Origin: an uncultured Chloroflexia bacterium
Lineage (GTDB): Bacteria > Chloroflexota > Limnocylindria > Limnocylindrales > CSP1-4
Assembly (NCBI GenBank): GCA_963734535.1
Contig: CAVTHS010000007.1
Location: 128,001-192,000 of the forward strand
DNA: 64,000 bases
Direction: 5' to 3'
Under the pieces are notes generated by a model. That model was not told the origin of the DNA, did no database searches, and worked only from the letters and a program-made list of their open reading frames with translations. The number at the start of each line of letters is the position of its first letter. Positions within the stretch are counted from its first letter, which is position 1. Both the position numbers and the translations under genes were made by a program. This document shows positions 1-64,000 of this stretch, in pieces.

Positions 1-2
1 AG

Positions 3-590
3 CAGCTGGGGCATCAGCTCGACGGCGTCGAGCCGAAGGAGCTGTCGAAGCTGATCAAGCAGCTCGAGTCCGACGGGCTGGCGTTCGAGGGGGCCGAGGC
101 GTCCTTCGAGCTCCTCATCCACCGCCACCGGGCGGCGTACGTCGCCCCCTTCCGGATCCTCGACTTCACGGTCCTCGTCGAGCAGCGGGAGGGCCGCGAG
201 CTCCTGGCCGAGGCGACCGTCAAGGTGGAGGTGGCGGGCGAGGTCCTCCACACGGCCGCGGACGGGAACGGCCCGGTCAACGCGCTCGACGCCGCCCTGC
301 GCAAGGCGCTCGGAGCGTTCTACCCGGTCCTCGACGGGGTCCACCTGCGTGATTACAAGGTCCGCATCCTCGATGGCAACGAAGCCACCGCCGCCCGAAC
401 CCGGGTGGTGATCGACTCGGCCGAGGGCGCCCGCACGTGGTCCACGATGGGCTCCGACACCAACATCATCGCGGCCTCGGCGGCGGCCCTGGCCGACTCG
501 CTCGAGTATGCGATCTGGAAGTCCGGCGCAGAGCTGCGCCGGCGCGACGAGCGCCACTTCACGGCGCCCGCGGGAGGAGCAGCGCGGTGA
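3..590 (+). CDS. cimA: Citramalate synthase / alpha-isopropylmalate synthase family, C-terminal part (runs off the left window edge)
   Basis: Frame open from nt 3: ...GLAFEGAEASFELL...EATVKVEV...GNGPVNALDAALRKAL...DYKVRIL...TRVVI, typical of CimA with LeuA regulatory domain. Confidence 0.85.
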   Translation, partial: QLGHQLDGVEPKELSKLIKQLESDGLAFEGAEASFELLIHRHRAAYVAPFRILDFTVLVEQREGRELLAEATVKVEVAGEVLHTAADGNGPVNALDAALRKALGAFYPVLDGVHLRDYKVRILDGNEATAARTRVVIDSAEGARTWSTMGSDTNIIAASAAALADSLEYAIWKSGAELRRRDERHFTAPAGGAAR

Positions 591-1172
591 ACGACCCGGC
601 AGGCGGGGCTGTCGGTGAGGGGACCGGCGGTGAGGTGATCGGCGGGCAGCTGCACCTCCGGCGATGGACGATGACCACGGGGTCCGGGACCGAGCGTGCG
701 ACCGGATCGCGTGCCGCCGTCGTGCTGGCGGCCGGCGATTCGCAATGGGAGGGCACGGCGGAGAGCGCGGGTGCGATCGGCGCGCTCTTCGAGGCCGTGG
801 ACGCGGCCCTCGAGGACGTGCTGGGGGGCCGCGTCCGCCTGGTTGCGTTCGACGTCCACGCGATCGGCGAGACCGCGGCCGCGGATGCGCTTGTCGAGCT
901 CGTGATCGAACCGCCGGCCGGCGCCTCGGGCGAACGCGCAACGGGTCGCTACCCGGGCGCCGCCCGCCACGTCAACCTGGTTGCGGCGTGCGCGGCCGCG
1001 TACCTCGCGGCGCTTCGCGCGACTCCTCGCCGACGACGCCTGGGCGGGAGCGATGGCCGCGGCCGGCAACGACCGGATCGCGCACGTCCGGGCGCAGGCC
1101 GCGCGCTCCAAGGCCCGGGCAGAGCTCGACGCCGACGCCGAGCTCGGATCTGCCGACTGGTTCAACCGGTAA
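587..1172 (+). CDS. Stand-alone LeuA/CimA allosteric (regulatory)-domain-like protein, one frameshift near 1015
   Basis: GTGA overlap with cimA stop; GAIGALFEAVDAAL, LVAFDVHAIGE, NLVAACAAAYLAAL resemble the LeuA_dimer domain; tail continues in ORF 981..1172. Confidence 0.6.
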
Positions 1173-1318
1173 CGGCGCCGGCTGGCCGGTCGCCGCGGCG
1201 GGTCTCATCGTGGCGCGGCCTGCATCAGGTCGGGGTCTTGCAGCGGGTGAGTAGTCTGTCGTCCTGAGGCGTGAAGCGCGGCCCCTGCGCCGTGGCCGCC
1301 GAGGGGGGAGATACCGCG

Positions 1319-1693
1319 ATGGGCGAGCACGCGAACGCCATCCTGGTCCGCCGGATGATGGAGTCGATGAGCGGCGGCGACATGCAGGCGGCATCGGATG
1401 CCCTGGCCGACGACGTGGAGTGGCACGAGATCGGTCGCGCGGAGGCGCGCCACGGTAAGGCCGAGCTCCGGGCAGCCATGCCCGGAGCCACCGACTACAC
1501 GATCACGGGTTCTGTGCATGACGTGGTCGCGAACGACGACCACGCGATCGGGCTCTTCGACGCGACTGCCACGCGCGGTGGCAGGACGTTCAGCTACCGG
1601 GTGGCGGAGATCTACCACATCCGGAACGGCAAGATCGTCGAGCGCTGGGCCTTCTCGGACGACACGGCGGCGATCGTCGCCTTCTTCGCGTAG
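1319..1693 (+). CDS. SnoaL-like / NTF2 family protein
   Basis: LADDVEWH, HDVVANDDHA, IYHIRNGKIVERW; purine-rich RBS before ATG 1319. Confidence 0.85.
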   Translation: MGEHANAILVRRMMESMSGGDMQAASDALADDVEWHEIGRAEARHGKAELRAAMPGATDYTITGSVHDVVANDDHAIGLFDATATRGGRTFSYRVAEIYHIRNGKIVERWAFSDDTAAIVAFFA

Positions 1694-1793
1694 CGGACAG
1701 CCGCCGCAGGCTTGCGGACGGCGCTCGCGGGTCGGCCGCCGCGACGCTCGCGGATCGGACGGCCGCCGCAGGGCTTGCGGACGGCGCTCGTGG
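1694..1793. repeat. Imperfect direct repeat, 2 copies of about 37 bp
   Basis: CGGACAGCCGCCGCAGGCTTGCGGACGGCGCTCG at 1694 and a near copy at 1756. Confidence 0.7.
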
Positions 1794-1922
1794 ACGGCCG
1801 GCGACGGGTCACCAGCCGGCGCGGTGCTCGCCTATCGGTCGGCGCCGGGTCGGCGGTCCCAACGAGCCTGGGTCCGTCGCCCCGCCCGCGCCGCGTGCCG
1901 GCTCCCGCGTATGCTCCGGGTC

Positions 1923-2819
1923 ATGAGCGATCAGGACCGCGACGGGGTGCCTCCTGCCGTCGGAGCCCGACCGCTCGCTGCCTTCTCGGGTGAGCCGGGC
2001 GCGTTCGCGGAGGACGCCGTCCACCTGTACTTCGGACCGGCATCCACGACGCTCGGGGTCGGCGGCTTCCGCGAGGTGTTCCAGGCGGTCGCCGATGGGC
2101 GCGCCGAGGCCGGCCTTGTTCCCATCGAGAACCTCGTCAACGGGACGGTGCGCGAGAACTACGACCTGCTCATGGGGTTCCCGCTCGAGATCCGGGGCGA
2201 GGTCGTGGTCCCGGTCCACCTCTGCCTCGCGGCATTGCCGGGTGAGCGGCTCGAGACGATCGAGCGCGTCTATTCCCACATCCAGGCGCTCGGCCAGGCG
2301 GACGCATTCCTCCGCACGCGGCCGTGGACCCTCCTGACGACGTACAACACCGCTGGAGCGGGGAAGTCGATCGTCGACCGCGGTGAGCGCGGCGCCGCAG
2401 CCGTCCTGTCGCCGCGAGCGGCGGCGCGCTTCGGGCTCGAGATCCTGGCCGACGGGATCGAGAGCGTCCCGGAGAACCGCACGCGCTTCCTCGTCATTGC
2501 CGCGCCTGGCACCGAGCTCCCGGCGCCGGCGCCCGGCGCGACCGCCGCGGACGGCGCCATGCGCACGACCCTCGTGCTGGGTGTGCGCAACGAACCGGGC
2601 ACGCTCCTGCGCTGCCTGGCCGTCTTCGCGGCGCACGGGCTCAACCTGTCGAGCCTCGAGTCGCGACCGGCCCGCGACCGCCCCTGGGACTACGTCTTCT
2701 GGGTGGACCTCGACGCCGACGCGACCCAGCCCGCGACGCAGGCGGCTCTCGACGAGCTCGGCGGGGTCACGACGCTCGTCCGCGTGCTCGGCACCTACCC
2801 GCAGGGCGCCGGCGGATAG
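1923..2819 (+). CDS. pheA: Prephenate dehydratase with ACT domain
   Basis: GEPGAFAE, VPIENLVNG, YSHIQALGQ, ENRTRFLVI, LSSLESRP, YVFWVD, VLGTYP. Confidence 0.92.
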   Translation: MSDQDRDGVPPAVGARPLAAFSGEPGAFAEDAVHLYFGPASTTLGVGGFREVFQAVADGRAEAGLVPIENLVNGTVRENYDLLMGFPLEIRGEVVVPVHLCLAALPGERLETIERVYSHIQALGQADAFLRTRPWTLLTTYNTAGAGKSIVDRGERGAAAVLSPRAAARFGLEILADGIESVPENRTRFLVIAAPGTELPAPAPGATAADGAMRTTLVLGVRNEPGTLLRCLAVFAAHGLNLSSLESRPARDRPWDYVFWVDLDADATQPATQAALDELGGVTTLVRVLGTYPQGAGG

Positions 2820-2945
2820 CCACGATCCGACGCCGCGGCCCGCGCTGGCGGGGACCGCGCCGCTGCGGCCCAGCGGGATGGTACGCTCGGACCGCGTCCG
2901 CGGCGCAGCGCGTCGTCCCACGATCTTCCCTGGAGGCACCACGCG

Positions 2946-4592
2946 ATGGCCGAATCGTTCCACGACGCGATGGTCGCGGGCTATGCGCTCTCCGAGCCGT
3001 CCCTCGTGATCGGGAGCCCGATGGAGGGCACGGCTGCGCTGCCCGACGTGCGCATCCAGGTCGCGCTGTCCATGCTCAACCGGCACGGGCTCGTCGCCGG
3101 CGCGACCGGGACCGGCAAGACGAAGACGCTCCAGCTCCTCGCGGGCCAGCTTTCGCTCGCCGGGGTCCCGGTGCTGATCGCCGACATCAAGGGCGACCTG
3201 ACCGGGCTCGCCCTGCCCGGGGACGCAACCAACGCGAAGGTGCAGTCGCGCGCCGCCGACCTGGGGTGGGACTTCAACCCGGACGGCCACCCGGTCGAGT
3301 TCCTGTCGCTCTCGGGCAAGCTGGGCGCCCAGGTCCGGGCGACGGTCCACTCGTTCGGGCCGCTCCTCCTGGGCCGCGTGCTCGACCTCAACGACACCCA
3401 GACCAGCATCCTCTCGCTGGTCTTCAAGTACTGCGACGATCACCAGCTGCCGCTGCTCGACCTCGCGGACCTCACCACCACGCTCAAGTACCTCGGCAGC
3501 GACGACGGCAAGGCGATCCTGGCCGACTACGGCGGCATCTCGCCCGCAAGCCTCGGGGTCATCCTGCGCTCGATCATCACGCTCGAGCAGCAGGGCGCGG
3601 ACGTCTTCTTCGGGGAGCCGGAGTTCGACGTCGACGACCTGATGCGGACGACGCCGGGCGGGCAGGGGATCATCAGCATCCTCGAGCTCTCGGACGTGAT
3701 GGACAAGCCCGCCCTGTTCAGCACGTTCATGCTCTGGATGCTTGCCCAGCTCTACCACGCGCTTCCCGAGGCGGGCGACCTCCCGAAGCCCAAGCTGTGC
3801 TTCTTCTTCGACGAGGCGCACCTCCTCTTCGACGACGCCTCGCAATCACTCCTGGCGCAGATCGAGCAGACCGTCCGCCTCATCCGCTCCAAGGGCGTCG
3901 GCGTCTATTTCGTGACGCAGGTGCCGACCGACGTTCCCTCGTCCGTCCTCGCCCAGCTCGGCAACCGGATCCAGCACGCCCTTCGCGTCTTCACGCCGGA
4001 GGACTCCGACAGCCTCAAGAAGACGGTCCGCACGTTCCCCATGACCGACTACTTCGAGACCGGGACCACCCTCACATCCCTGGGCATCGGCGAGGCGCTC
4101 GTGACCGTGCTCTCGCCGCGCGGCGTCCCGACGCCGCTCGCCCCGACGCGCCTGCTGCCGCCCGATTCGCTGATGGCCGCGCTCCCCACGGAGGAGCTCC
4201 AGCGGCGCATCCTGGCGGGCGCGCTGTACGCCACGTACGCGACCCCGGTCGACCGGCAGAGCGCCCACGAGATCATCACCGCCCGACTCCAGGCGGCCCA
4301 GGCCGCGGTTGCGGCGATGCAGCCACTGCCCGTTGGCGCCGGGGCCGCCGCCCCGGGCGGTCCGACGCCGGCGCAGGAGCGGGCCGAGATCGAGCGGCGC
4401 GCCCGCGAGCTTGAACGGATCCGGCGCGACGCGGAGCGCGAGGCGCGCACGCAGGCCCGCGAGGACGCCGCCGCACAGCGCGCCGCGGAACGTGCGCGGC
4501 TCCAGCGGGAGCGCGAGATCTCCCAGGTCGGCACGACCGTCCTGCGGGGCGTGCTCGGGACGCTCTTCGGCGGGAGCAGGCGCCGCCGCTGA
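2946..4592 (+). CDS. HerA-like ATPase, DUF853/YjgR family
   Basis: NRHGLVAGATGTGKT (Walker A), FFFDEAHLLF (Walker B), RLIRSKGVGVYFVTQ, QLGNRIQHALR, C-terminal RGVLGTLFG. Confidence 0.9.
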   Translation: MAESFHDAMVAGYALSEPSLVIGSPMEGTAALPDVRIQVALSMLNRHGLVAGATGTGKTKTLQLLAGQLSLAGVPVLIADIKGDLTGLALPGDATNAKVQSRAADLGWDFNPDGHPVEFLSLSGKLGAQVRATVHSFGPLLLGRVLDLNDTQTSILSLVFKYCDDHQLPLLDLADLTTTLKYLGSDDGKAILADYGGISPASLGVILRSIITLEQQGADVFFGEPEFDVDDLMRTTPGGQGIISILELSDVMDKPALFSTFMLWMLAQLYHALPEAGDLPKPKLCFFFDEAHLLFDDASQSLLAQIEQTVRLIRSKGVGVYFVTQVPTDVPSSVLAQLGNRIQHALRVFTPEDSDSLKKTVRTFPMTDYFETGTTLTSLGIGEALVTVLSPRGVPTPLAPTRLLPPDSLMAALPTEELQRRILAGALYATYATPVDRQSAHEIITARLQAAQAAVAAMQPLPVGAGAAAPGGPTPAQERAEIERRARELERIRRDAEREARTQAREDAAAQRAAERARLQREREISQVGTTVLRGVLGTLFGGSRRRR

Positions 4593-4654
4593 CGGGAGCA
4601 GGCGCGACGGGCAGCGCGCCGCTGACGGGAGCAGGCGCCGCCGCTGACGGGAGC
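4571..4654. repeat. Tandem 22-bp repeat (about 3.5 copies) duplicating the gene 3' end
   Basis: CGGGAGCAGGCGCCGCCGCTGA at 4571 and 4626, degenerate copy at 4593, partial at 4648. Confidence 0.8.
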
Positions 4655-4775
4655 GCGGGTGCCGTCGAAGACAGTCGTCCCCGTCCTGCTGTCGAGCCGC
4701 TCGTCACGGTCCCGGCCGCCGCACCTACGCCGGCGATGTAGGTCCCGACGACGACCGGCGCGGGCCCGGGTTCGC

Positions 4776-5606
4776 TCAGTCGACCTTCGTTCCTTCGACA
4801 CCGGCCGCCGCCGGCGGGTATTGCGGGTTCAGGGCATCGAGCCGATCCGCCAGGATCTCGCCGACCGCCAGGTTTCGGAGCCAGTTGCGGTTGGCGGGGA
4901 CCAGGTACCACGGCGCGTACGACGTCGACGTCTCGCGGAGCATCTCCGAGAACGCCGCGCTGTAGTCGTCCCAGCGACTCCGCTCGGCGAGGTCGCCCGG
5001 GTTGAACTTCCAGCGCTTGGTCGGGTCGTCGACCCGGTCCTGGAAGCGCTGGCGCTGCTCGTCGCGGTCGATCGCGAGGAAGAACTTGACGATCGTCACG
5101 CCCTCGTCGGCGAGCATCTTCTCGAAGTGGCGGATCTGCTCGTAGCGCGCCTTCCAACGCTCCTCCGGCACGAGACCGTGGACCCGCACGATGAGCACGT
5201 CCTCGTAGTGGCTCCGATTGAAGATGCCGATCTCGCCCCTGGCGGGGACGCGCTGGTGGATGCGCCACAGGTAGTCGTGGGCAAGCTCGAGCGCACTCGG
5301 CACCTTGAACGACGTGACGGGCGTGCCCTGCGGGTTGAATGCCCCGGCGATGACCTTGATGGTGCCGTCCTTGCCGGCGGCGTCGATCCCCTGGATCACG
5401 ACGAGCACCGCATGCTTCGCCTCGGCCCAGACACGGGCCTGCAGGTCGGTCAGGCGCGCGAGGACCTGGCTCAGCTCGTCGGTCGTCGGCCCCTTCTCGC
5501 GGCCAAAGGTGGCGGCGCAATCGAACCGGCCCAGGTCCACCTTCGACCCGGGCTTCACGCGCAGGAGCGCCTCGAACGCCTTCCGACCGTCCCGCTTCGC
5601 CGCCAT
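4776..5606 (-). CDS. ppk2: Polyphosphate kinase 2 family (polyP:nucleotide phosphotransferase)
   Basis: QGIDAAGKDG, SFKVPS, HDYLWR, FNRSHYEDVL, KRWKF, PWYLVPAN. Confidence 0.92.
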   Translation of the reverse strand: MAAKRDGRKAFEALLRVKPGSKVDLGRFDCAATFGREKGPTTDELSQVLARLTDLQARVWAEAKHAVLVVIQGIDAAGKDGTIKVIAGAFNPQGTPVTSFKVPSALELAHDYLWRIHQRVPARGEIGIFNRSHYEDVLIVRVHGLVPEERWKARYEQIRHFEKMLADEGVTIVKFFLAIDRDEQRQRFQDRVDDPTKRWKFNPGDLAERSRWDDYSAAFSEMLRETSTSYAPWYLVPANRNWLRNLAVGEILADRLDALNPQYPPAAAGVEGTKVD

Positions 5607-5763
5607 GCCGTCCTCCCTGGTGTCGCGCACGCCAGGGGCCCTTCATCGTGCTCGAGCGGCGCGGCTGGTGGTCCATCCTAGGGCCCGCCGAACGTCGTGG
5701 ATAGAATGCCGTTCATCCAGGCTGCGCGCTCGCGGGCCGCCGACATCCCCCGGAGTCCACGCC

Positions 5764-7209
5764 ATGGCAACCGCCACGAACCTCGTCCCGCACAAGATCT
5801 TCCTGGCCGGGCGCTGGGTCGACTCGCCGGACATCCTCCGCGTCACGAACCCGGCGCGCCCCGACGAACCGGCCGGCCTCACGTACCTGGCCACGCCCGA
5901 GCAGTACGAAGAGGCGGTCCGGACCGCCGTCGCCGCGTTCGAGGTCACCCGGAAGCTTCCTGCCTACGAGCGCGCAGCGACACTCCGCAACATCAGCGCC
6001 GGGATCCGGGCACGCCGCGAGGAGCTGGGCCGGTTGATCGCGATGGAGGCCGGCAAGCCGATACGCGACGCGCTCGTCGAGGTCGACCGTGCCACCCTCA
6101 CCTTCCGGCTCGGCGCCGAGGAGGCCGAGCGGCTCGGCGGCGAGGTGATCCCCCTCGACCTGATGGCCAGCAGCAAGGGCCGGGTCGGGATCACCCGGCG
6201 CTACCCGGCGGGGCCGGTCGCCGCGATCAGCCCGTTCAACTTCCCGCTCAACCTCGCGGCCCACAAGCTGGCCCCGGCGATCGCGGCCGGCTGCTCGATC
6301 GTCCTCAAGCCGCCCTCGAAGGACCCGCTCACGATGCTCACGGTGGCGGAGATCGTGGAGGAGGCCGGGGCGCCCCCGGGATCGGTGAGCATCCTTCCGA
6401 TGAGCCGCGAGCTCGGGGACCGGCTCGTCGCCGACGACCGGTTCGCGGTGCTCACCTTCACGGGCTCACCCGCCGTCGGCTGGCCGATGAAGGCTCGGGC
6501 CGGCCGCAAGCGGGTCGTCCTCGAGCTCGGCGGGAACGCTTCCGTGATCGTCGACAGGACGGCCGATCTCGGCTGGGCCGTCAAGCGGATCACGGTCGGC
6601 GCGTTCGCCTACGCCGGCCAGGTCTGCATCAGCGTCCAGCGGATCTTCGTCCACGACGACGTCTTCGATTCCTTCGTGGAGCGCTTCCGGACGGCCGCGT
6701 CCGCGCTGCGGCTCGGCGACCCGCTCGACCCGGAGACCGACCTCGGCCCGATGGTCGATGCGAAGGCAGCCGCGCGTACCCAGGCGTGGGTGGACGAGGC
6801 CGTCGCGGCCGGCGCGAAGGTCCTGCTCGGTGGCCGCGCCAATGGCACGTCCTTCCCGCCCACCATCCTTGCCGACGTGCCGCTCGACGCAAAGGTCTGC
6901 TCGGAAGAGGCATTCGCCCCCCTCGTCGTCCTCGCGCGTTTCTCCGACTTCGGCGAGGCTGTGGCCCTGGCGAACGACTCGCGGTTCGGCCTCCAGGCCG
7001 GCGTGTTCACGAACGACCTCGGCAACGCGTTCCAGGCGTTCGACGGCCTCCAGGTCGGCGGGGTCATCCTCAACGACGTCCCGACCTATCGGATCGACCA
7101 CATGCCGTACGGCGGGGTGAAGGACTCCGGGCTCGGCCGCGAGGGCCTCCGCTACGCCGTCGAGGACATGACCGAGATCCGGATCCTCGTCGTCGCCCAG
7201 CCGGGATAG
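5764..7209 (+). CDS. Aldehyde dehydrogenase family protein
   Basis: ISPFNFPLN, FTGS, LELGGN, GQVCIS, EEAFAP, MPYGGVKDSGLGREG. Confidence 0.92.
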   Translation: MATATNLVPHKIFLAGRWVDSPDILRVTNPARPDEPAGLTYLATPEQYEEAVRTAVAAFEVTRKLPAYERAATLRNISAGIRARREELGRLIAMEAGKPIRDALVEVDRATLTFRLGAEEAERLGGEVIPLDLMASSKGRVGITRRYPAGPVAAISPFNFPLNLAAHKLAPAIAAGCSIVLKPPSKDPLTMLTVAEIVEEAGAPPGSVSILPMSRELGDRLVADDRFAVLTFTGSPAVGWPMKARAGRKRVVLELGGNASVIVDRTADLGWAVKRITVGAFAYAGQVCISVQRIFVHDDVFDSFVERFRTAASALRLGDPLDPETDLGPMVDAKAAARTQAWVDEAVAAGAKVLLGGRANGTSFPPTILADVPLDAKVCSEEAFAPLVVLARFSDFGEAVALANDSRFGLQAGVFTNDLGNAFQAFDGLQVGGVILNDVPTYRIDHMPYGGVKDSGLGREGLRYAVEDMTEIRILVVAQPG

Positions 7210-7226
7210 GGGAGCGAACCGAGCCA

Positions 7227-7316
7227 GGCCAGCCGGGCCGGGCAACCTCGGGCAGCCTCGGGGTCCATCCGACCAATACGGCCAGGGCCAGACGGGCCGG
7301 GCAGCTTCGGGCAGGC
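7227..7316. repeat. Imperfect direct repeat, 2 copies of about 30 bp
   Basis: GGCCAGCCGGGCCGGGCAACCTCGGGCAG and GGCCAGACGGGCCGGGCAGCTTCGGGCAG. Confidence 0.55.
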
Positions 7317-7518
7317 CGGGCCCGTTCATTCTCCAGATATCACTCCCGGTGCTGGTATGCATCGCCCTCGGCCCGGCGACCGTTCGCCGAGCCGCCGCGG
7401 GGCTCCGGTTCGTGCTCACGCGGACGCGCTGCGAGCGGCTCGTGACGACGAATCGGCCACCGCCCGCGCTTACCAGTCTCCCGGCTTCTATCCGGGACGA
7501 GCTTGTCTCCGCCCGGCC

Positions 7519-8460
7519 TCACATGTCCGCGATCGAGCGCGCCGCGAATCGCGGCCCCCGGCGCGGGGCGTGGATGCCGGCCACCTCGATGAGCCGGATC
7601 ACGCGCGCCCGGTGTCCTGCGAACGGCGCCAGCAGCTCCAGCATCCGCTCGTCCGTCCCCCGCGGCTCGCCCGCCAATGCGTGGCAGACGGCGTGGCAGA
7701 GGTGAAAGTCGCCGACGCTCACGGCATCGGGATCGCCGAGGGCCCGCAGGCCGACCTCGGCGGCCGTCCATGCCCCGACCAGCGGGAGTGCCCGCAGGCG
7801 GGCGTACGCGTCGGGCAGCGCCATCTCCGCGCACTCCTCGGCGCGCGAGGCGTGGGCTGCTGCAAAGCGGATCGCGTCCGCCCGACGCCGTTCCAGCCCC
7901 AGCGGGTGGTAGGCGTACCCGGGCAGCCCGGCAAGCGTCGCGGGAGCCGGCGGCACCCGGAGCGGGGCCGGCCGCCGTGCTGACGCGTTGTCCCAGGGTC
8001 CCGGCGCCGGCTCGCCATGCCGGCGCACGAGGGCGGCGAACGCCGACCGGGCCTCATCTCCTGTCACCTTCTGTTCGATGATCGCCGGGACCAGCGCCTC
8101 CAGGACCCGTCGCGTGCGGCCGATCCGGATCCCGGGGAACCGCGCGTGGAGCTGGCGGAGGAGCGGGTGCCCGGCCACGATCGCGCCGAACCCGGCCGAA
8201 GCGTCGAGCGCACCGGCAAGCTCCGGCGCCTGGTCGATCGCCCAGCCAGCGCCCGGTCCCCACGCCTGCGCCCGGATCGCCCCGCCGTCCCGGACCAGGC
8301 GGAGCGTGGCCGGCCCGTCCGGCGTCCGCGTCGCCCGCCATGCCGACCCGTCGGACGAGAAGCGCAGCGTCGGGTCGCGCGGGCCCCGGCGATTCACGGC
8401 CAGCGTCAGGCGGAGGTCGAGGGGACCTGCCGGGACGAACTGGCGCACGAGCGGCTCCAT
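7519..8460 (-). CDS. DNA-3-methyladenine glycosylase II-like (HhH-GPD) protein
   Basis: AIIEQKVTG, LPLVGAWTAAEV (HhH), GDPDAVSVGDFH. Confidence 0.85.
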   Translation of the reverse strand: MEPLVRQFVPAGPLDLRLTLAVNRRGPRDPTLRFSSDGSAWRATRTPDGPATLRLVRDGGAIRAQAWGPGAGWAIDQAPELAGALDASAGFGAIVAGHPLLRQLHARFPGIRIGRTRRVLEALVPAIIEQKVTGDEARSAFAALVRRHGEPAPGPWDNASARRPAPLRVPPAPATLAGLPGYAYHPLGLERRRADAIRFAAAHASRAEECAEMALPDAYARLRALPLVGAWTAAEVGLRALGDPDAVSVGDFHLCHAVCHALAGEPRGTDERMLELLAPFAGHRARVIRLIEVAGIHAPRRGPRFAARSIADM

Positions 8461-8585
8461 GCGAGACGGAGCCTACCCCCGCCGGGAAGCGCTCCCCTTG
8501 CGCGGCCGGTGCCCGGGCATGTCCCAGCGCGGAGCCCCCCGTCGGGCTTGCCCGCAAGACGGACGATCTGCTTATCATCGGTCAC

Positions 8586-8897
8586 ATGCTTAGCGTGAAG
8601 ATCAGCACCAAGAACCAGATCGCGGTACCCAGCGAAGCGCGCAGGAAGCTCGGCCTGAAGGCCGGCGACCGCCTCGACGTCGACATCGAGGGCGACGTCA
8701 TCCACCTTCGGCGCCACGTCCCGGCCGGCGACCGCCTGTATGGCATCGGGGCGCACCTCGCGATGGCACAGATCCGGCGGAGCGGATCCGGGCGTGCGCG
8801 ACGAATGGGAAGCTGCCGCTGGAGGCGAGGACAGGTCGCGCGCGAATGCGGCGAGCACGGGCCGAGCCTGGGCGCGGTGGGCGAGGAGCAGCGGTGA
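8586..8897 (+). CDS. AbrB/MazE/SpoVT-family antitoxin (3' part probably frameshifted)
   Basis: VKISTKNQIAVPSEARRKLGLKAGDRL; GTGA overlap with the downstream PIN gene. Confidence 0.8.
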   Translation: MLSVKISTKNQIAVPSEARRKLGLKAGDRLDVDIEGDVIHLRRHVPAGDRLYGIGAHLAMAQIRRSGSGRARRMGSCRWRRGQVARECGEHGPSLGAVGEEQR

Positions 8898-9333
8898 CCA
8901 TCGACGAGCTTGCCGCGCGACATCGACGGATCTCCGTCGACGCGAACGCCTTCGTGTATCTCTTCGAAGCCGGAGGTCCGCTCGCACGCGCGACGCGGTG
9001 ATCCTCGCCTGGCAGAGACGGGACGCGTGTCGATCGTTGTGGCGAGCATGGTGCTCGCAGAGATCGCCGTCGGCCCGGTGGCGACGGGTGACGAGGCGCT
9101 GGCCGAACGCTACGCACAGGCAGTGCGTGAGGTCCGGTCTCGACATCGTGCCTCTGACCGCCGAGATCGCCGTCGACGTCGCGTGTCCGTGGCCGCACCG
9201 CCTGGAGCTCGCCGATGCCGTCCACCTCGCGACCGCCAGGTACGCCGGGGCGACGGCGATCGTCACCAACGATGAGCGGATTCGCCCGATGCCGCGCTGG
9301 AGGTGATCCAGCTGGCCGAGCCTGATCGCCTGA
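8894..9333 (+). CDS. PIN-domain (VapC-like) toxin, several frameshifts
   Basis: ISVDANAFVYLFE, SMVLAEIAVGP, LADAVHLATA, IVTND found in successive frames. Confidence 0.75.
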
Positions 9334-9350
9334 TCCTGCTCGCCCGGGTC

Positions 9351-9885
9351 TCAGTCGGTCCGGCGCCCCAGCGACCTCCCGAGCCACCCGGCGACAACCC
9401 CGCCGCCCAGGCCGATGACCAGTCCAGTCAGGTTGTCGACGACATCAGCGCTCTCGCAGGCGCGGTCGAGCACCGGCAGCAGCAGCTGGATCGTCTCGAT
9501 CGCGAAGGGCAGCGCGATCGCCGCGATCACGACGGCCGCGGTGCGACGAGACCGAGGCAAGCAGGCCAATCGTCACGCCAAGCGGGATGAACATGAGCAC
9601 GTTGACGCTCGTGTCGTTGAGGCGGAGGAGCTCCCTGAGCGGCGCCAGCCCGATCCTCGAGAAGTCGCAGGAGGACGAGCCCTGGGCGCCAAATGCCAGC
9701 GCCTCCCACTGCGGCGTCATGGTGACCGCCAGGATGACCCCGAGGCTCAGGACCATGAGCCACGCGACGGGCCGCGCCACCCGCAAGGTTCGCCCGACGG
9801 CGCCGCTCGCCACGGTGCTGACGACCAGCGCGATCGCGATGCCGGGCAGGAGCCAGGGGAGCACCTGGGAATGATGAAGGCTCAT
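9351..9885 (-). CDS. VanZ family membrane protein (frameshift near 9560)
   Basis: NVLMFIPLG...IETIQLL...RACESADVVDNLTG. Confidence 0.8.
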
Positions 9886-9915
9886 GCCGGCCCGCGCGCG
9901 GCGCGGCGCCCAGCG

Positions 9916-11990
9916 TCAGACGACCGCTTCGTGCGGCTTCACGACGGAGAGCCGGCCTGGTTCGGCCGATGCGAACGGGTCCGCGTCCGCCGCTTGCACG
10001 GCCGGACTCGCGACCGGCCGCTCGATGCCACCCACGTAGCTGAGGAGCGCGAGGCGCAGGGCGCCTTCGTTCGCGCCGGAGGCCATCGCCAACAGCTGCT
10101 GGACATGCTCCCGGACGTCCACGGAAGACGGTGGCGCGATGGCACGCAGGACCTTGGCGCTGGCGGTCGGCTCCACCAGCTCTGCGTCGTAGAAGAGCTC
10201 CTCGTGGAGCTTCTCGCCCGGGCGGAGGCCGACTGTCTCGATCGACTGGGTCTCCGGATCGCGCCCCGCGAGCCGGACCAGGTCATGGGCGAGGTCCATG
10301 ATCCGGACGGGCTCGCCCATGTCGAGCACGAACAGGTCGCCGTTTCGGCCGAGCGCGGCTGCATCGAGGATGAGCCACGATGCCTCGGGGATCGTCATGA
10401 AGAAGCGCGTCATGTCCGGGTGCGTGATCGTGAGCGGCTCGCCGTTCTCGAGCTGGTCCTGGAAGATCGGGACCACGCTTCCCGTGGACCCCAGGACGTT
10501 CCCGAACCGGACGGACACGTACGGGCGCCCCGTGCGCCGGGCCGCGTCGGCCACCAGCATCTCGGCGATCCGCTTGCTGGCCCCCATCACGCTGGAGGGG
10601 CGGACCGCCTTGTCGGTGGAGACGAAGACGAAGCGCTCGACCCCGGCGGCCGCGGCCGCGTCGAGCATCACCAGCGTGCCGCCGATGTTGACGTGCGCCG
10701 CGTCGGACGGATGCTCCTCCATCATCGGGACGTGCTTGTAGGCGGCCGCGTGGAAGATCACGTTCGGGGCCTCGGCGGCGACCATTCGCTCCATCGCCGC
10801 GCGGCTTGCCACGTTCGCCAGGTGAATGCGCAGCTCGCCGCTCCCCTTCTTGTGGCTCCGCTGCGTCTCGAGGTCGCGCTGGATGAGATACAGCGGGCTC
10901 TCCGCCCGATCAACCAGGATGAGCCGGCGTGGCCCCAGGGCGAACACCTGCCGAGCGAGCTCGGACCCGATCGAGCCGCCCCCGCCGGTGATCAGCACCG
11001 TCCTGTCCCGGATGATCTCCTCGACGCCCGCGGCATGCTCCGTCACCATGGGGCGGCGCAGCAGGTCCTCGACGCGCACACGGCGGACGCGGTTGGCATC
11101 GATGCTGCCGTCCATCAGCTTCGTCATCGACGGGACCGTGCGGACCTCGAGATGGAGGGCGAGAGCAGCTTCGACGATGCGCCGGACCGCCGGCCCTGGG
11201 GCTCCCGGCATCGTGATGAGAAGAGTCCGGGCGCCCGTCTCGGACACCGCGCGCGGCATTGCGGCCAGGCCGCCGTAGACGCGGATTCCGGCAACCGTGC
11301 CGCCGGCCAGTCCGGGGTCGTCGTCGAGGAACCCGACCGGCACGACGCCCGAGCGCGGATCGCGCAGCGCCGACCTTGCCAGCGTCACGCCCGTGTGGCC
11401 GGCACCGAAGAGGAGCGTCGCTGGCCGATCGGCCCTGGGGCCGAACCTCCAACGCCTGGCAGGTTCGAAGGCAGCCCGAATGCCGAATCGGACGCCACCG
11501 AGGATCGCGACACTCAGGAGTGCCTCTGCCAGCCAGAACGAACGCGGGAATCCTTCGGGCCAGGCGGTGCCGGCGATCCACGACGCACCGTAGAAGATGA
11601 CCACCGAGACGAGGGACCCGAGGGCCACCGCTGCCACGATTCGCTCGAGATCCGGGACGCTCGCGAAACGCCAGCGACGGCTGTACAGGCCCAGCCTGGA
11701 TGTCGACGATCGTGCGGACCGCAAGAAGCAGGCCGACGACCACGGGAAAGGCAGGGAGAGAGAACGGGCCGCTGAGGCGATCAAACCGAAGCGCAAGCGC
11801 GAGATACGCGGCGACGATGATCCCCACGAGATCGATGGCGAGGAGGTATCGCCCTCGAACCTCGGCCGCAAATCGGAAGACCCTTGGGTCTGGTGGCGTG
11901 GCGGCGAATGCTCTGCTCCGCCCCGCCCGGCGGCGGCTCGGACAGCGGGTGGCTCGCCAGCGGCGAATGCCGGTTCGAGCGTCGGACGGC
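9916..11990 (-). CDS. CapD/PglF-like membrane UDP-sugar 4,6-dehydratase (frameshift near 11700; start approximate)
   Basis: N-terminal TMs (ALALRFD), GFLDDD, VEDLLRR, ITGGGGSIGSE, FHAAAYKHVP, STDKAV, VRFGNVLGSTGSV, GLRPGEKLHEEL. Confidence 0.9.
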
Positions 11991-12338
11991 CAATGTGCCC
12001 CCAAGATGCCGGGCCTGCCGGATCAGCGGCGAGAGCCGCGACTACGCGGTCCGGTGCTGCGGACACCCCCTCAGCACTCGCGGCTCGCTCGGACCCCGAA
12101 CAGTACGGCAATCGGCCCCCCCTGCCTAGTACGAATTGCCAGCGTCGTGTCCAATTCGTTGACGTCTGGTGCCCCTGGGCACCAGCACGCTATCGCGACG
12201 GCTACACAGGTGGCGACGTCATGGCCCAGCTGCCCTTGGCTGGCAGACTCGGCCCGCAGGCGTAGCGGTGACCTGAGTCGGGTAGCCTCATCGAGGCAGG
12301 CCGAGGTGGACTGCCTCAGGCGCCGCGCGCTCGAGGGG

Positions 12339-13698
12339 TCACGTCGCGAGACGCCCGGGCGACACCCAACCTGCTCCGAGAAGCAGGACCGGTTTCTCCC
12401 GAGTGACCCACTTCCGCGATGAGCCCACAGTGTCCACAATCAGCCTGACGCGTTCGTAGACGTATCCCCAGTCAACGGCGCGATGGTGGACACCAGGGCG
12501 ACAAGGACATCGGATTCGTCCACCAGCGTCACGAGATCCCTGCTCAGGAACTCCTCGCGGTCGGCACTCGAAAATCGCGGAACGTGTGGATCGTGGTACT
12601 CGACCCCGGCGTTGCGAGCCCGGAGCAGGGCTATGACCTCGGCTGCGGGCGAGTTCCTCAGGTCGTGAACATCGGGCTTGAACGCCGTTCCGATCACCCC
12701 GACACGAGAGCCCTTCAGCGCTTGGCCGCGCGAGTTGAGGGCCTCCGCAACAAGATCCGCGACGTGGCGAGGCATCGACATGTTGATGTCGCCGGCCAGC
12801 TCCACGAAGCAGTCGACAAACCCGAATTGGCGGGCGCGCCATGCCAGATAGTATGGATCGACCGGATGCAGTGTCCGCCAACGCCCGGGCCGGGGCGGAA
12901 TGGCATGAACCCGAACGGCTTCGTCGCCGCAGCGTCGATCACCTCCCATGCATCGAGTCCCATCCGCTCGCAGAGCAGGGCGAGTTGGTTCACGAGGGCG
13001 ATATTGACGGTGCGAACAATGTTCTCGTGGAGTTTCGCGAGCTTGGCCACGTCCGGCGACGAGACCTCGACGATCTTCGCGTTGATACGCCCGAACAAGG
13101 CGGCCGCTCTCGCCGTGGATCGGGCCGTCACCCCGCCGATGAGGCGGGGGACGTCGCGGCCTGCGCTCGCCGGATCGCCAGGACTCACGCGCTCGGGAGC
13201 AAAGGCCAGGTCGTAGTCCGTGCCGGCTCGGATCTCCATCCCGGCTTCGAGCGTCTTGCGAAAGACCCCGACCGTCGTCCCCGGGAAGGTCGTCGGCTGA
13301 AGTACGACGAGATGCCCGGATCGCAAGCCCGATCGAGCAAACGAAGCGGCCTCCAGCACAGGGCCCAGGTCGGGCTGACGAGCGGCGTCCATCGGAGTCG
13401 GGACGCAGACGATCACGGCATCGGCTGACTCGACCACGCTGCTGTCGAGGCCTCGAAGGTCCAGGTTTCGGCCGAGCCATTTGGCGAGGCGGGCGTCGCT
13501 CACGTCGTCGATCGGTGAACGACCTGCTCGTAGATCCTCAATTCGGCGGGTGTTGACATCAAGGCCCACGACTGACAGGCCTGCCTCAACAAAGCTCAAC
13601 GCCAGCGGCAGCCCAACGTAGCCAAGTCCGAGGACCACGATTCGTGCGTCCGACGGCAGCGTGGACGACCGGTCAGTCGCGCTGAGACTACCCACCAT
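12339..13698 (-). CDS. Nucleotide-sugar dehydrogenase (UDP-GlcNAc/ManNAc 6-dehydrogenase, WecC/TviB-like), frameshifts near 12860 and 12490
   Basis: GLGYVGLP, ICVPTP, PERVSPG, PGPGVGGHCI, DPYYL, FKPDVHDLRNSP. Confidence 0.85.
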
Positions 13699-13782
13699 AC
13701 TTCCGTCTTACCGCCGGTCCCGGAGGGTGAGTGACCTCGGTGGCGCTCCCACCTGGCCCAAGGGTTATCATCTTCAAGGATC

Positions 13783-14259
13783 GTGAGAACTCGACCAGAC
13801 GAATTGGACGTTCCTGCCTGCCCGCACCTTGGGCTGGCGGCCGATCGCCGCAGTCGCTTCACGTATCCGCACCCGGGTCACCGCTGCTTCGTGAAGGATC
13901 GACCGGCCGTCGCCGACCCGGTCCGCCAGGCGACCTACTGTCTCAACAGCCGCTACGCGGAATGCGATCGCTACCGCGCGCGACACGGCCCGGCGCTGGG
14001 GGGCGGGAGGCCGGTATCCCGGGCGATCGTTCCTGAAGCCGGTGTCAAGGAGTTCCGGGTCCGTGTCGTCCGCGCCGGCGAGTCTCTGGCCGGGATCGCC
14101 GCCGACCTTGGCCTGGATGCGGACGTGCTCGCGACGGCGAACGGGATCTCCTCCACCGACGCGGTCGCGGAGGGCGTTCGCCTCGTAATCCCCCTCGCTC
14201 CCACTTCTCGAGCTGCGAGTCGAACACACGACGAACGGCGGGCGGATAGGTCGGGTTGA
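13783..14259 (+). CDS. LysM protein with Cys/His-rich N-terminal domain
   Basis: ACPHLG...HRC...CL...EC; VVRAGESLAGIAADLGL...ANGI...LVIP (LysM). Confidence 0.8.
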   Translation: MRTRPDELDVPACPHLGLAADRRSRFTYPHPGHRCFVKDRPAVADPVRQATYCLNSRYAECDRYRARHGPALGGGRPVSRAIVPEAGVKEFRVRVVRAGESLAGIAADLGLDADVLATANGISSTDAVAEGVRLVIPLAPTSRAASRTHDERRADRSG

Positions 14260-14360
14260 CGACCGCGAGGACCTTGACGATGATTTCGGGACAAGTAGAC
14301 GCAGCGCCAGTCGCGGTCCCGCACAGTGCCCTGGAATCCCGGCGCAGAGAGTGAGACTGA

Positions 14361-15965
14361 GTGGATCTAAGGCGCCAGATCGCCATCGTTCGGGCCTGGC
14401 TCCCGCTCATGGTTGCGTCGGTCGTTGTCGCTGCCAGCGTGGCGTTCGTCGTCAGCAGCCAGCTGCCAAAGACGTACGAATCGAAAGCGACGCTCATCGT
14501 CGGTCAGTCGCTTTCGGCCATGAACCCGGGCATTTCGCAGATCCAGGTCTCGCAATCCCTGGTCCCGACGTATGCCGCGGTGGCCACCACGCGGCCGATC
14601 CTCGACGCCGTGATCACGAAGCTCGATCTGCACATGACATCAGAGGAGCTTCTCAAGCAGGTCCGGGCAGATGCTCCGTTGAACAGCACCCTCATGTTCA
14701 TCCTGGCCGAGGACCCTGAGCCGGCCCGGGCTGCAGCCATCGCCAACGCGTTGGCCGAGCAGCTCATCGCGGTGTCGCCTGCGGTCCAGGGCCCACAGGC
14801 GGAGTTCGAAGCCTCCATCGAAGGGGAGCTGAAGGCGACGCAGGATCAGATCGCGACGACCCAGGCGCAGGCTGAGGTGCTGAGCGCGCTACCCAGCCGG
14901 ACAGCACAGCAGGAAGCGGATTTGACAACGCTCCAAGGGAGGCTTGTCAGTCTCCGATCGACACAGGCGAGCCTTCTGTCCTTCTCTGCGAGCCAGGCAT
15001 CCAGCCTGCTCACGGTCATCGAACCGGCCGTAGCGTCGGTCGCGCCGATCTCGCCACGACCGCTGCTGAACGCGCTCCTCGCTGCAGTCCTCGGCCTGCT
15101 CATTGTCGTCGGTCTTGCTTTCTCAGCGGAGTACTTCAACGACTCGATCAAGGACGCTGATGCGGTCCAGCAGGCGTCCAGTCTGAGCGTGCTGGGGACG
15201 ATCCCGCGTATGAAGGGCGACGGGGCTCGCAGCGAGATATACAGGCTCGCCACCCTCCTGTACCCGCACTCTGGAGCGGCGGAGGCATACCGAACACTTC
15301 GGACGAACATCGATTTCTCCTCGGTTGACGCGCCGATTCGAACCCTGCTCGTGACAAGTTCGATCCCCGGTGAGGGCAAGACTACGACGGCGGCGAACCT
15401 GGCGGTCGTGTTTGCGCAGGCAGGCCGCCGCGTCCTCCTGGTGGACGCCGACCTCCGAAAGCCGGGCGTTCACCTGGTCTTTGACCTGCCGAACAACTTC
15501 GGGCTCACGAGCATGCTGCGCGACGAGCGGCTGGAACTCGAGGGCGTTTCGCAGGCGACCGAGCAGGACAACCTTCGAGTGCTCACCACGGGTCCGCTGC
15601 CGCCCAATCCCGCCGAGCTTCTCGGATCCCAGCGGATGCGCGCGGTCGTTGAGCGACTGAAGTCCGGGACGGACCTGATGGTCGTCGACAGCCCACCACT
15701 CCAAGCGGTCACGGACTCCGCGATTCTGAGCTCGTTCCTGGACGGGACCCTCTTTGTGATCGATGCTCGGCGAAGCCGCAGACGCACCGTTCGCCTGGCG
15801 GAAGGGGCGCTGGTCCGAGCCGGCGCGAACGTCGTGGGTGCTGTTCTCAACCGGATCCCGGAGAAGGCCCGCGAGGATTATGCGCCGTACTACGGGGCGA
15901 GCTTCGGTTCTGAGACGATGACCGAAAACAAGGTGGCAGGGAGCAGTACCCCGACGCTGCCCTAG
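14361..15965 (+). CDS. Polysaccharide co-polymerase / BY tyrosine autokinase (Wzc, CpsC-CpsD fusion)
   Basis: Two TMs with coiled coil, EAYRTLRTNI, PGEGKTT, VDADLRKP, PPNPAELL, DSPP, C-terminal Tyr cluster. Confidence 0.92.
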   Translation: MDLRRQIAIVRAWLPLMVASVVVAASVAFVVSSQLPKTYESKATLIVGQSLSAMNPGISQIQVSQSLVPTYAAVATTRPILDAVITKLDLHMTSEELLKQVRADAPLNSTLMFILAEDPEPARAAAIANALAEQLIAVSPAVQGPQAEFEASIEGELKATQDQIATTQAQAEVLSALPSRTAQQEADLTTLQGRLVSLRSTQASLLSFSASQASSLLTVIEPAVASVAPISPRPLLNALLAAVLGLLIVVGLAFSAEYFNDSIKDADAVQQASSLSVLGTIPRMKGDGARSEIYRLATLLYPHSGAAEAYRTLRTNIDFSSVDAPIRTLLVTSSIPGEGKTTTAANLAVVFAQAGRRVLLVDADLRKPGVHLVFDLPNNFGLTSMLRDERLELEGVSQATEQDNLRVLTTGPLPPNPAELLGSQRMRAVVERLKSGTDLMVVDSPPLQAVTDSAILSSFLDGTLFVIDARRSRRRTVRLAEGALVRAGANVVGAVLNRIPEKAREDYAPYYGASFGSETMTENKVAGSSTPTLP

Positions 15966-16065
15966 CGTGATGGGAAGGCCCGAGACCGAAGCGTTGTCCC
16001 ACGGGGCAGGATGATGACCAACCGTCCCAATCGGCGACGCTCACGTCAGTTCGAGGAGAAGTGAC

Positions 16066-16677
16066 GTGGACTCGAAGCGGACGCTTGACCTCGTGGTCGG
16101 ATCGCTCGGTCTGGCGTTGGCCAGCCCGATCCTGGCAGGGATCGTCGTGGCAACCAGGTTGTCCCGAGATCCGGGCCCTGTCATCCACCGCGCCAACCGG
16201 GTCGGTCAGGGCGGCCGGGTGTTTACCGTCCTCAAGATCCGGACGATGGTCATCACCACCGGAGGGCCGCGGCTCACGGGACACGACGATCCCCGCGTGA
16301 CGCCCATCGGCAGGTTCCTCCGTCGCTACCGCCTCGACGAGCTGCCCCAGCTGATCAATGTCGTACGCGGTGAGATGTCACTCGTCGGCCCGCGTCCCGA
16401 GGACCCGGCATTCGTTGATCTCGCGAACCCGCTCCACCGGAAGGTCTTCACGGCGAAACCGGGCATCACGGGCCTTGCGCAGCTCCAGTTTCACGATGAA
16501 GCGCAACTGCTGGCCGGCGTCGACCCTGAACGACGTTATCGAGAGGAGATCCTGCCGGCGAAGCTTCGGCTGGACGCGGAGTACCTGGATCGCCGCTCCA
16601 CGCTCCTCGACCTGCAGATCCTCCTCCGGACGGTCGGAGCGGTCTTCGGCCGGCACGTCTCGCCGCTCGCGCGCTGA
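16066..16677 (+). CDS. Sugar transferase (initiating phosphoglycosyl transferase)
   Basis: KRTLDL, KIRTM, DPRVTPIG, LDELPQLINV, MSLVGPRP, KPGITGLAQ. Confidence 0.92.
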   Translation: MDSKRTLDLVVGSLGLALASPILAGIVVATRLSRDPGPVIHRANRVGQGGRVFTVLKIRTMVITTGGPRLTGHDDPRVTPIGRFLRRYRLDELPQLINVVRGEMSLVGPRPEDPAFVDLANPLHRKVFTAKPGITGLAQLQFHDEAQLLAGVDPERRYREEILPAKLRLDAEYLDRRSTLLDLQILLRTVGAVFGRHVSPLAR

Positions 16678-16936
16678 GCTGCGGCGCAGCCGATCGCGCG
16701 CGTGGTCGGGCCCCGCCGAGCTTTCGCGATTCGCCACCTGCTCGAGCACCCTGCCCGCGTCACCGACCGACGGGTTGCTCGGCTTCCGGGGCGCGAAGCA
16801 GCGCCATCGCGGACCGGATCAGCCCGTATACCGGCGCCCGCCTCCCGGGCACGATACACGGCCCGTCCGAGGGCGATTGACTGGGCGAGGCAGGTCGGCC
16901 TCACGCAACCTGGGCACGAAACGCAAGCGGCAAAGC

Positions 16937-17415
16937 GTAGTCTTCAGCGGAGCTCGGTCGGTCTCGTCGCTCGTTCTCGTCGCGGCCGTCCTCATGGCCT
17001 TGGTCGCCTCCTGCACGCCCGCCGGGATCCTGTCCGTGGCCGGGGTCGTCCCCCCGGCGAACGCCGCCGGGCCGACAACCCGCAGCTTCACCGATTCCTC
17101 GGCACGGACGACCGCTAACGGCGCCGCGCCGAAATGCTGGCCCCGAGAGCTGGCGTCACGCTCTCGAGTTGCCAGGACAAGGTCGCGATCTCGGGGCCCA
17201 CGAACCCGACCTCGGGTCGCTTCTCGCCCGATGGCCGCATCTCCGTGGCGCAGAAGATTGGCCCGCTACTCGCGTACGCCAGCCTCACCGATGCGAGCCC
17301 CGTGGTGTTCGCCGACCTGCGCATGAACGTGGACGATCACTGGGATCGGGCAGGTGGTACGTTGTGGTGGGTTCGACAGCCGAATCAGCACCGAGTACCG
17401 GTGGATCCTCGGTGA
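16937..17415 (+). CDS. Possible small lipoprotein/secreted protein, frameshifted or remnant
   Basis: Hydrophobic segment LVLVAAVLMALVASC followed by a coding-like ORF 17134..17415; start unclear. Confidence 0.3.
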
Positions 17416-17531
17416 GGCGAAGGGCTGGTCGCGACTCCAAGCATGAGGGCTGGACGTGTCGGCCAGTGTCCCGAACCCAGAGAACCGACGACGAATCCCT
17501 ACCTCCTGGACATGATTCGGTGGCCACTTTC

Positions 17532-18719
17532 GTGACTGAGACAGGTCCGTCGGGGTCGATCAGGGAGGGACTCCCCGAGGTCCTGATCGTCGCCGAGGAC
17601 GGTGACGCAGGCGGGATCGGCCGCTACTGCGTCGATCTGGCGGCGCTGCTCGGGGCACGCGCCCACGTCGTCTGCCTCTGCCCGACCGTGTGCGAGGCTC
17701 GATGCTGGCTCGCCGACCAGTGCGCGACCCGCGGCGTGGCGCTCGTCCGCGTCCCGATGCCGTCACGCGGATGGAGGCGTGGACTGGTCGGCCTGGCCCG
17801 AGTCTGGAGGTCGAACCGGCGACCCGCGGTTCACGTCAACGGGCGGCGCGGTAATTTCCTGTCGCTGGCAGCCCGAGTGTCGATGCCGGGTTTCCGCTAT
17901 GTCACGACCGCCCACGGTGTCCTCGGGCTCCACGCCCGCCGGAACGTGCTCTATCGCGTCGTCGACTTGGCGGCTTCGCGTGGCGCGACCAGGGTGATCG
18001 CGGTGAGTGACGACACGCGACGACGGCTGGTCAGGGCCGGCAGCCCGGGCGGCAGGACGGTCGTCATTCTCAACGGCCTCGGCGAGGCGGAGCTGCGAGC
18101 GTACGGTTCGGTGGCCGAACGGCGGCGGCCGGCCCAGGGTCCGCTCCGGGTGGGGTTCCTGGGCCGGCTGAGCCCGGAGAAGGGCACCCGCGAGCTGCTC
18201 GAGGTCGCCCGCGGCCTGCTGGCGGAGGATACGTCGTCGACGCTCGCGATCGCGGGCGACGGTCCGGACCGGGCGTGGCTGGAGAACGCCGCGCGGGCGC
18301 TGACGGCGACCGGCCGTCTCTCCTGGGAGGGCGCTATCCGGGATGTAGCGGGATTCTTGTCCAGCGTCGATGTCCTGGTCATGCCGTCTCACAACGAGGG
18401 CCTGCCGTACGTCCTCCTCGAGGCGATGGCCGCTGGCTGCGGGGTCGTCGCCTTCCGCGTCGGCGGGATCCCCGAGGTCGTCGCAGACGAGTCGATGGGC
18501 GTCCTGGTCGACCCAGGCGACGTTCGGGCTCTCGTGCGCGCGGTCGTGGAGCTCGCCGCGGATCCGGTCCGGGTGCGTTCGCTCGGGCGGGCCGCAGCCG
18601 CCCACGTCCACGCCCACTTCGCATTGCACGATCGCCTCCCCCTCCTGGCGCGAGCGTACGGCCGCGAGTTGGCGGCGACCGGGACGAGGGAAGCAGCCTC
18701 CGTCGACCAGGCCGGTTGA
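17532..18719 (+). CDS. Glycosyltransferase family 4
   Basis: GGIGRY, GRLSPEKG, PSHNEGLPYVLLEAMAAG, VGGIPE. Confidence 0.9.
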   Translation: MTETGPSGSIREGLPEVLIVAEDGDAGGIGRYCVDLAALLGARAHVVCLCPTVCEARCWLADQCATRGVALVRVPMPSRGWRRGLVGLARVWRSNRRPAVHVNGRRGNFLSLAARVSMPGFRYVTTAHGVLGLHARRNVLYRVVDLAASRGATRVIAVSDDTRRRLVRAGSPGGRTVVILNGLGEAELRAYGSVAERRRPAQGPLRVGFLGRLSPEKGTRELLEVARGLLAEDTSSTLAIAGDGPDRAWLENAARALTATGRLSWEGAIRDVAGFLSSVDVLVMPSHNEGLPYVLLEAMAAGCGVVAFRVGGIPEVVADESMGVLVDPGDVRALVRAVVELAADPVRVRSLGRAAAAHVHAHFALHDRLPLLARAYGRELAATGTREAASVDQAG

Positions 18720-19891
18720 TGCGGGTCGTCGTCGTCGATCTCCTCTGCAACTCGCCGTACAACTGCTCCGCGCTCGTGCGCGGACTCCGCGACGCGGGCG
18801 TCGAGGCGGAGCTGGCGAGCCCTGCGTTCTATCTCGAACCGCAGTACCTGGACGACACGCCGCGCCCGACATGGATCACGGACCTCGCGATCCACGCGAG
18901 TCATCCGCGAGCGCTACGGCTGGCCAGCCGGTCCGTCGAGGCCTCGCTGAATGTTACCCGGCTGCTCGCCCGAGTTGCCGCCGGCGCGTACGACGTTGTC
19001 CACGTCCAGTGGATCCCGTTTGAAGAGCGCTCGTCAACGTTTATGGGTCTGCTCCGGCGTCGCTGTGACGCCACCGGCACCCTCCTGGTCCACACCGCCC
19101 ACAACGCGGTTCCCCACGATCGGCCGCAGACCGACCTGGCTGCGATCCGGCGGAACCTTGACTTGGCGCATCTCCTCGTCGCCCAGACTGATCACGTCTC
19201 CGCGGATCTCGCCCACCTGATCCGCACCGTCACGCCGATCGAGGTCATCCCCCTCGGTCCGCTCTTCGTGGATCGCGAGCTTCCCGACCGCGCCGCCGCC
19301 GCCGCCCGCCTCGGGATTCGGCCCTCCGTGCCGATCGTCCTCTTCCTGGGACTGCTCCGGCCGTACAAGGGACTGGACCTCCTGGCCGAAGCCTGGCCGG
19401 TGGTGAGGGCCGCGATCCCGGAGGCGCGTCTCTTGGTTGTCGGCAGGCGCGGCGATCGCGGCGTCGAAGCCGACCTCGGTCGACTTCGACGCCAAGCGGG
19501 GATCCGTGTCGAGGAACGGTACGTTTCCGTGCAGGCCATGCTCGACTACCACGCCGTAAGCGACGTCGTCGTCATGCCGTATCGTCGCATCTCGCAGTCG
19601 GCGGCGCTCATGACTGCCATCGGCCTCGGGCGTCCGACCGTGCTGACCCCGCTCGATGGGCTCGTGGAGCAGGTTAGGGGTATCGAGTCGGCGGTCGTAG
19701 CGGCCGAGGTCAGCGGCCCCGCGGTTGCCAGCTCGATCATTTCAAGCTTGCAGCGCGCGGACGAGCTCGCTCGAGCCGCAGCCCAGGATCGCGAACGGAT
19801 CGCCAACGCTTCGTTCAGCTGGCCAAGCGTCGGGAGGGCGACGGTAGATGCCTACGAGCGCGGCCGACGCCGGATCGGGGCCCGGGCCTGA
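18719..19891 (+). CDS. Glycosyltransferase family 4
   Basis: HVQW, HNAVPH, GLLRPYKG, PYRRISQSA; TGATG coupling to upstream GT. Confidence 0.88.
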   Translation: MRVVVVDLLCNSPYNCSALVRGLRDAGVEAELASPAFYLEPQYLDDTPRPTWITDLAIHASHPRALRLASRSVEASLNVTRLLARVAAGAYDVVHVQWIPFEERSSTFMGLLRRRCDATGTLLVHTAHNAVPHDRPQTDLAAIRRNLDLAHLLVAQTDHVSADLAHLIRTVTPIEVIPLGPLFVDRELPDRAAAAARLGIRPSVPIVLFLGLLRPYKGLDLLAEAWPVVRAAIPEARLLVVGRRGDRGVEADLGRLRRQAGIRVEERYVSVQAMLDYHAVSDVVVMPYRRISQSAALMTAIGLGRPTVLTPLDGLVEQVRGIESAVVAAEVSGPAVASSIISSLQRADELARAAAQDRERIANASFSWPSVGRATVDAYERGRRRIGARA

Positions 19892-20049
19892 GAGCCCGCG
19901 ATCGAGATGGCAGAAGCTCGGCACGCTCCACGGAGTCGATCACTCGTCGCGATCCCGGGTAGAGTACTCACGCTTTGCTTTGAAGCTGGCGCCGCCGGCG
20001 GTCTCCAAGAGGCGCAAGCCGTGGCCCTGCAGGGGCCCGGCGCCGCCAG

Positions 20050-21417
20050 GTGGGGCGTGTGACCGCCGGGGCAGGCCCTGGATCAGCAGGCGGAGAAGCG
20101 TTCTCCGGTCGGGTCCTCGTCCTCTTCCTGACCCAGGTTCTTACCGCGACGCGCGTCGACACAGTCGTGCTCGCGTTCGCCGTCCTGAGCTTGGCCTCGC
20201 TCGTCGGTTGCTCACCCCTGCTCCCGACGGATCACGGCTCGGCACGGCCCGTCGCCCAGGCCCTGTTCGATGCGTCGACCCCGTCCGTGGCCACCTTCCC
20301 GGCCCCGACGCCGGTCACCACGCCGATCCCGTCCGTGGCCACCTTTCCGGCCCCGACGCCCACCCCACCAGCCATCGCCTCGCCGACGCCCACGCGCACG
20401 GCGCAACCATCGGCATCGCTCGTGACGAAGCCGAGATCCACGGCGTCGCCCCGGCCGGCCCCGGCGCCGTCGCCCCGGCCGGCCCCGGCGCCGACGCTGA
20501 CAATCCTCTCCATGCCTACCCAGCCGCCGACTCGCACTCCCGCGCCGACTCCCACCCCGACCGCGTTCTCCGGGACGGTCTACGTGTCGTCGATCCCGGC
20601 CCTGAAGAGCGCGCTCGCCGACAACTCGGTCGACGAGATCGTGGTTGCCAACGGGACGTATCACGTTAGCCCTTCGAATGAGTTCAGATCGGACTCGCTC
20701 TGGATCGGCAGCTCGGCCAGCGGCGGGATGCCCTTCGCCGAGCGGACCCGGCCGGTCACGGTGCGGGCCGCGACCATCGGTGGCGTCACGTTCGATGGCG
20801 GCGGCGGCAGCGCCTACGGCGGGCTCAGCTTCGAGGCTGGCGCCCACGACCAGACGTGGGACGGGTTCAAGTTCGCGAACATGGCGGCTGCCTCCACCGG
20901 GATCGTCGAGTTCGGCTCCTACACGTCGCGAGCGGCTCCCTACAACATCACGCTCCGCCACATCACGATCTTCAGCACGTGCACGGGACGGTCCACGACC
21001 GCCAACGGGAACACCCTGGACCACGCGTTCTACATGGGCCAGGCACTCTCCCCAGGCCCCCACGACCTGCTCTTCGAGGACATCACGGTGGATGGTCGGG
21101 GGGGGCTCGCCACCGCGTTCCACTTCTTTCATAGCAGCGCGGGGGCACCCAACGCGTCGAACGTGACTGTGCGGCGGCTTCACGTCACCGGGACCCAGAA
21201 CGCGATCATGCTGTGGGATTCCACCCTCCACGACGTCACCTTCGACTCGGTGGACATCACGGCCGCCCTGAGCTACGCCATCCGCTACGAGGCGGTCGGC
21301 TCGACGAGGATGATCCTCTCGAACATCACGTCGACGGCATCAGGCCGCGAGGGGTTCTACAGCAGCGAAGGCCCGGACCCGCCGGGCCTCACCATCTCGA
21401 ACGGCAGTCTCCACTGA
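20050..21417 (+). CDS. Putative lipoprotein with Pro/Thr stalk and parallel beta-helix-like domain (start uncertain)
   Basis: Lipobox-like LASLVGC, PT-rich linker, IVVANGTY, repeated N/D-ITL/FE-ITV strands. Confidence 0.7.
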   Translation: MGRVTAGAGPGSAGGEAFSGRVLVLFLTQVLTATRVDTVVLAFAVLSLASLVGCSPLLPTDHGSARPVAQALFDASTPSVATFPAPTPVTTPIPSVATFPAPTPTPPAIASPTPTRTAQPSASLVTKPRSTASPRPAPAPSPRPAPAPTLTILSMPTQPPTRTPAPTPTPTAFSGTVYVSSIPALKSALADNSVDEIVVANGTYHVSPSNEFRSDSLWIGSSASGGMPFAERTRPVTVRAATIGGVTFDGGGGSAYGGLSFEAGAHDQTWDGFKFANMAAASTGIVEFGSYTSRAAPYNITLRHITIFSTCTGRSTTANGNTLDHAFYMGQALSPGPHDLLFEDITVDGRGGLATAFHFFHSSAGAPNASNVTVRRLHVTGTQNAIMLWDSTLHDVTFDSVDITAALSYAIRYEAVGSTRMILSNITSTASGREGFYSSEGPDPPGLTISNGSLH

Positions 21418-21583
21418 TGCCAGCCGGCGACATCCGGCGGCCGTGGGCGCCATTGCCCGGCGGCCCTGCAGGGCTATGCTGGCCGAGTTCGCACGTCGCC
21501 GTCCAGGCTGGAGCGGACCCGTTGCACTTGCGACGCACCGAGTCCCGCCATGCCGCTCGGCAGAGCTCTGTTGGAGGCCATTG

Positions 21584-22648
21584 TTGGACCAGCCGGCAGA
21601 CCAGCCGTCGATCTCGGTCGTCGTGCCGGCCGTCAACGAGGCGGCCACGATCGGGCGAGCGATCTCGCCGCTCCTGGCCGACCCGCTCGGCGCCGGGCTC
21701 GAGGTCATCGTGGCTGTCGGTCCGTCGACGGATCGAACCCGCGAGATCGTGGTCGGGATGGCGGAGCGCGATCCCCGCATCCACCTCGTCGACAACCCGG
21801 CACGGATCACCCCGGAGGGCCTCAACGCGGCGATCCGCGCCAGCCGCGGCCGCGTCATCCTCCGGATGGATGCTCACGCGGAGCCGGACCGCGGGTACGT
21901 TTCGGCCTGCATCGAGGCGCTCGAGACGAGCGGGGCGTGGAATGTCGGTGGGCGCATGCGGAAGATCGGTCTGACCGCCGCCGCCCGGGCGTCGGCCGCG
22001 GCCACCTCGAGTCCGTTTGGGATCGGTGGCGGCCGACGATTCCACCTCCTGATGAAGCCGGAGGATGTGGACACCGTATGGCTGGGTTGCTGGCCCCGCT
22101 GGGTCTTTGAGCGTGTGGGTCTGTTCGACCCGGAGATGGTCCAGGACCAGGATGATGAGCTCAACCAGCGGATCGTCGATGCCGGCGGTGTGATCCGCTT
22201 CGACCCGGCGATCTCTGCGACCTATATCAGTCGCGGATCCTGGCTTGGGCTCTGTCGCCAGTATTTCCGCTATGGCTTCTACAAGGTCCGCGGTTTCCAG
22301 AAGCGCCCGGGGTTGCTCCGACCCCGCCACCTGGCTCCCGCCGTGCTGGTCGCGGGCGCCGTCGGCACCCTCCTACTGGGGCTGCTCACGCCATGGGGAC
22401 TGCTCGCGTTTGGCCTTGAGGTCGCAGCGTGGCTTGCGGCGGCCGTCGTGTTCGGTCGGCGGGTCGCCGCCGCCCACGACGCTACCCTCCTCGGGGTGGT
22501 CGTCGCCTATGCGTGTCTCCATATTTCATACGGGATGGGAACCTGGGTCGGTCTCGTACGCTTCGGCCGGCGCTGGTTCACCGATCGCGCCGGATCCGTT
22601 CCGCGACTTGACGCCCTGGCCGATCGAGATCTGCGTGGCGCCGGATGA
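21584..22648 (+). CDS. Glycosyltransferase family 2 (ExoA-like)
   Basis: SVVVPAVNE, STDRTRE, RMDAH, QDDELNQR, QYFRYG, C-terminal TMs; GGAGG upstream. Confidence 0.9.
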   Translation: MDQPADQPSISVVVPAVNEAATIGRAISPLLADPLGAGLEVIVAVGPSTDRTREIVVGMAERDPRIHLVDNPARITPEGLNAAIRASRGRVILRMDAHAEPDRGYVSACIEALETSGAWNVGGRMRKIGLTAAARASAAATSSPFGIGGGRRFHLLMKPEDVDTVWLGCWPRWVFERVGLFDPEMVQDQDDELNQRIVDAGGVIRFDPAISATYISRGSWLGLCRQYFRYGFYKVRGFQKRPGLLRPRHLAPAVLVAGAVGTLLLGLLTPWGLLAFGLEVAAWLAAAVVFGRRVAAAHDATLLGVVVAYACLHISYGMGTWVGLVRFGRRWFTDRAGSVPRLDALADRDLRGAG

Positions 22649-22807
22649 CGGTACGCGCGCGAGGCGGCCCGGGATACGCGATTCCGGTCACGTATGCTGC
22701 ACCGCGTGTCCACATACGCGTGTTGCGGGTGACGCCACCCGATCGGGGCCGCAGGTGACGCGGGCGAGGGACCGCATCGGCCGCACCCCTGCGGGTCGCG
22801 CCGGGCC

Positions 22808-24256
22808 GTGCTGACCCCCGCTCGACGGATCGGGGAGCTGCTCGGGATCGGCGAGCGGTCGTCGATGCTCGTCGCCGTCGCCGGGCTCGCGGCGGTCGGG
22901 GTCAGCGTTGCCCTGTCGACCCGGATGAACCTGCTGGTGCAGGTCGTCGGGATCGTCGTCGCCCTGCTCGCGCTGCTCATCAGCCTCCGCTGGCCGCTGT
23001 TGCCCCTCTTCATCCTCGCGTTCCTGATCCCGATCGAGGACGCGTTCGTGCTGGGAGGGCTGGGCACGATCAGTCGCATCGCGGAGCTCCTGCTCATCGT
23101 TTCGTACGGCCTGCCGCGACTGGGGCGACTGACGATGACGGCGATGCCCCTGGCGGGTTGGGCCTACATGGGCTGGGCGGCCCTGAGCGTGGGATGGGCC
23201 ATCGATCCGTCCGTCACGCTGCAGGAGCTGCCCACCCTCGGGCTGCTCTTCGCGACCGCGGTCGTGGTTGCCTCCGCCGTCGTCGACCGGCCGTCGATCG
23301 TCCGCCCGGTGCTCTGGGTCTACGCGCTGTCGGCCGCCGTGACGGCCACGATCGGCATCGCCGGTTACCTCCGGGGCGGGATCGGCGCCGCGGACCGGGT
23401 CGCCGCGTTGGCCGGCCAGGACGCCAACTACTTCGCGGCGTTCCTCCTGCCGGCGATTGTCTTCACCTTCTACGAGCTCCTGCATGGACGGCGGGTGGCC
23501 CTCGCGGCGGTCGTCGTCGTGGTCTGCGCATTCGGAATCATCCTGTCGGGGTCGCGCGGCGCGTGGCTGAGCGCCTCCGTAGTCGCCGTCCTGTACCTCC
23601 TGCCTCGGCTCCGGCCCGCACGCCGGGTCGTCGCGCTCGCCCTCATGGCGGGCGTGCTCGCCCTCGCGCTCCAGCTGCCCGGCGTTGCGGCCTTCGTCGC
23701 CGCGCGGAGCGACATCGCGCTCTCCTCGGGGGGTGCCGGGCGGACGGACATCTGGTCGGTTGGCCTGCTGATCTACGGTTCCGCCCCCGTCACCGGGGTC
23801 GGGCTCGCGAACTTCCCTGTCGCGTTCACGCCCGCACGAATGCGAGAGGCGAATGTCACGATCGCTCCGTATCGGCCCGCCAACCGGGCGGCGCACAACA
23901 TCGTGATCGGAACGCTCGGTGAGCTCGGCACCATCGGCCTGGTCATCCTCGTCCTGTTCGTGGTCCCGCTCCTCCTTCGGACCGGCTGGGGCCCCGACGC
24001 CGCCGCGGTGCAGGCCGCGCTCGCCTCGCTCGCCACGATGGCGCTGTTCATCGACCTGTACAACCGCAAGCAGGTCTGGCTGATCCTCGGCATCGCGGGC
24101 GGACTGGCCTATCTGGCCCGCCGAACGTCGACCGGCGTGACGACCGGCGGGCAGGCCGGCATCGCCCGTCCCGGGAATCGTGGCGACCCTGAACCCGGTA
24201 TCACGGCCCCTATCGCCGGCCGGCGGCCTGCGCTTGGAAGGGGCCGGATCACGTGA
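22808..24256 (+). CDS. O-antigen ligase / Wzy-like polymerase family membrane protein
   Basis: Many TMs, DANYFA, SGSRGAW, GRTDIW, GVGLANF, AHN...GELG. Confidence 0.88.
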   Translation: MLTPARRIGELLGIGERSSMLVAVAGLAAVGVSVALSTRMNLLVQVVGIVVALLALLISLRWPLLPLFILAFLIPIEDAFVLGGLGTISRIAELLLIVSYGLPRLGRLTMTAMPLAGWAYMGWAALSVGWAIDPSVTLQELPTLGLLFATAVVVASAVVDRPSIVRPVLWVYALSAAVTATIGIAGYLRGGIGAADRVAALAGQDANYFAAFLLPAIVFTFYELLHGRRVALAAVVVVVCAFGIILSGSRGAWLSASVVAVLYLLPRLRPARRVVALALMAGVLALALQLPGVAAFVAARSDIALSSGGAGRTDIWSVGLLIYGSAPVTGVGLANFPVAFTPARMREANVTIAPYRPANRAAHNIVIGTLGELGTIGLVILVLFVVPLLLRTGWGPDAAAVQAALASLATMALFIDLYNRKQVWLILGIAGGLAYLARRTSTGVTTGGQAGIARPGNRGDPEPGITAPIAGRRPALGRGRIT

Positions 24257-24374
24257 GCGGCCACGGCGAGGCGCGCGTGTCGAGAGGGTTCGGCGGCGTC
24301 TCGTTGCGTGCCGGGCGGATCGGGTCCGGGAGGTCGCTAGCCCGAGCCGGCAGCCGCTGGAGCGGAACGGGCGC

Positions 24375-25316
24375 GTGACCGGGACGCTGCTCCCGTCCGG
24401 TCCGCGGCGGACAACCCGGTCGATCGTGACGGGAGGGGCCGGCTTCCTCGGCAGCCACCTCGTCGACCGGCTCCTGGCGGAGGGCCACGAGGTCCTGGTC
24501 GTCGACGATCTGTCGAGCGGCCGGGCCGAGAACATCCAGTCCGATGCCCGGTTGGAGCAGCTCGACATCGCCACCGACGGTCTGGCGCGCGTCTTCCGCG
24601 AATGGCGCTCGGGCGTCGTCTTCCACCTTGCTGCGCAGGCGAGCGTTCCGGTCTCGAGCCGGATCCCTCTCCGCGATCTGGCGGTGAACGTCGTCGGGAC
24701 GCACCGGGTCGTCGCCGCGGCTCGCGAGTCCGGCGTGGGCCGGCTCGTGTTCGTGTCGTCCGGGGGCGCCGTCTACGGCGAGACGAAGCGCGCTGCGACC
24801 GAGCGGACGTGTCCCGCGCCCCGCTCGTACTACGGCGTCCACAAGCTGGCCGGCGAGGGCCACGTCGCGCTCGCCGGCATCCCCTACGCGATCGCCCGGC
24901 CGTCGAACATCTATGGTCCGCGCCAGGCGGCGGGCCTCGAGGGAGCCGTCGTGGCTGCCTTCATCGCGCAGGCCCTTCGCGACGGGACGCTGCAGATTCA
25001 CGGGAGCGGCTCGCAGACCCGAGACTTCATCCACGTGGCCGACGTGGTCGAGGCGCTCTGGCGACTGGGCCGACCCGAGGCGCAGAGTGGTACCTGGAAC
25101 GTGGCGGCGGGCCGTCGCGTCACGATCTCGGGCCTGGCGAATACCGTGGAGCGCGCTGTCGGGCGACCGCTGGACCGGGCTCATGGGCCCCGCCGTGCCG
25201 GCGACGTCACGGACTCCGCGATCTCGGCCGTGCGTCTCCAAGGCCTCGGATGGCGGCCGTCCATCGGCCTGTCGGCCGGCGTGACGTCGCTCGTGCGGGC
25301 AGCGCGGGGCCGCTAG
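24375..25316 (+). CDS. NAD-dependent epimerase/dehydratase (GalE-like)
   Basis: VTGGAGFLGSH, FHLAAQ, SSGGAVYG, YGVHK, NIYGPRQ, RDFIHV. Confidence 0.9.
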   Translation: MTGTLLPSGPRRTTRSIVTGGAGFLGSHLVDRLLAEGHEVLVVDDLSSGRAENIQSDARLEQLDIATDGLARVFREWRSGVVFHLAAQASVPVSSRIPLRDLAVNVVGTHRVVAAARESGVGRLVFVSSGGAVYGETKRAATERTCPAPRSYYGVHKLAGEGHVALAGIPYAIARPSNIYGPRQAAGLEGAVVAAFIAQALRDGTLQIHGSGSQTRDFIHVADVVEALWRLGRPEAQSGTWNVAAGRRVTISGLANTVERAVGRPLDRAHGPRRAGDVTDSAISAVRLQGLGWRPSIGLSAGVTSLVRAARGR

Positions 25317-25824
25317 CGCGGTGACGCGGGACCGAGGACCCGGGCGGGATTCCCGGCCGCGAACATGTTCGGTGGCAAGTCCTGCGTTACCACCGCTCCA
25401 GCCCCGATGACCGCGCCACACCCGATCGTGACGCCGTGAAGGATGATGGCGCGGCATTCGATCCAGACGTGGTCCTCGATCCGGATCGGCCCCCTGCTCT
25501 TCGCGTGGTAGTTGTTCTCCAGGATGTTCACGTTCCAGGAGATCAGGACCCGGTCGCCGATCTCGACCGAGTGGCATGCGTGGATCTCCGTTCGGTCGCC
25601 CCACTATTGAGTGGCGTCCAATACGAACGAATGCGGTCGCTTCGGGTGTTCGCAAATGGAGATCTTGACGCGAGACCAGAGGTGGGCGCGTCCTCCGATG
25701 CGGAACATCCGGCTGGATAACGTGCCACGCCTTGGTTAGGCTTTCGGCGTTGTTCGAACCGGGATGACGTTGTGAGACGGCCCGTTCGCCGTGATCGCCG
25801 GACCGTTGGCCACAGGATGCCCAT
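25313..25824 (-). CDS. Hexapeptide-repeat (LbH) acyltransferase, frameshifted
   Basis: VEIGDRVLISWNVNI, IRIEDHVWI, GVTIGCGAVIGAGAVVT, AGNPAR. Confidence 0.75.
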
Positions 25825-26128
25825 CGGCGATTCCCCAGCGAGTGTTGCCCGCAGGGCGTCGTTCGCGGCGATGTCTGCCTCGTGCGCAAACGGCCCAGCA
25901 GCCGACTGGGATTCGGTTTCAAGAGCCGTGGCCACCCGACGGGCATCGTCGTCCGGCGATGCGGCGATGCGGCGAGAGCCTCCCGTTCGATGTGCGCCGA
26001 ATGCCCACACCGAGCCTCGAGAGGCTCTCGAACTTGCGATCTGTAGTCTAGTCGGGACTGGGCCTTGCCAAGGCTGTCGCCAGGAATGTCACGCCGGCCG
26101 GGCGGTTCCCAGCGAATGCCGACGTCGC

Positions 26129-27979
26129 CTACCAGGAATTGCCCCCGCCATCGGTCAACGCCAGGTCGGTCCAGTAGCCACGGCCGGGCGTCGTGGTGCC
26201 GGAGTTCACCGCGTGGACGTTCTTGACGGTACCGGCCGCCGTCTCTACGGCGTCAAATGTCACGTTGCAGCCGTTGATGGTCCAGCCATCGATGTCGACG
26301 GCCGTCGCGTCGGCATCGATGTAGCCGGCCCGGTTGCAGCCGCTTGCGTTCCACCCGTGGAGCTGGAGACCGTCAACGGATGGGCTGTGGAAGGTCTGGA
26401 CAGCGTTGACGAGATGGGTGAGCTGCAGGTCCCAGCCGTTCGCCACGATATCCGAGGATCGATGCGTGTCATCAGAGCTCACGTACAGCGCGTGGCTCGT
26501 GCTGCCGCCGGCAGCGCCCGTGATATTGCGGACGATCAGGCCGTTGACCGCGACATGGTGCACCCAGCCCGTATAGACGAGACCCGTCGCCCCAAGGGTG
26601 TACCCGGTCGCTGTGAAACTGCCACCGGTGCCGGCCGCGTCGAATGTGATCGCGGCTGTCGCGAAGGTCGGGTAGCCCGGGAGGCCGACGTTGGCACCGA
26701 GGTAGAGGAGGCCCTTCCCGCTACTGTCGCCTTGGAACACCACCGCGGCACCCGGCGCAGGACGGATCAGGAGCGGGCGCGCCGTACGGTCGAGCCGGAC
26801 ATACAGATGCCAGCCCGAGTGTGTACCAGGGGCCATCTCGATGACATCGACAGACATGTCCGCCATCAGTGCTAGGAACTGCGTCGCGGTCCCGGACGCC
26901 GGGAACGTCACGACAGACAAGCCTGGAACCGGGGCAGGCGTGGTCGGCGTCGGCGTGGGCGCCGTGGTCTGCGTCGGCGTGGGCGCCGTGGTTGGCGTCG
27001 GCGTGGGCGCCGTGGTTGGCGTCGGCGTGGGCGCCGTGGTCGGCGTGGGCGCCGTGGTTGGCGTCGGCGTGGGCGCCGTGGTCGGCGTGGCGACCGGCGT
27101 GGCGACCGGCGTGGCGGCCGGCGTGGCGACCGGCGTGGCGACCGGCGTGGCGACCGGCGTGGCGACCGGCGTGGCGGCCGGCGTGGCGGCCGGCGTGGCG
27201 ACCGGCGTGGCGGCCGGCGTGGCGACCGGCGTGGCGACCGGCGTGGCGGCCGGCGTGGCGGCCGGCGTCGGCGCACTGCTCAGGCTGACGACGTCAAAGA
27301 GCGTGTAGGTCGGATCGGTCGCCCAGTTGTCGTCATGGTTGGTCAGCGTGAGGGTGACGGCGTGGCCGGCGGACCGGGCAAGGTTCGCGCTTGCCTGTGC
27401 CCACGTGCCCGTGTTCGTGCAGGTGCGGGGGAGCACGGTCGTTGTGGACCTGGTGACGGTGTCACGCACGGTCGCCGTCGCCCAGTCGTAGGCAACGGTG
27501 TCGGGGCAGGCGATGGAGTACCAGAAGCTGAGCGTGCCGCCCGAGGCGGGGACGGTGAAGGTCTGGCTGATCGAGCTATCGCCGTTCGTGACGGCGGTTG
27601 AGCCGCCCCGCCCTGCGCTGAGGCCTGCCTGGACGGGACTCGCCGTGATCGCGGTGGTCCCCGTGCGACTCCAGCCCCTGAAGTCGCCGGTTTCGAAGCT
27701 GCCATTCACGAGACCACCCCCGGGCGTGGGTGTCGCATTTGGCGTCGGCGCGGGTCGTCGGTAGGAGAGTAGCTCGCCAACGGCGCCGTTCGATCCGGCG
27801 ATGCGTCCGTTGACGGAATTATTCGAGGCATTGGTCGCGGCGAACGGAACCAGGAGGGCGCTGATACCGAGGATCATGACGCCGGTCGACAGCCAGTCCC
27901 GAATCCGGCGACGGCGCCGTGGCGCGGGTGACGGCGTAGGCGCTCGCTCGTCGACCCAGCGTGTTCCATCCCAAAACAT
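26129..27979 (-). CDS. Membrane-anchored surface protein: WDG-type N-terminus + TM, carbohydrate-binding-like domain, PT/ATP repeat stalk, beta-helix domain
   Basis: MFWDGTRW, TM segment, LVNGSFETGDFRGW, (ATPV/A)n, C-terminal beta-helix-like region. Confidence 0.8.
   Translation of the reverse strand: MFWDGTRWVDERAPTPSPAPRRRRRIRDWLSTGVMILGISALLVPFAATNASNNSVNGRIAGSNGAVGELLSYRRPAPTPNATPTPGGGLVNGSFETGDFRGWSRTGTTAITASPVQAGLSAGRGGSTAVTNGDSSISQTFTVPASGGTLSFWYSIACPDTVAYDWATATVRDTVTRSTTTVLPRTCTNTGTWAQASANLARSAGHAVTLTLTNHDDNWATDPTYTLFDVVSLSSAPTPAATPAATPVATPVATPAATPVATPAATPAATPVATPVATPVATPVATPAATPVATPVATPTTAPTPTPTTAPTPTTAPTPTPTTAPTPTPTTAPTPTQTTAPTPTPTTPAPVPGLSVVTFPASGTATQFLALMADMSVDVIEMAPGTHSGWHLYVRLDRTARPLLIRPAPGAAVVFQGDSSGKGLLYLGANVGLPGYPTFATAAITFDAAGTGGSFTATGYTLGATGLVYTGWVHHVAVNGLIVRNITGAAGGSTSHALYVSSDDTHRSSDIVANGWDLQLTHLVNAVQTFHSPSVDGLQLHGWNASGCNRAGYIDADATAVDIDGWTINGCNVTFDAVETAAGTVKNVHAVNSGTTTPGRGYWTDLALTDGGGNSW
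26941..27270. repeat. Intragenic tandem repeats: 12-bp unit (about 15 copies) plus 18/24-bp units
   Basis: GGCGTGGCG(A/G)CC repeats encode ATPV/ATPA; GGCGTCGGCGTGGGCGCCGTGGT encodes TTAPTPTP. Confidence 0.95.
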
Positions 27980-27990
27980 AGAGCGGCTCC

Positions 27991-28065
27991 ATTCGGCAAC
28001 CCGGCTGACTCTTGGAGTCCCGTGGCTTTGCGGCCCCGCCTCGCGACGGGTGTGCTATTTCGTGG
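27991..28065 (-). ncRNA. GEMM-I (c-di-GMP-I class) riboswitch, A20 variant predicted to sense 3',3'-cGAMP
   Basis: Minus strand reads CGAAAU-A-GCACA-CCCGUC-GCGA-GGCGGG-GCCGCAAAGCC-ACGGG-ACUC-CAA-GAGU-CAGCCGGGUUGCCGAA; GNRA-capped P2, GCAAAGCC junction, 3' CCGGGUUGCCGA; abuts the GGAG RBS of the 27979 gene. Confidence 0.88.
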
Positions 28066-28257
28066 GCCGGCCGGATCAGTGCAGCCAGCCACGCGTCCCG
28101 TGGTTGGACGTATGTCAGGAGAGTAGGAGTCGACGATCCGACGGGCTATCGGCAATTGGTACCGCCCGGGCGGCGAAGGGGCTAGTTGTAGCAAGGCCGG
28201 GGCTGTCGCGGGATATCCCCGCTTGTTCGCGGGATCTCCCGCCGGGCGGCGATCGCC

Positions 28258-29559
28258 CTACCCCTGGCCGGTGCTCGCGAAGTTCCGCAGGTAGGTCACG
28301 TTGTCCCAGCAGTTGACGGCCATGCCATCCGCCCAGGTCCGCAGCGTACGCCGAAGGTCCTGGCCCGCCCGCAGGTGGTCCAGCAGCGACTTCGTGATGT
28401 CCTCGCTGCTGCTTGCCAGGGCGAAGGCGTCGAACTCGGTCGTCGGCAGGCCGGCGGCCAGCATCAGCGATCCCATCTTGCCCTGCTTGGCGCTCAGGGC
28501 GACGACGGGCGCGCCGCCCCGCAGGGCGAAGATGGCCGTGTGCCACCGGCCGCCGATGTACGCGTCGGCGTTCCCGAGGAGGTCGACTCCCTGCTGGACC
28601 GGGGTGGTGGGCGCGACCAAGGGGAGATCGAGCTCTCGTGCCAGCGGCCGAAAGACCTCGAGCTCCTGCAAGCCGGAGAGCGTGAGGACGATCTGCCCGT
28701 CGTACACCGACCGCAGCTTCCGCACGAGCGCCGCGTAGTCCCTGGCGATCGCCGTGGGGCGCCAGGCCGTGCTGTGGAGCGACGATCCGCCGAGGCACAG
28801 GTATGGCTCCGAAGGGTCGAACGTCGCCGTGTCGGGCCACACGTCGAAGTAGGTCGGCCGTCGCGCGATGGCAGCCCACGTCTCCCGGGGCGCCGGCTCG
28901 AACCAGAAGGCGGTGTCGGCAGCGAAGCGTCCGTTGCAGAGCGTGGCACATTGTTCCGCCGACACGGGGTCACGAAAGACCACGTCATCGAAGAGCGGGT
29001 AGACGTTCTCGGCCATCCGGCGGAGCTCCGGATGGGCGAAGTCGGCGCTGTGGTTGACCATGATCACCGGCGTGCCGAGACTGCGCTTCGCCAGGTATGC
29101 CAGGAACAGGTCCGTCCTGGGGATGATCCCGTTGCCGACCATGGCCCCGTCGCCGTGGATGACCGCCACGTCGGCAGCCCGGATCGCGCCCACCAGGGAG
29201 GGCCAGGTTCCCGTCCTGGCCTCCAGCACGGCCTTGGCCGCGCCAGGGAAACCCTCCCAGCGCTCCGGTATCACGCGGTTGGCCGCCGTGAGATCGACTC
29301 CCTTGAACATCCTGCGCCTCGCGGCGAGGATGAAGGGCGGTATCAGGGCTCTCACAGCTTCCCGGACTCTGTTTCTCGGGGGATCCTCGAGGTGGGCGAA
29401 ATGCCCACCGAAGGAAGACAGGGCGAGGTCGTCCTCCGAGACACTTCGGACGATCCGGCCGCCTGATGCCGCGACCATCGACTTGAGGGAGATCGCCGCG
29501 GCCCTATCTCCCCAGTTCGCGTTCGTGGTCGAGTCGTTGATGAAGAGGACTTTCAACAA
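28258..29559 (-). CDS. Polysaccharide pyruvyl transferase family protein
   Basis: NWGD, HGDG, VFRDPVS, FAADTAF, IGGRWHTAIFAL. Confidence 0.8.
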   Translation of the reverse strand: MLKVLFINDSTTNANWGDRAAAISLKSMVAASGGRIVRSVSEDDLALSSFGGHFAHLEDPPRNRVREAVRALIPPFILAARRRMFKGVDLTAANRVIPERWEGFPGAAKAVLEARTGTWPSLVGAIRAADVAVIHGDGAMVGNGIIPRTDLFLAYLAKRSLGTPVIMVNHSADFAHPELRRMAENVYPLFDDVVFRDPVSAEQCATLCNGRFAADTAFWFEPAPRETWAAIARRPTYFDVWPDTATFDPSEPYLCLGGSSLHSTAWRPTAIARDYAALVRKLRSVYDGQIVLTLSGLQELEVFRPLARELDLPLVAPTTPVQQGVDLLGNADAYIGGRWHTAIFALRGGAPVVALSAKQGKMGSLMLAAGLPTTEFDAFALASSSEDITKSLLDHLRAGQDLRRTLRTWADGMAVNCWDNVTYLRNFASTGQG

Positions 29560-29621
29560 GGGCTCCGATCGCCACTCGCTCGCTCAGGTACACATACGGT
29601 CCGCGTCTCGCATCGTAGTCT

Positions 29622-31097
29622 TTGGTGCACAGTGACGAGTCGACTGAACGGGATCACCGTGCCAAGACAACGCCGGGCGATGACTTCAAGGGAAAGGCGG
29701 GAATCCCGCACGTGAGCCGTTCGCTCGAGACATGGCGACCGAAGTACTGGACGATCATCCGTTCCAGCGCCGCGCAGTTCCTCACCCCGCACGCAGATCC
29801 GGCGGCACGAATCTATCGTGACCTGCTGCAGCCGAAACTGTCGGAGGACATGCGGCACGAATTGCGCTCACTGGCGGCGGGAGTAGTTCGGCTGGCGCAG
29901 GGGTTCCTCGCCTCCATTGCCGGGAGGCGGCCCGCACGGTCGCGTTCAAGGCAACCCTACCTGCTGCTGGTCACGCCCAGGGAGTGACAAGTACGCACGT
30001 GAAGAGCGAGAGGTCAAGCAGGCATGTGCGGCACGAGGACTGCCCATCCTGAGGGTCCACTCCGACACGAGGGGGATCGCGTCGGATGACGATAGGGACC
30101 CTGCTGTTGCGGGATGTTCTCACCCCTCTCGATTACTGCCGGGTGCTGTGTCTTTGGCTGGCACGGTGCGCTGGTGCAATGCGCTGGTGGTTCTCCGGTG
30201 ATCGCAAGGCAAGAAGTCTCTCCGTTGCCGCGATACCCGGCATTCGTCAGTACTACCTCGATCGTGCCTTCGCCCGGCGGATCGAATCGCTCCACGGCAG
30301 ACCGCGCGCGGTCCTGACCATCTCCCCCTGGTCGGACGTGTCGGTGGCGATCGTCGACCACATGAGGAAACGCGCGATCGCTACTGCCGGCATCAGAACC
30401 CAGACCACCCTTCAGCTCGAAGAGCACCTGGTGATCAACACGGACGTGCTGTTCTGCAAGGGTGTTTGGGAGAAGGGATTGTATGCCCGTCTCTTTGGTG
30501 GGCATGGCCCCGCCCTGGTGGATGGATGTCTGCTCAGTCTGCCCGAGGAGTACGATCTCGAACCCCTTGCCCTGCCCGACGATTTTGTCCTGCTGTTGGG
30601 CACCGCGCGCCAATTCAACCAGGACGAGACGGACTACCGGGACGCCTGCCGCCTGCTTGAACAGGTGGCGGAGGCTTCGGGTTTGCCTGTTGTCTACAGA
30701 GCGCATCCTGCTCACGCTGAAGATGCGACCCAATTCATGAGCCGAAACGCCGCCCGTGGGAACGCCGTTGTTGTCACCGATATCCGTCGCAACCGCGAGT
30801 TGATCGATCGGGCATCGCTGATCGTCTCTGCGCACACCACGCTTCTCTACCAGGCGATGCTTATCGGGGATACCGGCGGTCATCGTCAACGCGGACGCGC
30901 CGGGCTCCCCGTCGGACGAGTTCCACGGCTCGCCCCTGACACGCGTCGAGCCTGAGCAGCTGGACCGTATCAAGGACTACGACTGGCGAGCCCTCCGCGA
31001 CTCCGCCGAGCACGCACGAGAGTGGTTCAGCCGCAACTACTTCCTCGACAAGGGCGCCGCGTTCCTGGTGGATTCCCTCCTTGAGCACGCTCCGTGA
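29622..31097 (+). CDS. GT-B-like protein, candidate nonulosonate (sialyl-type) transferase; several frameshifts
   Basis: ORFs 29622, 30086 and a tail ending at TGA 31097; YRAHP and IVSAHTTLLYQAMLIG motifs. Confidence 0.45.
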
Positions 31098-31104
31098 TGC
31101 GGTG

Positions 31105-32313
31105 ATGCAGATCCTCCTCGTAAGCCCGGGAATGCCCTTTCCGGGGGAAGCCGGCTCTCCTCGGACATACAACCTGGCCAGGCGTCTCTCTGCGCGGCAC
31201 GACATCGCATTGCTCCTTCTCTCGTCGGCCGGAGATGGGTACGACGGGGACCTCGCCAAGTTCGAAGCCGAGGATGCCCCCTTTGCCTCGGTGACGGCGG
31301 CAACGGTGCACCAGGGCGTCGGCTCGGTGGGCGCGAGACTGGCGAACGCCCTGATCGGCAATCCCTGGTTCGCCACCCGCTGGATTCGCGGGAGCGAGCA
31401 CGCACGGGCCGTTGCCGCGGTCCGGAGGGCGAGCAACGGCAAGGATGTGGTCTGGGTTGACAGCCTGCCGATGCTCCAGTATGTCGAGAGCTCCGGGTTG
31501 CCCCTGGTCGTCGACGAGATCGACTACGTCAGCAGGCTCTCGTTCGCTGAGGCCGGGGCGCGAACCACGCTCCTGGGGAGGCTGCTGGGCCGCTGGCGCG
31601 CTTCGCTCGTACGAAGGTACGAGAGACGGCACCTCAAGAATGCCGACGCGGTGGTTCTCATCTCACGCGTCGAGGCGGAGATGATGCTCGGCGACATCGG
31701 GGTGAGAGCCGACGTGGTGTTGAACGGTTGCGACACCGATTTCTTCGTTCCCACCAGCGAAGCGCCGTCACTGCCCGGGTCGCCATCCCTCCTGTTCGTC
31801 GGGAATTTCCGGTATGAGCCGAACCACGATGCGGCAACGTACATACTGGACGAACTCACGGGTAGCATCGTCGAGGCATTTCCCGAGGCACGGATCCATC
31901 TCGTCGGTCCCCCACCGGACCCGGGATTCGTGAATGTTCCCGACCAGGTTGAGGTGGTCGGCTTCGTTGATGACGTCAGGCCCTACTACGCGGGCGCGGA
32001 TGTGCTGATCTGCCCGCTGCGCTACGGCACGGGGCTCAAGAACAAGGTGCTCGAGGCCGGGGCGATGGAGTGCGCGATCGTCGCATCGAGCATTGCCGTC
32101 GAAGGCATCGCCTTCGAGGATCGCACCCATTACCTGCGAGCCTCGACGACGGCGGACTACGTGGCCAGGATTGGGGAGGCGGTTGCTCGGGACAAGGCCT
32201 TTGGGTCGCTGTTGGGGCGAAACGCCAGGCAGGCAGTGCAGAGGAACTACAGCTGGGCGAACGAGGCGGCGAAGCTCGAGTCCATCCTTGCGCGGGTGGC
32301 TTCGCGCACGTAG
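31105..32313 (+). CDS. Glycosyltransferase family 4
   Basis: NGCD, FVGNFRYEPN, GFVDD, PLRYGTGLKNKVLEA. Confidence 0.88.
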   Translation: MQILLVSPGMPFPGEAGSPRTYNLARRLSARHDIALLLLSSAGDGYDGDLAKFEAEDAPFASVTAATVHQGVGSVGARLANALIGNPWFATRWIRGSEHARAVAAVRRASNGKDVVWVDSLPMLQYVESSGLPLVVDEIDYVSRLSFAEAGARTTLLGRLLGRWRASLVRRYERRHLKNADAVVLISRVEAEMMLGDIGVRADVVLNGCDTDFFVPTSEAPSLPGSPSLLFVGNFRYEPNHDAATYILDELTGSIVEAFPEARIHLVGPPPDPGFVNVPDQVEVVGFVDDVRPYYAGADVLICPLRYGTGLKNKVLEAGAMECAIVASSIAVEGIAFEDRTHYLRASTTADYVARIGEAVARDKAFGSLLGRNARQAVQRNYSWANEAAKLESILARVASRT

Positions 32314-32341
32314 TGCGCCGTCGCTCCCGTCCATCGGCTCC

Positions 32342-33646
32342 TCAGGCGGGCACTGACGGATCGGGGACTTCCACCAGCAGACCATGCTCGGCGAGCCGCT
32401 CGGCCAAGGGGTGCAGGTCCGCCACGGGGACCCCGATGATGTCGCTGATGCCGATCAGGTCGTTCGAGCCGTCCGCGTAGGCAAGGAGATCCATCATCGC
32501 CCGGACGATGTGGAATGTCTCTCGTGTGCCAAGCGTCGGATAGAGGCCCCGGCGGCCCAGCTGGGGTTCCCCGAGGCACGTGGTGCGATAGACCTTGTTG
32601 CGCTCGAGGAGCTCGAGGCAGTCGCGCAGGATGGAGAAGCCGCCCTCGAGCCCGGCAGGCGTGACGAGGTCCAGGTCGTCCAGCGACGTGTGGTACTCGG
32701 GGTACTCCTGGTACTTGGAGCGCATCACGGAGACCACGGGCAGATCGATCCCGGGACTGCAGTACTGGCGCTCGTCACTGCCGCGATCCAGGTAGGAGTA
32801 GCGGGCAAAGCCGGGGTGCCTGGCGGTCAAGGCGTGGACCGCGACCCGGTCGGCAAGCGTCCCCCCGGTTCGCGACGGCAGGAAGGAGAACGCCCGCTCG
32901 TCGCCGATGCAGGTCAGGTTGAAGCCCGCGACCGTGTTGGCCTTCATCTCCCCCAGGTGCGCCTGCAGGTACGTGAGCGATCCGATCGTCTCGGGAATGA
33001 AGACGATCCGGTACGTGAGCCGTCGCGGCCTGCTCGCGATCCATTTCGCCAGCCAGGTGGTCACGACCGGACCCGAGAGCTCGTTGTTGGCCATGGAGGG
33101 ATGGCAGACGTAGGTGGACAGGAGCACCTCCCGGGATGTGGCACCCGGGATGATCAGCTCCCCGTAGGTGAGGGATCCTGCCTTCAGCTCGCTGTCGATG
33201 ACCGCCCGGTATCGCCCGTCCTTCAGCGTCTGCCGCTGCGCGTGGGTCAGGCAGAAGCCCCAGCGTGGCTCGTAGTACGAGGTCACGTAGGGAATCGCGT
33301 CCGGCAGGCTCTCGAGCGAGTGCAGGTGCTCCTGCAACTCGGCCAGCGAAACGGTCGTATCCACGGGCACCGAGTAGCCGACCACGTGGAGGTTGTTGGC
33401 CCGAAAGTCGACGATCCGCTCACCGCGCTCGTCGAGGATGTACGCGTCCCGGATGTTCCATTCGAGTGGCACGGTCCAGTCGAAGACCGGGGTGCCGGAC
33501 GGGACCTCGTGGATCGTCAGGGGTATCTGCTCCCCGATGATCCTGAGCGTCTCCCGCACGCCGTCGCCGGTGATGCTCCGGCAGATCGGGAACAGGCGCG
33601 TCGCCAGCTCGTGCATCGCCGGGCCGCGGTCGTCAGAACCTTCCAT
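32342..33646 (-). CDS. DUF4910 aminopeptidase-like protein
   Basis: [64 protein letters not shown]. Confidence 0.88.
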
Positions 33647-34694
33647 CGCGCAGATCTTCCTGGGCTCGACGATAGTCCTCGTGCCGGCCCACGTCCTGCC
33701 AGTACTCGATGATCGGGAAGCCGGCGACGACCTGCCCTTCCTCCAGGAGACGGTGGATGAGGTCGGTCATGTCGAAGCGGCGGCCGCCCGGGATGTAGTC
33801 GCAGGCGCTGGGCTCGAGCAGGTAGATGCCGGCGTTGATGAGGAGCGTGAGGCGAGGCTTCTCCTTCAACTCCGTGACGCGGGCGTCATCGCATTCCACG
33901 ACGCCGAACGGCACCTGCACCTCGTGCACACGGACGCCCACGGTCAGCAACGCGCCGTGCTTCTGGTGGTAGCGCAGCATCTGCGGATAGGACACCCGCG
34001 TGAGGATGTCGCCGTTGATGACCAGGAACGGCCCGCCGGGCCTCTGGATGAGCTTCAGGCCTCCGGCCGTCCCCAGCGGCTGGTCTTCGTTCGAGTAGTT
34101 CATCCTGACCCCGAAGGCCCCGCCGTCACCGAAGTGCCCGACGATGCTCTCGGGCAGGTAGTGGGTGGTGAGGTGCACCTCGCGGATGCCGGAACGCCGC
34201 AATTGCTCGATCGTGCGCTCCAGCAGCGGGCGCTCGCCCACGGGCAGCATCGGCTTGGGCACGTGTTCGGTGAGGGGCAGCAGCCGCTTCCCGTAGCCAC
34301 CGGCCATGATCACGGCCGACAGGTCAGTGCTGACCTCGGCCACGAGGTTCTTGCGGAGGAGGAGGTCGAGGAGCATCCCCGTGTCATCGACCACGGGCAG
34401 ATGGTTGATGTCGTGCTGTAGCATGACCTCGGAGCGCTTCCGCCGCGGAGATGGTGCCGTCGGCGACGACCGGGCTCAGGATGGCGATCGTCTCGCTGGG
34501 TGCGTCGAGCGGGACCTTGCGCAAGATGGCGCGCCGGATGTCGCCGTCGGTCAGGAGACCGCGCAGCTGCGCCCGGGTGCGCACAGGACCAGCGCGCCGG
34601 TCCCCGCCCGGTCGAGTTGCGAGATGGCATCCGCGATCGACAGCTCGGGTGGCGCGATGACGCTGTCGAGGTACTCCTCCTGGGTGGCCTCCAT
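33633..34694 (-). CDS. CBS-domain nucleotidyltransferase (PtmE-like), frameshifted
   Basis: [13 protein letters not shown] (CBS), [12 protein letters not shown]...PKPML, PLGTAG, INGDIL, NAGIY, WQDVG. Confidence 0.88.
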
Positions 34695-34696
34695 GG

Positions 34697-36096
34697 TCAG
34701 CGCGGGCCGACCGGCGCGGCTGCGCTGTCCGCCGGGGCATTCAGCACGCGTCGCACGGACTGACCGGTGGCCGGATCGAGGTTGACGACGGTCGCCACGC
34801 CGATGGCGTTGTTGGCGGCGACCCCGATCGCACTCAGGGCCTGGAGCGGGAATGTCTCCTCGTCGAAGACGTAGCGCCAGCGGTGGAACGGCTCGTCGAT
34901 GTCGAGATTGTCGTGGTGGTAGGTGCCGGCCACGGTCTTGAGCGCCAGCCAGGGCTGGGGGCCGAAGGTCGCGACGGTCGACCGGATGTCCAGCGTGTGG
35001 CTCGCATCGCCGGTCGCGACGAGCGATACCTCGAGCTCGCAGGCCGGGGCGAGCGGGAGGTGCAGGGCTTCACGCATCGCCTCGATGGCCTCGCAGAACT
35101 TGACCGGCACGTCGGGGAAATCCCGTCCCACGCGCTCGAGCAGCCCGCGGACCCCGTCGACGTCGGGCCGGATGTCCCGGAAGTCGTGGTCGGTGAAGGC
35201 CAGTACCACGGGCCGCTCCTCCTGGGCTTCGCGGAAGGCCTGTCGCACGTGGTCCTCGGTGAGCAACCGGTATCGAGTGCCGACGTTGAGACAACGGCGA
35301 TCCACCGCCGGCAGGCGCCCGGTACCTGGTAGTCGTCGTGTGCCGGATGGTATGGCTCCCAGGTAGCGGGGGCGCGGCGCCAGTCGCCCCAACGACCGTC
35401 CTCAAGGCCGGACTGAGCCCTGTCCTCTTCGGAGGGCGTTGTCGCCTGACTGGAGAGATCGAACGGGATGAACTGCTCGAGAAACCAGTGACTGTCGGGG
35501 CGGATGACATGAAATCCGGCTCGATGGGCGGCTGGGAACCACTGCCTGTCGATGACCCGACGGCAGAGGATCTGCTGCAGGCTGTCGGAAGACGCCCACC
35601 AGTGGGAGGCGCAGCGATGAGCCTCTCGCCGGAAGTTGTGGGGGTGATAGTGGAAGTGCACGCCATCGCGCGACGAAGCCAAGTCCCGGACCAATCCTCA
35701 GGTAGTGGTCGAAGACGTTGTGATAGCCGATGTCCCGTCGCCTGGGGTTGGCGTCGTAGTCGACATGGTCCACGCAGAACCAGTTGTAGACCCAGCCGTG
35801 ACCTTCGGAATCGAGCGTGCGATCACGAAAGCCGGTCGACATGCACTCGGCCAGCATTTCGTCGACCTTGTCCCAGGTGTCGTTGTAGGCCAGCAGGTGA
35901 GGGTCTACCACCTTCCGGACGGCCGTCTCGTTGCCGCCTAGGTCGACCTCGCCGGCCTGCAGGCGGCGAAGCAAGGCGGCGCTGGGCTCGAGGTCGAACC
36001 CGAAGATCGACTTAGACGCTCGAAGGTGGCCTCTACCGACTCGTGGAGAGGACCCTCAGTATCGATGCAGTGGACGACGTGAACGGCGCTTGCCAT
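34697..36096 (-). CDS. Uncharacterised putative metal-dependent hydrolase (deacetylase-like), several frameshifts
   Basis: MASAVHVVHCIDTEGPL, YNWFCVDH, HFHYH, AFTDHDFRD in successive frames. Confidence 0.7.
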
Positions 36097-36124
36097 CGCG
36101 CTCCTCGGGCCGGGGGCTCCCGGC

Positions 36125-37177
36125 CTATTCGAGATCCTCCCAGCGGATCACTTGGTCTTCTACCACATCATCGGCAAGTCTGCGCCCGACTACATAGCGA
36201 AGTTCGTCCGGGCCGATGCCGGTGCCCGGGCGCTTCGCGTCGACGTCGTGCTCGGTCAGGACGTGCCCGGCCGGCAGCGGCTCGCGGGCCACCAGGCTCC
36301 TCCTGAACTGCCTGCGCTTCTCGAACTCCGCCTCGGTCACCGTCCGCCGGGCGCTTCCCAGGGCCTGGAAGACCTCGCGCCCTTCGTCCACGATGGTGCG
36401 CATCTCCCGCGGATCGGCCGAGATGGCATGGTCCCAGCCCTCCATGTCCTTGTCGAGGGTGAAGTGCTTCTCGATGAAGCAGGCGCCCAGGGCGATGGCG
36501 GCCAGGGGGATGGAGGTCCCCAGGGTGTGGTCGCTGAAGCCCACCGGCACCTCGAAGGCTTCGCGCAGCGTGGCCATGTTGCGCAGATGGATGGTCGCCG
36601 GGTCCGGGGGGTAGATGGAGACGCAGTGGAGCAGGACGATCTGCTCGTTGCCCTGCGCCCGAACGGTCTCCACCGCCTGTTCGATCTCCCCGAGGGCGGC
36701 CATCCCCGTGGAGATCACGACGGGCCGTTGCTTCGCGGCGACGTGGGCCAGGAGCGGGAGGTTGGTGACGTCCATCGAGGCGAGCTTGATGAACGGCACG
36801 TCGAGTTCGTCCAGCAGGTCGGCCTCGCCGGGCGAGAACGCGCTCGAGCAGAAGGCGATGCCTCGGCTTTGGCAATGTTCCCAGGCTTCGCGATGCTGCT
36901 CGGGGGTGAGCTGATAGGCCCTCACCATCTCGCGCAGCGAACCGAAGTGCTTCTTCTTGTCGGAGTACTCGGGATTCCGGTCGTACTCTTCGCGCGCGAT
37001 GAGGGACGACTCACTCCACGACTGGAACTTGACCGCGTGCGCACCGGCGTCGGCGGCGGCGTCGATCAGCTGGCGGCAGAGGTCCATGTCGCCGTTGTGG
37101 TTGGAGCCCACCTCGGCAACGATGTAGGGGGGGTCGCCCTCGCCGACGGACACGTTCCCCAGGCTCACGGTCTTCAT
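36125..37177 (-). CDS. N-acetylneuraminate synthase family (NeuB/LegI/PseI) with SAF domain
   Basis: IVAEVGSNHNGD, VKFQ, KLASMD, STGMA, LHCVSIYP, GFSDHT, IEKHFTLD, RRSL, KRPGTGI. Confidence 0.93.
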   Translation of the reverse strand: MKTVSLGNVSVGEGDPPYIVAEVGSNHNGDMDLCRQLIDAAADAGAHAVKFQSWSESSLIAREEYDRNPEYSDKKKHFGSLREMVRAYQLTPEQHREAWEHCQSRGIAFCSSAFSPGEADLLDELDVPFIKLASMDVTNLPLLAHVAAKQRPVVISTGMAALGEIEQAVETVRAQGNEQIVLLHCVSIYPPDPATIHLRNMATLREAFEVPVGFSDHTLGTSIPLAAIALGACFIEKHFTLDKDMEGWDHAISADPREMRTIVDEGREVFQALGSARRTVTEAEFEKRRQFRRSLVAREPLPAGHVLTEHDVDAKRPGTGIGPDELRYVVGRRLADDVVEDQVIRWEDLE

Positions 37178-38099
37178 GTTGGCTCCTTCCGGGTGGTCCA
37201 AAGATGCCGCAGGGCGGGGTAGGCAACGCACGACCACCAGAGCGGTGCCGGGGCCGCGGCATTCAGCGCCATGACGTATCGCTCGAGCTTGTCCTCGTCC
37301 AATGCGACGCGTCGGTAGAAGGCCTCGATGTCGGCCGTCACTTCGCGGACCCGGGCAAGGCGGTCGGGCAGGGCACCGGCCAGGGGGTGGTCCCGGAGGA
37401 TCTGGAAGTGTCTGCGGACCAGCTCCGTGTCGGAGCGGACCCGGTCCGGCGTGAAGGGCAGGCGGGTGCGCGCCATGTTCGCCCCGTGCTGGCGGTAGTC
37501 CATCCGCGCCACCGGGTCGAAGGCCAGCCGCGCCCCGCACAGCCAGGCCCGCGTGACGAGGTACCAGTCCACGAGGGCCGCCTCGGCCGGGATCGGCAGG
37601 CAACGCCCGAGTACGTCGGAGCGGAACGCGCTGTTCGAGAGGCCGTAGACGTTGTGGCGAGGCAGGACGTCGGCCGGTGCGGCGTCGGGCGGGAGCCCGA
37701 GCGACGAGCCGAGAGGGCGGCCGTCTTCGTCGACCAGGCGCAGGGCGCAGCCGGTGACGTCGCTGTCGCGGAGGCCCCGGCGGGCCGCCGCGACGCGGGT
37801 GGGGTGCAGCACGTCGTCGCTGTCCACGAGGACCACCGCGTCGCAGTGCTCGACGATCCGGGCCAAGGCTCCCTGGCGCACCTGGGCCGGTGTGTCGCCG
37901 GCGCAGGCCGGCACCCAGGTCGCCGGCGGACGGGTCCCCAGGGTCTCCTCGACGGCCTCGATCTCCAGCCCGTCCAGGCCGATCCACAGCTGGAAGTCCG
38001 TGTCGGTCTGGCGCTGCACCGACTCGTACCAGTCGGGCAGGAAGCGCTCGACGCCCGGGTAGACGGTCGTGTAGAGTGCCAGCGTGCCCTGGCAGTCAT
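37174..38099 (-). CDS. GT-A / family 2-like glycosyltransferase (frameshift near start)
   Basis: YTTVYPG, SVQRQTD, LVDSDD (DxD), DWYL, YRQHGAN. Confidence 0.7.
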
Positions 38100-38828
38100 C
38101 CGGCGGGATCCGGCTCCGGACCGGGCCGGCCGTCGGAGGCGAGCCCCATCAGGACGTCGGCCAGCAGCCAGTCGTCCTCGGTGTCGATGTCGAGCCCGTG
38201 CGTCCAGTGGATCTCCCAGCCCGTCCTGCCCGCCAGGTGGAAGGTCCCCTCGCGCCGCAGCGCGTCGGTCGTGGCCCACCAGACGGCGCCCGTCGGGCAG
38301 AAGAGCTCCGGCAGGTCCTGGCTGCGCTGCGTCATCGCCTCCGCGAAGAGCGGTGCGATAGTCAGGTCGGACGCGCGGCGCATCGCCCACCAGGGGTTCT
38401 GCCAGCCGTAGCGCACGACCGAGATCTGCGCCGCGGCCTGGTCTCGACGAACTGCCGATGGCTGGCGACGACGTCGTCGGCGGTGCGCAGCGGACAGTTG
38501 GGCATCAGCTGGCACACCTGCTCGTACGCCTGCCCTGCCGGGCCGAGGCGCTCGAGGACGTCGATCGTCGCCCGCGAGACGGGCGTCATGTCGTCGGCCA
38601 GGGCGGGGTCGCGCAGGAAGGGCACCTCAGCGCCGTGGCCCGGGCGATCTCGGCGATCTCGGCGCTGTCCGTCGTCACGACCACCCGGTCGAAGAGGCCG
38701 CTCTCGACGGCCGCCTCGACCGTGTAGGCGAGCAGCGGCCGGCCCTGCATGGGCCGCACGTTCTTGCGCGGGACCCGCTTCGAGCCTCCCCGGGCGGGGA
38801 TCACCGCGAGGCGCGCCGTCGCGCTCAA
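38096..38828 (-). CDS. Acylneuraminate cytidylyltransferase (NeuA/LegF/PseF), frameshifted
   Basis: IPARGGSKRVPRKN, EVPFLR, LMPNCPLR, RSQDLP, GAVW, DIDTEDD. Confidence 0.9.
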
Positions 38829-39462
38829 CCGATCCTCCTGGCGGGACGCCCGCGTACGTGCCCGGGACGGCGATGTCGGCCGTGACCACCGCTCCGGCAC
38901 CGATGAGGCAGCCGTCCGCGATGCGCACGCCGTGGATGACCACGGCTCCCGCTCCGACGAAGGAGTGGCTCCCGATCGTGACTCCGCCGCTGACCGTGGC
39001 CCCGGGAGCGATGTGGACGTTGTCGCCGAGGCGACAGTCGTGCTCCAGGGTGGCGTTGGTGTTGACGATGCAGGCGGCGCCGGTCGTGACGCCGGTGTTG
39101 ACCACCGCCCCGTCGAAGACGACCGTGCCGGCGCCAAGCTCGACCTCGATGTTCACGACGGCGTCCGGTGAGACGATGACGGGGAACTGGTACCCCAGGG
39201 ATTCGAGCTGCCCTGGAGCGCGGCGCGCCGCGACGAGGCGTCGACCTTGCCCACGCCCATGATCGCCGCGCAGCCGGGGTGGCCGCGAGCACGTCCGGAA
39301 GCACGCGGTCGTCGCCCAGGCAGGAAGCGCCCAGGAGGACGCCGACGTCGCGGGAGTCCGTGTAGCCGGCGATGTCCAGGGAAGCTTTCGCAGGACGCTG
39401 ATGAGCACCTTGGCGTGGCCGCCCCCGCCGATGACGACGATCGTGCGTTCCTTTCGGCTCAT
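38825..39462 (-). CDS. NeuD/PglD-family sugar acetyltransferase, frameshifted
   Basis: IGGGGHAKV, VNTNATLEHDC, HIAPGATVSG, GAGAVV. Confidence 0.88.
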
Positions 39463-40863
39463 CGCTCCACCCTCCCAGGCGCACATCGGGCCGCGGAAGC
39501 CGTCCCTGGGTCCGGCGCGCTCGCTTCGCTGTCCGCGCTGCAGGTGCACGATGAGCAGGTAGCTCACCACCATGAAGACCACGCGGCCGACCAGCATCGC
39601 CTGGGGGAAGGCGGTGAGCTGGACCGTGTCGCGGGTCAGGAGCAGAAGGCGCCACGTAGGCGGCGATCCCGAGGGCCAGGGCGGCCAGGTACATGTCCTG
39701 GCGCCGGACGACGTTGAAGACCGAGTCCAGCGGCCGGAAGCTGCTCACCAAGGGAAGCAGAAGTGCCCACTGCATGGCCGGAACCGCGTCCACGTACTGC
39801 GGGATCACGAAGTCGCACGAGCGGCTCGGCCGCGAACCAGCCGACCACGGCCACCACGGACAGGCCTGCGCATGTTGCCAACATCGGCTTGATCGCGATC
39901 CGGACGAGATGTCGGTGTTGCGCCCGGCCCCGTACTCCTGGGCCATGCGCGGGTAGAGCACCTGCGCCACCGCGGCCGGGACGACCTCCAAGGCGGAGAT
40001 GGCCACCAGTACCATGGCGTAGAGCCCCATGCCCTGGGTGTCCCGTGAAGCTGAGCACCAGAGTGGAGTTGATCACGCCCGTCCAGAGGCCGTAGACCTG
40101 CCCAACGGCGAAGATCGGTGCGCCGATCATGAACAGGTGCCTCAGGTCGGCCCAGTCCCAGCGCGGGCCTACCCGCACCGGTCGCCAGCGGAAGAGCAGC
40201 GCAGTGCTGGTCGCGCCCGCGAGCACCACGCGTAGGCAGAGTCCGTAGAAGCCCAGAAGGGCCACAAGCGCCAGCCCGACCAGGCCCGGCGGCCCCCTCG
40301 GCCACGTTCGACCCGGGCCAGCCTGACGAAGTCGTGCGAGCTGCGAAAGGTCATCTGCAGGTAGCCAGTGCCGAAGAAGATGAACATCGCCAGGATCGCG
40401 TTGGTGAACCAGCCGGCGGCCTGTCAGCAGCTCGCCATGGGCCAGCTGCCAGATCGCCACTCCCGTCAGGCCGGCGAAGACCACCGCACCCACCGCCAGC
40501 GCCCAGGCCTGGGCCGCGGAGGCGAGGCTGTGGGCCCGTTCGATGTCGCCCTTGCCCATGTAGAACGGCAGTTCGCGGTTGAGCCCGTTGAGGATGCCCA
40601 ACTGCGCGATGGACGCGTAGCCCAGCACCAGGCCGATGCCGGCGAAGAGACCCAGGGTGGAGGGCGCCACCAGCCGCCCCAGGAGGACGCCACCGGCCAG
40701 GCGCATGGCCATCGCCACGAGGTTGCCGCCGGCCAGCGAGCCGGCCAGGAAGAGGACCGACCGGCGTGGCGCCGCCCGGGGTCGTTCGAGCCTCGGCGGG
40801 AGTTCCGTGGACTCGGCCGGGTTTACCAGGCTCGAGGTAGCGACCGTCGATCAGAGGGTCCAT
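39459..40863 (-). CDS. Oligosaccharide flippase (Wzx), several frameshifts
   Basis: Multi-TM; LGILNGLNRE, GLYA, LYPRM, PQYVDAVP. Confidence 0.8.
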
Positions 40864-40872
40864 TGCGGCCGC

Positions 40873-42045
40873 CTAGTTCTCGTCTTTGGTGGCAGGATCA
40901 GCCGGCGGGGCCTGAGGCCGCGGGTCCGTCTCGTCGATGAGCGCCACCACGTCGGCGATCTGCTCGGGTGTGAGCGAGAGGGAGCACGGCAGGTTGAGCA
41001 GCGTGTCATAGAAGCGCGGGGCGTTGCTGATCTGGTAGGCCTGCATGTCCAGGTACGGCTTCTGCAGGTGGTTGGGATACCAGAGCGGGCGCACCTGGAC
41101 GTCGGCGGCCGCACAGGCTGCCAGCAGTCGGGCTTGATGTCGGCGCTGTAGCAGAGGAACCCGTAGAACCAGCGGTTCGCCTCGCTCCACGCGGGCTGCT
41201 GCACCAGGCGCGCCGGACCCAGCGCCTGCTCGTACAGGGCGAAGTTGGCGCGCTTGGTCGCGATGCGCTCGTCCAAGGTTCTCCAGCTGCGCAAGGCCGA
41301 TGGCGGCCAGGACGTTGTTCATGCGGTAGTTGTAGCCGACGCTGTTGTGGATGTACTCCACTCCGTCCTCTTTGGCCTGCGTGGTGAGGTAGCGCGCCTG
41401 CCGGGCTACCTCGTCGTCGTTGGTGAGTATCGCGCCCCCACCGCCGGTGGTGACGATCTTGTTGCCGTTGAAGCTCAGGCAGCCGATGGCCGCGAGACCG
41501 CCGCACTTCCTGCCCTTGTAGAGCGAGCCGAGCGATTCGCTGGCGTCCTCCACGACCGCCAGGCCGTATTCGGCCGCCAGTTCCAGGAGCGGGTCCATGT
41601 CGACCGAGGTGCCGAAGACATGCACCGGTACGATGGCAGCGAGTCTTCGGCCCGAACTGCGGTTGGTCGTGCGGCCGTCACGCACGGTGCATTCCTCGGC
41701 CAGGAAGCGCCGCACGGCCTCCACGTCCAGGTTGCAGTACTGGTCGCAGTCCACGAACACCGGCCAGGCGTCCACGTAGCGGACCGCATTGACCGGGGCG
41801 ATGAAGGTCACCGCGGGCACGATGACCTCGTCTCCGGGCTGCACGCCCGAGAGCATGAGCGAGATGTGTATGGCCGAGGTGCCGCAGTTGCAGGCGACCG
41901 CGTGCTTGACGCCGATGTAGTCGGCCAGTATCTCCTCCATCCGCCACACGTACTCGCCGTTCGCCGAGATCCATTTGGTGGCGATGCAGCGGGTGATGTA
42001 TTCGAGTTCGTGCTGGCCTAGGGTAGGCTCGGACAGTGGGATCAT
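40873..42045 (-). CDS. LegC-family (DegT/DnrJ/EryC1/StrS) aminotransferase, 3' frameshifts
   Basis: IPLSEP, TFIAPVNAV, VPVHVFG, VEDASESLGS, SFNGNKIVTTGGGG, GYNYRM. Confidence 0.9.
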   Translation of the reverse strand: MIPLSEPTLGQHELEYITRCIATKWISANGEYVWRMEEILADYIGVKHAVACNCGTSAIHISLMLSGVQPGDEVIVPAVTFIAPVNAVRYVDAWPVFVDCDQYCNLDVEAVRRFLAEECTVRDGRTTNRSSGRRLAAIVPVHVFGTSVDMDPLLELAAEYGLAVVEDASESLGSLYKGRKCGGLAAIGCLSFNGNKIVTTGGGGAILTNDDEVARQARYLTTQAKEDGVEYIHNSVGYNYRMNNVLAAIGLAQLENLGRAHRDQARQLRPVRAGAGSGAPGAAARVERGEPLVLRVPLLQRRHQARLLAACAAADVQVRPLWYPNHLQKPYLDMQAYQISNAPRFYDTLLNLPCSLSLTPEQIADVVALIDETDPRPQAPPADPATKDEN

Positions 42046-42055
42046 GGGTCGCTCG

Positions 42056-43021
42056 CTACGAGTTGGTGTACCTCGCCGCGTAGGGGTCGGTGATGAGGCC
42101 GTCCTTGAGCGCGACGGCGATCTCCCGGATGCCGTCCGGCAGGCGCATCTTCGGGACGAACCCGAACGCGCCTATCCGATCGAAGCACACCCGGTAGTCA
42201 CGAGGGTCTTCGTCTCTCTCGACGTAGCGGAGCTTAACGGGGATCTGGGCGGCCACTTCCTCGGCGATCATGCGCTTCTGATAGTTCTCGTCGTTGGCGC
42301 CCACATTGAAGGTTCGGCGGGCCACCAGGCCGCGATCCGACTCGAGGATCAGGGCGACGGCGCCGGCGATGTCGCGCACGTGGCAGTAGGGGCGCCAGAA
42401 CTGCGGACCGAAGATCTCGAGCTCTCCCTTCAGCAGGGCATCGCGGGTGAACTCGTTGATCGTCAGGTCGAAGCGGGGGCGGAGCGAAAGCCCGTAGACG
42501 GTCGCGAAGCGCAGGATGGTGAAGTCGACGGACGTCTGGCGCTGGAGGAGATGCTCCTCGAACTGGACCTTCAGCTGGGCGTAGAGGCTGACCGGCCGGA
42601 GCGGGGCCTCCTCGTCGAGGAGCGCATCGGACTCCATCTTTCCGTAGTTGCTGCAGGTGGAGGCAAAGACGAAGCGGCCCACGCCGTGCCGCTCGCAGCG
42701 TTCAAGGAGGCTCTTCGAGCCTTCCCAGATGGTCCGGGTGGCCAGTTCGGGCTGCGCTTTGCAGGCGGGATCGCCGACGATCGAAGCCAGGTGCACCACC
42801 GCATCGAACCGTGCTCGGCGAACAGGCGTGCCAGCTCGGCAGGGACGCAGATGTCGGTCTTGCGGAACGTGAAAGCTGCCGTGCGACAGGAGGTCGAGCA
42901 GGGATTCGCCGCCGAAGAGCAGGGCGTCCGCGACGACCACTTGGTGGCCGCGCGAAAGCAGTTCGCGGGATACCATCGATCCGACATAGCCCGCACCGCC
43001 GGTGACCAGGACCGTGCTCAC
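42056..43021 (-). CDS. NAD-dependent epimerase/dehydratase
   Basis: VTGGAGYVGS, ASIVGDPAC, ASTCSNYG, YAQLK, RFATVYG, WRPYCHV. Confidence 0.88.
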   Translation of the reverse strand: MSTVLVTGGAGYVGSMVSRELLSRGHQVVVADALLFGGESLLDLLSHGSFHVPQDRHLRPCRAGTPVRRARFDAVVHLASIVGDPACKAQPELATRTIWEGSKSLLERCERHGVGRFVFASTCSNYGKMESDALLDEEAPLRPVSLYAQLKVQFEEHLLQRQTSVDFTILRFATVYGLSLRPRFDLTINEFTRDALLKGELEIFGPQFWRPYCHVRDIAGAVALILESDRGLVARRTFNVGANDENYQKRMIAEEVAAQIPVKLRYVERDEDPRDYRVCFDRIGAFGFVPKMRLPDGIREIAVALKDGLITDPYAARYTNS

Positions 43022-43076
43022 GCTACCTCCATTGCGCACGCTGGACTACATCGACCGCGACCAGGCAGTCTAACAG

Positions 43077-44180
43077 TTAATCGGCACCGTACTCCTCTCG
43101 ACGTATGCTAGCTTCCGGGCTGCTTCGTAGCCGAGTGCTCGGAGCTCGGCTTGCGGGAGCAAGCCGCCTCCCGTCGATGATCAGTGGCCGTCGCATGGTG
43201 TCGCGGAGCGCGGCCCAGTCCAGGTCTCGATAGGCCGGCCACTCAGTCGCGATCACCGCGACATCCGCGCCCCGGAGCGCCTCCTCCACAGTCTGGCACG
43301 ATCACGAGGTCGGGGAGGACCCGTCGGGCGTTCTCGCCGGCTGCTGGATCATGGGCCCGCAGATCGGCGCCCTCAGCCAGAAGGCGAGCCGCGAGGCGCA
43401 GCGCAGGCGAGGACCGGACGTCGTCCGTGTCGGCCTTGAACGCAAGGCCGAGAAGCGCGATCACGTTTGCCCGCGACCCCACCGACGGCATCGGCGATCC
43501 GCCGAGCGAAACGTCGCTGGTGGTCCGCGTTCGCGTCGGAGATCGCGCCGGCGAGATGCATCGGAAGTCCGCGGTCAAGCCCAGCTGTGGACATGCTGCG
43601 GACCTCCTTGGGCAGGCAGCTCCCGCCGAAGCCGTAGCTCGGTCGCATGTATGTATGGCCGATCCGCGGATCGTGCCCGATCCCTTCGAGCACCGGTCCG
43701 ACGTCCACCCCCAAGTCCTCGGCGAGCCCGGCCACCTCGTTCGCGAACGTCAGGCGGAGGGCCAGAAAGACGTTCGAAGCGTTCTTCACGAGGCTCGCCT
43801 CCTCGGCCCGCATGACGAGGAGCGGCGTTCCTGGCTGCGCGAAGGGCGCCAGTCACGAGCGCGAGCGCGTCGGGGTCTGGGTGGTCGCGCGAAGGTCCCG
43901 ACGACGACCCGCGTGGGCCTGCGGATGTCCTCGAGAGCGCTTACCCTGACGCAGAAACTCGGGAGCGACGAAGAGCCGCTCTGGCGAAATCCCAGGTCGG
44001 CTCGCCAGTCGCGCCGCCGAGCCAACCGGCAAGGTGCTTCGGATCACGCAGGCAGCTCCAGCTGGCGATGGCCGGGGCAGCTTCGTCGAGGGCCCGCGCG
44101 ACCTGCGACACATCAGTTGAGCCAGTGTCGTCGATCGCGAATTGCGAGGGTACCTATGGATCGCGTCACACATGTCCGCG
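43077..44180 (-). pseudogene. UDP-glucose/GDP-mannose dehydrogenase family, 5' end missing and frameshifted
   Basis: IRSTLPVG, PEFLRQG, KNASNVFLA, GFGGSCLPK, GLAFKADTDDVRSSP, ATEWP, DGR; no N-terminal GxGxxG. Confidence 0.7.
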
Positions 44181-45299
44181 CGCCCGTCGGGCTCCTCGAG
44201 AAGGAGCCGGAGCTCGCCGCCCACCAGACCGGCCGCAACAGCGGCGTCATCCACTCCCCGAACACGTACGCGCCGGGCTCGCTCAAGGCGCGCCTCTGCC
44301 GCGAGGGAATGGGCGCCGCCCTCGCATTCGCCGACGCTCACGACATCCCGTACGACATCTGTGGAGAGCTGATCGTGGCGACGACGCCGGCGGAGCTCCC
44401 GCGGCTCGCGGCGATCGCGGAGAAGGCCCAGGCGAACGGGTCGGTCCTCCGCGAGCTCGGACCGAGGCGATGCGCGAGGTCGAGCCGCACGTCGTCGGGC
44501 TCCGCGGGCTCCACGTGACGTCCACTGGGATCATCGACTGGCGGCGCTTCGCGCTCACGCTCGCCGACGACCTGCGGGCGCGCGGGGCCGTGATCCGTAC
44601 TCGGGCGGAGGTGACCGCGATTCGCCAGTCGAACGGCGAGGCCTGGTCCTCGAGACGACCGCCGGCGCGTGGCTTCCCGCAACCTCGTCACGTGTGCCGG
44701 GCTCCAGTCGGACCGCCTGGCGGCCATGACCGGCCATGCCTCGGACATCCGGATCATTCCGTTCCGGGGCGACTACGCGGTCCTCCGGCCTGGAGGCCCG
44801 ACACTATTGCAGGACGCTGATCTACCCGGTCCCAGACCCGCGCTTCCCGTTTCTCGGCGTCCACCTGACCAGGCGGATCGACGGCGCCGTGTGGGCCGGC
44901 CCGAACGCCGTCCTCGCCTTCGGGCGCGAGGCCTACCGGCGCCGTGACCTCGACATGCGCGAGCTCGTATCTGTGCTCGGCTTTCCCGGCTTTCGCCGCC
45001 TGGCGCTCCGCTACTGGCGAATGGGTGGCGCCGAGATGGTTCGCGACTGGAGTCGACGGCTCTTCGTCCGGGCACTGCAGGCCTACACGCCCGCGATCAG
45101 CCTCGGGGATATCGCCTGGGGGCCGTCCGGGATCCGGGCCCAGGCGCTGCGCCGCGATGGATCACTCGTCGAGGACTTCGCGATCGGCGGCGGCGAGCAC
45201 GTGCTCCACGTCCAGAACGCGCCCTCGCCGGCGGCTACCGCGTCACTGGCGATCGGCCGTGAGTTGGCCGAGATGGCAATCACGCGCTTCGGGATCTGA
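44180..45299 (+). pseudogene. lhgO: L-2-hydroxyglutarate oxidase (LhgO) family, 5' end missing, frameshifted
   Basis: LEKE...HQTGRNSGVIH, IYPVPDPRFPFLGVH, GPNA, SGIRAQA, NAPSPAATASLAIG; FAD-binding GxGxxG absent. Confidence 0.75.
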
Positions 45300-45368
45300 G
45301 GCCGAGCGGGTCGAACAGTAGATGCCGAAGTGCGCACGGGGTCTGTCCGAGAGCCATCCAGGCACCAC

Positions 45369-47343
45369 TCACGGTCCGTATTGCACGCCGACCACGATGT
45401 CGCGATCGAAGGTGACCGTCATGGTCGCCGTCGCGCCGCTGACGGCGAGCTCCCGGCTGGCCGCCGTGATCCGGTAGCCGTCCGGCGCCCGGATCGTGAG
45501 CGTGAGCGGCTCCGGGAGCATGCCCGGCTGTGCCTGGATGGTGAGCCGGTAGGTCCCGCCGGTCGCGTCGACAGCTCGCCGCATACGGGCTGGTCCACGA
45601 GTACTCGAGGCTCGTCTGGCCCGGCGGGATCTTCAGGTACGTTCCGATCGCCATGCCGTCCAGCCTCGTCCTCCACGACGGCCGGGTCGGTCACGGGCGT
45701 CAGGCCGCCCCCGGAGACCGACTCGACGCGGCTCCGCTCGGGGACCAGCGACCCGGAAGTACATCCCGAGGATGCGGCCACCGACATTCGTCATCGCAAG
45801 GTAGGGGGCACCGTCGGGGGTGTCGACCCGGTTCTCCCACGTCGTCGTGAGCGTGTTCCGGGCGTTGCCGACCGCGTCGATCTGCACCGCGAGATCCATC
45901 GTCCGCGTCGTCCACGCCGTTCAGCTTCGACGCCGGCGCCACGTTCGAGTCGACCGGGTAGACGTAGTCGCCCTGGATCCTGCCGGATCGCCGCCGCCGA
46001 AGCCGCCGTCAGCGGCGAACGCCTCGTCGGTCGCATCGCGGAACCAGGCGAGCAGCAGGTGCTCCTGTCCGATACGTCCCCGTCGCCCCGATGACGTCGC
46101 CCCAGCGACCGAGGCGGCAGCGCGAGGAGGACGCCGAGGAGCTGATCCGCGAACACCGACAGAAACGCCTTCGCGTCCTCGCCGGGCTTCCGGGGCGGCC
46201 CGGGTCAGCTGGAGGACCTTCAGCGTCGTCTCGCCGGACGCGATCGTCACGTCGTAGTCCGGGACGGTGATCGGCCCGGTGACCTTCAGGAGCTCGTCGA
46301 TCGTGTAGGTGGTGATCGCGAGGACCCCGTCGATGCGGCGTCACCCGATTCGTTCGTGTAGAGCCGGAGCGGCGTCCTGCGCGCTCGTCGGGAAGTCCGG
46401 CGACCAGCCGGCGTCCGCGAGCTGCCAGGATTGCGTCGGGCCGAGCAGGTAGTCGGCCAGCTCCTGCGGCGGCTTGACGAACGGGTAGTCGTTCGTCACA
46501 GTCCAGCGGCGAGACGTTCTGGAAGCGGCGCTCGGTGATGCGGCCCTTGTCGAACGCGATGATCCCGTAGCTCCCGATGAATCCGCCGCTGGGACGCAGC
46601 TCCGCGGGGTCCTGCGTCAGGACCAGGTAGCGGCGCGGCCCGTCCCAGCCCAGGATCGCCGGCAGCCGCGCGCTGACCCGCACGTACGCGTCGAGAAGCG
46701 GGCCGTACTTGTCGATCCGCGTCCGCATCGCGTCGCGGACGCTCTCGACCTGCCCGATCAGGCCGTCCGGGACGCTCGCCAGCGCCTGGCGCGCGCTCTC
46801 GACCGAGGCGGCCGCCGACACGGCGCGGTCGCGCGACGTGGCCATCAGCTCCACGAGCTGCGAGAGTGCCGAGGCGTTCTTCGGATCGGCGGCCTGGGCC
46901 TCGCGGATGTCGACGAAGCGACGGCCGAGGGTCAGGCCCTGGTCGACAGCGTCGAGAAGGTCCCCGGCGGCTGCGACGACGCTGTCCGCGCCGCGAACGT
47001 TGGACGCGGTCAGCGGCAGCGCCCGGGCGAGGGCGATCAGCGGGTCGCCGGCCAGCAGGCCGTGCAGCCGGTCGAGGCGCGCTCGGGCGGCGGCCGCGTC
47101 GGCATCCAGCGAGTCGATCGTGGCCCGGTCGATCCCGAGGCCCGCCTCCTGCACACGTCCGACCATCGTCTCGAGGTCTGTCCGCAGCACGCGCCCCTCG
47201 TCCAGTGCGGGCAGGTAGCGGAAGAGCGCGAGCGCACCGACGACCAGGAGGAGGATGACGCCACCGCCGGCCACGATGACTCGGCGGCGCGGGCGCGGCC
47301 GCCTGGCTGCTCCCCGGTCGGCGTGGACTGGGTCGCCCGTCAC
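45369..47343 (-). CDS. DUF4012-domain membrane-anchored protein, frameshifted
   Basis: N-terminal TM, helical bundle, PRRYLVLTQDPAELRPSGGFIGSYG, DAGWSPDFP, TGPITV, YRLTIQAQPG. Confidence 0.8.
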
Positions 47344-48005
47344 GTCTTGGGAACGGTGATGACCACGAATCGCGGCGCCGTGGCGTAGTACGACGTCGAC
47401 GTCTGGAGGGTCAGCTGTTCCGTTGGTGTCGGCTGGAGGTACTTCACGGCGTCGAACGGGACCTTTGGCAGGATCTCCGTCACGACGTACGTTCGCGCCG
47501 TCCCGTCGACGAGGTCAAGCTCCACCGTGTCGCCGACCCGGATCTGCCAGAGCGGGAGGAACATCCCGACACGCGCATGCCCATAGATGTAGATGTTCGA
47601 GCCGCCGCCCGGCCACCCGGAGCTCGGGTAGTGGGCCGCCTTCCCGATCGGGGCGTCGATTCCGTCGCCCTCGATGATCGCGAGGTCGATGCCGAGCCGT
47701 GCGATCCGGATGCGGTTCGCCCGGATCCCCGCCCCGAGCGCCGGGCTTGGCGATGGCGGAGCTGCGCTTGGCCCGGCGTCTGGCCCGGAGGCCGTCGGGG
47801 CCACGGTAACGAGCGGCAGATCGCCGAGCGCGGGCGACTCGCTGGCCCCGATCCCGGGTGTCGCGGAAGGCGTCGCGCTGCCGGCGGACCCACCACCGAG
47901 CGCGATCGCGAGACCAATCGCCAAGGCGACGACCGCGAGGGCCACGCCGAAGATGGTCCGGCGCCGGGAACCTTCCCGGCTGGGACGCGGTTCCGATTCG
48001 GTCAT
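47340..48005 (-). CDS. Sortase-family protein with Ser at the catalytic Cys position
   Basis: N-terminal TM, RIRIARLGID, IYGHAR, GDTV, LTLQTS (usual TLxTC), PRFVV. Confidence 0.85.
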   Translation of the reverse strand: MTESEPRPSREGSRRRTIFGVALAVVALAIGLAIALGGGSAGSATPSATPGIGASESPALGDLPLVTVAPTASGPDAGPSAAPPSPSPALGAGIRANRIRIARLGIDLAIIEGDGIDAPIGKAAHYPSSGWPGGGSNIYIYGHARVGMFLPLWQIRVGDTVELDLVDGTARTYVVTEILPKVPFDAVKYLQPTPTEQLTLQTSTSYYATAPRFVVITVPKT

Positions 48006-48066
48006 GGCAGCGACTCGCCGGGTCCGGTCACGCCCTCATTCGCGATTGCCCGGCGAACCGCCGCGT

Positions 48067-48591
48067 TCAGCGGTGCGCGGAGGCGAGGCGACGGATGCCG
48101 AGGCCACCGACGAACACGAGGGCGAGGGCTGCGACAGCGAGGGTCCCGAGCGGCGCGTCCTGGGACGGGACGTCTCCCGGCAGCGTCGACGTGTTCGGAA
48201 GCACGCCGCCGGTCGGGCCGCACGATGCATTCAGGACCGCAGAGGCGCTGACGGTTCCAGCAGTCGCCTGCACGTTCCGGGCGACGCTCACGGGCCCGAG
48301 TGTCACCGTCGTGGTGGCCACGCCATCCGCATTGGTGATCGTCGGCGTCTTGTTGACCTTGTCGCCCGTATCTCCAGCGAGGAACGACCACTCGACCGAC
48401 TGTCCGGCGACCGGCGCGCCGTTCGCATCGACGAACGTCGCTGTCAGCGTGAATGGCGTTCCGCAGGCGATGACGCCGGATACCGTCACGGATCCCTTGA
48501 CTTGATCCTGATATCCAAGGGCGGTCATGGACGTCACCAATAGGACGGCCGCGGCCGCGAGACTGGCAACCCACCAAGTCCGGCGCTTCAT
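48067..48591 (-). CDS. Secreted Ig-like (Big_1) protein with LPNTS cell-wall sorting signal
   Basis: Signal peptide, LTATFVDANGAPVAGQSV...TNADGVA, LPNTS + TM + RR tail. Confidence 0.8.
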   Translation of the reverse strand: MKRRTWWVASLAAAAVLLVTSMTALGYQDQVKGSVTVSGVIACGTPFTLTATFVDANGAPVAGQSVEWSFLAGDTGDKVNKTPTITNADGVATTTVTLGPVSVARNVQATAGTVSASAVLNASCGPTGGVLPNTSTLPGDVPSQDAPLGTLAVAALALVFVGGLGIRRLASAHR

Positions 48592-48811
48592 CGTTCGGTC
48601 TCCCTCATTGCGGGGCGGCCCGCCCCACTGCCCCCGGGAGCCCGCAGACAACTTCTGCGGGGCCCGACTCGCGCACAGGCATTAGTACCGTGCCGCGACC
48701 GAATTCATCCTACACGCAGGCGCAATACTGTGCGTACTTCTTGGCCATCGCGAGCGCGGACACGGTGCGTCGCGGCAACGCCGTGCTGGGACAGTGCCGG
48801 ATCCAGGTGTG

Positions 48812-49573
48812 TCAGGTGGACCCGAGGTCACCCAGCCGGCGGAGCAGCTCGGTGGCAACCGCCCGGTAATCGTCAGCGGCGCGGCTCGTCGGGGCATACC
48901 GGGTGATCGGCAGGCGCGAGGCCGGTGCCTCGGCGAGGCGGATCGCCTCGCGCACCGACTGTTCCAGGACAACCGGGCCGAACTGCGCCCGAAGCTGGCC
49001 GATCACCCCCCGGACGTGACCGGTCCCGTTCACGCGGCACGCGACGATGCCGAGGAGCTCCAGTCGTGGGTTGACGTGCCGGCGGGCTCGCTCGATCGAC
49101 GCGATCACGCTCGCCACGCCCGAGAGCCCGAGCGCGTGGGCCTCGATGGGGATGACGACTCGATCGCTGGACACGAGCGGCGCTAGCGACAGGTACCCGA
49201 GCGTGGGTGGCGTATCCACGAGGATCAGGTCCCAGTAGTCGGGCAACCGTGCGAAGCCGCGAACGATTGCGAGCCCGGTGTCGTTCCGACCCTTCTCGCC
49301 GGACGGGACCAGGCTGGGGCTGGTTGGGATGAGGTCGACCCCGGGCGCCGTCGAGGCGACCACGAGCTCGGAGGTCCGGATGCCGCCCGCCGAGAACTCG
49401 ACGAGCCCGATCGGCGATTCGCGACCCCCGAGCCAGTCGGTTGCCGAACCCTGGGGATCGAGGTCCACGACGAGCACCTTGAGGCCGCGCTCGGCAAAGG
49501 CGGCCGCGAGGCTCACGGTCGTCGTGGTCTTGCCACTCCCACCCTTGTTGTTCGAGACGGCGATCGTTCGCAC
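48812..49573 (-). CDS. ParA/Soj family ATPase
   Basis: NNKGGSGKTT, VDLDPQGS, VDTPPTLG, IRLAEAP. Confidence 0.88.
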   Translation of the reverse strand: MRTIAVSNNKGGSGKTTTTVSLAAAFAERGLKVLVVDLDPQGSATDWLGGRESPIGLVEFSAGGIRTSELVVASTAPGVDLIPTSPSLVPSGEKGRNDTGLAIVRGFARLPDYWDLILVDTPPTLGYLSLAPLVSSDRVVIPIEAHALGLSGVASVIASIERARRHVNPRLELLGIVACRVNGTGHVRGVIGQLRAQFGPVVLEQSVREAIRLAEAPASRLPITRYAPTSRAADDYRAVATELLRRLGDLGST

Positions 49574-49574
49574 C

Positions 49575-50024
49575 TCAGCGATCGCCTTCGATGCGTCGGA
49601 CGACGCTCTCGAAGAAGTCGTCCGCGACGGAGTCGACGCTCGATGGCGTCCGCAGCAGGGGATCCGGCGATGTGTCACTCGGTTGCCGCTGGCTCGCCGT
49701 CGAGGGATCCTGTCCCGGGAGCTCTCCTGCCGAGATGATGGGCAGCTCCAGCGGCAGGCTCGGAGGGGTTGGCAGCACCGGCGCACCGGCCGGGGCCGCA
49801 GGTTCCGGCACCATCGTCGGCGAGGCGGCCGGAAGCGGGGACGACGCGGTCGGAGGAGCCAGCGATACATTCCAGAGCGCCAGCGCGGCCTCGTACGCCC
49901 GCCGCTCGGCGGTGTCGAATGCCGCCGCCTTCGTCGTCCCTCGACCGCGCCTCAGGCGCGCGACGAGTCGGCGGGCAACGGCGCGCCAGCCCGTCGGCTC
50001 ACGTGGGGCTGGCGGGATCGTCAC
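49575..50024 (-). CDS. Hypothetical Pro-rich protein
   Basis: ORF abutting the parA start, ending ADDFFESVVRRIEGDR. Confidence 0.5.
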   Translation of the reverse strand: MTIPPAPREPTGWRAVARRLVARLRRGRGTTKAAAFDTAERRAYEAALALWNVSLAPPTASSPLPAASPTMVPEPAAPAGAPVLPTPPSLPLELPIISAGELPGQDPSTASQRQPSDTSPDPLLRTPSSVDSVADDFFESVVRRIEGDR

Positions 50025-50093
50025 GTCGGCAACTGTACGGGTTCCGTGGATCCGGTCGGTCGGCCGCCCAACGACGCCCTCCGATCCTTGCGC

Positions 50094-50828
50094 TCAGCCG
50101 CGCAGGCTCTCCCCCGGTTCCCAGCCGTACAGGTCGACGGGCCCGAGGCCGCGAGCGTCGAGCTCCGCGCGGAGCTGCTCAGGAGTTCCCGCGAGCAGCG
50201 GGAAGGTGCCGTAGTGGATCGGCGCGACCGCGTCGACACCGAGAAGCTCCACGGCCAGGGCCGCCTCGCGGGGCCCCATCGTGTAGTGGCCGCCGATGGG
50301 CAGGAGCGCCAGGTTCGGGCGGTAGAGCTCGCCGATCAGGCGCATGTCGCTGGTCACGTTCGTGTCACCGGCGTGGTAGATCGTGTAGCCGTTCTCGAGC
50401 CGGATGACGAAGCCGGCCGGCTCGCCCAGGTAGAGCGTCGTCTCGCCGCCGGGGTTCCAGTCGCCAGCGGAGTGGTCCGCACCCGTCATGGTGACCGCGA
50501 TCTCGCCGAACGCGAACGTGCCGCCCTTGTTCATGCCGGTCGTCGCGTCCGCCCCACCCGGCAGCCGTCGTGCCAGCCAGAGGCTCATCTCGTGGATGCA
50601 CGGCCAGGTCGGCCGGAGGCGGCTCGCGAGAGCGACCGCGTCGCCCATGTGGTCGCCGTGGCCGTGGGTCACGAGAAGGAGGTCGCAGGCCGTGACGGCA
50701 TCGGCCGCCTTTGGGCTCTTCGGGTTCCCGAACCACGGGTCGATCAGGATCGTCTTCCCGCCAGGCGTACGGACCTCGACGCAGGCGTGGCCGTACCAGG
50801 TGATCGTCGTCGCAGCGTCGAGGCCCAT
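50094..50828 (-). CDS. Metal-dependent hydrolase, MBL fold (UPF0173-like)
   Basis: WYGHA, IDPW, THGHGDH, MNKGG, YHAGDT, LPIGGHYTM, PIHYGTF. Confidence 0.9.
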   Translation of the reverse strand: MGLDAATTITWYGHACVEVRTPGGKTILIDPWFGNPKSPKAADAVTACDLLLVTHGHGDHMGDAVALASRLRPTWPCIHEMSLWLARRLPGGADATTGMNKGGTFAFGEIAVTMTGADHSAGDWNPGGETTLYLGEPAGFVIRLENGYTIYHAGDTNVTSDMRLIGELYRPNLALLPIGGHYTMGPREAALAVELLGVDAVAPIHYGTFPLLAGTPEQLRAELDARGLGPVDLYGWEPGESLRG

Positions 50829-51077
50829 CGCTTCGCTCCTCGTCAGAGGTTGATCACGTAAGAAGACACGGCCGGATCCGGGGGACCGGGCGGCCCGGGA
50901 CCGACGACCGTTGGCGGAGTGTGCACGCGGCCGGCAGGGCGAGGCAAGAGGGTTCTGCTCTCCGGGCCGAGCGCCCCGGAGCGACCTCGTCACCGCCCAC
51001 GACGGACACCCGGGACGCCGCCGCATTCGACACCGCCGCATCCGCCCCGTGCCGCGGGCCGACTACACTCCGTTGCG

Positions 51078-51914
51078 ATGCCCGCCGAGCAGATCGCCCG
51101 GAACCTCGCCTTCGTGAACTGGACGGTCCTTGCCGGCCTGGCCGTGGGGGCCTTCGCCTCGGTCGTCCTCCTTCGCCTGCGGACGGACGCCACGAAGGGC
51201 TACCTGGGATTCACGGGGTTGTGCGCCGCCGCGTTCGGCGGGCTGGCCTGGCTCGCCGACGGCGCGCTCCCCGCCGTCGCCGCGGCGGGCTCGCCGGTCA
51301 CGGTGGACGCCACGTGGGACCTCCTTCGTCGCGTGCTGCTGGCGATCCTGGCGCTCGGCGCGCTGGGTTACTCGATCGGCCTCTTCCGCGGTGCGCGCGC
51401 GCCGCTCCTCGGGCTCGGCACCCTCGCGGCGGGGCTCGGCACGCTCGTGGCCGGCGCGCTCACGTGGGGCGGTGGCGTGGTCGGTGCCGTTCCGCTGGCG
51501 CTGCAGCTCATCGCACTGGCGTGCGCGATCGGCGGCTCCTTCGCGGGGATGATCCTGGGCCACTGGTACCTGGTGACCCCGAAGCTCTCCACGGGGCCGG
51601 CGCTCGCCCTCACCCGGGGGCTGTTCTGGGTGGTCGCGCTGCAGGTCACGCTCTTCGCGGCGTGGGTCGGATTCGGAGGCGGCCAGAACCTGGCGCCCTT
51701 CGGGCCGCTCACCGGGCCGTGGGCGCTCTTCGTCTGGCTGCGCCTGCTGGTCGGCCTCATCTTCCCGCTCATCATCACCTGGGCGGCCGGGCAGACAATC
51801 CGGACCCGATCGATGGAGTCCGCGACCGGCCTCCTGTACATCGATGTCGGGGCGATCGCGTCGGGGACGATCCTCGCCGCGGGCCTCTACTTCGGCGCCG
51901 GCCTGCTGGTCTGA
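51078..51914 (+). CDS. Multi-pass membrane protein with GHWYL motif
   Basis: About 8 TMs, MILGHWYLVTP, SMESATGLLY. Confidence 0.75.
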   Translation: MPAEQIARNLAFVNWTVLAGLAVGAFASVVLLRLRTDATKGYLGFTGLCAAAFGGLAWLADGALPAVAAAGSPVTVDATWDLLRRVLLAILALGALGYSIGLFRGARAPLLGLGTLAAGLGTLVAGALTWGGGVVGAVPLALQLIALACAIGGSFAGMILGHWYLVTPKLSTGPALALTRGLFWVVALQVTLFAAWVGFGGGQNLAPFGPLTGPWALFVWLRLLVGLIFPLIITWAAGQTIRTRSMESATGLLYIDVGAIASGTILAAGLYFGAGLLV

Positions 51915-51931
51915 GAGGGGGTAGAGGTCCG

Positions 51932-52600
51932 ATGACAACGCGTGGCGGGTTCGTCCCCTCGGTCGTCGACCGGTCCTGGATCGAGTCGGCGGCCGCTCCC
52001 CTCCATCCCGTCCTCGAGATGATCGAAGCGGCAGCTGGGCCGGACGGCATCCCGATCCTCGACCGCGAGGCGGGGCGAGTCCTGGCCGCGCTTGCCGCGG
52101 GGCGCCGCAGGGTCGTGGAGGTCGGCACGGCCTTCGGCTACTCCACCCTCTGCATGGCCCTCGGCCAGCCGACCGACGGCACGATCGCGACGATCGACCC
52201 GGATCGATCACGGACGGACCGCGCGCGAGGCTGGTGGCGGCAGGCCGGGATCCCGGAGGAGAGGATCGTCGTCGTGAACCGCCCTGCCCTCGACGCGTTC
52301 GCGGCCGGTGCCGGTGAGCCGGCGCTCGCGGGACCCTTCGACCTCGCCTTCATCGATGCGCTCAAGCACGAGTACACGGCATACGTGACGGCGATCGTCC
52401 CGCGGCTGGCCCCGGGCGCGCTGTTGATCGCGGACAATGTCCTGTGGGCCGGCCGCGTCTCGGGTGAGCGGCCCAGCAACCCGGGGGATGCCACCGATGT
52501 GCTCCGAGCCTTCGACACGGCCATGCTGCGCGACCCGCGCTTCACGGCCACCATCCTGCCGATCGGGGATGGCCTGCTCCTCGCCGGCTTCCGCGGGTGA
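51932..52600 (+). CDS. SAM-dependent O-methyltransferase
   Basis: EVGTAFGYS, FDLAFIDA, LIADNVLW, PIGDGL. Confidence 0.9.
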   Translation: MTTRGGFVPSVVDRSWIESAAAPLHPVLEMIEAAAGPDGIPILDREAGRVLAALAAGRRRVVEVGTAFGYSTLCMALGQPTDGTIATIDPDRSRTDRARGWWRQAGIPEERIVVVNRPALDAFAAGAGEPALAGPFDLAFIDALKHEYTAYVTAIVPRLAPGALLIADNVLWAGRVSGERPSNPGDATDVLRAFDTAMLRDPRFTATILPIGDGLLLAGFRG

Positions 52601-52636
52601 GCCCGCGAACGGAGCGACCATGACGAGCCCGCGGTC

Positions 52637-53423
52637 ATGACGGCCGACGATCGACTGATGCACGTGCGGGTCCGCCTGTTCGCCCGCCAGCGGGAGCTGG
52701 CCGGGACGCGCGAGGTGACCCTCGACCTCGCCGAGGGGGCGACGATCGAGGACGCCTGGAAGCGGCGTAGCAGCCCGGGTTCCCGCGATTGCGTCGGGGC
52801 GGCCGTTCGTGCGGTTCGCGCGAAACGGCGACTACGCGGACGCCGAGACGTCCCTGGCCGATGGCGACGAGGTGGCCTGCATCCCGCCGATCAGCGGCGG
52901 CGCGGGCACGGAGGACGCGGCAGGCGACGACCCGGTGATCCGCCGCTTCGAGCTTCGCGCGGAGCCGTTCCCGACTTCCCTCGCCCGCGAGCTTGCCGAT
53001 GCGGTTGCGACCCCGGTCGACGGCGCCGTCGTGATCTTCGAGGGTCGAACGCGGTCGACGCCGGGCACCCCGGCGCCGGGCGAGGAGGACGAGGCTGCGC
53101 GCCACGCGGGTCACGCAGTTGCGTCGCTCGAATACGAGGCCCTGGAGCCGCTGGTTCGTCGGGTCTGGGGTGAGATCGCGGATGACGTGGAGGCCCGCTT
53201 CGGGGTCCGCCGGCTGGCGATCGCGCACCGAACCGGCGACGTGCCGTTGGGCGAGGCGAGTGTCATCATCGCCGCTGCGGCGCCGCACCGGGACGCCGCG
53301 TTCGCCGCCGCGCGCCATGCGATGGACGAGACGAAGGCGCGCGCGCCGATCTGGAAGGCCGAGCATTTCGTCGACGGCCACGTCTGGATCGGTGAGCCGG
53401 CACGCACGGATAGCGTGAAGTGA
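52637..53423 (+). CDS. moaE: Molybdopterin synthase MoaD-MoaE fusion (frameshift near 52780)
   Basis: VRLFA...LADGDEVACIPPISGG (MoaD) then GAVVIFEG, LEYEA, HRTG, APIWKAE (MoaE). Confidence 0.85.
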
Positions 53424-53501
53424 CAGGAGGGGTGATGGCCGCGTCGTCCTCACCGCCCGAGTCTCCAGCTCTGCCCGCGTCGCTTCCGGAGAGGTCGCCT
53501 G

Positions 53502-55091
53502 GTGACCGATCCGCTTGCAGTCGCGCTTGAGCGGGTCATCCGGCTCGCCTCGGACCTGGCAGGCGCCTGGAGCACCCGGGCGCGCGCGTCCACGACGGTG
53601 GCCCGCGAACGTGCGATCCTCCGCCTCTTCGGCGTGGCGGGGCTCGACCACTCGGGCGTGCCGCTCGCGTCGGCGGTCGTGGAGCGCGCGATGGGCGAGG
53701 ATCCGGCCCGCCTCGGCAGCGGGATCGCCCTCCCGTTCGCGATGGCGCTGCTCGAATACGACATCGCCCCGCAGCAGCTTGCGCTCGACGTCGCGAACGG
53801 GGCGATCGACCTCGCGTTCGAGGCACAGCTCCTGGCCGACCCCGAGCGACGTTCCGCCGCCGAGGCGGAGGTCCGGCGCATGGCGGCGCTCGCGGTGGAG
53901 CGCATCGACGCGAACCGCACCGCGCGCCGGGAGACCCTGGCGGTCGTCGGCGAGACCCCCCGCCCGTGGATCGGCGCGACGCTGGCAGCGCCGGGCCTTG
54001 ACACGGCACCGGACGAGGCCGAGGAGCTGATCGACGCGGGAGCCGACCTCCTGCGCATCCGCGTCCCGGCGATCCGCGAGCTCGCAATGCGGCTCCACGA
54101 TCGCGGGATCGATTCGCACGACTGGCGTCCCCGCCCATCGGGCACCCATGACCCGGAGGAGGATCCCGCGGACGTCCCGACGGGCAGCCAGCGCGCGCTT
54201 GCCACGCTGCGGGCGCGCGTCGATGAGGCCGCCGCGGAGGCGCGCCGCTACGTCCGGCTCTCGAGCGTGGCCTCGGCCCTCGCCGCACCGGAGCAGGCGC
54301 TGGTCGCCGCCCTCGAGCGGATCGACGTCGTGGAGGCAGATCCGATCGCCGAGATCGTCGCCGACGGGGTGGACCCGGACCGGGCGCTCGCCGACCATTC
54401 GTTCGGCCATCGGCTCCTGCGTCGCGCGGGCACGCTTGTCATGATCGGGCCGGGGCCGCTCGTCGTGGCCCCCGACCTCGCCACGGGCGTGCCCGCCAAC
54501 GCCGCGACCCGGGCGGGCCGCGCCTTCGCGATGCAGGCGTTGTCGGTCGCCTTCGCGCTCGCAGACGGCGTCCCGGAGGAGCAGCTGATCGCGGGCGCGC
54601 TGACGCCCTGGCTGGCCGGCGAGCCGAACCCGGCGACACAGGCGCTCGCGACCGTAGCGCTTCAGCGCAGCGCCTGGCCGTCCACCTGGCTCGCGTTCGA
54701 GGAGCCGGCCGCATCGGGCGCGATCGCTGCGCGATGGCCGTTGCTGCTCGCGCTCGGGCTCGCGATCTCCGGCCCGTCCGCCATCGTGGTGCGAACTGCT
54801 CGTCGGGCGGAGCTCCCTTCGATCGTCACGTCGACGCGCGCGACGGCCGCCCTCGCGACGGAGCTGGTGGCGACGCCGGCGGAGTCGCTGACCCGGCCGG
54901 CCGTGGCGGCCCACGCCGCGGCGCTGCTCGCGGCCGCCGCGACCACGCTCGAGCGACTGGGCGACGAGGGTTGGAGCGCCCTGCTGGGCGAGCCGCTGGG
55001 CGGGGTCGGGCGACCCCGCCTGGGTGCGACCGCCGTGACGGAGCAGACCGAGCCGTTCGACACGCTGACCGACGCGCTCGGCGGGGGCTGA
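53502..55091 (+). CDS. Divergent D-lysine 5,6-aminomutase alpha-subunit (KamD)-like protein
   Basis: TTVARERAILRLFGVAG...VPL, GADLL, YVRL, ERIDVV, GVPEEQL, colinear with KamD as recalled. Confidence 0.7.
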   Translation: MTDPLAVALERVIRLASDLAGAWSTRARASTTVARERAILRLFGVAGLDHSGVPLASAVVERAMGEDPARLGSGIALPFAMALLEYDIAPQQLALDVANGAIDLAFEAQLLADPERRSAAEAEVRRMAALAVERIDANRTARRETLAVVGETPRPWIGATLAAPGLDTAPDEAEELIDAGADLLRIRVPAIRELAMRLHDRGIDSHDWRPRPSGTHDPEEDPADVPTGSQRALATLRARVDEAAAEARRYVRLSSVASALAAPEQALVAALERIDVVEADPIAEIVADGVDPDRALADHSFGHRLLRRAGTLVMIGPGPLVVAPDLATGVPANAATRAGRAFAMQALSVAFALADGVPEEQLIAGALTPWLAGEPNPATQALATVALQRSAWPSTWLAFEEPAASGAIAARWPLLLALGLAISGPSAIVVRTARRAELPSIVTSTRATAALATELVATPAESLTRPAVAAHAAALLAAAATTLERLGDEGWSALLGEPLGGVGRPRLGATAVTEQTEPFDTLTDALGGG

Positions 55092-55144
55092 TCCGCGCCG
55101 CCGGTTGGGCGACCTCGCGGCGAATCCCGCGCTCGCGGTCGCGC

Positions 55145-55185
55145 CAGGCGCTCGCGGCCAGGCGCTCGCGGTCAGGCGCTCGCTG
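55145..55185. repeat. 14-bp tandem repeat x3 spanning a stop codon
   Basis: CAGGCGCTCGCGG at 55145 and 55159, variant at 55173. Confidence 0.75.
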
Positions 55186-55696
55186 GGCCGCCCTTCCGGG
55201 CCTCTTCGACCGCGCCCAGCGCGTCGCGCAGGCGCCCGATCCATTCGCTCTCGTGCTCGCCGACGAGCTTGACGCACCAGGCGAGCGCGTCGCTCCGGCT
55301 GCGGGCCACGCCGGCCTCGACGAGCGTGTCGAGCACCATCCGCTCCGGTTGGCGGAGGCGCGTCATCGCCGGGATTCCTGCCGTCGTGAAGAGCGTCCGC
55401 TCTCCGCCGAGGACGACGCCCCAGGAGACGATCTTGCGGAATCGATGCTGGGCATCCTCCGCGATGGCCATCCGGGTGCCGCGGCTCTCGTCGCGGAATC
55501 GCTCGATGCGCGACGCCCGTGCAGCCGCGCGCGCCGCATCACTGGCGTCGGCGGGCAGCTCGATGTCGGCGAGTGTGCCGACCACCAGGATCTCCTCGCG
55601 GTCGACCGTGATCTCCGGGGCTCCGGTGAACCAGCCGTCGGTGAGGCGCCCGGCGAACCAGCCGGTGATCTCGTCATGGGTTGCGTGCTGTGACAT
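55172..55696 (-). CDS. Conserved hypothetical protein (possible C-terminal ribbon-helix-helix)
   Basis: WFAGRL, DREEILVVG, PAMTRLRQPERMVLDTLVEAGVARSRSDALAWCV. Confidence 0.75.
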   Translation of the reverse strand: MSQHATHDEITGWFAGRLTDGWFTGAPEITVDREEILVVGTLADIELPADASDAARAAARASRIERFRDESRGTRMAIAEDAQHRFRKIVSWGVVLGGERTLFTTAGIPAMTRLRQPERMVLDTLVEAGVARSRSDALAWCVKLVGEHESEWIGRLRDALGAVEEARKGGPASA

Positions 55697-55955
55697 TGGG
55701 ATAACGCTCCTGCGTGAACGGTAGTGGCCCCGTCGGGCGTGGGCCAGTAGGGCGTGGCAGATTACATCATTACTCGAAATCCGTGCAACGAGCCGGGTCG
55801 CCATGCCGGTGATCGCCGCGGGCCGTCCTCGGCGCGGCCCTCGGCGCGGCCCGCGGCGTGTCCGGTGGCCGCGGCCGATGGGTGCCGGCGCGCGTCGTGT
55901 ACTAGGCTGAGTCCCGGAAGCCGGGACGGATGTGCGCCCCGCCAAAGGAGGCGAT

Positions 55956-56876
55956 GTGACCAGGTCCGTTCTGCTCTGGATGGCCCGCAACCCCTGGCTG
56001 CGCGGGCGCCTGCCGCGCCTCGGGTTCGTGCGCCGGGCGGTTCGACGCTTCATGCCAGGCGAGGACGCGGAGTCGGCCTTCATCGCGGCCGCGGGGCTGG
56101 CTGCCAGCGGGCAGGGGATCCTCTTCACCCGGCTGGGCGAGAACCTGGCCGAGCTCGCGGAGGCGGACGAGGTCGCGGCCCACTACCGCTCGCTGCTCGA
56201 TCGCGAGGCGTTGCTGCCGCACCCGCCAGAGCTCTCCGTGAAGCCCACCCAGCTCGGGCTCGACATCGATGCCGAGGCCTGCTTCCGGCACCTGGACGCC
56301 CTCGCTGCGCGGGCGGGCGAGGCCGGCACCTGGCTCTGGCTCGACATGGAGGGCTCGACCTACGTCGACGCGACGCTGGACCTCTACGAACGCCTCCGGG
56401 CGGCCCATCCCAACGTGGGGATCTGCCTCCAGGCGTACCTGAAGCGGACGCCGGCGGACCTGCGCCGCCTCCTGCCGCTCCGGCCGGCCGTGCGGCTCGT
56501 GAAGGGCGCCTACGACGAGCCCGCGGAGATCGCCTTCCGCCGTCGGCCCGAGGTGGACGCGGCGTACCAGGCGCTCGCCCTCGTGCTGGCGGAGGCAGCC
56601 CGGGATGGTCGCGCCCGTTGCGCGCTGGGAACGCACGACAGCGGCCTCGTCGAGCGGATCGCGGCATTCGCCGATTCGACGGGGGTGGCACGCGGGTCGC
56701 TGGAGGTGCACATGCTGTACGGCATCCGCGCGCGCGAGCTGGCAAGGCTCAACGCGGCAGGCTTCCCCGCGTCCACGCTGATCGCCTACGGCGCCTTCTG
56801 GTACCCGTGGTACATGCGCCGGCTCGCCGAGCGGCCCGCAAACGTCCTCTTCGCGCTCCGGCAGCTTCTGCCGTAG
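55956..56876 (+). CDS. Proline dehydrogenase (monofunctional)
   Basis: RFMPGE, SVKPTQLG, LDME, QAYLKRT, RLVKGAY, GTHD, MLYG, YMRRLAERPAN. Confidence 0.92.
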   Translation: MTRSVLLWMARNPWLRGRLPRLGFVRRAVRRFMPGEDAESAFIAAAGLAASGQGILFTRLGENLAELAEADEVAAHYRSLLDREALLPHPPELSVKPTQLGLDIDAEACFRHLDALAARAGEAGTWLWLDMEGSTYVDATLDLYERLRAAHPNVGICLQAYLKRTPADLRRLLPLRPAVRLVKGAYDEPAEIAFRRRPEVDAAYQALALVLAEAARDGRARCALGTHDSGLVERIAAFADSTGVARGSLEVHMLYGIRARELARLNAAGFPASTLIAYGAFWYPWYMRRLAERPANVLFALRQLLP

Positions 56877-56900
56877 GGCGTCGTCGCCTCCGACGCCCCT
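56875..56900. terminator. Hairpin between convergent genes
   Basis: AGGGCGTCG-loop-CGACGCCCCT; no U-tract. Confidence 0.45.
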
Positions 56901-56960
56901 CAGACCGTTTGCGTCTGCGCCGTCGCGCCGGCGCCGTCGCGCCAGGCCGGCTCGCTGGGC

Positions 56961-58548
56961 CTAGTGGACGCGCGACTCCAGGCCCGTCCAGAACGGTTCG
57001 CGCAGCTCCGTCTTCAGGATCTTCCCGGTCCCGCCCTTGGGAAGGGCGTCGCGGAAGTGGATCTCACGCGGCACCTTGAAGCGTGCGAGCCGCCCGCGGC
57101 AGAAGAGCTTCAGCTCCTTCGCGCTCGCCTCCATCCCGGGCTTGAGCACGACGAGCGCCACGGGTGCCTCGCCGAACGTGCCGTCCGGCGCGGCGACGAC
57201 GGCGCACTCGAGGACCGAGGGATGGGCGGCCAGCGCGTTCTCCACCTCGACGGACGAGATGTTCTCGCCCCCACGGATGATCACGTCCTTGGAGCGGTCC
57301 TTGATCAGGACATAGCCGGCCTCGTCGAGCGTGGCCATGTCGCCCGTGCGAAGCCAGCCGTCGCGCATGGCCGCCGCCGTTGCATCCGGATCGCGGTAGT
57401 AGCCGGCCATGACGCTGTTGCCGCGCACCACGATCTCGCCGATGCGCTCGCCGTCCGGCCGGACGTCGCGCCCCTCGCTGTCCACGACGCGGAGCTGGAC
57501 GCCCGGGATCGGCCAGCCGGTGAGCGCCTGGCGCTCGTGGCGGCGCTCGGGCGGCTCGGCGTCCGTGAGGACCTGGCGTGGCAGCGCCAGCGTGAGGATC
57601 GGAGCCGTCTCGGTGAGGCCATACCCCACGATCGCCTGCACGCCCAGCTGCTCCTCGAGCGCGTGCACCAGGGCCGGTGAGGCCGGCGAGCCGCCGATGA
57701 TCACCTGGCGAAGGCTGGAGAGGTCGAAGCTCGGACGCTCGTGGTGATGGACGAGCGCGTTGAAGATCGCCGGCACCGCGAGCAGGCGCGTCACGTGATG
57801 GCGCTGGACGAGCTCCATGAGCGCCGTCGGATCGAAGCGCCGCAGCATGACGTGGCGGCCGCCGACCATCGTGAGGAAGTGCGGGACGCCCCAGCCGTTC
57901 ACGTGGAAGAGCGGCACCACGTGGAGGATCACGTCCTCCTCGCCGAACCCGAGGGAGATCTGGGCGTGGACGGAGTGGAGGTACAGCTCCCGGTGGGTGA
58001 GGGCGACTCCCTTCGGCAGGCCCGTCGTGCCGCTCGTGTAGAAGAGCTCGGCGGTGGCGTTCTCGTCGACCTGCGGGCGGCGCGGCTCCGGGGAGCCGCC
58101 CGAGAGGAGCGCTTCATACTCGTCGCTCGCGATGCCGCCCGGCTCGTCCTTCCAGGATCACGAAGCGCGGTCGCGTCGTGAGCTCGGGGACGATCGCCTC
58201 CACGAGGGGCAGGAAGTCCCGGTGGAATGCCACCAGCTTCGAGCCGGCGTGGTCGAGGATGTAGGCGATCTCGCGCGGGGTGAGCCTGATGTTGATCGGG
58301 TTCAGCACTGCGCCCGCCTCCAGGACGCCGTAGTAGGCCTCCAGGAGGTGGTGCGTGTTGTAGGTGATGAACGAGACGCGATCCCCAGCCCCGATCCCCA
58401 GCCCCAGGAGCGCGTTCGCGAGCCGATGCGTGCGCTCGGCGTATGCGCGGTAGGTGAACTGCTGCTCGCCATCGATGATGCCGACCTTGTCGCCGAAATA
58501 GGTCGCGGCTCTGTCACGGAACTCGAGGACCGAGAGCGGCACGAACAC
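56961..58548 (-). CDS. Long-chain fatty acid-CoA ligase (AMP-binding), frameshifted
   Basis: FYTSGTTGLPKGV, PLFHVNGWG, YGLTE, GWLRTGD, DRSKDVIIRGGENISSVEVE, GKILK. Confidence 0.9.
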
Positions 58549-58684
58549 CGGGAACCTCCATGCTCGACGGGCGCCGTCGCAGGCCGCAAGTGTCGCGCAC
58601 CCGGCCCGCTCCGTCACGCGCCATCGCACCCCACGGGCATGCGGCGCGATGGGAACGCCCGGCCGCGGGCGTATCGCCTCCCAG

Positions 58685-58718
58685 GTTAGTTGTCATATGA
58701 CAAGTAACGTGGTAGTCT
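58685..58718 (+). promoter_or_regulatory. Sigma-70-type promoter overlapped by a 24-bp palindromic (probable MarR) operator
   Basis: TTGTCA-N17-TAGTCT; GTTAGTTGTCAT|ATGACAAGTAAC. Confidence 0.75.
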
Positions 58719-58724
58719 CCGGTG

Positions 58725-59200
58725 ATGAGCGACGACGCCGCAACAATCGAAGCCGTCGACGTGCTCGAGCTCATGGCACGGGCAACGATCGACGTGACAA
58801 CGCGGGTCCTCGCGGATGCCACCCCCGGTCTCGACCTGAGCCTGCTCCAATGGCGCGCGCTCGTGGTCATCGGGGACGATGCGACCGGTGCCCGGGTCGG
58901 CCGGGTCGGCGAACGGGTCGGCGTCCCGCTTCCGGCCGCCAGTCGCCTCGTGCAGCGCCTCCGGCGGCGTGGGCTGGTCCACCTCGAACGGGATTCCGAC
59001 GACGGGCGCGCCACGCGCGTCCGGCTGACGCACGTCGGCCACCAGACCCGTTCGAGCGTTCTGGCCCGCCGCCGCCACCTCATCTCCGAGGCTCTCGGCC
59101 AGACGCTCCTGCCCGCCGAGGCGGTCCAGGGGCTCCGCGTCGTGGCCGAACGCTTCGATCGACTGGGCCGGGAGACCCCGGCTCCGCGCACTGGGCCCAC
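58725..59200 (+). CDS. MarR family regulator (end approximate; reads in frame into the next ORF)
   Basis: LSLLQWRALVV, ASRLVQRLRRRGLV, DGRATRVRLT. Confidence 0.85.
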
Positions 59201-59222
59201 CGGGGGCCCGGAAAGGGGAACC

Positions 59223-59486
59223 ATGAACGAGTCCGATACGCACCAGACGATCAAGACCGGCACCTTCGCCGAGGGCGAAGAGACGACTCCCGAGAAGGAC
59301 GCCGAGGATCGCGTTCTGCATCGCGGCAGCTTCGCGTCCGGCGAGGAGACCAAGCCCGAGGAGAATGCCGAGCGACGCATCCATGGGCGCGGCGGGTTCG
59401 CCGTGGGCCAGGAGGAGGATCCGAAGGACGACGCCGAGAAGCGCGCGCATCCCGGCACCTTCGGCGACACGAAGCCAACGGCCTGA
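59223..59486 (+). CDS. Small acidic repeat protein
   Basis: Strong RBS GAAAGGGG; four G(T/S/G)F(A/G) repeats. Confidence 0.65.
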   Translation: MNESDTHQTIKTGTFAEGEETTPEKDAEDRVLHRGSFASGEETKPEENAERRIHGRGGFAVGQEEDPKDDAEKRAHPGTFGDTKPTA

Positions 59487-59655
59487 TCTGCTGCGTGTCC
59501 GGCTCGGGGGCCGGACGCTCGAACCCTGGCCCCACGGCGGCCCGCCGGGACCGACGTGGGGCCCCTGTCCGGAGGAGCAACCCCTGCGCAACGCCCGACA
59601 GGGGACGCTGGGCCCTGCGGCTCGTCGCGCCCCGCTCCCGGCAGGATCTCGGTGG

Positions 59656-60030
59656 TCAGGACACCTGCTGGACGAGCCGGTGGGGACGCCGCGCCCGGCT
59701 CGGGACGTCGATCCATCCGAGGAGCAGGAGAGCGTGGGGGATCGAGACGGCGCCGAGTCGCTGGTAGAGCGACGAGAGGTTGTTCTTCGCGGTCGAGTAG
59801 CTGATCCTCAGGCAGTACGCGGCCTGCTGGACGCCCCCGTGCTGGCAGACCTCCGCGAGCACCTCGAGCTCACGACTGCGGGGTGGCGTCCCGAACTCGG
59901 ATCGGGGTCCGAAGCCACCGTGACCGTCGACGACGTCGTGGAGGACGACCGCAGCGAGCTGCCGGCGGAGGCGACGCGCCCTGGCCTGGGCCGCATCACG
60001 GGCTCGCTGCTCGTCGTTGCGGCGGCTCAT
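59656..60030 (-). CDS. LuxR-type HTH protein
   Basis: RELEVL...AAYCLRISYSTAKNNLSSLYQRLG. Confidence 0.7.
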   Translation of the reverse strand: MSRRNDEQRARDAAQARARRLRRQLAAVVLHDVVDGHGGFGPRSEFGTPPRSRELEVLAEVCQHGGVQQAAYCLRISYSTAKNNLSSLYQRLGAVSIPHALLLLGWIDVPSRARRPHRLVQQVS

Positions 60031-60320
60031 TGGCTGAGCGCCTCGCCGCGCAGGTCGCGGATCGTCGTGTTGCTGACGTCGTGGGTCCGGCTCCGTTCGC
60101 CCGGCTGCCAGTTCGGGCACCGCCATGCGAAATTCGGGCCGAACTCGCCGGTGTCGCGATCGTAGCCGTCGCCGGCGTGGTACCAGCGCATGCCGGCGCC
60201 GCACCGGCCGCAGAACCGCCACGGGAGACCGTTTCGCGTGGGGGTCGTCGTGGCGACGGGGGTTCGAAGGGGGATTGGTCGGCCTGACGCCCTCTGGGCG
60301 CCGCTGTCGAGTGCTGACAA
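60027..60320 (-). CDS. Small Zn-ribbon-like protein
   Basis: GGAGGAGG RBS + TTG; FCGRCG...WRCP...H; ATGA overlap with the LuxR gene. Confidence 0.55.
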   Translation of the reverse strand: MSALDSGAQRASGRPIPLRTPVATTTPTRNGLPWRFCGRCGAGMRWYHAGDGYDRDTGEFGPNFAWRCPNWQPGERSRTHDVSNTTIRDLRGEALSQ

Positions 60321-60652
60321 CCGTCGTGCCTCCTCCCTACCGGGGCGTCGCGAGACGATCGCGACGAGCGGTGGAACGGGGACGGCAATCGAGATCGACC
60401 CGACTTCGAAGCGCTGGGGTTTGGGTCTGGGCAAGTTCCGGGCAAGCCTGACGCCGTCCTGGTATTGCGGGCCCTGGCACATCGCCACGCTGGACCTGAT
60501 GCCCCCTCGCGGGGGTCGTCACCCGAAGGGGGCGATCGACGTCGCGGAGTATGCCACCACTTGTCCCGCGGCGCCCTCGAGGTCGCGGACATCTCGACCG
60601 CGGCCCAGCGGCGACGCGCCCGCCGATCGTCGCTCACGCGGCCAATTCTGTG

Positions 60653-60684
60653 ACTTGCGCAAGTACGCAAGAACCTGCTAGGAT
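60653..60684 (+). promoter_or_regulatory. Promoter with inverted repeat (probable ArsR operator)
   Basis: TTGCGC-N18-TAGGAT; palindrome ACTTGCGCAAGT and CTTGCG-N6-CGCAAG. Confidence 0.6.
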
Positions 60685-60732
60685 GACGCCGTCGCCGCGC
60701 GGCGCATGACCAGTCGAGGAACCGCCAGGACC

Positions 60733-61098
60733 ATGCAACCGACCCAACCGACGCTCGAGCACTACCGGCTGCACGCTGACGTCTGCCGGGTCCTGACGGA
60801 CCCGAAGCGCCTGATGCTGATCGCCGCCCTTCGGGCGGGCGAACGGTCAGTCGGTGAGCTTGCGCTGGAGATCGGGGCGGCTCTTCCGAACGCGAGTCAG
60901 CACCTCGCGGTCCTGCGGACGGCCGGGCTCGTCGAAGGCCGGCGGGTCGGAACCACGGTGGTCTATCGGCTGGCGGAGCCCGCCATCACCGACGCCTGCG
61001 ACATCATCTCCGCGATCGTTGCCCGCCGGGTCGGGCGCTCGGTGATCCCATCTGCCGGGCACGCGCCCGACGCCTCCCTTCCTGGCATCCAGAGGTGA
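60733..61098 (+). CDS. ArsR/SmtB family regulator
   Basis: [29 protein letters not shown]. Confidence 0.9.
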
Positions 61099-61102
61099 CC
61101 GC

Positions 61103-61510
61103 ATGACCGTTCTGACCAGCTTCACGTTCGGAACCCGGCTTCCGGGGACGATCGCCAGCGTGCGACCGAGCGTCGAGGCCGCGCTCAAGGCCGAGGGCTT
61201 CGGCATCCTCACCGAGATCGACGTGCAGGCGACGATGAAGGCGAAGCTCGGCGTCGACCGGGCGCCCTATCTCATCCTCGGCGCGTGCAACCCGCCGCTC
61301 GCCCACCGGGCGCTCGAGGCCGATCCATCGACGGGCGCGCTCCTGCCGTGCAACGTCGTCCTCCGCGAGGATGCCGGCGAGATCGTGGTGGAGGCGATGG
61401 ACCCCATGGCCGCCCTCGGAATCGTCGACGCCCCGGGCGTCCGCGCGGTCGCGGAAGAGGCGAAGGCACGCCTGGTCCGGGCGATCGACGCGCTCGCGGC
61501 GGGCGCCTGA
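61103..61510 (+). CDS. DUF302 domain protein
   Basis: [25 protein letters not shown]. Confidence 0.9.
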
Positions 61511-61583
61511 CGCACCCCATTCCGGAGGCCGCCGCGCCCGACGCGACGACCGCCCAAAGGAACCCTGGACGGAGATCCACCTC

Positions 61584-62102
61584 ATGGCTGTCAAGACGGC
61601 ATCCGTCACGCTGGACGGGTTCGACCTCCGCTTCGTCGCCACGTCCGGCAGCGGGCACACGTTCGTCCTGGACGACGGCAAGGGAGATGCCGGGCCGCGC
61701 CCAGCTGAGCTGATCCCGATGGCGCTGGCCGGCTGCACGGCGATGGACGTGATCTCGATCCTTCGCAAGAAGCGCCAGGACGTGACGCGGTACGAGGTGC
61801 GCGCCGAGGGTGTGCAGATGGACGAGCACCCGAACGCGTTCACCCGCATCGACGTCCTCCACGTGGTTGAGGGGTCCGGGGTCGACGTGGACGCGCTGCG
61901 CCGCGCGATCGAGCTCTCCGCGACGAAGTACTGCAGCGTCGGCGCGACACTGGCGGCCGGCATCACCGAGATCCACCACGCATATCTCCTGCGCGGCGAC
62001 GACGGCTCCGAGCGGACGGCCGAGGTCCTTGTCCTCGGTCCTGGTGCCGATCCGGTCGGGACCGTAGCCCGGGTGCCTGCCGCGGCCGCCGCGGCAGGCT
62101 GA
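61584..62102 (+). CDS. OsmC/YhfA family protein
   Basis: GPRPAEL, LAGCTAMDV, LSATKYCSV. Confidence 0.9.
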   Translation: MAVKTASVTLDGFDLRFVATSGSGHTFVLDDGKGDAGPRPAELIPMALAGCTAMDVISILRKKRQDVTRYEVRAEGVQMDEHPNAFTRIDVLHVVEGSGVDVDALRRAIELSATKYCSVGATLAAGITEIHHAYLLRGDDGSERTAEVLVLGPGADPVGTVARVPAAAAAAG

Positions 62103-62145
62103 ACGTCCGACCCCGCTTCCCACCTACTCGAGGGAGACAATCACG

Positions 62146-62727
62146 ATGTCCAGCAAGCGCAAGAGCCGCCAGGCAACCGCGACCGCGCCGCGCCCGGGCG
62201 GCTCCACCGGGCGGTCGGGTTCCGCGAACCGCAATTCGGCCGGGTCGGGCACCACCCGTCGGTGGGTGCTGCTCGGGTCGGCGCTCGCGGTGGCGCTCAT
62301 CGCGGCGGTCGCCGGCTGGGCGGTCCTCTCCGGTCAACCCGGCACAGGCAGCACAGGGTCAACCGGGGAACGGCAGGGGACCGTGATCCAGGCGAACGGT
62401 GGCCACTGGACCAACATCACCCCGGACACGCTCGCCTCGATGCTCGTGAAGAAGGACTTCACGCTCCTCAACGTGAAGACGCCGTACATCGGCGAGATCG
62501 CCGGGACCGATCTCTACGTCCCGTACACGGACCTCGCCGCCCGCGCCACGGAGCTGCCCGCAGACAAGGGCGCCAGGATCGTCGTCTACTGCCGGAGCGG
62601 CAACGAGAGCGCGATCGCGTCGCAGACCCTGATCGATCTCGGCTACACGAACATCGACAACCTCGATGGCGGGATGAACGCCTGGACCGCGACCGGCCGC
62701 CAGCTCGTGCAGCTCAACCGCGGGTGA
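62146..62727 (+). CDS. Membrane-anchored rhodanese domain protein
   Basis: N-terminal TM, IVVYCRSGNES, LGY, LDGGMNAW. Confidence 0.9.
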   Translation: MSSKRKSRQATATAPRPGGSTGRSGSANRNSAGSGTTRRWVLLGSALAVALIAAVAGWAVLSGQPGTGSTGSTGERQGTVIQANGGHWTNITPDTLASMLVKKDFTLLNVKTPYIGEIAGTDLYVPYTDLAARATELPADKGARIVVYCRSGNESAIASQTLIDLGYTNIDNLDGGMNAWTATGRQLVQLNRG

Positions 62728-63233
62728 TCGGCTGCTTTGCCGCCCTGCGGCTCGATCGGCGCTTCTTCGCCTGGGCCGGCGCATGGGCGCTCGGTTCGCT
62801 GGTCGCCTTCGGGTTGGTTGCCGCGATCATCCCGAACCCGGTCTTCGGGCGGCAGATCCCGCCCGAGCCGTTCGCGATCGCCGTGTGGCTCCTCTCGGCA
62901 CCGTTGATGGGTCTCCTCGGCGCCACCTATACGGCGGGCGCGTTGCCCGCGCCCGCCGCCGAGAACGCGCTGCCGCTCGTGCTCAGCGCAGCCGGTGACG
63001 TGGACGGCCGGCAGGGGACCACGATCGGGACCGCGGCGAGCCTTGGTGCCTTCCTTGCCATCGGCTGCCCGGTCTGCAACAAGATCGCGCTTGTCCTGCT
63101 GGGCACGAGTGGGGCGATGACGGTCTTCGCGCCGATCCAGCCGATCCTCGGGGCGGCGTCGCTCGTGCTCCTGGCGGGCACGCTCGCCTGGCGCTTCCGG
63201 CTCCGGGCGCGCGGAGGAGCCTGCCCGGTCTGA
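62724..63233 (+). CDS. Membrane protein with GCPVCNK motif
   Basis: 4 TMs, IPNPVFGR, AIGCPVCNK, C-terminal ACPV. Confidence 0.75.
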   Translation: MIGCFAALRLDRRFFAWAGAWALGSLVAFGLVAAIIPNPVFGRQIPPEPFAIAVWLLSAPLMGLLGATYTAGALPAPAAENALPLVLSAAGDVDGRQGTTIGTAASLGAFLAIGCPVCNKIALVLLGTSGAMTVFAPIQPILGAASLVLLAGTLAWRFRLRARGGACPV

Positions 63234-63393
63234 TCCGCTGCCGGCGAGACAGTGAGCGGCGGCGGACGTCGGCCCTGCGGTCTCGCGAGCACGCGCGATC
63301 CACACACGCGAGGCCCAACGCCCACTCGGGCCCGCCCATATGATCGGGACGCGTCCCCGGTCCAGCTACGAGAGCAATGCGCGCGAGGTGATC

Positions 63394-64000
63394 GTGACAC
63401 CCGGGAACCTGGGCATGCGCGGCGGTTCGGCGGGGGCGTTCCTGCGCCGGCAGCAGCGCGACTGGGGAGTGACCGTCGTGCGGACGTCGCTCGACCGGCT
63501 CGCCTACCAGATGGTCTTCCCGTACCTCTCGGTGTACATCGTGGCGCTTGGGGCCACGGCGACCCAGCTGGGTCTCGTGAGCAGCGTCGGGATGGCGGTT
63601 GCCGGGCTGGCAGGGCCGTTCACCGGCTGGCTCATCGATCGCCACGGACCCCGAACCTTCTACCTCGTGGGCATCGGGTTCCTGGCCGTCTCCTACCTCA
63701 CCTACGCGCTGGCGAACAGCTGGCCGGTCACGATCCTGGCCATGATGGCCTACTGGCTCGGGTACTCCATCAGCGGCCACAGCTGCGCCACGATCTGCGG
63801 CAACTGCCTGGCCAACCGGGACCGGGCGACCGCCATGATGATCTGCGAGACCGTCGGCGCGGGAATGCTCGGGATCATCGGACCCATCCTCGGCGCATTC
63901 GTCGTCCTCTCGTCGGGAGGTATCGACCCCCGCGCCATCCGTCCGCTGTTCGTGCTCGCCGCCGGAATCAGCATCCTCACGTTCGTGATCGTGTACACGC
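63394..64000 (+). CDS. MFS transporter (runs off the right window edge)
   Basis: PYLSVYIVALGA, GWLIDRHGPR (MFS motif A). Confidence 0.85.
   Translation, partial: MTPGNLGMRGGSAGAFLRRQQRDWGVTVVRTSLDRLAYQMVFPYLSVYIVALGATATQLGLVSSVGMAVAGLAGPFTGWLIDRHGPRTFYLVGIGFLAVSYLTYALANSWPVTILAMMAYWLGYSISGHSCATICGNCLANRDRATAMMICETVGAGMLGIIGPILGAFVVLSSGGIDPRAIRPLFVLAAGISILTFVIVYT

Follow-up and report, generated by a model that had tools for sequence, protein, structure and literature searches.

Sortases are textbook cysteine transpeptidases, and they serve both as drug targets and as widely used protein-ligation tools. No description of a naturally occurring serine sortase was found in the literature searched (subscription journals lay outside its coverage). 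The window, as the whole 64,000-nucleotide stretch analyzed is called here, encodes a real, membrane-anchored sortase with a serine at the nucleophile position. Its gene lies in a minus-strand series, between the genes for a Big_1 protein (upstream) and a DUF4012 protein (downstream). The conserved serine and the constant partner genes point to an undescribed serine version of the textbook cysteine enzyme. The features of the locus, in the direction of reading, are:

48592-48621, minus strand: ribosome-binding site GAGGGAG ahead of the Big_1 ATG, read from the sequence
48067-48591, minus strand: presumed substrate gene, 174 aa, secreted, with one Big_1 Ig-like domain
48184-48201, minus strand: LPNTST sorting motif of the Big_1 protein
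48094-48150, minus strand: hydrophobic C-terminal helix of the Big_1 protein
48070-48093, minus strand: basic tail RRLASAHR of the Big_1 protein
47340-48005, minus strand: sortase-fold gene, 221 aa, ORF intact
47892-47954, minus strand: N-terminal membrane helix of the sortase, followed by a Pro/Ala-rich linker
residues ~90-221 of the sortase: catalytic domain
47577-47579, minus strand: sortase His143 (CAT), motif IYGHAR
47403-47405, minus strand: sortase Gln201
47397-47399, minus strand: sortase Ser203 (TCG), at the catalytic Cys position, motif TLQTS
47370-47372, minus strand: sortase Arg212 (CGA), motif APRFVV
47340-47343, minus strand: GTGA junction, the sortase stop overlapping the DUF4012 GTG start
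45369-47343, minus strand: DUF4012 gene, GTG start, frame broken in this assembly

The sortase matches Pfam PF04203 with 55.3 bits (cut-off 26.6) over profile positions 1-122 of 125, and its AlphaFold2 model has a pLDDT of 95-99 across residues 90-221. The top Foldseek matches in the PDB are all sortases (E from 1.7e-8, probability 1.00), the nearest being Corynebacterium diphtheriae SrtA (6bwe, 5k9a), Actinomyces oris SrtC (2xwg, 8t28) and Streptococcus agalactiae SrtA (7s56). In the profile alignment with solved sortases, His143 and Arg212 fall on the His and Arg, and Ser203 falls on the Cys of TLxTC. That Cys, one of the marks by which a sortase is recognized, is thus missing from the window's protein, and the TCG codon in its place is two substitutions away from TGY. 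The initial annotation had noted the retained His and Arg, the TLQTS motif and the unbroken frame, and the sequence bears it out on each. No extra acidic residue to complete a putative Ser-His-Asp triad was identified. The score is below every NCBIfam class cut-off: class E, 26 bits vs 160; class D, 23.2 vs 165; class F, 17.6 vs 166; and TIGR01076, 26.3 vs 39.35. Annotation pipelines label such proteins "sortase A", to judge from the source names of the homologues, and leave the missing Cys unmentioned. The host genome, that of a soil Chloroflexota (3.2 Mb), has two PF04203 matches; both carry Ser, and no Cys sortase is found among them.

The upstream protein has a Big_1 domain (PF02369, 37.5 bits vs a cut-off of 34.9, E 2.5e-9) and, as was first noticed from the letters alone, ends in a complete sorting signal of motif, helix and basic tail. 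This tripartite signal is conserved across loci with the consensus [A/G]-G-L-P-[N/R/S]-T-[S/D]-T-L-P, the motif being LPxT[S/D]T with the Gly absent. Only one LPxT[S/D]T signal was found in the 3.2-Mb genome, that of the Big_1 protein itself. In 59/59 related loci offering 700 nt of room or more, the gene immediately preceding the sortase is a Big_1-protein homologue; an intact DUF4012 gene of ~650-700 aa lies directly downstream in all 67 loci with room, and the complete cassette is present in 52/52 related loci with room on both sides. The expected co-occurrence of the Ser sortase with an LPxT[S/D]T protein and DUF4012 therefore holds in every locus with room. No minus-strand terminator or sigma-70-like promoter was detected between 45100 and 49000. 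Cassette and signal are conserved, and the best explanation of the locus is a dedicated three-gene surface-protein cassette.

The nucleophile position varies in one way only. Of the 120 best of 660 homologues, 103 have Ser there and 17 have Cys; of the 74 related loci showing the motif, 66 have Ser and 8 have Cys, with no other residue in either set. The check proposed earlier thus confirms the conservation of the Ser of TLQTS. Ser is found in 31/31 species-representative loci showing the motif (32 fetched); the metagenome loci showing it (44 fetched) have Ser in 35/43 and Cys in 8/43, in a set that was seeded with a Cys form. The codons in 70 loci are TCG 34, TCC 25, TCA 2, TCT 1, TGC 5 and TGT 3. 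The median dN/dS of the catalytic domain is 0.26 between Ser forms and 0.25 between Cys forms, and the Ser is under purifying selection. His143 is invariant and Arg212 nearly so in 118 sequences. Among diverse representatives, position -2 is Gln in 46/46 Ser forms vs 34/78 Cys forms, and further TLQTS groups occur among the 150 representatives listed of 1574 family members. The Cys-bearing orthologues are 65-78% identical (e.g., P0025/L035, L039, L040, L063 and locus L097 of G135) and occupy the same cassette with the same signal: of the Cys orthologous loci, the 7 that include upstream sequence (L035, L037, L039, L052, L060, L062, L097) all have LPxTST. In the neighboring DUF4012 tree (23 loci, 618 columns), the starred branches force two or more independent Ser/Cys changes. 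For the sortase tree the minimum is 7, of which its starred branches force only 1, so that its support is weak. Judged from these sequences, we infer that Ser and Cys may be interchangeable nucleophiles in this lineage.

The Ser codon is covered by contigs of other public runs, X1 record 4 (46554-47717) and X3 record 28 (47377-47495), and a third run, X2, has depth in the bin holding the Ser203 codon. Among the rows listed of the run-contig comparison none reports a difference at 47397-47399, a weak support since 247 further rows exist. Strong support for the serine comes from its conservation among the homologues. The small word shares of runs X2-X20 are no evidence of habitat, and the contigs of RNA-run X20 over 48016-48364 are no demonstration of transcription.

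The coupling of sortase and DUF4012 genes described in the initial annotation is confirmed as to the GTGA overlap; the broken DUF4012 frame had been missed. The frame is intact for ~283 codons and is then interrupted by ~9 single-base indels in shift-and-restore pairs, with repeated breaks between about 46500 and 45560. Because of these breaks the match of the window's protein to PF13196 (49.1 bits, cut-off 28) is limited to the first 47 of the 144 profile positions; a score of 107.9 bits is reached by P0271, a homologue with an intact gene. With P0271 as the tblastn query, identity is 75% in one frame down to 46501 and then 59% in another frame, the second part including out-of-frame stretches and three TGA stops. 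Contigs of other runs show 1-nt indels at 45749, 45917, 46196/7, 46340, 46370-2, 46436 and 46500, and the paired indels are probably assembly errors. Recoding of TGA at 46341, 45921 and 45633 was considered and rejected, as paired indels flank the out-of-frame stretch in which each TGA falls. The fold search with the DUF4012 model gave only weak, partial beta-sandwich matches (TM about 0.19), to ITIH1, ribophorin/OST1 and the N-terminal domains of M1 aminopeptidases, so no function can be inferred from them. In the ESM Atlas, residues 233-656 match unnamed clusters only, with scores of 0.87 or less. Complex prediction for the DUF4012 ectodomain (protein A2, residues 44-656) with the sortase catalytic domain (protein A3, residues 96-226) gave a score of 0.00, which speaks neither for nor against binding.

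The reading preferred here, with a probability of roughly 50%, takes the protein for an active serine-nucleophile sortase that serves the neighboring Big_1 protein alone. In the proposed mechanism the Big_1 protein would, once secreted, stay anchored in the membrane through its C-terminal helix. The sortase would recognize LPxT-ST and Ser203 would attack the Thr carbonyl, with His143 as the general base and Arg212, perhaps also Gln201, stabilizing the transition state. The acyl-enzyme would be an oxyester in place of the usual thioester, and an amine of the cell envelope would then receive the Ig-like domain. DUF4012 would be a co-translated, membrane-anchored extracytoplasmic partner, possibly a scaffold or the acceptor. 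Against this reading count the activity loss of a Cys-to-Ser sortase mutant described below, the fact that no acidic triad residue was identified, the weak support within the sortase tree and the broken DUF4012 frame of this assembly.

The strongest competitor, though an unlikely one, is an active serine hydrolase, a sheddase or maturation peptidase that cuts between LPxT and ST and frees the Ig-like protein from its anchor; water rather than an envelope amine would then resolve the oxyester. All of the conservation evidence for a serine transpeptidase applies equally to such an enzyme; there is one dedicated substrate per genome, and oxyesters undergo aminolysis less readily than thioesters do. 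However, serine enzymes can act as transpeptidases, the penicillin-binding proteins being an example, and the Cys orthologues in the same cassette suggest that the ancestral sortase chemistry has been kept.

Less probable still is a non-catalytic pseudo-sortase, e.g. a chaperone or a tether at the membrane, which would bind the neighboring protein's LPxTST tail and leave it uncut. One report (PMC4827206) describes a dramatic loss of activity in the C184S mutant of Staphylococcus aureus SrtA, leaving it nearly inactive, and serine is therefore not a trivial replacement for Cys. The NCBIfam class scores, that of class E among them, are also far under their cut-offs. A protein relieved of catalysis is nevertheless hard to reconcile with a position that is Ser or Cys but never Ala, Gly or Thr in the 120 best homologues of 660 and the 74 loci, with the retention of His143 and Arg212, and with purifying selection that is equal in Ser and Cys forms. 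In addition, Cys-bearing orthologues that are presumably active take the place of Ser forms in this cassette. A position alternating strictly between Ser and Cys, alongside a retained His and Arg, thus favors, at the level of sequence, a putative nucleophile over a pseudo-sortase.

The initial annotation had proposed a co-evolved pair of Ser nucleophile and LPxTS signal, possibly ligating the protein to a glycan or other acceptor, the glycan being taken here as a product of the adjacent island. Ser sortase and LPxT[S/D]T signal do co-occur, and a nonulosonic-acid/sugar island is located near the cassette at 30.9-43.9 kb of the window. But the Cys orthologues have the same LPxTST signal in 7/7 loci, therefore the signal did not co-evolve with the serine. 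Nor is a functional tie to the island supported: of its genes compared with 76 related loci, none is conserved beside the cassette, only DegT-like matches recurring, in 9 loci. Furthermore, a pattern search of ±1.5 kb found no adjacent LPxTST at 16 distant Ser-sortase loci, which belong to another family of the same class. This version is now highly improbable.

That Ser203 stems from faulty sequencing or assembly, or from a pseudogene in decay, a suspicion raised by the many single-base indels in the adjoining 3.4 kb (43.1-46.5 kb), is refuted for practical purposes, because the sortase ORF is intact, the Ser is kept with four different TCN codons across dozens of independent assemblies in the homologue and locus counts given above, and the contigs of other runs cover the codon with no difference among the rows listed.

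With the serine-nucleophile sortase as the preferred reading, a broader proposal can be made, to which we assign slightly less than even odds. Sortases would not be obligate Cys enzymes; a large Ser-oxyester lineage, dominant in a Chloroflexota class and also found elsewhere, would swap freely with Cys and would form, together with DUF4012, an unrecognized pathway attaching one Ig-like protein to the envelope. If true, the mechanistic picture of sortases changes. A serine sortase would resist oxidation and escape thiol-directed inhibitors; natural Ser/Cys orthologue pairs with the same substrate would allow a direct comparison of the two nucleophiles; and the widespread DUF4012 family would gain its first functional context.

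Compared with the canonical Cys sortases (PF04203, MEROPS C60; classes A, C, D and E), the window's enzyme shares the eight-stranded fold, the N-terminal membrane anchor, His and Arg at the aligned positions, the TLxT-nucleophile motif, and a neighboring gene for the presumed substrate, which has LPxT, membrane helix and basic tail. Unlike them, it has Ser for Cys, its signal is LPxT[S/D]TLP rather than LPxTG, it reaches no NCBIfam class cut-off, and its DUF4012 partner is invariable. The Cys orthologues share the Big_1-sortase-DUF4012 order and the LPxTST signal, and differ in having TGC/TGT for TCN. Streptococcus pyogenes SrtA also accepts Ser or Ala in the position that follows the scissile Thr, as indicated by the entry titles of its structures with LPATS or LPATA peptides (7s4o, 7t8z). 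That enzyme, however, is a Cys sortase in which such tolerance is a side activity, whereas in the window's cassette Ser/Asp-Thr is the conserved native signal.

The sortase gene lies on the minus strand of the window between genes for an Ig-like (Big_1) protein and a DUF4012 protein:

48591 to 48067, minus strand: Big_1 gene, 174 aa, a single Big_1 Ig-like domain behind a signal peptide
48005 to 47340, minus strand: sortase gene, 221 aa, in which a Pro/Ala-rich linker joins an N-terminal membrane helix to a sortase domain
47343-47340, minus strand: start of the DUF4012 gene, GTG in GTGA, overlapping the sortase stop

The first two genes are 61 nt apart, and both domains exceed their Pfam cut-offs (Big_1, 37.5 bits vs 34.9; sortase PF04203, 55.3 vs 26.6). 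The Big_1 protein ends in ...GGVLPNTSTLPGDVPSQDAP, followed by a 19-residue hydrophobic helix and RRLASAHR. Contigs from a metatranscriptome run (X20) cover this gene at window 48016-48364 with 90-99% likeness, which is no proof of transcription. The sortase was modeled with AlphaFold2 from a 118-sequence alignment at a pLDDT of 95-99 over residues 90-221, and its best PDB matches by Foldseek are without exception sortases (classes A, C, D and E; E from 1.7e-8). It scores far below the cut-off of every NCBIfam class model; thus no class from A to F is assigned by these models. In the family profile His143 (IYGHAR) and Arg212 (APRFVV) align with the catalytic His and Arg of solved sortases, and Ser203 (TLQTS; TCG, 47397-47399) falls on the Cys of motifs such as LTLVTC and ITLITC. 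The initial annotation, which had read these three motifs as a sortase with serine at the nucleophile position, was correct in that observation. The active-site peptide (Q-T-S-T-S, window 47391-47402) and the substrate signal (N-T-S-T-L, 48184-48192) share a Thr-Ser-Thr coded by an identical ACGTCGACG nonamer, which in the sortase copy makes a tandem ACGTCG repeat; this is probably a coincidence.

The serine is conserved. In the 120 best (58-100% identical) of 660 homologues at E <= 1e-3, the nucleophile is Ser in 103, Cys in 17 and no other residue. Ser is present in all 31 of the 32 species-representative loci that show the motif (the other, L032, is cut by a contig end), and in 35 of 44 metagenome loci gathered with a Cys form as seed, the rest being eight Cys and one truncated. 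Across 70 loci the codons are TCG 34, TCC 25, TCA 2, TCT 1, TGC 5 and TGT 3; the codon drifts and the amino acid is retained. Median dN/dS (Nei-Gojobori) of the catalytic domain is 0.26 in 1825 Ser-Ser pairs vs 0.25 in 23 Cys-Cys pairs. Sequencing error and a pseudogene are for practical purposes excluded because Ser is kept across homologues and loci under synonymous drift and low dN/dS. Contigs of other public runs also cover the Ser codon and, among the matches listed, agree with it, a weak support.

The cassette is constant too. A Big_1-like gene lies directly upstream of the sortase in 59/59 loci where the room is 700 nt or more, a DUF4012 gene directly downstream in 67/67 where it is 500 nt or more, and both in 52/52 with room on the two sides. 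In a pattern search, 65/77 loci gave the sorting signal (67 matches, two of them apparently spurious: L006 137-584 and L013 8339-8567). The consensus reads [A/G]-G-L-P-[N/R/S]-T-[S 56 / D 9]-T(65)-L(50)-P(54), with a hydrophobic helix and then a basic tail behind it, so that conservation runs well beyond the Thr presumed to be cleaved. When the whole genome was scanned loosely for such tails, 53 candidates emerged, and LPxT[S/D]T occurs only in that of the cassette. The sortase thus appears to be dedicated to its neighbor Big_1 protein.

The same cassette also holds Cys forms. Upstream sequence is available for seven Cys loci (L035, L037, L039, L052, L060, L062 and L097), and each carries LPxTST, so that signal and nucleophile do not co-vary. 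In a tree of 195 catalytic domains, built with the nucleophile column left out, Cys forms are scattered in several places within a Ser majority and at least seven changes are needed, of which well-supported branches force only one. The neighboring DUF4012 gene, which is longer, allowed the changes to be tested independently on 23 loci and 618 columns. There, Cys loci L039 and L040 fall inside a 99%-supported clade with nine Ser loci, and Cys locus L063 groups with two Ser loci in a clade supported at 100%, so that supported branches force at least two Ser/Cys changes. Ser and Cys are interchangeable at the nucleophile position in these cassettes. Swapping confined to Ser and Cys, with substrate, partner, His and Arg fixed, is the pattern that would be expected of an active nucleophile; a dead site would not show it.

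Serine forms extend beyond the cassette. When the 150 best of 1574 representatives (50% clusters) were aligned with the query, His accompanied Ser in 46 rows and Cys in 78, the remainder being fragments or misaligned. Gln precedes the nucleophile by two positions in 46/46 Ser forms vs 34/78 Cys forms, and "LQT-x" is, on this alignment, the only background on which the serine variant arises. In the class of the window, matches at E <= 1e-20 occur in 73 of 201 genomes (12/60 in its own family, 58/66 in a second), counts that take in its own genome (G000) and four genomes flagged unpublished (G067, G106, G112, G151). The motif is visible in 17 of 20 regions taken from this search, 16 with Ser and one with Cys. 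The 16 Ser regions (within L079-L098, second family) are of a "TLQTSTGPNxxDPRF" type, 40-50% identical, and belong to a more distant group that occurs in 58/66 genomes of that family. A pattern search within ±1.5 kb found no LPxTST protein or DUF4012 adjoining them, so the substrates of that group would lie elsewhere. The Cys form of genome G135 (L097) has LPNTST and DUF4012 adjoining. In L014 (~798) and L018 (~886), tblastn with the window's sortase gave an extra match some 3 kb ahead of the cassette, which may represent a second paralogue nearby. The window's genome (90% complete) has two PF04203 matches only, both with Ser, and no Cys sortase was found in it. The second is:

G000:C14:80195-80911 (1243-1959 in locus L002), plus strand: sortase-fold gene, 238 aa, PF04203 27.7 bits

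It reads VVLQTSEGP, lacks the conserved Arg, and stands back to back with a thioredoxin-like CPPC protein. A canonical-looking LPxTG signal (LPSTG, a hydrophobic stretch, then GR) closes a short open frame (G000:C10:261817-262071, minus strand) in this genome with no detected Cys sortase.

Gram-positives, Chloroflexi and CPR bacteria are the groups in which DUF4012 is enriched, and one member lies in a Bifidobacterium EPS cluster; the passages on the family give it no function (PMC6744442, PMC5412050). An intact homologue (P0271) was modeled at a pLDDT of 78. A membrane helix leads into a long helical bundle (residues about 20-232), alpha/beta and beta-sandwich domains follow, and the PDB matches are weak and partial. 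The window's gene matches P0271 at 75% identity in a single frame down to 46501, below which the match runs on in a second frame, interrupted by four stretches out of that frame, each returning to it:

about 46375-46340, 46197-46070, 45995-45917 and 45749-45560, minus strand: out-of-frame stretches in comparison with P0271

These shifts and returns imply about nine single-base indels. UDP-glucose dehydrogenase (minus strand) and a DAO/LhgO-type oxidoreductase (plus strand) are likewise split, making three consecutive genes. The splits lie in window 43100-46500, the flanking genes are intact, and where DUF4012 breaks, 1-nt indels separate the window from contigs of other runs. The stretch is probably a poorly polished part of the assembly with local errors; the DUF4012 breaks might instead be real decay in the strain.

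The window also carries a sugar-biosynthesis island:

30940-43900: nonulosonic-acid type island, comprising GT1, a DUF4910/DUF2172 protein, nucleotidyl transferase, NeuB with SAF domain, cytidylyltransferase, hexapeptide transferase, DegT aminotransferase, epimerase and UDP-glucose dehydrogenase

Of the island's genes, only a DegT-like one recurs in related loci (9/76), which makes the island's position beside the cassette look incidental or at most loosely linked.

The interpretation first proposed, a serine sortase co-evolved with its LPxTS signal and tied to the glycan island, is supported for the conserved Ser and its company of LPxT[S/D]T protein and DUF4012, and not supported for signal co-evolution and the tie to the island. 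The likeliest mechanism is a putative working serine-nucleophile sortase dedicated to its neighbor, to which we give roughly even odds (about 0.5). A full-text literature search, provisional as most subscription journals lay outside its scope, returned no account of naturally occurring serine sortases. The C184S form of S. aureus SrtA is reported to lose most of its activity (PMC4827206).
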